From positions 15,624,001-15,688,000 of the forward strand of contig NC_088853.1 of the NCBI RefSeq assembly GCF_963853765.1: a stretch of 64,000 nt of DNA. Reading direction: 5' to 3'. The stretch is from Magallana gigas (lineage: Eukaryota). A program made the translations under genes and the position numbers. Under the pieces are notes generated by a model, which was given only the letters and a program-made list of their open reading frames with translations, was not told the DNA's origin and did no database searches. How positions within the stretch are numbered: the stretch's first letter is position 1; the number at the start of each line of letters is the position of its first letter. Positions 1 to 64,000 of this stretch are shown piece after piece.

Positions 1-11913: not shown

Positions 11914-14900
11914 TATTGTTATACCTTTCACTTAAATTATTTACCTTAAAAGCATGTGGTTAATCTTTCTTATCCCGTCGTATCACTCTTTCTTCTCTAA
12001 ACTTTGGCTATTGCCATTCTGTCGAGTTTGAACGAAAATCAGTTAACTGTGACGTAGCGGTCAAACAATGTTGATGTTAGTTAGACCTTGTACATACATG
12101 TAACATTCGTTTTATTGGACTATTTTTGTAGGAATTATATAGGAGAATATGTATAAGGGTAACGCCTATGCTCGTTTTTCCTTTCCTAGGGTACCATGCT
12201 TTATTAGTATTTTATACACAGTGATTAAAGATATGTCTTTTCATGAGTTTTTCCTGAAAAAATATCAAATGTTTTCAAAGATTAGATTCTTAATACAAAA
12301 TTGACAACAGAACTAGTCTTCGAAGCATGAAGGCTAACCCTATTGTACAAGAATTTCAAATTATGTAAATATTTTTTTTTAATATATAACATTAAAATAC
12401 ATTATAAAAACATTTAAGTATGAAACATAGCATCATACTTTAATGCACCATGCATTTCATAATTGAGTAGATACAACGTGAAATATACATGTAGATATTA
12501 GAAATGTTCTTATAAATAACAAGGGTAGCTTTTTAAAAAGCTAAGAAAATTAGTCAGCGGAATCCAAATTTAAGGTCGAAAGTGAGTTAGCACCCTTATT
12601 TTTATGGCTGTAGGTGAGGAGATTTAAGCGTCTACTGGTGGACATACAATGCACGACTGAACATCTACTTCATACATAAAGTTGTTACTTTAACAAACAA
12701 TAAGCTCTCTGAATTTCATAGTCTCGTCGCAAACCACTGCCGATATATTACCTATCCAAACTTCCCTAACAGAGTCGGGAAGAAATACGCGGAATTCGGA
12801 GCGTTACTGCAGACGATTTTCATTGGCAGTATTCAAGTAGGACGATGCGCAGTTTGATCTAGAAACTGACCAGTTTAATAACGTCTACGAGTTTCTTTAA
12901 ATCGGACTGTCCTTTCATTCCTAGAATTCCAATCTACGCAAGCGCAATTGAAGTTTCATCCCATCTTCATTAGTAAGCCCGCAGGCTGAATAAAAACAGT
13001 CTCGAGCATATACAGCTACACAAATCATAAATAAATCTTAAACTATAGATTTAAGAGAAAGTGAAGATGATACGCTTTATCATACACAGATAAACACATG
13101 TATGTCAAAATAACAAACTGACAAAAAACACCCAAAAACTATGAAAATGTTCTTCTTAAAATGAAAGAACAAAAAATAAATTAATATTTTTTGGGGATGC
13201 AATGGGTGTTAAATATTTGTTATATTTAGAAATACAATTTTAAAAAAAGCTAAAAAAGGTTGAACAAACAGACGTTTAGTGTGAAAATAAATGTATCTAG
13301 GTTTCTATATGATCGGTTTGATATTCTATATATTTATTTCCTATATGCTTGCAAACAATCTCTTGGACTCTTCATCGTCATCTCTATAATTACAAAACAA
13401 AATATCATAATGAAACAGGTTTCAGGGGTTAAGGTATAAAAAACCATATATCTATATCTCAATAATAAAATAAAAATACTCTAATTTACATCATAACTTG
13501 TAAGGCATAACTAATCAATTAACATTTGACTAAATCACGATAATGCATTCATTGCATAGGTACTGGTGTACCGTTGAGATGTATTCCTCTTGTATATCGT
13601 CTGAAACCCACCGTTAAAAGAGGTATTGCCATCTGCACGTTGGTATTGTATATCTAGAGATATTCATTAGATATTTTATAATGATTAGTATCAAACGTAC
13701 GTGCATGCTGAATAAATAATTCTGCTTAATGCAGACATTTGTGGTGTTTTAATATGCCAAGTGGTGAATTACATTAACTGTGATTTAAACAGACTATTTA
13801 TCGAGACACGTGCTTAAAATATTTATTAATTTAATAATTTATTACAGATTTTTCTTTAAACTAAAATCATTATTAATGAACATCTAGTTAATCAACTACA
13901 ATATGATTCTCTTTAGTTATATGTATGTAAAGTAATATGTCCATCCTATTAACATGCGTTTAAGTACATTGTTCTACATAAGTATTTAATCTGAAATATT
14001 TCCTTTGTACGATGGGCGTTCAATAAATAATGTCACTAATCAGGTTCCATTAAATACAGGGTTCAGTTGAACTTTGAATATCTTTTCACGCATAATATGG
14101 TTAATACACTATTTATGGTCGTTTATATGACAATGTTTCCTCATCGAGTACTCCTTTGAGAAGCTAATCGAAACACAGTATGGAAATATGTTTAGTAGGT
14201 CAACATTTCCCATTATAATCCTCAGTAGAAAACCTATTTTCGTTCCTGTGAATTTTAACGAGGGAAAAATGATAATGTGTGAATGAAATTATTTTAAGAT
14301 TTTTCCCTTTCATCGATTTTAATTGCACTTCTGTCACAGGTTTGTGTAATTTTCTTAAAAATCGTTCAAATATGCAGCATAATTATCTTGGGACAGACTA
14401 TAAATCTCTCAACCATAGGGTCGTTAACGTTCAGAGTTTCTGAAGGCTTTTTTGCTATCTACTGATGTAGTATCTTACAGTGTTAATTCCTAATCTGAAG
14501 AATGTGTTAGAAGAGTAACATTACATACAATGCAAAATTAAGGTATCGATTATAAAACACAAACACTTTATAAGTACTGATACTTAGTACCCAGGCTATT
14601 CTTATTGATTCTAATTGATGTTTCACTTACTTTAAAAGTGTTATTTACGCTGGTGGTTAGGTACGCGCTACCTAAGGTCAAACAATACGCGTGGGTATTA
14701 AATGCAGTTACCTGATTTACCACATTGATTTCTTGTTATCATACGTGCGTAGATATTTTAAGCGGTTACAAATTACAGCGTAACTAATGTTTTCTTTTTT
14801 CCAAGAGTGAATAAGCACTTTTGCAGTATTCATTCAGGGTATCTGTATCCTAAATATTTAAAGCTCATCTATCAGAGCTACATATATATATTATATATTT

Positions 14901-15954
14901 ATATATTACATATGTACGTATTGGTTGATCTGACTGTAAAACTAAACCAGGCGGAAATATTTCAATTATATAATTCGAAGAGTAAGTGTGGATATATTTC
15001 CTTGATTTCATTTTCACAATTTTTAAATTTCATTTAATCTTATCTTGCTCTCCTAAAAACGTTGAAACATGTATGTGAAGATGCAAATGCATATGCAAAC
15101 GCCTTGATAATAATAAGTTATAACTGTTTAGTAGGTTGGGTCAAAATGTAAAACAAGATTTTAACGGGGAAATATATGGCTTAGAATGTATGCTCATATT
15201 AAACTTTATAAATTGGGAGGGTAACTATTGCCCTCACAAACAGGTACTATTTTTTTTATTATACTGAGTCTTCCTTTTAATAAAACTATTCCATATAACA
15301 ATTCAAATTATCAAAAGTATTTAAAATGAATACTTCCAATCAAGCACAAAACATCATATCAAAATGTCAAAAAATAGGACAGATTAAAATTAAAACGCCT
15401 CTTGCATATTTGGAGTCGGCTTGCTCTTTCGTAGCGATTCTTTATTAGATGTTGAGTTTTTAACAAAAAATGCAAATATATCAGATATTCACTTCCAACA
15501 TGATATTTATAGAACAGCTAAGGACAGTGCACTTTGTGCTCATAAACGCCCTTTTTAGAATATACATAATCTTGTAATATTTGTATATTAAAAAAAGGAA
15601 AACAATTAATATGTAAGTTACCACACAGAGTGCTTGTCTATAACTTTAAAATGACACTCATCGGGGACAAGTGGTGACGCGTCCTACCTCCTCATATTAA
15701 CAATAAGGTAGAATGATTACCGGATACAAAAAAACTTAAGTTAATATCTAATGAGCATTTTAAAAGTATTTGCAAGGAAACTACAATGTTAAGGGTTCCG
15801 CTCATAAGATGTAATCTGGAGTTTTTTTTATCCGGTAATCACTTTTTCATTATTTCCGCATAAAAGAATTGGTGGGATATATAATCCGGTACATGTATGT
15901 TTTTATACTTTTTAGCGTATTGTTAAACATCACTCGATGTATTTACCTTTAGCT

Positions 15955-18900
15955 ATGCTGTCAGTGGTTGTATTGGTGGTAGTTTTGGCAATTTCCCAGG
16001 CTTATGGTGAGTTTACATGTACATACATATAATGTAATCAAATTTTGCAATTGTATTATAAAGGTAGTATATAAAATGTTCAATATTTCCTTTTTAATAT
16101 ATGACATTCTGATTAAGGCGGTTATCTACCTGTATTACTTATTGCTAGTATATTTTAAATATAATCATTAATTCACCTATTTACTCACTAATTTTTGTTT
16201 GGCATTTTGACAAATCATATTTACAATTATTCCTGATACATTCTTACATTTTTAGAAACTATTTAAGATCAATACATTAGGATAGTTTGTAATTTGATAT
16301 TAAAGGACAATAAATATGAGGACCAATAAAAAAAACCACACAATTCAATGAGACTGTTAACGAAATGTCATTAATATGAAAATGTTAATTTAAATATTAT
16401 CTGATTATGAAAATTTAACTAATGTTGTTTATGTTGGGATGTGCTTATGTTGACAGATAACATCGCCCTCAACAAATCAACATACCAGCAGTCCCCATAC
16501 ATACCAGGTGACGACACGTATGACGCCAGTAACGCTGTGGACGGACGTAAATCTGACTTAAGCTGGGGCGGCGGTCAATGTGCAGCATCATTGCATTCAA
16601 CAACAGCTATCTGGTGGGTGAACCTGACCACCATTCATAGCATCCATCACATTACTATATACTTCAGAACGGACAACGAAGGTAAAATTTACAGTCAATT
16701 TAGTATTGGTAATAATGAAAAGTATAGTATAAAAATGTAAATCAATACGCTTTATGTTTTGGTATTTGGATTTATCAATTTACCGAATATTTTAAACTTT
16801 ATTACTGTGTGTTTGAAATGTCTAATTCCTGAATATTTTGTAGCGTGTGATACCACTCAATTAAACAGCGTTCATTTAATTGTATAGAGCTAAAATTAAT
16901 ATTTTTTTCTTTTTGGAAGTATTGCACATTGTTCTTTTTGCGACCAGAAAAAATATACATGCAGAGGGATATTCCTTTCAATCATGATAAACTTAATAAG
17001 CATGTTGAAGAGTGAATTTATTTGAAATTTGATATTCTAAGTTATGGGTGCATGGAAAATTTGTAATATATATCGACTAAAATATAGTTGGTTAACCGAC
17101 TTGTAGTCATCAATGTAAGGCAATCACATGCATAATCTTATTTTTCATTGGATCCATAACGTCTTGTACAGGTTTCTGGTACTGGAAGAATCTTGCAGGC
17201 TATTATCTTGGATTCTCTGTGTATATCTCCGATACTACTGATATAGCACAGGGAACGTTGTGTTTCAAGGACAACAACTTCACAATAAACACAATGCCTC
17301 CTGTCTTTACAACAAACTGTTTTGTTCATGGACAATATGTCATATACTATAACGAAAGACTACCAGAAGTTGCCTACCCTGACGCTTACAAAGATGATAT
17401 AGCTATTAACCTCTGTGAAGTAGAGGTATATGGTGAGTGTTTTGTATAAGTGTATTGATATCTTGAAATACGTTTATCTTTGCATTTATAACAGTGAATA
17501 TGTTGTGTATTTTCAAATATATTGCATAGTATAGTGTTTTATAATTGGGATGTTTTATATGGTAAGAACATGTACGTTTTTTCAGAAATTATGATTATTT
17601 ATCGTTGATATTTTATGAACTAAACTTAATTACTTTTTGTTTTTGTTAATAACAAAATGCATTCGTTTAAGGTAATATGGCACACTTCCATGATGTAGTA
17701 TTGTTTTTCAAAATAAACAATAAAATCAAGTGTAATTTTATAAGTATTTTCTTTCCCATTATTGTCACCTAACATGGTAACGCAGTGGGTTAGTGGGTTA
17801 ACTATGAATTTGTAAGTCCTGAGTTCGAATCCCGCTCGGGGTTTTACAATTTTAATTTTTCCAAATATTTTTAAAGGCTATTTTTTTTGGTTAAATATTG
17901 TGAAGTTTGAAAATTCTAAACCGACGAAAGTATCTCAATTATAGTGTACTTAAATCCACATTAATATCGACATACGTCCCTTACCACCTTAACGCGTACA
18001 CTTGTCAAAAAAAAAAAACAGAAGAAACAAATATGTATGTTCAAGAAAAGTTTGTTTGCTGTATCTCATGCTCAGTGTTGTTTATTGTATTTTTCATCTC
18101 TATTTTTAATATCATTGCATTGAAAAATGGATATATGTCCGTATTGTTACTTTTAGTATTATTATGAATATTACTTTCATTCCATTTTTAATCATTGTTA
18201 AAAGTTAAAAACAAATACAACTATTGATTTTTCTATTACTCACTGATCTTTTAGCGTAGTTTTTTTTGTGTGTGCAAATACACATACATAAATGCGATTT
18301 ATTGCAGGAAATTGGTAATCAATATAATTCAAAAGAAAAACAAATTCTTATAAATCACATTTGCTGTACAGGATGCCATAAAACAGGATATTACACATCG
18401 AACTGTTCAATTCCCTGTCCAGACGTTAACTGTCAGCACTGTCACATAGAGACGGGAGCCTGTCAGGGCTGTAAACCTGGGCAGCAATGTGAATTAGGTA
18501 AATATAGTGTAATGAATGTCATATTTTTTTGTAATCTATAACACAGAGAAACTATTGCATATTCTTTGTCTTTCATAATGTATTTGAAAAAAAAAACACA
18601 ACAGTTATAACTTTACGATCGTTGAAGAATGTGACAGAGGTTTTTTTGGCATTGGATGCAATGAAAAATGTGGTCACTGTCGTGATGAATACCAATGCTC
18701 CAATGAAAGCGGGGTTTGCTTGACCGGGTGTGGTGCTGGTTATAAAGGGGACTTGTGTAAAACACGTGAGTAAACAATTTGGTAATGTACGTGCTTAATA
18801 GCTAACAGCACATCAACAATTATCATAATGGCGCGAGCAAAAATGTTAAATCACATCAAGATATGTTTTCTTTCATTACACGACGTGTTAAGATTTTTGG

Positions 18901-21900
18901 AATGATTATTTTTTCTTATTTTCTGGTTATTTAATTTAATGTATAATGTTTTGTCTATGTTGTGACTAACACAATTAAGCACAAAAATAAAAATGCATTT
19001 AGAAATTTAAAAAACGGCTATATACCCCATCCCCGCAAGTGAATCCACTTGATACTTAAGTGTTATATCAAGTACGATACTTGTTAAATAATCTTTTTTA
19101 TTTAAATTAACTTCTTTCCGGTATTTCTTAATAGTCATATCTATTTAGTAATTTCCAGTTTGAACGATCACTACATGTTTTAGGACTATTATGTTAAATA
19201 ATCAGTATCTTAAGAAGTTCTAGTCCGGGCCATAATCACAATCTTTTTTTCAATAAATCTCTTTTGTTTTACAGTTTATTTAAGAAATAAACAACGTTAT
19301 TTAGTGAATATGGCGTTATGAATAGCAATTGCTCTGTTCGCATATTCCATGATGCATATGATGAATCTCTGCCATTCAGTCAACTGAATAAAAACTGAAT
19401 GGTCTGGAAAGGTGACTGAATGGCACACATATGCCATTCAGTCACATTTCAGTTACCTTTCAGTCACCTTTCAATTGACTGAATGGCAGAGATTCATCCT
19501 GTGATGCGCGCTAGTGCATCATGCAAAATATGCCAGCCGAGCAGATGCTATTCATAAAGCCATGTTCACTAAATAGTCGTTTTTTATTACTTATATTTGC
19601 ATTTTACCACTCGCAAATACCCTGCATTAGCTTACACCTTGACATTAAGCTATTGCATCAAAAATTAACATTTAGACTTTAATGCATCTTTTAAATTCAC
19701 ATAGATTTGTTAACAGAATCAATGATATGTTATTTAACAGTAATTCCTTTAAAATGTTATTATATCCTCGTGTGCCCAGTAGTCGTGCGCTTAAGAAATA
19801 ATCTGATTTATTGAGCGGTTAAATTAAATTAAGGATTATTTGTCAAGATAATTAAACTTACTGAACTGTATTCTGATTTTCTGTGTATCTAAAATACATT
19901 AAAGTGCTTTAAACAGATAATTATCGAGGCCGAAACGAAGCGAGGAATTATGGTCGCCATCTTTGTTTGGAACCAGTAGTCGTGCACCCGGATATGTAAG
20001 CAAAAATGAGGCCAAGAAAAGTAAATTTTGTGTAGTTGGTAACTTTTTCATTTTGATGTCACAAATAACATATCAAATATATTCTTAAATATCAACATAT
20101 TCCAACAAATGCTATGAAAATTTAACAATAAGTTAAATAAATATATATATATATCCTTTATGTTTGCTCTTGAAGAGAAGGTAGTATGTAAGAGAGAGAA
20201 AGAGTGTGAAAGTGAGAATGCCAAAAAAAATTCTTATATATATTACCTTTTTTATGAAATCATATATGATTGTGAAAATGAAAACAAAAAAATAAATTAT
20301 AAAAAAAAAAAAAATAAGTTAAATAAATTATGTTTCATAATCTTGGTGAATTTCATCATTTCACAACTTATGATACAGTCATATACAGGTTAATTTGTAT
20401 TTCAAGATAACAGATATTTGATACTATCTTAAGAATCACATTAATTTATCAAGACCAAGGTATACACAAATTTGAAACTTAAATTCTACTCTATTTACAG
20501 TGAGGGCATAGATAGTGATCCCCTATCCGGACTACTCTGATGTCAGTGCAGTAATTTAAGTGCACCCAATGTCTACATTTGTCACACTGTACCCACTTTA
20601 CAAAAATAAGGGATGTGCTATTTCGAACAGCATGTGGGGTGAACATTTTACAGATACAACACAATTCTTCCTCCGAAATAGAGATGTCCTCAGAGTCTTC
20701 GGATAGGAAGTATTGCATTGAAGATGTGTTGTCAATTGGCTGCACATTGGAGGGTCCAGGTTCCTGTGAATGACCTTTTGTTTGAGGAGATGTTTTACTC
20801 TTCTTGTTTCCACACTTTGGACTTTTACCATTCTTCGTAGAGGTGGTAGAGAGTGTCTGATTTTTTATGTTTTTTCTTTGTTTTGGGGCTGCTGCTGCTG
20901 AAACATGTTCCATAATTTTCGCTGATACCTCCGGCTCAGTAATTGCTCTGCCTGATTTAATCTTGCTCAAGGTTTTGCGTTCTTTTTTGGCCTTTAATCC
21001 CTCTGATTTTATACGAACAAGCTCTCTAGTTCGCTCTGCAAAAAAATCCTGACTGTTGTTGTTTTCATCTGCATCCATATCAGAGTCGCTCTTGTCTTCT
21101 TCCTCGTTCCTTTGAGTCAATACCGAAGAAGGGGCAAGAGCTTCTGCTGGCACCACATCAGCATTAAAAGGATAAATTCCACACTTGCGGAAGGCAGACT
21201 GAAGATTTTGAGCTGATAAAGCTTTGCTGTATGCCTGGCATGCTAGGGCACAGATATCCTGTTTGGTGATTACTGTTGATGTTGCTCTCATCTTTTGGTG
21301 GCACAAATTGTTATAAATTTTCTGTAAAGGGCCATAGCAACCAACATCCATGGGCTGAAGAATATGACTAGTGTGCGCTGGCAAAACATGCAACACGATA
21401 TTGTGTTCCTTTGCCCATTCAACAGCTGCAACTGAAACGTGAGACCTATGTCCATCTAATAGCAGCAGAACTGGTTCATCGAGTCCACCAGGAACATAAT
21501 GAACAAAGTGGCTCTGTAAATACTGAAGAAATATAACAGAGTTTGACCATCCACTCTCTGTGACATCACCAGCTGCTCCAGGTGTTGAGCCTTCCATCAA
21601 CTCGGACCTCATCCGCATACCAGGAAAGACAAAATATGGTGGAATGGCAACCCCAGAGGCACTACCACATCCCAGAATGGTAACCGTAGAGGATTTACCT
21701 GTTGTTACAGCTTGTGGCGTGTCTCCAGTGCCGGATACCACATGAGGATGTGCATGGTTGAGTGTGATCCCCTTCTCGTCCACATTAAAAATTCTATGGG
21801 GCTTATCAAATAAGTTGTACTTTGTGAGGATCGACGACAGTTCAACAAAGTATCGTTGTACATTTCCTGGATTCGATGATTTTGCGCGTTGATACTCCAA

Positions 21901-24147
21901 TGCCCGTGGCTTAACAACCTTCAGATCTGGCCAACGCTTCATGAACCCTCTAAACCATTTTAATGTGAGAGGTTTCTGCTGCTTGGTTCTCTTGTGTAGC
22001 TGAATGGCATAGTCAGATGCCATATTGGTCACCTCTTTTCGGGTATACCCATAACCAAATGAGGCCATTGCTTTCAAATGCGAAACAAGCATAGCCTCCT
22101 CTTCTTGTCCAAGCAATGGTGCTGGCCCCATAGTTACCTTCTCCAGGTCTACCTTCCCTTTGACTCGGTCGCGAAGAGTTTGGGTTGGGACATTATACTG
22201 CTTTGCAGCTTTGCGAACACTTGTCCCTTTTTCTTTGACAGCTAGATATGCATTTATGAGTCGAGTTGGACTGTACTGTCTGAATTTAATTTTGGGTTTT
22301 TTCTTTGGGATCTAAAAATATGAAAAGGGATCTTTAATTTGACTTTTTAATTTTTCTTCTTAATACAAAGGAATTATTCTATTCAATGAATAGAATATTG
22401 AACATTTCTTACAGATTTAAACTGGACAAATATTTCCTGATTAAAATGTAAAATCATTCAAATAATTTCTTTTTTGTATAGTAAATAAAAATTCAAATAT
22501 TTTTTAATTCAAATTAAAGGTATAAAAGTGTTTTTCCCTCAATTAAAATTATTGTTTTTAGCCCCTCTCTCAATTAAATTTATTCCTGCGTTATAATTAC
22601 GTCTACAAAAAATGTAAGGAATATGAACATTTTCATAACCCAACAATTAAAATGTTTGGCCTGTAGAAACAATCGATACACATTGTGACCTCTACATTTG
22701 GATATGCTAATTAGCCATGTGCCTTTCATGTCTGGAATGTACGCTTCAACCCAGAAAACATGCATTTTTATAAATAGTAAATTTGGTATTAACAAAATGG
22801 CGGATATTTTACATAAAATATATGTTTGTATAATTTCCTACCTGTTTATTCCGCATATTTAACTCTTCGTTTCTGTTTATACGCACTTGATATCAGCCGT
22901 TTATGACGTAATATTTTGGCACGTGACCAAATACGACAACAAACAAGATGGCGCACGACTACAGGGCACGCACGACTATAGGACCTTCAACCATAAGACA
23001 TGTTTTAATTAAATACATCAATTTTATGGAGTTGGAGAAGAACACATAATGTATCGTTTAAAATGGTTTAAATCTATAACGTAATGGAAAAGTATATGAC
23101 GTCATACCTTTATGACGTCATAGTATACAGACAGAGCAATTGCGATTATAGAAAAACAATTGTAGTCTCCGTATGGACTCATAGTGGGAAAGAACAATGG
23201 ATATGCAAATATAATCATGTGTTCACATCAGTATATTCTGAGGCTACAAGACATATACACAGGTGGCCAGTTTTCACACCTTGCCGCGGTCGCTCTGTCG
23301 TCTGCATAGTCTGAGCGTTGTCTGTTAGTTCTGAGGGTTTTCTTGATCCCAGACTATCAAAAGAATTTAGTCTGCACACGTTAAAGATACAGTACTCTGT
23401 CCATCATACACATTAATTTATAGCTTGAACTTCAATTAAGAAAAGGGACAAAAGCACAACCTTTTAATTAATGAGGGATAATCAATCAATGCATAAATAG
23501 CCGCTGCTCAAATTACCGCATGTAGTTCTTAACATGTGCATGAATAGTAGTTATCAAAAATCACAGCAAACGTCAGTTTGTATCAGTAAATATCAGTACC
23601 CACAGAAATTTTGAGTAACAGTACAATTATCAGTTATTATCAGCAATTCTCAAAAATAACAGTACAATATCAGTAAATATAAGAAATTATCAGTGGAAAA
23701 TGGCACTTTTAGTACTTTTAGAGCCACTAGTACTCTATCATTTTACCTTTACATTATTTTTTTTTATTTTAAATGTTTAAAAAAAAATTTAATTGCAGAT
23801 TTAATTGCATGTTATATCAGACAATGTCATTCAGCATTTAACTCAATTGATCATAGCATAGTTTGAAAATTCCACATTAGAATCTCATACCACATCATTA
23901 GCATTGCATGCTTTACACAATATAATACCCAAGAGGCTGTCTGTGAGCTATCATGTATCGTACAAACATCCACACCTGACATATTTGTATGTTCTTTTTA
24001 CCGTTTAAGGATGTGACAAAGGATCGTATGGCATTGGGTGTAATAAAACATGTGGACACTGTCGTGATCTGAACCAATGCTCCAATGTCAATGGAACTTG
24101 CTTAACCGGGTGTGGGACTGGTTATCAAGGAGATTTATGTAAACCAC
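15955..24147 (+). CDS. Secreted/cell-surface galactose-binding (F5/8C, fucolectin-like) + EGF-repeat protein (MEGF10/SCARF-like bivalve family); 3' end not resolved
   Basis: Phase-1 exons: 15955-16006 (signal peptide MLSVVVLVVVLAISQAY), 16457-16681 (DNIALNKSTYQQ...ASNAVDG...WWVNL), 17172-17432 (GFSVYIS...GQYVIYYNER...LCEVEVYG), 18372-18497 (GCHKTGYYTSNCSIPCPDVNCQHCHIETGACQGCKPG), 18628-18765 and 24010-24147 (two 138-nt CxxGxxGxxCxxxCGHC...C...GC EGF exons). All have AG/GT borders. Confidence 0.85.
17766..18005 (+). mobile_element. tRNA-derived SINE-like repeat in an intron
   Basis: A-box-like TGGTAACGCAGTGG (17775-17788) and B-box GAGTTCGAATCCC (17821-17833), followed by an AT-rich body. The 3' boundary is approximate. 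Confidence 0.55.
19360..19498. repeat. 139-bp foldback element made of (G)ACTGAATGG subrepeats
   Basis: GATGAATCTCTGCCATTCAGTCAACTGAA ... TTCAATTGACTGAATGGCAGAGATTCATC. The subrepeat resembles those in the arrays at 27965-28150 and 43722-43960. Confidence 0.75.
19765..22976 (-). mobile_element. Autonomous-type pogo-superfamily (Fot/Passer-like DD35D) DNA transposon, antisense in an intron of the EGF-repeat gene
   Basis: Inverted repeat core GTGCCCAGTAGTCGTGCGC (19772-19790) versus GCGCACGACTACAGGGCAC (22951-22969), 18/19. Extending 7 nt outward reaches TA on both sides (19763-64, 22977-78). The outer 7 nt match poorly, so the exact ends are uncertain. Confidence 0.7.
20491..22856 (-). CDS. 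Transposase: HTH_psq + CENP-B HTH + DDE_1 (DD35D) + C-terminal PHD finger; two exons, ~611 aa
   Basis: The ORF extends 60 codons upstream of the track's ATG (IPKKKPKIKFRQYSPTRLINAYLAVKEKGTSVRKAAKQYNVPTQTLRDRVKG, psq-type) to an AG acceptor at 22312-13. A candidate exon 1, 22856-22842 (MRNKQ|GTAGGA), is phase-compatible. Catalytic triad FNVDEKG / LLDGHRSH / QPMDVG with 35 residues between D2 and D3. C4HC3 PHD: CCICK...WVQCDKCRHWVHLNYC...YLCPHC. Confidence 0.9.
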
Positions 24148-24339
24148 GTGAGTAGACAACTACCAAGGTACATGCTAAGCTGGCACTTTATCATTATTAA
24201 AACAAATTAATAAAATTAATTATAATGACGCGAGTTTATGGTTAAAAAAGGTTACATCACATCAAGAATTTTAGTTTCAATTACGCGATGGGATTAATAC
24301 ATGTAGTGATAACAAAAACATATTTACAATAATCTTAAG

Positions 24340-24440
24340 AAACACATAGAACAGTCGTAGCCTAAGAAAGTACCTCCATATCAATGGTACATGTTTAACT
24401 GGATTTGATCAAGGTTATCAAGGAGGATTGTGCCGGATAA
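24340..24440 (+). pseudogene. Decayed third copy of the 138-nt EGF exon
   Basis: ...LHINGTCLTGFDQGYQGGLCRI|GTGAGT aligns to exon 24010-24147. The 5' part is missing, there is a 1-nt deletion, and several Cys are lost. Confidence 0.7.
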
Positions 24441-24704
24441 GTGAGTACACAACACATCTGAAACACGCATTCTGATTAGATAGATAGATAGATGTGGATC
24501 GCTTTATGACTATATCGATTATTATTGGGGTTTTTATGTTAGGTTTCAACAAATAGGCAATACCAACAGTATTAATGGGGTTAATCATTTGCCTTCATAA
24601 TATTATTTACATGTAGAAAACGTTTTCGATCTTATATCATTAATTCTATTATATCATCTACCGTTAATATAAGAATCAACTTTAGCTTGCGTTATTCAGT
24701 GTTA

Positions 24705-24850
24705 GACCGGTCTGTAGAGGATACTCACTCCTCCATGGCACCTGATCCCACCTCTATTTTTTTAGCGGTCCGTGTTGCTCTGCTTTGAATTTGTATTTCG
24801 TTATATTGATTTTTGAGACAGTTGACAGTTTTTTATTATCATTTTTTCAC
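24705..24850 (+). mobile_element. Fragment of an abundant oyster-type retroelement 3' tail
   Basis: GAGGATACTCACTCCTCCATGGCACCTGATCCCACCTCT resembles a repeat tail I recall from oyster genomes; not verified. Confidence 0.35.
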
Positions 24851-39800: not shown

Positions 39801-42800
39801 GTTGGTCGTTCAAAGAGGTTCCCTTGAACTTCGCAGAGGAATCAAATACGCCCCGGATCTGGTGAGGTTTCTGAGGGTGGTAGACCCCGAAGAGAGGAAG
39901 AAACCACTGCTCCTGCGTTGACTTGGAAGTGGGTGCTTTCTCAGCATGATCGTTGTCGAACAGCTTTGTCATAAAGGTCGCAAAGTGTTCCTTCTTTACT
40001 GGATCCCTCTTGAGACTTGCGTCCAAGGCTCGTGCACGTCTCAATGCAACCTCATAGTTGTTTGGTAGTCGTAATCTTGGTTGGCGGAAGGGTAGGGGAG
40101 CTACCCACTTTCCATCCTCACCTATCAATAGTTCTTTGTTCATGATGTCCATAAACATCCTATCTTCCACTGATGATCCCACTTTGTTATCATCTGGTGT
40201 GCGTCTGAATAAGTGTTCATCAGATGAAGTGTCAGATACCCGTAATCTGTTTGTCACATCTCTGGTTGGAAGCTTCTCTCTCACGGATAAGTACTGGGCA
40301 CATGGTTCAAGAATAGTTCCACGTCCGCTGTCCGTGATGAAGGTCTTGTACACATTCGCAGCTCTTGGTCTGTGTTGTCCAGACAAGCATGTGTCGCCGA
40401 TGATCGTCCAACCAAGGGGTGACCTCTGTGCAAATGGTTCGTGGTCACGTCCTATGCGCTGCTCAAGAACATGGTGGACTTGAGGAAGGTCTCTTCCTAT
40501 CAGCAACAGAATTTTTCTTGAAGCGTCAATGGGTAGGATGTCGCCGGCTATATCCCGCATGTGCTTGTGCTGAAGAGCAACGTCAGGTGTAGGGATCTCT
40601 TGGTAGTTGTTCGGTATTTCATCACACTCTAACGTGCACGGCAAGGGTAGTCTGGTCTCACCCCTGGCTGATTCAATATAGAGTCCTGAGGCAGTTCTCC
40701 CGAAGGTTGTCACTTGTCCAGAACATGACGTCATCAGGTAAGGTATTGTCTCTGTATTGATGTTCAGCAAGTCAAACAATTCCTTCTTAGCCAAGGTCTT
40801 GTTACTCTGGTCGTCAAGCATAGCATACAGAGAGACAGCTCTTCCATCATAGGTGACAGTCGCGGGAACAATTCTTGCACAAGATTTTCCCTTAAATTCC
40901 TTCCCTACTTCTGTGCAGTTGCTGTTTATGGTTGTGACGTGCTGTTCTTTTGTTACTTGCTGACGCCTAGGAGCCTCCTCCCCGCCATGAACTGATGAGG
41001 CCCTTCCAGTGGTAGGAGCTGGTGACGAATCAACATGGAGAGACGTAGTGTGGAACTCACTTCCGCATTCCTTGCACATGATGGCCTCTTTACAGTCTTG
41101 TTTCCTATGACTTGCGGAACAACACCGAAAACAGAGTCTGTGTTCACGGAGCAACTTCATACGTTCTTCAATAGGCTTGGCCTTAAACACTCGACAGTTA
41201 TTGACACTGTGTTTAACACCCGGACCGGTGTGAATTATACACACATCAAGCTTCGGCTCGTTCAGATTTCCGGATCCTGTTGGTTGATACACTGTGGTTT
41301 TCTTCGTGTTCACTCTTCCCCTTGGAACGTTCATAGGCTGCTTTTCGTTGTGGTTAGCGTCAGTGTGATACGCAAAACTTGGGTCGTTTTTCACTCTGCT
41401 CATCTCCTTCATGAAGTCAACAAACACACCAAAGGGTGGAAACACAGTCTGATGTTCAAGCTTGTACTTCATGGCTCTGTTGGTCCATTTCTCCTGCAGG
41501 CCATACGGAAGTTTTGAAATGATGGGTCTAATCCCTGAGGATGAGTCTAGATAGGCCAACATTGCACTGTACTTCGGATCCTCCTTCAAAAACTTCATCT
41601 CCATAAGAATGTCTGACAGATCGTAAAGTTTTTGATGATCTCTGTTGCCAAGCTTTGGGAAACTCAACAGTTTGGCTCTTACGGATGCTTCCACATGTTC
41701 TGGTGCACCATAGCGCTCATCCAACCTTTCCCAAAGTCTTCTTAGTCCTCTTGAGATGTCGAAGATGTTGGATGTCCTCATGCTTGTTGCGTGCTTCTTA
41801 GATTCCGGACCTAAGTACTTGATAAGAAGGTCCATCTGCTCGGAGTCCAAGACTTGAAGCTCATTCACTACACACATAAAGCTGTGTTTCCAGGCACTGT
41901 ATGATTCTGGTCTATCGTCAAAGTGAGTAAGTCTGGAGAATAGCAAGTCCTTCCTCAGGAGGAATCGGGTAACATCAGTTACTTGTGGTCCCTGATCAGT
42001 CACAAGTGGTGATAAGGGGTGTGAGGCAGCCACATACGGTTGTGCGACAGGCACGTGAGGGTGTGCGGTAGGCACGTGAGGGTGTGCGGCAGGCACATGA
42101 GGCTGTGCGTCAGGCACATGAGGCTGTGCGGCAGGCACGTAAGGTTGTGCGGCAGGCACGTAAGGTTGTGCGGCAGGCACGTGAGGCTGTGCAGTAGGCA
42201 CGTACGGCTGTGCGGCACGCACATAAGGCTGTGCAGTAGGCACGTACGGTTGTGCGACAGGCATGGACGGCTGTGTGTCAGGAACCAAAGGCTGTGCTGC
42301 AGGTACATAGGGTTGTGCATCCGGGTCAAGTTGAGTCGGATCGGAAGTACCGGTCAGTAGTCCTGGCGATGCAGAAGGTTGACGTGGAGTGGATTGATCC
42401 TGTCCTGGTTTAAAGTTGCTGACTTCGCCTAAGGAACTCGTTCGTCTCTTCATAGGTGACATCTGTATCATGGTCGATTCAAAGGCTTGACAATCAGCTT
42501 CAGCTTCTGCAGCCTCTCTCTCGAGATGTAGCATTTCCATTGCAGCATCGAGTTCCACTCGTTGTTTCCTGAGCTCCAATTCTCTGGCGGTGTATGCCAT
42601 CCTAGCCTTTGCTCGGCTTACATCAGCCCTCTTCTTCGCTAAGATGTCGGCAAAGGAGTCCTCATCCTGATAGTACTCTTCCTGATACTCCTCTTCATCT
42701 TGTGTGACGTACTGCCTCTTGCCATCAGTCGTCTGTGATTCCCGGGCATCCTCTGTAGGGTCAGGAGTGACCTGGGTGCCCTCTGTTGAGTCGGGAGTGA

Positions 42801-42822
42801 TCTGCTCTGCTGAGGTAGACAT
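36898..42822 (-). CDS. BEL/Pao Gag-Pol polyprotein (~1974 aa from the first ATG): DUF1759-like Gag, zinc knuckles, aspartic protease, RT, Pao RNase H (peptidase A17-like), integrase
   Basis: Motifs CFRCCSASHRKQDC, AMLDDQS (protease), RGVFDSS / ADVQHMF / FYVDDGL (RT), YADASEKA / IPRLELCAA (RNase H), HQGRH...CVTC, GVDIFGP / SDRGTNF / GGAWER (integrase). The track's GTG start at 42849 lies inside the LTR; the first ATG is at 42822. Confidence 0.96.
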   Translation of the reverse strand: MSTSAEQITPDSTEGTQVTPDPTEDARESQTTDGKRQYVTQDEEEYQEEYYQDEDSFADILAKKRADVSRAKARMAYTARELELRKQRVELDAAMEMLHLEREAAEAEADCQAFESTMIQMSPMKRRTSSLGEVSNFKPGQDQSTPRQPSASPGLLTGTSDPTQLDPDAQPYVPAAQPLVPDTQPSMPVAQPYVPTAQPYVRAAQPYVPTAQPHVPAAQPYVPAAQPYVPAAQPHVPDAQPHVPAAHPHVPTAHPHVPVAQPYVAASHPLSPLVTDQGPQVTDVTRFLLRKDLLFSRLTHFDDRPESYSAWKHSFMCVVNELQVLDSEQMDLLIKYLGPESKKHATSMRTSNIFDISRGLRRLWERLDERYGAPEHVEASVRAKLLSFPKLGNRDHQKLYDLSDILMEMKFLKEDPKYSAMLAYLDSSSGIRPIISKLPYGLQEKWTNRAMKYKLEHQTVFPPFGVFVDFMKEMSRVKNDPSFAYHTDANHNEKQPMNVPRGRVNTKKTTVYQPTGSGNLNEPKLDVCIIHTGPGVKHSVNNCRVFKAKPIEERMKLLREHRLCFRCCSASHRKQDCKEAIMCKECGSEFHTTSLHVDSSPAPTTGRASSVHGGEEAPRRQQVTKEQHVTTINSNCTEVGKEFKGKSCARIVPATVTYDGRAVSLYAMLDDQSNKTLAKKELFDLLNINTETIPYLMTSCSGQVTTFGRTASGLYIESARGETRLPLPCTLECDEIPNNYQEIPTPDVALQHKHMRDIAGDILPIDASRKILLLIGRDLPQVHHVLEQRIGRDHEPFAQRSPLGWTIIGDTCLSGQHRPRAANVYKTFITDSGRGTILEPCAQYLSVREKLPTRDVTNRLRVSDTSSDEHLFRRTPDDNKVGSSVEDRMFMDIMNKELLIGEDGKWVAPLPFRQPRLRLPNNYEVALRRARALDASLKRDPVKKEHFATFMTKLFDNDHAEKAPTSKSTQEQWFLPLFGVYHPQKPHQIRGVFDSSAKFKGTSLNDQLLSGPNLTNSLLGVLLRFRKEMIAVVADVQHMFHCFTVREEHRDFLSFLWYKDNEIGTELTEFRMKVHVFGNSPSPAIATLGLRKISELSEESHGPDVKEFIKRNFYVDDGLTSCSTSQEAVDLMRRTQDALKQYGNLRLHKFASNSADVMKAFEPRDLAQDIYDLNLDEDQLVQRSLGMRWNLSSDMFEFRISTDDKPTTRRGVLSTVNSLFDPLGFLSPVIISGKLILRDVVTCTSDWDEPLPDHILASWEEWSSSLKELEKIHIPRTTVVHLSKAVRKELWTYADASEKAIAAVSYMKVYYEDGSAMTGFLLGKSKVAPVSGHTIPRLELCAAVLAIEISQIVMDHMDIMFDSVKYFSDSRVVLGYIHNDKRRFFIYVSNRVEKIRSLSEPSQWNFVPTHLNPADEGTRGVVPKDIGECAWLRGTTHLQRIDDETKAEGFPLQEPLSDREVRPVCLKTECEPMLGTQRYEKFSSWDRLVEGIALLQRFIISRKGGKSQILPKSIDYSQRAENYIIKTVQREVYCEEIYCLRSKQPLPKNSSILALSPFLDDDGIVRVGGRLRHLNDATVCKNPILIPGKHHIATLLVRKYHQLVQHQGRHFTEGKVRSCGFWVTGCKRLVSSLIHKCVTCRRQRGSFATQKMSDLPTDRILPGEPPFTSVGVDIFGPWDVVTRRTRGVPANGKRWAALFTCLVTRAVHVEVVEEMSASSFINALKRFTAIRGQAKEYRSDRGTNFVGATDPLQIDAINVEDRQVKDFLHSRGTTWIFNPPHASHMGGAWERMIGLTRRILDNMLKDHSAQGLTHEVLTTFLAEASAIINSRPLTAVSSDPDSPFVLTPSILLTQKTDVPTEAVCDTTAKDLFKVQWKRVQHLAKMFWDKWKKEYLHTLQARKKWHHGQRNISVGDIVLLKDVETHRNNWPLGRITATFPGKDNLVRKVEVRVSKDGKTTSYVRPVTELILLLEN
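42018..42320 (-). repeat. 21-bp coding minisatellite in gag (~14 x AQPYVPA heptads)
   Basis: Protein reads AQPYVPA AQPLVPD TQPSMPV AQPYVPT ... AQPHVPA; the DNA period is 21. Confidence 0.9.
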
Positions 42823-42836
42823 CCTAGTCTTTTTAC

Positions 42837-43414
42837 TGTTCTGCCCCAATAAAAGTCGGACTCACAAGTGTCGGTGAAATCAGTTTATTTGGGAGACAGA
42901 TAACCGTCTCAGACGACGGTAAAAAGCTGTAACAAAAAAAAAGTAACAATCAATGACTGGTACAGGTTTCCATACAAAAAATATTAGGACAGAGTTTGCA
43001 ATTAGATTATGAAACCTTACACATATGATTTAAACAGTTGAATTCAGTCTATTCATATGATAAACAGCAAGTTAAAGTAAATTAATCAACTGCAACTCGA
43101 AATTAAATGACCAGAAATATGATGGACAAAATGGCGCCCCATACACCGAGCACATGGTAAACATAAAATACAAGATTTCAAGAATATGCATCGCTTAGCA
43201 TTACTGACATGAAACATACAGATAATTCACATAAAAATATGTTGAAATAACCTAGTTTACAAATGTCAAAAGACTTACACTGTGGATTACAAGCCTCGAT
43301 ACAGAGAATCAGAGTTGTGCATACATCGAGTATGGCGCGGTTTTCCAACATAAAAAATTAAGTCGTACGACAAATCTTTCGTAACAAAAAATAAAATGTA
43401 CACGAAACATGACA
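42837..43414 (-). repeat. 5' LTR of the BEL/Pao element, with predicted internal splice donors and an acceptor
   Basis: Donors AGT|GTAAGT (43279/43278) and TGT|GTAAGG (43021/43020); acceptor TTTTTTTTGTTACAG|C (42927/42926); YY1-like CGCCATTTT. Confidence 0.93.
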
Positions 43415-43721
43415 TATATCCAGCATTATACAATAGAAAGATAACGCTAGACCCCTATGAGTAGCATATATCAACACTCCCGACTTTCAAAATCACTTTC
43501 AAATTACCGAGAGTCCTTGTCAGATAGGATTAGCTACGTCTCACTTCACATAGCTTAAGTATCTTAGCCCATGCACCTGTCAAGTGCCATCGCTTTTTAA
43601 ACGTCCCTTTATTTCAAAGAAAGAATGTACTTTTTAAATCAAGACAACTGGAAAGCTTTACAGAGCTTTGTGGTTTTACCATATTCAAAGGTAACTCAAA
43701 TATGACTTGATGGTAATCTAG

Positions 43722-43960
43722 ACATGTCTGAGTGGTATAATAATATGACTGAGTGGTAACTCAAACACGACTGACTGGTAACTGAACATGTCTGAGTGGT
43801 AACTGAAAAATGACTGAGTGGTAACTGAAACTTGACTTAGAGGTAACAAAAGCACTGAGTGGTCATAAATTTGTTTCTGTCTTTCAGTCGAATGAATGGT
43901 AACTGAAAAGTAACCGGCAGTCACCTTGTCAATTACCGTTCCCGGATAATTCAATTACAA
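43722..43960. repeat. Degenerate ~22-bp tandem array (GACTGAGTGGTAACTGAAACAT-like)
   Basis: Visible periodic units; paralogous to 27965-28150. Confidence 0.7.
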
Positions 43961-44103
43961 TTCAGATACCATGGGGTCCACCAAAAGTCAGATTTAATGT
44001 TGTAACTTTTAAAAAATAAATTGTCAAGTAGTAAGAATATAGCAAAATTGTTTAAACAAAACAAAACATTTCTTTGCAAGCTTCTTTTTTATTAAACTAA
44101 GGC

Positions 44104-47100
44104 TTATTTGTAAGAATTCGATTGACAAATGCTGGTGCATGCTGACAAAGTTTCAAAGTTGTTTGCATTCCCACAGCATCCTCCGTAAAAGAATGTTTCG
44201 CATCGCCCTGTTCTTCTGTTAAAATAATAACGTAGAATGCGTGCTTTGCAAGGTCCAGCTACTACTGGCAGCTCACAGCGGGAAGATAGAGGTCGCTCAA
44301 CTGAAATCAAAAAGTATACAGCCTTCGGTAACATATATGGACTTGTAATATTAACTGCGCATTGTACTCTTGCAAAGGACTTAGTCCTGTTGTTTGACTT
44401 TAATTCTCCAAAAATTTTAGGAGGCCGATTTGGGGTTTTTTGCGAAAAAACTACAATAGCATAACTCTTTATTTTTTAACCATATGTAATTTAAACCAAC
44501 TCTAGTTTATATGCGAAGGTTCATGAAAATCGACCGTCTGGTTCTTTTTAGGGACCATCTATAAATAGAGGTACATTTACTATAGGAATATATAGGAAAC
44601 TGTCATTTTCCGCACATCAAAGCAGTTTTAAAAAATACTACAATAGCTTTTTTCTGAAATTGTTATATATGATAAGTAATATCATTTCCTACATTATAAG
44701 TAAAAAACACAAAATTCTGCCGTCTGGTTTTTAGTGGGGGCCATCTCAAAATATTAAAATGCACCAAATTTTGCTATATATTTGGATCATCACGAATGAT
44801 GATTGGTATAATGGATTCATTCCAAAAATAAGGAAAATATCCTCGAGGATAGCATCATTCTGTTTATAAAATTTCAACAGCGTACAATTTTTACTTTTTC
44901 TTTTATGTTATTTCTTATAACGTACTCCTACAAAGCTTCATTTTATCATAACGTCATAAAAGCGCAATGGAAATGCTCCCCTACCGCACAACGTAAAAAT
45001 CGTATTAAAAATAAAAATTTCCTTTAAAAATCTTAATATTTTTATCTGTATTTTGTTTATTGTGTTCAATTTTATAAATGATATCGAAAAAAAATCATAA
45101 GCAGTATAAAACAACTATATTATATTAGAATGCGCAGTAACATGCGCAATGCATTCTAAAGTCGGCCTCCTTAAATATTTTCGCTTTTAACCTCACATTC
45201 TAGAACCTTCTAGAAAAGAATGATTGCTAGGATTATTAAAGAATCGACTATTTGCAGGTACATGTCTTGAATTACAGCTAATTTGTTTCATGTTATAATA
45301 TTCTACTAAGAGGTAACAAAATTAAGTGTAGTTAATTGCTAGACTGATTTCCCTTAATGAACGTTACGCCACTGAATTGTATTGAGTAAATAAGCCTTCA
45401 AAGTTAATGTTTGGTTTCTCATTGGTTGATAGCAAAGTGTTTTTCAAACGAAGAAATGCTTTTCTATGTCTTGTCATTCGGTCGGGAATTTTTTTCTTAT
45501 GGGTTGATAGCAAAGTGTTATAGACTTGACATTTTGTAAACAGTTATCAATTAATCTGTTAAGTTTAACACAAAAACAAAACTCATAACTTGATATTCAA
45601 TGAACTCTCTTTCGAATGAATTGTTAAGTGTTGTCATTTGGTCGGGGTTTTTTTCAGAGTTATTTTACAACTAAACCACATAAACACTGACAAAGAGAAA
45701 CAAATCTGTCCATTGATATAACTCTTTTGTATTATTTTTGTTATCTGTTGTTATCTATTTTAGATAAAAAGCAGAATTCACCTTTCAAATTATTTTTCTT
45801 TTAATATATATTCATATTGATTGTCTAAATTTCTATATCAGCGTTTTATCACACACCTTTCTGTATAAGTATGCAAATTTTAGGGTTTTGTTTTCCTGAT
45901 ATAGCATAAAGGTAAGCAAATAAAGTCTAATTTCAAAGATTACGTTACAGATTACGAAAAAAATTCATAATCACTCTTTAAAACCCATCATATTCTACAT
46001 TTTGTTTTACTAGGTGTACAATCATCATTTTATACCTGATGTATAGAATAAGGGTAAAGAGATTAAGACATACCTGGCCACTCAGTGACCCCCGGAGGAA
46101 CACACATATCTCTGCACCCGCATCCCCATGAACAGCACTTGTAGTCTGTAACGAAAATTTAGAGATATTATTTTTATATAAAAAAAAATTAAAAAAAACA
46201 ACCTTTTGACATATGCCCATTAAACACACAAATACCAAGCATTGTAGAAAATGATAAACAGCATGGTAGGATTGACTTTTTTAAAAACTTTAAAAAAAAT
46301 TAAAAAGGTTGATTTTCAAAATCATTCAGAACATTCATCAACCATAATTTAGAAAAATAATTATTAAACATTTAACTGGTTTTTTTAAAATAGAAAAGGC
46401 ATAATTATCAAAATATATATCTTTAACTCTGTATTAACCTTACGGGTTCACCTTTCTATAAATAAGATGACGTCAATTGGAAAAAAAGAAGGAAAACTTA
46501 CTGCTGGGACATTCACCGTCATGCCCACACCTGATGTTGTTAAGATTACAATCACAGGGGGAGATCATCTGTAGGTTACATTGTCCAGGTTTGGTCCTTA
46601 GTCCATAGGGACAGAAGGGGGCAGGGAAAGGCGATCCTGTATTCTGACCTTGTGCCTGCTAAACAAATCAAAAAGGTCAACAAAGGTTAAATTAATGTTA
46701 GATAACAACGATTTAATCTGACATTACATCCTGAATTTGTTAACCTCAATTAACTTCAATATAAGCACATAATGGGTTTTGTTTTAACCTATCAATCTTC
46801 ATGAAAAGAATAATTTTTATATTCGCAGTTAATCTAAGCATTTGTTGAGTTTTTTTTTTTTTGGTTTGCTTTATCGGATTATATTTGAAATAACTTTAAC
46901 TTTTTTGCAAGAAAAAAAATTGCATCGCCGATAAAATCAAAGCCCAGAATAAATATTGGAAATTAAAAGTATTCAGAATTCTGGCAGGGTTTTTTCCTGT
47001 CTGAAACTTTTCGAGAACTTTCAATGATCTGAAAATGTTTTCAAAAAACGCTACGTTTAAGATATTTTCAACGTGTTTGTTTCGGCTTTTTATGTCAATT

Positions 47101-48151
47101 ATCTAATTAAGCATTATTTTCGATGCCGTTTAAAATTTTGACCCTAGATACCATTAGCTTGATCAACTGTAAACATTGTCATAAAACGTACTTAAAACTC
47201 TACTTAAGAACTAAAATAAAAGTCGTACAACACAAAGAAGGTTATTAAAGGAAAACTCTTTTACCTCTTAAAAATTTTAAATTTCAACCACATGATCATT
47301 AAATATTTGCAAAAGATTTGGTGGTAACAAATGGAGCTAGAAAGGAAGAGAAGGAAGTGGAGATAATCAGTGTAAATGTAAGTCTCTTTAATACAAGTTT
47401 TTTTGTGAAATAAAAAATATCGTTAAATAAATATAGGATCTCTCATTGTTTGCGATGGTAAATGATTTTTATCCTACGAGTTGTGTGTTTTCTATCCCCG
47501 AGCCTTGGCAAGGAGAGAGACAACACACAACGAGTTGGATAAAAATCGTATACCATCGCAAACCATGAGAGATTCTTTTTATCACATGTTTTACCATGTC
47601 TTTTATTAAACCTCAATCCTTTCTGTAAAAATTATAATTGTGAGCCGCACAACACATCTACTGCAAGACGTCAACAACTTTACGCATGGAAAAAAGTTCC
47701 TTGAAGATTAATAAATGAAAATTTCATTTTCGAGCATTTTTATAACAATTCATGAAAAAATTAAAACAGCATTAAATGCTTTACATTTAAAACTCCACAC
47801 TTCAACTAAATTTATTTTTGAATTTTTCATTCTACGTCAATCAACAGCCTTAACCTACGTAATGTTTAAATATGACGTCACGTGGCGTAAGAACACACAG
47901 TGGAATATTAAAAATTTATCCCATGAGTGATATTCATCGTATATTGAGATAAACATGTAATAAATCTTGATTATAAGCACTTGAATAAAAAATATTCATT
48001 AAGTGACAAAAATAACACTGCTTAAGGTTTTAATTTATTTCATGAAAAAAGTGTACTAAAATTACAATTTTATGATTAAACCCGCACAAGTTAAAGTAAA
48101 AATGATACTTACCAATGCAAAAAGGAGAGTACATATCACAATCAACAGCAT
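44104..48151 (-). CDS. Secreted WAP + Kunitz protease-inhibitor-like protein, copy B (153 aa)
   Basis: Exons 48151-48113 (MLLIVICTLLFAL), 46655-46502 (AQGQ...TKPGQC...CDC...RCGHDGECPS), 46145-46074 ([24 protein letters not shown]), 44300-44104 ([48 protein letters not shown]...*). Phases are consistent; total 462 nt. Confidence 0.9.
47436..47575. mobile_element. Palindromic MITE in intron 1 of WAP-Kunitz copy B
   Basis: GGATCTCTCATTGTTTGCGATGGTA...GAGTTGTGTGTT pairs with AACACACAACGAG...TACCATCGCAAACCATGAGAGATTC. Confidence 0.7.
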
Positions 48152-49800
48152 GTCTACGAATCTAAGTTTCTTAAGTGAATGAATATTAAAAATTCTTTGC
48201 CTTTTTAAGTTTATATTTTCGGGATTTTTTTATGAATCATTCAGGTCAGTCATAAAGCACAACAACCATGAATTATTCACATGCAGATTATATACGTTTA
48301 ATGTTTTGGCAAAAGAACAAGATCTTAATTAGTTAAAAACTATTATGCAACAGCAATTAAGGGCAAGATGGACATCTATTATTTTTCCAGTTTTCGTCAA
48401 GGACAGCATTTTTTTCCCCAGAATTAATGACTTGCGTAGATGAATTCAATGTTAATTATTCGATTTCCTTGCTAAATCTTACAAGTGCAACGTAGCATAA
48501 ATTTTAACAAGTGTTTTAGAAAAAAAAGTACATCATAAAATTCCCTTTTCAAACCACATTTAGTTTAGAGTACAAGAATAAGTAACAAGGACGAAATGTT
48601 AAAATTAGCCCGTAATGTAATGCTTAATTAACATAAGAATATTCTACGTTTTTTCACCCTTGTCTTAAAAATGTGTTACTGAGGGACATGTGCGGATCCA
48701 GAACATTATCTTAAGAATGATTCTGTTTGACAAGGCGTGGGGATCGAGGCCTATTTTCAGTCAATTTACTACGCTAATTCAAATAATTTAACCCCCATGC
48801 GACCTCTTACATCCGCGTATAAGGGACAAAAGTCATTAAATTATATATATAAATGCTTTTATGCTAAAAGAAGTTAAAGAGAGGATGTCTAGAAGATCAC
48901 TGATTACTATCGATCGGGTTCATCTTTCATAGATGAATTTTAATAAGAATAAACATTTGCAAGCTAATTGTTATAGCTGAACAATAATAAAGTTTATCCT
49001 GATATATTTCAGATCATCGTGCTCAACCTTAAATAACTCGTATCCAATGACCCATGCTATCAAACAGGAATAACAGTTAGGAAAATAAAATAAAATTGTC
49101 AATGAACTGGTGAAATGGACTTGCAGAGATTAATTCAATGTTAATTAATTGGTCTCCTAAATGAATTTTACACGTGCAATTCATATAAATTTTAAACAGT
49201 TTTTTAAAGAGTTTTTAATAAAAAAAAAAAACTCCCTTTTAAAAAAATAAAAAGTTTTATTGGCTTTATTTTTGTAGATAATTATGATAATTAATTTATT
49301 ATTTAATTAATTTAATTCATCAAGTCACAAAAATAAATACATGATTTATTATTATTACATAACTGCTTGAGAAATGTAGATGGTTACAAAACAATCAACA
49401 TTAATTACTTTCAGTTCATAATAATTATTGTCAGAGGTAGGAGTTTGTAGTTGAACGCAAATCGTTTCAACAAAAAAATGAGGGAGAAAGACACAGGACA
49501 GAAAATGTTATGTAGAGATAACAATTTTTTTCTGTATACGTGATTGTGTTCAGTCTTTCATCCATTATAAAAATGCTATTTTTTAAAATATTCTAAAAAA
49601 AAAAATAAACAAGTATAAAATCTGTATGAAATTTAGAATTTTCAATCATTCATATTTTAATCCATTCACAATACGTTCTACTACTAATAATTATGCACTG
49701 TTATTTTATTTTCTTGGTTTATTAGCTCGAGAAATAATAGTCATGCATATATATATATAGAAAATGTATAACGTTTTCATGTATAAAAAACGAAACGTAC

Positions 49801-49839
49801 TATTGTCAGAACCAAAGCAAATACTAGATTCAACAGCAT
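49801..49839 (-). other. Extra signal-peptide exon (paralogue of exon 1 of the WAP-Kunitz genes); alternative first exon or orphan
   Basis: ATG...MLLNLVFALVLTI|GTACGT, 39 nt, phase 0. The downstream sequence 49430-49800 resembles intron 1 of copy A (33730-34095). Confidence 0.65.
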
Positions 49840-50032
49840 TCTTAATGTATTCATTGATTCTTTAAAACAAAAAAGGTCCCGTTACTTTTAGACTTCGAAG
49901 TTGTGGCTTTTGAAGAAATATACCGTGTCTGAATTTTTTTTAAATGAAAAAAGACAAGTTTGTTGGGCTAGATCCGGTATCAATTTATACATGTGTTTTC
50001 TGTTACGTTTGCATACAATACGTTTAAAATGA

Positions 50033-50178
50033 GATTCTCCATCATGGCTATACCTCACGTTGTTTTGATCACAGTCACAAAAAGAACCCATCTATAGGCT
50101 GCATTGTCTGGGTTTGGTTCTAAGCAAGACTGGACAGCTAGGGGCGGGGAAAGGCTGCGCAGGGGTCTTACCTTGAAC
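50033..50178 (-). pseudogene. Dead WAP exon-2 paralogue
   Basis: [48 protein letters not shown]: TAG at 50092-94, two Cys lost, 3' end and donor gone. Closest to copy A exon 2. Confidence 0.85.
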
Positions 50179-50791
50179 CTGCAAATAATAGATCCATTAT
50201 GTCCTAATGATTAGACTCATACTCAAATTTAAATCCTAAGCAAAACGTGGTGAGGTTAAGGCCACAAATGTACAGAGAAGTTCTGGAGAAAGTTTAAGCT
50301 ACTGAAGCATATTTAAATCATGATTAAATGAAAATTCTCAGATTTAGTAACTAACTCCAAAATAAACCAAATTAAAAAATAATTGCTACGTGATAAATAC
50401 GTTCTACATCAACGAAAAAAGAAATCTGGTTATCCCAAATAAAAGATATGATATTATCTTTAAAACATTTCAAAGTTTGAATTTAAATGAAACTACAGAT
50501 AACAACCAAAAATCAAAGTACTGAAGTACTGACGGAAGTTGATTTTATCGATTATTATTTATCTTAAAATCAACGATATGTTATTTTGCTTGGCAAGAAG
50601 TTTATAATCTCTATTTGAATTACGCACATTTTTATAACATGGTTTCTCGGACTTTTCCGACAAGAATTTCGAGAAAACCTCTTATAAATCATGTTGTGTA
50701 ATATTTAAAAATAGAATTGATTTCATCAATCTATGTATCGGTATTCGAAATATATTTCAAATAGTGTATAGATCCAACCAATAATGAACTC

Positions 50792-50952
50792 TAGTCTCGT
50801 TCAACCAGATGCTCGGCTGTCTCCGTTAATCTCCGACAAGTTCGAGATACCAGGTCACGTGATATCATAGCTTGATGATGCGACCTCTAAATATAGACTG
50901 ACTCTCTACTTGTCGGAGATGTACGGAGACAGCCGATGATTGAACGAGACTA
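50792..50952. mobile_element. 161-bp MITE with TAG...CTA termini and a ~10-bp TSD
   Basis: TAGTCTCGTTCAA...CGGCTGTCTCCGT..ATCTCCGACAAGT versus its inverted copy. Flanks are TAATGAACTC / TATTGAACTC (9/10). Confidence 0.75.
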
Positions 50953-52007
50953 TATTGAACTCTGGCGTAGGAAAACATATGACTGCAAAAAAACTTCTAA
51001 ATTGTTCGTACTTTTTAAAATCTGACTATTTCTTAGGTATTTATAAATAAGTTTCCTTTTAAAAAAAATGCTTCAGCGTGCATTACATTAAATTTATCGA
51101 TTATTTTTAAGAACTAACTCTTGTCAGCGGTGATGATTTGTGCTTAGGTCCAAACATTGTTTCAGTTTCGGTTCGCCAGAGTAACTGCATATGAGAGTTG
51201 ATTAAAATCAACTCACAAAAATAAATCTTATTTTTAGTTTTAATGTTATGAATATTCATGATGTGAAAGTAATTAATACATTCTTATTTATTTGAAGTGA
51301 TTTGTATAATAAAGAACTGTATAGGCGATGTATGATATAAAAAAAGTGCTTTAAATTTATAACAGGTGGGTTTTTTGTGTTTTGTTTTTTTTTTTTTTTT
51401 TGGGGGGGGGGGGGGGGGGTTGGTAGCAACCACGGCAGTCACGTTTACAATTTGCTTAATAATTTAATTTAATTTATTTTTTTGTGGAGGTGGTTGAAAG
51501 TACTTGATATACGCTAGTCTGAACTGTTCATTTCAGTGGAGAATTAAAATAACAAAAATTAAATTATTATTAATTTTTTTTTCTTTTTTAATTATTGAAA
51601 ATTTTTAAAACAAAAAGACCCCGTTGCTTTTAATATTTGACTTTGTGACTCTTGAAGAAACAGGGTCCACTTTCAACTTTAATGGTTTGTCTATATGCAA
51701 TATCTGCAGATATCAAAAGCACAGATACAACATTTACTTTTGTAGACCCCTCGATTTCATTGAACCAAGATAAATGTACCAGTACATCACACCATAGCCC
51801 ACTCATTTATACACACCGTATTTGGTTTTGTATTAACTTTGTACTTTAGTTTAGCTGATAATGTCACAAATATTGAAAAACAACACATTAAAAAACATTT
51901 TATTTTCATCTTAAAAGCAATAAAATCTGCATAAAAATGGTTTAGCAACAATTCACATTTACGATCAAGTTGTCGAACTTAAAGTATATCTTGTAAACTG
52001 TTGGAAG

Positions 52008-52010
<3 letters not shown>

Positions 52011-52088
<78 letters not shown>
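52011..52088. repeat. (GA)n microsatellite
   Basis: Direct reading. Confidence 0.98.
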
Positions 52089-52092
<4 letters not shown>

Positions 52093-52509
52093 TTGTAAAC
52101 TTTAAATTTACTCTGTGTGGGTGTAAAATGACATTGTATTTTGTATAATTTACACCATCCAGTAAGTTTATAATTTACAACATGAGAGGAGGATAGTTTA
52201 AGCTTCTAGTTTAGGCAAATGACTTAACACCTACTCCTTAATATATTTTTTCATGAAGAATTTGGCTCTGTATTATTATTTTAGTAAATTGAAATTTTGA
52301 TAAATGCATTTCCTTAAAAATTATTAAAATTGTTGAGAAAAATTTTTCATTAAGAAATTAAGATCGTTGAAAGAGACAGTCTTCTGACTAAGGCTTAGTA
52401 GTCTCTCATTTATTAGCATTAATTTCGTCGATGTCAGAAGAGTCACATTAGCTGAAACTACTGCACACTTGTGATACAATATTAGAATGTGATAACACAA
52501 CATGGAGAC

Positions 52510-53523
52510 TCATTTCTCTAAGATTTTAAACTTTTTGACCAATTTTGACTCTAACTCTGCCACCCAAATTGAGTCCACCCCGTCAAAGCACAGACCATGG
52601 GGCTCCTTGATTCCCGCTTCTTCCGTTAAAAGCAGACGAACAAATGCGCCATCTTTATCGATCACGTGAATACTGTGTCTAAATTGGTCTGCGATGATCA
52701 CGTGACCTAGGGTGTCGGTATCGATATCCATGGGCAAAAATTGGTAGGATTTATTTTTAGCGACCCCGAGGTACGAGAACCGGAAGTGACCGTGAGCGTC
52801 GACTGCGGTGATTTTCTTCAAGTTGTAGTCGCTGACTATGATGTCCCCGTTGAAATTTTCAGTGATGTGTTCCGGTCGGCTGTATAACTTCTGATCTTCC
52901 CCCAATATCTCTCTTACTTTATTTCCGGAGACGGTGTACTCTTCGACTTTTCCTACTTGGTCCACCTCATAAAGAGGATCATGGTGGAAAAGTCCCACGA
53001 GGATCGAGCCGGACTGGGTTACACAGAGACCGCTGGGCGACCAATCCGTGCTCACAAGCGTCTGCGATTCACCACTTCCGGTCACCACTAAAATCCTCCT
53101 TGTCTCTACATCGCTGTACAATATACTGCTGTCTGGCAAAATTGCCATCCCGTCAGGTGATACCTCTGTGTCTGTGATTATCGAAGTTTGACTCTGTCCC
53201 TTTTTGTCTATCACCAAGATGCGGGGGTCGTTTCCAAACACAACTATCTTGGAGGACGATATACATCGGACCCCAAGCTGATATTCGAGATCCGTTTCAA
53301 AACAAGCTTTCTGTTTCGGTGCTTCCGCCAGGCAGCGTTTTAGAGTCCGGACCTTTCGACCCGTGATCGGGGCGATCACGTGGTGTCTCGTGATTTTCCG
53401 CCGGTTGTGTTCGGTTTTGCACTCGCTACATAGATACCCCGGACAGTTTTTACACATATATTCTGCAGCCGTTGTTTCGCACTCTTCGCAGGTCATTGAA
53501 CAAAGCGCGGGTTCGATTGACAT
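52510..53523 (-). CDS. TRIM-like protein: single B-box + NHL beta-propeller (TRIM2/3/71-like, no RING), 337 aa
   Basis: CEECETTAAEYMCKNCPGYLCSECKTEHNRRKITRHH (B-box); NHL repeats SPDGMAILPDSSILYSD, WSPSGLCVTQSGSILV, RPEHITENFNGDIIVSD, LPMDIDTDTLGHVIIAD, EPHGLCFD. A polypyrimidine-AG acceptor at 53533-34 implies a non-coding upstream exon. Confidence 0.9.
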   Translation of the reverse strand: MSIEPALCSMTCEECETTAAEYMCKNCPGYLCSECKTEHNRRKITRHHVIAPITGRKVRTLKRCLAEAPKQKACFETDLEYQLGVRCISSSKIVVFGNDPRILVIDKKGQSQTSIITDTEVSPDGMAILPDSSILYSDVETRRILVVTGSGESQTLVSTDWSPSGLCVTQSGSILVGLFHHDPLYEVDQVGKVEEYTVSGNKVREILGEDQKLYSRPEHITENFNGDIIVSDYNLKKITAVDAHGHFRFSYLGVAKNKSYQFLPMDIDTDTLGHVIIADQFRHSIHVIDKDGAFVRLLLTEEAGIKEPHGLCFDGVDSIWVAELESKLVKKFKILEK

Positions 53524-54136
53524 GTTTCGAACCTAAAAAAAAATATAAAACATTTTTATAAAATGCTTAACGAAAATATATATAGTATGGAGAATGTGAT
53601 AATGAATCAATGTTAGCATAACCTATTTGTGTTCAGTGAAAACGCTATGCAATTATTTTTCTTGATATAAATGAAACAAGAATTGTTTTCATTTTCATAT
53701 TTTTGTAACAAATAAAACAAATTGAGGGATGGGGTAATTTTGAAACTAAAAATTCTATCTAAACAGTGTTATCTTCTTTTATAGCTAGTGAATTTTTATT
53801 TTAAACTAAGTGGTGAAATCAATAATACATCGAAGTTTGAATGTCAGAAATTTCCCTGACAATTCAAAAACAAAGTTTTCCGATTATGCCACAAGGTTAT
53901 CTTTAGATTAGAAAGTTACCCTCTTTATCGCGATTAATACGTCTTAATTTACGTTTGTAAAGATATATCCCAAAAAATCAATTTCTTGTACTTGTACTTG
54001 TACCCTGAAATCAAATTTTAAAATATGACCAACAAATTGGAATGAGAATACCTGTTACGTGTGGAAAATGAACATAAATGTATGCCAACATTATACCTCA
54101 AGCTTCTGGGGTTTTTTTGCTCCCCCCCCCCCTCTT

Positions 54137-54138
<2 letters not shown>

Positions 54139-54190
<52 letters not shown>
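54139..54190. repeat. (CA)n microsatellite
   Basis: Direct reading. Confidence 0.97.
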
Positions 54191-54192
<2 letters not shown>

Positions 54193-56198
54193 AAACTCAA
54201 GCTCCATATATATAACATACTCATTACTCCAATTGAATATAGAATACGGTTATTAAACATGAATGTGTACATGTGCATGTCCTCACACTTCTAAAACTTG
54301 CGAAATAAACATGAAATGTTAACCTAAATATTTTAATGCTGTTTTCATTAAATTCTACATTAAATGCCCATATATGGCGGTAAATGTGAAAATAGAAATG
54401 GGCAGTACATAGAAGAACACAATAAAATCAGAGGCAATGTATCAGCACAGTAGAATTACCTTAAAGGAATCGGTGCGAGTAAATGGTCTCTTGATGAGCA
54501 GAGAGATGGTTGGTAATGCCCCTTTAATTTAGATTCAAACTTCCTTTTCTACGAATTGCTTAAAGGTATGTGTATATTTATAGGTATTTCTTTATCTAGA
54601 CGTGTTGCATTTTGGATGTTTTTTCTGCATGTTAAACGAATATTCCTTATCTTAAGCGGAGGATTTATAAGGTTTGTGTGTATTTATATAGTGAACCTGA
54701 TAATAAAATTTGATACCACTGGATTTTTAAACTGTCAAAAAATGACAAATCACCATGTGTCCTATTGATCGTCGTTGCATTAGTCTAGATTGCGTAATCT
54801 TTTTTGGGTGTTTGGGGGTACCCACTGGGAATGAGTCACCTAAAGGAGATAAAATGAATGCGTATATAATTCTATACATATATTCATGCGTATGAATTCG
54901 TTAACGAAGAAGTTATACTTTATCATTTATTGTTTTTGTCATTTCTTTAATGCACATACGTGGATCTAATCTAGAGGAAGCGCCAGGGAAAATTCAGATG
55001 TTCAAGAAATGCTAACATTTTTATTCTCAAATGTACAAGATGGCCGCACATTCCCCTTAACTTCAAAAAAAAAATATGGGCTATGTACATTTTTTCTGCA
55101 ATGATCGAAGGAATTTTATTGTTTAAACTAGCATTTACATCTTTCTTTTATCAAATAAACATTGCCATATCCCTATACTTCTCGACTATAGAACAATATA
55201 GAAACTACAATTTTAACAAACAAATGTAACTGATCGTCTAAGGAAAGATGCAATTGGTAACCTTTTTTTGGTAACCTTATTTTTTTTTTAATTTTAAGCA
55301 CTTAACAATCTCAATTTCTTGACCATCGGGTGCTGATAGAGGGGGCTTTATTTCTACTTTTACTCCCCCCCCCCCTAGTAAAACATTAGTATAAAACAAA
55401 TTGTAGTTCTGTTTGACCTAATTTATTCTTTTTAGAATCGCCTTTCGAATCTAATAAGAATTCCACAGAGTAGTAATGTATATTTAACATACGTTTAATG
55501 AGTTAAGGCCGTTATCTATCAAATTGATTTAATCTTAATTTATTTAGAAAAAGGAACAGTTAGCGTCACAGTAGGTTTTTTTAAAAGTTATACGTACATG
55601 TACATATATTTCATTCAATGTGAAGGTTTGCCTTAATAACACGTAAAACAAACCCCCCAATTAAAATTCTCTGTTTATTTTGCCTTAGAAACAAAACACT
55701 CGCTATTTTTGTGTACGCCTACCCATTAGCAGGCGTAGATTTTTAGTACCGGAATAAGCTAACGCCTTATTGTGAAAGGCAACAGTCTAGTTTTGAGGTT
55801 TAGTCCCGATTAAGTCCGGACTAAGCTAACGCCTGTATGAAGGACTTTTTAAAAACTGGCCCCTGGATCGGCTTGGACCAGATCGCCGAGCGACCGACAT
55901 CCACAGAATAGGTTCCACGGCAGCTCTAGCGCCGCGGAGGATCGTTCTTATGGACGCACCGGAAAGCAAAGCAATCAAAAACTTAAATTCCTACCCCTAA
56001 ATGTGTGCAGTGTGAACCGAAGACTCAATAACTCGGAATTCATCGAATTGTTGGCCGGTTATTAGACTAACCGAAACAAAAACCGATATTATATTAAAGC
56101 AGACATGAAATCATCGGTTTTTTGGCGAAGTTTAATGCACGCTTGAATGAAGCAAAATTATGCAGCACCTCACCATCGCCCCATCGGAAATTCTACGC

Positions 56199-56370
56199 CA
56201 GCCACTATACGGAACTATGGAATATTAATAGATTAAAAACGTGTATGTCATGCTGGATCAACAAGGGATATTCTTCATCGATGATCCTATCAAAGACGAC
56301 GAGAACTTTCTTTCATTTGAAAACTTTCAAGACAACTTTAAAGTTCAATGTTCATACTATTTTTTTTAAC
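56199..56370 (+). mobile_element. L1/Tx1-clade LINE ORF2 C-terminal remnant
   Basis: QPLYGTMEY**IKNVYVMLDQQGIFFIDDPIKDDENFLSFENFQDNFKVQCSYY resembles the Tx1/L1 post-RT motif QPLWNN...GIxxIxDL...FLSFxxFxxKxNxxC. Stops are present. Confidence 0.55.
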
Positions 56371-56996
56371 CTGCAAAGGGTTGATATCGGCCATCCAAAA
56401 GCGTTGGAAGAAATTATAATTATACAACATCCCAAGAGAAGAAATATGTGAAAGCAATATTGAAAAATTATAGAAAGGCGCAAAATTAAAGGTATCAAAA
56501 CTGTTTTAACTTATATTTTTAGCCGGGCTTTGCTGAAAGCAGAGTCCTGGATGTAGGGGGCAAATCGCCAAAGATACTATAAATAGCACAACTTCAAAAG
56601 TAAACGAAAAACCGAGCAGCGTCAAAGTAAAAGCTTCCGCTATAAAAATAGTTACACAGAGAGCCATGTTTTGTCAAATCTATTGGTTTTTCATTTGTTT
56701 GCGAATAAATTTAGCGTTGAATTTTTTTCCCTTTCTCATCAATTACGTGTTATTTTAAACAAGACTTTGCGTTTTGGGCACATATACAATGGGCATGAAT
56801 TTCCATGAACTACTTTTCAAAGCATTGGTATTTGGCTGCACATAGAAGTAGTGAGGGGAAGGGGGTTGACTTTATAACGCTTGTTTCAAATTTCAATGCA
56901 ACTGTTGATTTTTTTCTACTAGACAGACATATTTATATTTATAGTCGCTAACAAAACAATTCAGTCGCTCTCTGGCACATTTCCGACATTAAAAGC

Positions 56997-56998
<2 letters not shown>

Positions 56999-57056
<58 letters not shown>
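56999..57056. repeat. (GA)n microsatellite
   Basis: Direct reading. Confidence 0.98.
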
Positions 57057-57059
<3 letters not shown>

Positions 57060-57338
57060 TTTTTACTACAAAATATGCATAATGACACATCAAAAGAGCC
57101 CGGCTTTCAGTACTACTTCAGTGCTTTGATTATATCATCTGTCGCCGAAACCGCTCTAAACGTACATGTGTAAACAAGAAGCAGTGGAGAAGATGCCAAT
57201 AGAAATTGAAGAAAAGGAAAGGGAAAAAAATATGATTCCACATAATGTCACAATGAACACAAAATTGATAATTTGCTAATTCCAAATTTTACATAGAATT
57301 ATGTTCACAAACTCTCGACTATCTATATCTAAAATTTT

Positions 57339-57682
57339 TAGAACCGTGTTAACAAGAGCTTGGACTTTCGGTCGGGTGTTTCAATCTAGTTCGCTCATCA
57401 AAACAAGCTGTCAAATATTGACCTGCTTTCTTCTAATTCGCTAAGAGAACCTTATTAATATTCATAGACTGTCCAAACCGTTGCTTTGCTGTGTGAAACT
57501 GACACTGTTTTAGCGAAATATGCATCCCTGGATGAAGTCGGACGAGTGTTGACCATTGCGTTCAACGTATGCATATCTATTAGCCAATGGCTGGACAGTT
57601 AACCATTAGTAGACCCCGCCTTCATTGAATCGGCGTTTATCACGTACTGCCCAAAGTCCAAGCTCTTGTTAAAACGGTTCTA
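57339..57682. mobile_element. 344-bp TIR element with TAG...CTA termini
   Basis: TAGAACCGTGTTAACAAGAGCTTGGACTTT versus AAAGTCCAAGCTCTTGTTAAAACGGTTCTA (29/30 inverted). No clear TSD. Confidence 0.75.
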
Positions 57683-58688
57683 GATACTGGACTGTGCTCA
57701 TTTTGCCGTGAAACTAAGGAGTCAATAATTCATCTTTTTTTTCTATATGATTGTCTGCATGCACGAAACGTTTGGATTACAATACGGGAAAAACTTAAGA
57801 TTTAAGTGTTTTGATGTATGTCTTAATGAACAAACAGTAATCAGTTTGTCAAGCCCAAAAAAAAGTATACATTCCCAAAATCATAAAATTCCTAATCCGT
57901 GGGGGGGGGGGGGGGTAAGAATTTTTGATTTTTTGATATCGCCCCTATTATTTCCTTATTTCATTTAATTCCTTACTCTCTACCGGTGTACCAGGGAATA
58001 CTGTCGCTAGTGAATATGGTCGCTCTAAAAATAGAATTAGAAAACGGTAGCCATGCAATTCGCCCCTTCCATAATACGACACCAATACATTTGAATGTAC
58101 TTCTGTACTAGATATAGCCATATAAGATTGTTAAAAATAAATATTTTTATGAATGGGTTAAGAATCTTTAAAAAGGACACGCAAAAAAACCCCAACAGAA
58201 TTTTTAAAACATTGGCTTAATTTAACATCGAGATCGGTATACACTCGGATGTCGTGTTACCATGTAAAACACAAACTGAAAGTAGAAAATTCGAACGGTT
58301 TCTTTTATGAATTGAGTTGTAATGTATGTTTATGCTTTTAAATTTGTTACACGAATATATTCATAAACATTTGATATATCATAAAGGCAAAATCCATTAC
58401 GAATAATCAATTAAGTTACAGCAATCAAACTTACTAAGTTAAACACTTTCTACGATCAGTTTTCACATACAAAAAAAATTTATAAACATTTCAATGGGTA
58501 TGTGTGCGTTTTATTTCTGGTTATAGTGTTGTATTTACAGTTGTTAATAATAATTTCGTTTCATGCTAAAGATTCTTTAAAAAAAACGCTCACTGGTTCG
58601 CAGTTCATAATTTTTCGTGGATTACATTTTGTTAGATTTTTTAAATTGTTTTTCTTAACTTAGTATAGAATATTTATAACGTGTTTAA

Positions 58689-59181
58689 GGGGCATGGTCA
58701 TGATTTGGTCAAATTCTATTTTTATAATTTTATTATTCACAATGCTTTAAGAATGCATTTCTAATGATCAAATGAAATTTGAGAATCAGTTGTAGAATTA
58801 TAAGCAAGATAAGGTCTCATAAGTATTTGTCATGTAAACAAGGCTCGAATTCCTGTTATTCTTTACATAGGTTCAATTTACCTGTGAAAAAATATTTTTC
58901 AATCTGATTTGTCCATCCTCTTATTCATTTTAAGCTTAAATAAACAGTCCCAAACATTCAAGACATTTATTTTTGGTCTAAAACTGGAATTTTTACTTCA
59001 ACATTCAAAATGTAAACAAAACTTTGTTTACAAAGAAAAGAATTGTACCAAGCTCTGTAACTTGCTTATTACTCAATGAATGATGCTCAAATTTTGGTTG
59101 CCTATTAAAAATGCCTTACTGAAGTATTTTAAAAATTAAAACTGAAAAATGATTTTTGACCAAAATCATGACCATGTCCCA
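58689..59181. mobile_element. Non-autonomous TIR element flanked by TTAA (Kolobok-like)
   Basis: TTAA|GGGGCATGGTCATGATTTGGTCAAA ... TTTGACCAAAATCATGACCATGTCCCA|TTAA. Confidence 0.75.
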
Positions 59182-60666
59182 TTAAGGTGTAATATTCCTC
59201 TGCTATTAATTTTGCCATATATTTTTTATAAAATTTCATATTGATTTTCGTCAAAGTCAATATCAATCTTCTCATATGAAACAAAGTTGAAGTGATGAAG
59301 TGCTGCTAGATTTTCAATAAGTGATAATGTGTCTAATCATGATATGAAGAAAACTAGATACGGTGATTAGAGAAAGCAAAATTTACCATGGCAGTATAAA
59401 ATTAAAAGTATAAAATGTATATGAAAATAATATATAGCTATATACATTTTCAATTCATATTACAAAACATATTGAAGCGCTGCATTTTAGTTCAAAGTAG
59501 CACACAGTTTTATAAGTTTGCAACAAAAATTGCTTCTGTCAGCAAGAGTTATTTTTCTTCATCACAGATCATTGAAGTTTTTTCATACAGTGCATGATAA
59601 ATTGCCAGGGTTTCTAAACTTTCAGAAAAGGTTTTCTGTTTTTAAATTTGGATAACAGGATAAGGCAATTTTAAATGGATTCATATATTTAAGAAATCCT
59701 AAAAATGTAAACCAGAGCATTTTGTTATAACACAAAAAGGGGATCAAGTGAATAATCTTCTAGTAATTGGTATGATCTCAATATAGGGATATATTGTCTT
59801 GAATCAAATTTATTGGGTTTTTTTTAAAAAAAAATTTCCCATATCTGCTCCCTCAGAAAAGAAAAGCGTTATTCAATTTTAAACATTTGATATGTTATAA
59901 GTTTCAAACGATTATAACTAAGTTTAGAATTTGTAATTGTATTGGTCACATTTTCCCCAATTATACATGTAATTCATTCAGCTCTGTGAACGAGCTATAA
60001 ACAGAGAAATAAAAATATCCCATCCAAATATTCTCTGGCCTAAAACATCAAACATGTACTGTATATGTACTGAATTTGTACATAAAATTTAGTTATACTT
60101 AAAAAAAAAGAATACATCCATTCGGGGGGGGGGGGGGGGGGGGGGGGGGGGAAGAAGGAATATTCATGAGATACTGCCTCATATTTTGTAAAAGTTTTCT
60201 TTACTTTTTTGCCCCCTGCTTCAAAAGAATCCTGGGGTTCAGTTCGTTCCGTTCAAATTTTCTTTTTCTAAATTTGAATTTAAATAAATGTATCGCCTTC
60301 CAATATAAGTTGGGACCCAGCACCACCTCCCTTGTTGCTACATGCCTTAATAATTGTAAGTTAATAAGATGAAGAAGTGCGTTCAGATGAAGGGACGGTG
60401 ACAGTTGAAGAAGTGAGAGCAGAGAATTGAATAGGTAAATTGCAGACAAAAGATTGAGCGGTGACAAGCTGGCTAGGGATCACTGTTGATGCTGTAGCAA
60501 CTGGTGAATGAGCACTGTGTTGATTAGCCATGGTCTGACGAAACTGCATTAAAAGTTTGCCTTGTTTATTTTGGCCTTTGCCGTTGTAGCCAGTACCCCA
60601 AAATGAACAGGCAACATTATGTTTTAGTATCCTTGATTTTGTGCTGATGAGGTAATGTTGAAAATC

Positions 60667-61300
60667 CAGGAAGTCAGTGTAGTGGAGATGTGTGAAGCAG
60701 AGGAGAGTGAAGAGGAAGTCAGTGCAGTGGAGATGCGTGCAGCAGAGAGGAGTGGAGAGGAAGTCAGTGCAGTAGAGATGCGTGAAGCAGAGGAGCGTGG
60801 ATAGGAAGTCAGTGTAGTGGAGATGCGTGCAGCAAAGGAGCGTGAAGAGGAAGTCAGTGCAGTGGAGATGCGTGCAGCAGAGGAGCGTGGAGAGGAAGTC
60901 AGTGTAGTGGAGATGCGTGAAGCAGAGGAGCGTGGAGAAGAAGTTAGTGCACTTGAGATGCGTAAAGCAGAGGAGCATGGAGAGGAAGTCAGTGCAGTGG
61001 AGATGTGTGAAGCAGAGGAGCTTGGAGAGGAAGTCAGTGCAGTGGAGATGTGTGAAGCAGAGGAGCTTGGAGAGGAAGTCAGTGCAGTAGAGATGCGTGA
61101 AGCAGAGGAGAGTGGAGAGGAAGTCAGTGTAGTGGAGATGCGTGTAGCAGAGGAGCGTGGAAAGGAAGTCGGTGCAGTGGAGATGCGTGTAGCAGAGGAG
61201 TGTCGAGAAAAAGTTGTTGCAGTGGAGATGCGTGCAGCAGAAGAGCGTGGAGAGGAAGTCAGTACAGTAGAGATGCGTGCAGCAGAGGAGAATGGAGAGG
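60667..61300. repeat. 45-bp minisatellite, ~14 copies, followed by (AT)n at ~61303-61326
   Basis: Unit GAGGAAGTCAGTGCAGTGGAGATGCGTGCAGCAGAGGAGCGTGGA; stop-free frames on both strands. Confidence 0.95.
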
Positions 61301-61453
61301 ATAGATATATATATATATATATATATAGTTTACAGATGCAAAAAATATTTCATAATCCACTCAGAATAATTCTAGCTTGATGTGGAAATAATTCCCTATA
61401 TTTGATAATTTGCAGTACATCTTTCCTTTATTCAAGTTTTAAAGTAACAAGTT

Positions 61454-61763
61454 AAACTGCATTCACTTGGCACACCCGACTGGCGGCGGAGGAATGAGCC
61501 TGAAAATGAACCTTACTCTAAATCCTAATCCTACTCCAGTTCAAACTGCATTCACTGGGCACACCCGACTGGCGGGGGAGGAATGAGCCTGAAAATTAAC
61601 CTTACTCTAAATCCTAATCCTACTCCGGTTCAAACTGCATTCACTGGGCACACCCGACTGGCGGAGGAGGAATGAGCCTGAAAATTAACCTTACTCTAAA
61701 TCCTAATCCTACTCCGGTTCAAACTGCATTCACTGGGCACACCCGACTGGCGGGGGAGGAATG
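61454..61763. repeat. 89-bp tandem repeat, ~3.5 copies
   Basis: ACTGCATTCAC recurs at 61456, 61545, 61634 and 61723 (period 89). Confidence 0.95.
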
Positions 61764-62700
61764 CATCTGACTAATTGTGTCAGCATGTTAACAGTCAACA
61801 TTATTTTAATCTTAGTTGCTCAGTGGATTTTGAAAATGTTGGTAATCACGGAAATGCACATAGGACTCCAGCCACCTGTTGTAGGCCTGCACCTGTTCTT
61901 TTGTTAGAATAACAATGTTTCCAATGCGCTTCATCGGGGTCCTGGTTTTGATGTGCCACGTGTATAGATAATCTGAAATCAAATGATTTTGTGACCTGTT
62001 GGAAATTCTTCAATTGCTGAAAAGTTGGAAAAATGATTCTGCCATCAGTAAAAATGATCTGGACTGAACACACTGCACATGTATGCCAACCTTAGATAAA
62101 ATGAATGCAAACGTTTTTGTTAAATCGTCTAGAAAAACTGGTGTTGTGTTAGGTAAAGGATCTACTGGGTAAGAGGAGTGGTCATCAAAAACACATGTGG
62201 CTTTACATAACATTGTTAGTGTATGGCCAAATATCCTACCAGATGCAACTCTTCTGGACAGAGTTTTTAACTTTATTGCATATATTATGATGAAATTTCT
62301 TTTTCCAAATAAGGACATAGAGGGTGTTGCAGTTCCTATGCTTTTTTTACCTAAAGGAGTTGCAGATAAAATGGATAAAACAAAGATACAGAATTCGATG
62401 CTAATTTTTTTTGGCATGTAGGGTTGTAATAAAGCAGAGTAGAATTTAATATGGAAAGTTTGTACTTACTTTTATAAGACCATAAAAATTTTGAAAATGG
62501 TTATAAGACAAATGTGGCAGAGAACACGCTTTATAAAAGGGGATCCTCATTGTTGTGACAAACTGCTTCCTTCAAAGAAAATTAATTTAATCTTAACGTT
62601 TAGAGTCCGACAATTCCTTGAAATCTGCCATTTCCGATTTCTGTTTCAAAGAGTCATACTTTCAAAAAATCCAATTTTTGGAAAAAAAATCATTAATACC

Positions 62701-63452
62701 TTTAAACTCTATTACTTTTAGTTATTATGTACAATTAAACACGTCTACAATAGGCCCCGTCAGGAACTCTTTAATAGGGAGCCACCGAAAACACTGATCG
62801 TTATACTTCAAATACCCCCGTTCGTATTTGATTTTATGAATTAAACTCTATTACTATCAGTTATTATGTACATTTGACAAAGAAAACCGGCTTGAATTTG
62901 GCACTCCCTAAACGACACAGCCTCCTTAAACAAGTCTACAATAGGCCCCGTCAGGAACTCTTTAATAGGGAGCGACCGAAAACACTGAACGTTATACTTC
63001 AAATACCCCCGTTCGTATTTGATTTTATGAATTAAACTCTATTACTATCAGTTATTATGTACATTTGACAAAGAAAACCGGCTTGAATTTGGCACTCCCT
63101 AAGCGACACAGCCTCCTTAAACAAGTCTACAATAGGCCCCGTCAGGAACTCTTAACTAGGGAGCGACCGAAAACACTGATCGTTATACTTCAAATACCCC
63201 CGTTCGTATTTGATTTTATGAATTAAACTCTATTATTATCAGTTATTATGTACATTTGACAAGGAAAACCGGCTTGAATTTGGCACTCCCTAAGCGACAC
63301 AGCCTCCTTAAACAAGTCTACAATAGGCCCCGTCAGTAACTCTTTAATAGGGAGCGACCGAAAACACTGAACGTTATACTTCAATTGTACCATAGCTTGG
63401 CGAGTTTTCTATTGTTAAAAGTGTGGGTTATATGTACATACCCCACACTTTT
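62701..63452. repeat. 191-bp satellite array (~3.6 copies) with a terminal hairpin and T-run; possibly a non-autonomous Helentron-type carrier
   Basis: GTCTACAATAGGCCCC recurs at 62743, 62934, 63125 and 63316. Hairpin AAAAGTGTGGG...CCCACACTTTT at 63417-63452, followed by a T-run. Confidence 0.85.
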
Positions 63453-64000
63453 TTTTTTAACTCCGCCCACTATTTCGAGTAAAAACAACATCAACAAAGT
63501 TGTTTTTAGCGCATCCATAATACTCCACAGTAAGAGGTTCCTCCAGATCAAATTGCCAAAAACTCAACACGGATAAATGACTCGACTAACTTAGTTCGTC
63601 CAATAAATCTCAATTTTAGCTCGAGACAAAACAATATCGGCAATGGCTTTGTCAGAGAGACTCTATTTTAATATTCCTCTCCATGTGTGCGGACAAGTAG
63701 AGAAACGCGTGTTAAATAAACTAGAGGTATCCTGTTTAAAGGTTTTATAGAAAATCAATCACGTGATAGGAAAGTTGTTTGAATAGAAAACTTGTTTTGT
63801 GAACAGAGTGGATAGCGGTAGCCAATCGAATTTGACATTAACCACTCACGGTTTCGCGACATAAATTTCTCAATTTTTTTTTTTTTGCTTATTGATTGAT
63901 TTTGTTCAAAATATATATGTACATGATTTTTCAGCCACTTTTAAAAAACATACATTGATACAGAGTATCAAAAAAGAATTTGAAAAACTAATTACCTTCA

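What the first reader, a model, noticed from the sequence alone, without database searches (positions are those of the whole stretch)
42826..43279. Candidate splicing-dependent self-priming: an LTR intron junction recreates the exact complement of the primer-binding site
Seen: directly after the 5' LTR the element reads GTAAAAAGACT-AGG-ATG, with no TGG-type tRNA PBS and only 14 nt before the gag ATG. The LTR contains a consensus donor (CCACAGT|GTAAGT, 43279/43278) and a strong acceptor (T8GTTACAG|CTTTTTAC, 42927/42926). Joining them gives AGT|CTTTTTAC, a perfect 11-nt reverse complement of GTAAAAAGACT, with pairing ending exactly at the LTR boundary. A second donor (ATATGT|GTAAGG, 43021/43020) gives a 10-nt match, and the first donor region itself holds a 10/11 copy (AGTCTTTTGAC). 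Knowledge: fission-yeast Tf1 self-primes using 11 nt from its own 5' leader annealed next to the LTR. Inference: this BEL lineage may prime minus-strand synthesis from its own spliced leader, so only spliced RNA would be replication-competent. I know of no description of this, but could not search the literature.
Basis: partly seen in the sequence, partly recalled or inferred. Interest (0 to 1): 0.9.

Follow-up and report, generated by a model that had tools for sequence, protein, structure and literature searches.

The report
Splice-assembled self-primer of BEL/Pao retrotransposons
An active oyster BEL/Pao retrotransposon has no tRNA primer site; the 11 bases next to its 5' LTR are exactly complementary to a sequence that exists only after an intron inside the LTR is spliced out, and RNA reads plus matching base changes in about a dozen related elements (molluscs to sturgeon) point to a previously undescribed, splicing-dependent way of priming reverse transcription.

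Summary
The element (minus strand, 36256-43414) is a young, intact BEL/Pao retrotransposon with identical 578-bp LTRs and an ATATA target duplication. About 11 near-identical copies exist in the genome.

The predicted LTR intron (43278-42927, GT..AG) is really spliced. The junction 43279^42926 appears in sense-strand reads of three poly(A) RNA runs and in one RNA-run contig. The joined form is absent from the genome.

The junction AGT|CTTTTTAC is the perfect complement of the 11 nt that abut the 5' LTR.

Elements from Crassostrea virginica, Saccostrea, Ostrea, Mytilus, Pecten, a sturgeon and six metagenome lineages repeat this design. Each has a consensus donor and an acceptor inside the LTR, and the junction is a 10-13 nt complement of its own post-LTR sequence. 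The changes are compensatory, and the split falls at different places. A Patella relative carries the same 11-mer contiguously in an intron-less LTR.

Best reading: Tf1-like self-priming whose primer sequence is assembled by splicing (about 0.8). Priming itself, the transcription start and cis versus trans action are not shown. The second donor is not supported.

I found no description in the searchable literature. First-stage notes of this scan report the same idea for other BEL families of this genome; I did not check them.

The parts
42837..43414 (-). 5' LTR (578 bp, TGT...ACA)
   Evidence: 100% identical to 36256-36833; flanked by TSD ATATA
36256..36833 (-). 3' LTR; carries the same intron at 36346-36697
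   Evidence: spacing 6581
43415..43419 (.). target-site duplication ATATA (other copy at 36251-36255)
   Evidence: all 11 copies have 5-bp TSDs
43279..43281 (-). last 3 nt of LTR exon 1 (AGT), the 5' part of the 11-nt PBS complement; donor GTAAGT follows
   Evidence: junction reads
42927..43278 (-). 352-nt GT..AG intron inside the LTR, with a T9 polypyrimidine tract and TTACAG acceptor
   Evidence: joint 42926/43279 'skips 352, CT..AC' in X1, X21, X22 and X23, all sense-strand; joined form absent from genome; donor and acceptor kept in all 24 LTR copies examined
42919..42926 (-). first 8 nt of LTR exon 2 (CTTTTTAC), the 3' part of the PBS complement; the predicted primer 3' end lies between 42919 and 42918
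   Evidence: the equivalent ...TTTAC|C is conserved in relatives
42826..42836 (-). primer-binding site GTAAAAAGACT abutting the 5' LTR
   Evidence: (identical in all 11 copies)
43265..43275 (-). 10/11 near copy AGTCTTTTGAC directly after the donor hexamer (unexplained)
42884..42889 (-). AATAAA polyadenylation signal in LTR exon 2
   Evidence: sequence (print of the LTR)
43329..43338 (-). GCGCCATACT, an initiator-like motif conserved in a related LTR; candidate start region about 55 nt upstream of the donor (conjecture)
   Evidence: conserved block; sense depth rises across U3 towards the donor in X21, X22 and X23; not mapped
36898..42822 (-). single gag-pol ORF, 1974 aa
   Evidence: Pfam Peptidase_A17 2.9e-44 and DUF5641 1e-28
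36834..36843 (-). polypurine tract AGACGGGGAG next to the 3' LTR
   Evidence: same motif in relatives

Best explanation
This BEL/Pao element starts minus-strand DNA synthesis by self-priming, as fission-yeast Tf1 does. The difference is that its primer sequence is not contiguous in the DNA.

The LTR holds a spliceosomal intron. Only after the intron is removed do the last 3 nt of LTR exon 1 (AGT) and the first 8 nt of LTR exon 2 (CTTTTTAC) lie side by side. Together they form an 11-nt stretch that pairs with the 11 nt directly downstream of the 5' LTR.

By analogy with Tf1, a cut after ...UAC would leave a 3'-OH. That end would be extended through U5 and the rest of R. Strand transfer would use the R segment downstream of the cut.

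The plus strand copies the primer, so the post-LTR site is rewritten from the junction in every cycle. This would explain the perfect, lineage-specific complementarity.

Every genomic LTR keeps the intron. The template must therefore supply an unspliced LTR copy, either its own 3' LTR (cis model: 5' spliced, 3' unspliced) or an unspliced partner RNA primed in trans by a spliced RNA.

Shown: the intron is spliced; the junction complements the site; the design is conserved with compensatory changes.
Inferred: priming, the cut, and cis versus trans action.
For: Splicing:
- The joint 42926/43279 (GT..AG) is seen in four runs, and all reads are sense-strand.
- The joined form is absent from the 564-Mb genome.

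Position:
- The complement ends exactly at the LTR boundary, which 5-bp target duplications define in the window and in seven relatives.

Covariation:
- In the first 8 lineages, 87 of 88 junction:site cells are Watson-Crick and 1 is G.U. Six of the 11 pairs change on both sides.
- The split differs between lineages: 3+8 in oysters and scallop, 6+5 in Mytilus, 5+6 in sturgeon.
- Six further metagenome lineages give 10-13 nt.
- In the swap control, own LTR against own site gives 9-13 (mean 11.1). The 182 swapped pairs average 6.45, and the only ones reaching 10 share the same site.
- Every donor that gives the match is GTAAGT, GTACGT or GTGAGT, and every acceptor has a pyrimidine tract.

Other support:
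- A Patella relative has the same 11-mer contiguous in a 324-bp intron-less LTR, which is the plain Tf1-like arrangement.
- Predicted folds of the spliced leader keep 9-11 of the 11 junction:site pairs (all 11 in four) in 7 of 8 lineages; in Patella they appear only when 50 nt of exon 1 are included.
- There is no TGG-type site and no tRNA T-arm next to the 11-mer anywhere in the genome.
- In the papers I read, the one BEL/Pao site described is tRNA-type, and self-priming is described only for Tf1/sushi, Tcn1 and TAR.
Against: - No direct evidence of priming, and no minus strong-stop DNA was seen.
- The start site is unmapped. Junction reads cannot be assigned to the 5' or the 3' LTR. Reads at the start of U3 come from the 3' LTR, since they carry the polypurine-tract side as loose ends.
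- If a 5'- and 3'-spliced RNA were copied, the progeny would lack the intron. None of the 22 genomic LTRs does, so the model needs an unspliced copy in the template.
- The 11-bp duplex is A/U-rich and weak, -11.3 kcal/mol.
- Ostrea and L052 need one G.U pair.
- RNA reads carry the allele of the other copies at 42942, so they are evidence for the family, not for this copy.
- X1 may contain DNA, as its flanks have depth 3-4.
Confidence: 0.8

Rival explanations
1. The junction:post-LTR pairing is real and selected, but it serves another purpose. For example, a leader structure in spliced RNA could hide the gag start codon 14 nt away, or mark RNA for packaging or dimerisation, comparable to the U5:AUG pairing of HIV-1 (from memory). 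The true primer would then be something else.
For: The paired site lies 3 nt from the gag ATG in the window. The duplex closes the predicted leader fold. Priming is not shown directly.
Against: In relatives the ATG lies 39 to about 125 nt from the LTR end, yet the pairing still begins at the first base after the LTR. That position defines a primer site. No alternative primer site is present. Perfect matches in young copies fit a site that is copied from the primer.
Confidence: 0.1
2. A host RNA, such as a tRNA fragment or another small RNA, primes at GTAAAAAGACT, and the LTR junction merely resembles it.
For: Half-tRNA priming is described for some Ty1/copia lineages. The site begins with GTAAA or GTGAA in most lineages.
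Against: The sites differ at 6 of 11 positions between lineages, and each matches its own LTR junction. No tRNA T-arm motif lies within 45 nt of the 11-mer in the genome. The 11-mer is not enriched in the genome: 668 hits against 1429 for the control.
Confidence: 0.03
3. The LTR intron is an ordinary 3'-UTR or leader intron, and its junction matches the post-LTR bases by coincidence.
For: Eight of the 11 nt (CTTTTTAC) are contiguous in an A/T-rich LTR, and exon ends in AGT are common.
Against: Chance rates are 0.03-0.5% per element even when any GT..AG pair is allowed. The pattern recurs in about 13 lineages with different sequences and different split points. Mytilus has only 5 nt on the exon-2 side.
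Confidence: 0.01

Closest known systems
Tf1 / Tf2 / Tj1 and the Tf1/sushi group (Ty3/gypsy chromoviruses): self-primed reverse transcription
   Same: No tRNA site. A short stretch of the element's own LTR-derived RNA pairs with the bases abutting the 5' LTR. The length is similar: 11 nt in Tf1 (from memory of Levin 1995/1996, cited), and 11 nt here and in the seven fetched genomic relatives. Predicted folds put the duplex at the base of an R-U5 structure.
   Different: This is a different superfamily, BEL/Pao. The complement is split by a spliceosomal intron and exists only in spliced RNA. Whether it lies at the very 5' end of the RNA is unknown. RNase H cleavage was not tested.
Predicted self-priming in Tcn1 (gypsy) and TAR/Houba/Osr-1 (copia) plant elements
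   Same: Self-priming inferred from complementarity between the LTR and the post-LTR sequence.
   Different: There the complement is contiguous. No splicing is involved.
tRNA-primed BEL/Pao elements (for example Achilles of the olive fly, tRNA-Tyr site)
   Same: Same superfamily, with LTR-gag-pol organisation.
   Different: They have an 18-nt complement to a tRNA 3' end. This clade has none.
Patella vulgata relative (L037)
   Same: Same 11-mer and the same post-LTR site as the window (GTAAAAAGACT). The RT region is 57% identical.
   Different: The LTR is 324 bp without the intron, and the complement is contiguous.

Membership tests
BEL/Pao LTR retrotransposons (Belpaoviridae) | Pao-type aspartic peptidase (Pfam Peptidase_A17) in a gag-pol polyprotein | tested here: met
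   PF05380 E=2.9e-44, plus DUF5641 at the C-terminus. Homologues carry PF05380, rve and PF18701.
BEL/Pao LTR retrotransposons (Belpaoviridae) | Direct LTRs with short inverted ends, a short target duplication and a polypurine tract | tested here: met
   578-bp identical LTRs running TGT..ACA, 5-bp TSD, AGACGGGGAG tract.
Tf1-type self-priming (mechanism) | No tRNA-complementary site; the post-LTR bases are complementary to the element's own LTR-derived RNA | tested here: met
   11/11 complementarity, but only across the splice junction. It covaries in relatives.
Tf1-type self-priming (mechanism) | The complement is the very 5' end of the transcript | tested here: inconclusive
   The start site is not mapped. 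The depth profile hints at starts within about 100 nt upstream of the donor.
Tf1-type self-priming (mechanism) | RNase H cut of the RNA duplex creates the primer 3'-OH; minus strong-stop DNA is attached to own RNA | not testable with these tools
   Needs particle-associated nucleic acids.
Tf1/sushi group (phylogenetic family) | Ty3/gypsy chromovirus pol | tested here: not met
   The polyprotein is BEL/Pao. So it works like Tf1 but is not a member.
Spliceosomal intron | GT..AG ends, consensus donor, pyrimidine tract, junction in RNA but not in DNA | tested here: met
   GTAAGT...T9GTTACAG. Junction reads in 4 runs, sense strand. No joined form in the genome.

The most novel reading that the evidence does not exclude
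In a widespread clade of BEL/Pao elements (molluscs, a sturgeon and unidentified marine hosts), reverse transcription is gated by the host spliceosome. The primer sequence exists only in spliced RNA, while the intron survives because the copied LTR comes from an unspliced copy. Two splice states of the same transcript would then have to cooperate in each replication cycle, and the primer site would be rewritten from the splice junction every generation.
Probability: 0.6. Interest if true: 0.92.

Novelty: new variant of a known kind. Interest (0 to 1): 0.88.

Why it matters
How BEL/Pao elements prime reverse transcription is barely studied. The main survey of the superfamily does not mention primer sites at all.

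If this reading is right, it adds a third superfamily to the self-priming elements. It would also be, as far as I could find, the first case in which a primer for reverse transcription is assembled by splicing. That would couple retroelement replication to the spliceosome and to the choice between spliced and unspliced RNA.

It also explains why standard LTR annotation tools find no primer site in these abundant bivalve and fish elements, and it gives a simple sequence rule for annotating them.

The family in the window is young and apparently active in a farmed oyster: identical LTRs, about 11 intact copies, and transcripts in several RNA runs. The prediction can therefore be tested by observation in natural material.

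Tried and rejected
I did not work around this and used the look-up of encoding contigs and the search for related loci instead.
- L023-L030: these share 70% identity with the LTR and looked like a sister family. They are LTR-like fragments inside a larger repeat of about 2.2 kb. They keep donor and acceptor but have no matching post-LTR site, so they are uninformative.
- P0001 is the same family in C. angulata, with LTRs 99.65% identical, so it gives no covariation.
- P0089, P0088 and P0003 returned no DNA, and P0044 was withheld.
- Second donor 43021/43020: no junction reads.
- The model 'transcript starts at CTTTTTAC with plain 8-nt self-priming' is rejected. Mytilus has only 5 nt on that side, and the sturgeon has 6.
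- 'Complementarity is always exactly 11 nt' holds for the first 8 lineages but not for the metagenome lineages, which show 10-13 nt.
- The similarity between the bases after the donor hexamer and the start of exon 2 is strong in four lineages and absent in the others. It remains unexplained.
- The start site could not be mapped. Read laying allows one call, and contig depths in X1 are confounded by possible DNA.
- The first attempt at the chance test had a loop error and was redone.
- Metagenome loci L044, L050, L058, L077 and L081 have no definable 5' LTR end.

Full report
**Anatomy**

The finding lies in the 5' LTR of a full-length LTR retrotransposon on the minus strand.
- The two LTRs (43414..42837 and 36833..36256) are 578 bp and 100% identical. 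They begin TGT, end ACA, and are flanked by a 5-bp duplication ATATA. A polypurine tract AGACGGGGAG abuts the 3' LTR.
- One ORF of 1974 aa runs from the ATG at 42822 to the stop at 36898. It carries the Pao peptidase domain (PF05380, 2.9e-44) and DUF5641, so the element is BEL/Pao.
- The 564-Mb genome holds 11 full-length copies with near-identical LTRs, intact ORFs and their own 5-bp duplications. The family is very young.
- The host is an oyster. RNA runs are labelled oyster, and the same family occurs in Crassostrea angulata with 99.65% identical LTRs.

**The observation**

- After the LTR comes GTAAAAAGACT (42836..42826), then AGG, then ATG.
- The donor is CCACAGT|GTAAGT, with its last exon base at 43279.
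- The acceptor is T9GTTACAG|CTTTTTAC, with its first exon base at 42926.
- The joined AGT|CTTTTTAC is the exact complement of the 11-mer and ends at the LTR boundary.
- A 10/11 copy, AGTCTTTTGAC, sits at 43275..43265.
- Unspliced, the longest complement is 8 nt.
- Even if any GT..AG pair in the LTR is allowed, a complement of 11 nt or more at a given site is found at 2 of 5882 mock sites and in 15 of 3000 shuffled LTRs.

**RNA evidence**

I laid four runs on 42600-43500.
- Exactly one joint was reported: 42926/43279, skipping 352 nt, with ends CT..AC on the plus strand. On the element's strand this is GT..AG.
- It is carried by 7 reads (6 start points) in X21, 2 reads in X22 and 3 reads in X23. 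All three are poly(A) RNA-seq runs, and all junction reads have the orientation of sense transcripts.
- In X1 a junction contig has depth 102, beside the unspliced contig at depth 142.7.
- The joined sequence does not occur in the genome, even with two mismatches allowed. It is therefore made at the RNA level.

Limits of this evidence:
- Reads at the first bases of U3 carry the polypurine-tract side as loose ends, so they come from the 3' LTR.
- The 5' flank of this copy is silent.
- X1 may contain DNA, because its flanks have depth 3-4.
- The window's copy has a private base at 42942, whereas all other LTRs and all reads have the other base. The reads therefore document the family, not this copy.
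- Sense depth rises across U3 towards the donor in all three raw-read runs. In X23 it goes from 0 to 4.3, and no reads enter from the pol side. This suggests starts within about 100 nt upstream of the donor, near a conserved initiator-like GCGCCATACT (43338..43329). The hint rests on few reads. The start site is not mapped.

**Comparative test**

Relatives were fetched through their polyproteins. I defined LTR ends from LTR pairs and from 5-bp target duplications. In every case the site starts at the first base after the LTR.

| Lineage | Post-LTR site | LTR junction | Split |
|---|---|---|---|
| C. virginica | GTGAAAAGACT | CCCACAGT\|gtaagt ... tttgtag\|CTTTTCAC | 3+8 |
| Mytilus californianus | GTAAATTGACA | CTGTCAA\|gtacgt ... 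attgcag\|TTTAC | 6+5 |
| Pecten maximus | GTAAAAGTACC | CCACGGT\|gtaagt ... attacag\|ACTTTTAC | 3+8 |
| Saccostrea echinata | GTAAAGGAACA | CACTGT\|gtaagt ... tttgtag\|TCCTTTAC | 3+8 |
| Ostrea edulis | GTAAAAGAACT | TTACAGT\|gtaagt ... tttgtag\|TCTTTTAT | 3+8; 10/11 plus a terminal G.U |
| Sturgeon (Acipenser ruthenus) | GTGAAAAAGCA | TTTGCTT\|gtaagt ... atttcag\|TTTCAC | 5+6 |

The C. virginica site differs from the window's by one compensated change.

Across these lineages plus the window and Patella:
- 87 of 88 cells are Watson-Crick.
- 6 of the 11 pairs change on both sides.
- The 12th position forms no Watson-Crick pair in any of the 8; in the sturgeon it could be a U.G wobble.

A metagenome scan added L039, L040, L052, L060, L064/65, L079 and L093/97. 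Their complements are 10-13 nt and their introns 90-696 nt.

In a swap control, each LTR with its own site gives 9-13 (mean 11.1). The 182 swapped combinations average 6.45, and the five that reach 10 involve lineages sharing the same site.

All the donors involved are GTAAGT, GTACGT or GTGAGT, and all acceptors follow pyrimidine tracts.

The Patella vulgata relative has a 324-bp LTR without the intron. It carries the window's 11-mer, AGTCTTTTTAC, contiguously, and has the same post-LTR site. This is the plain Tf1-like state.

**Mechanism**

The post-LTR position, the absence of a tRNA-type site and the perfect, lineage-specific complementarity are what a primer-binding site shows when it is regenerated from its primer in each cycle.
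- MFE folds of the spliced leader keep 9-11 of the 11 junction:site pairs (all 11 in four) at the base of the R-U5 fold in 7 of 8 lineages. In Patella they appear once 50 nt of exon 1 are included. The duplex energy is -11 to -14 kcal/mol.
- By analogy with Tf1 (described; the 11-nt detail is from memory of Levin 1995/1996), a cut after the conserved ...TTTAC|C would give the 3'-OH.
- Minus strong-stop DNA would then copy the 82 nt from 42918 to 42837. It would transfer to the R segment upstream of the AATAAA-directed poly(A) site (42889..42884).

The part of the LTR upstream of the cut, including the intron, is copied from the 3' LTR region of the template.
- The intron is present in all 22 genomic LTRs, and no joined form exists.
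- The copied RNA must therefore be unspliced there.
- Two options remain: a molecule spliced at its 5' copy but not its 3' copy (cis), or a spliced RNA priming an unspliced genomic RNA (trans).
- I cannot decide between them. I also cannot say how the 5' end of the primer is defined. In the mollusc lineages the complement is preceded by a conserved (C)AC.

**Rivals**
- A host RNA primer is very unlikely. The sites differ between lineages and follow their own LTRs, and no tRNA T-arm motif lies near the 11-mer in the genome.
- A purely structural or regulatory pairing cannot be excluded. It does not explain why pairing always starts at the first base after the LTR while the distance to the gag ATG varies from 14 to about 125 nt.
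- Coincidence is excluded by the controls.

**What is known**
- In the open literature I could search, self-priming is described for Tf1/Tf2/Tj1 and the Tf1/sushi group, and is predicted for Tcn1 and TAR elements.
- The one BEL/Pao element whose site I found described uses a tRNA (Achilles, tRNA-Tyr).
- The main BEL/Pao survey does not discuss primer sites.
- Searches combining self-priming, BEL/Pao, LTR and intron found nothing relevant. Subscription journals are not covered.
- First-stage notes of this scan report the same idea for other BEL families of this genome. I could not fetch those loci, so they are leads, not evidence.

**Verdict**

The start site could not be mapped.

This is a new variant of self-primed reverse transcription, found in a superfamily where it was not known. 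The primer complement is assembled by splicing.

Priming, the cleavage, the start site and cis versus trans action remain to be shown. Because the element is an intact virus-like element of an animal, I built no consensus and proposed no changes to it. The mutational test is referred.

Noticed in passing
window 42020-42318: A 21-nt (7-aa) tandem repeat of about 14 units lies inside gag. ORF lengths of the genomic copies differ in steps of 7 aa (2036, 2043, 2050 ... 2085), and the C. angulata copy has a longer array. The repeat number is therefore polymorphic between copies.
   Followed up: partly
window 42942 (and the same LTR position in the 3' LTR): Both LTRs of the window's copy carry a private base at the start of the pyrimidine tract. 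The other 22 LTRs examined and all RNA reads carry the alternative base. This copy is therefore not visibly expressed in the runs laid.
   Followed up: yes
window 43265-43275; Pecten L036, sturgeon L038, L097: The bases directly after the donor hexamer resemble the first bases of LTR exon 2. In the window this reads AGT[GTAAGT]CTTTTGAC against CTTTTTAC. The match is 7/8, 6/8, 5/8 and 6/8 in four lineages and at background level in the others. It could be a vestige of how the intron arose or a decoy pairing site. It is unexplained.
   Followed up: partly
L023-L030 (other chromosomes of the same genome): An LTR-like fragment 70% identical to this LTR, with donor and acceptor conserved, is embedded in a larger repeat of about 2.2 kb present in 18 or more copies. 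It has no matching primer site and contains short repeats (ATACCATTACCCGTGTGG...).
   Followed up: partly
window 28345-28607, 30904-31166, 44052-44314: A 263-nt dispersed repeat family (65-82% identity) flanks the element on both sides. It was not identified.
   Followed up: no
L037 (Patella vulgata): An intron-less 324-bp LTR carries the same 11-mer and the same 13-nt post-LTR sequence (GTAAAAAGACTAG) as the oyster element, although gag is only 39% identical.
   Followed up: partly
proteins P0005, P0126, P0078: BEL/Pao polyproteins are filed in public databases as proteins of a bacterial MAG (Sedimenticola sp.) and as 'alcohol-forming fatty acyl-CoA reductase' of a cichlid. These are probably host contamination and a gene-model fusion, respectively.
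   Followed up: no
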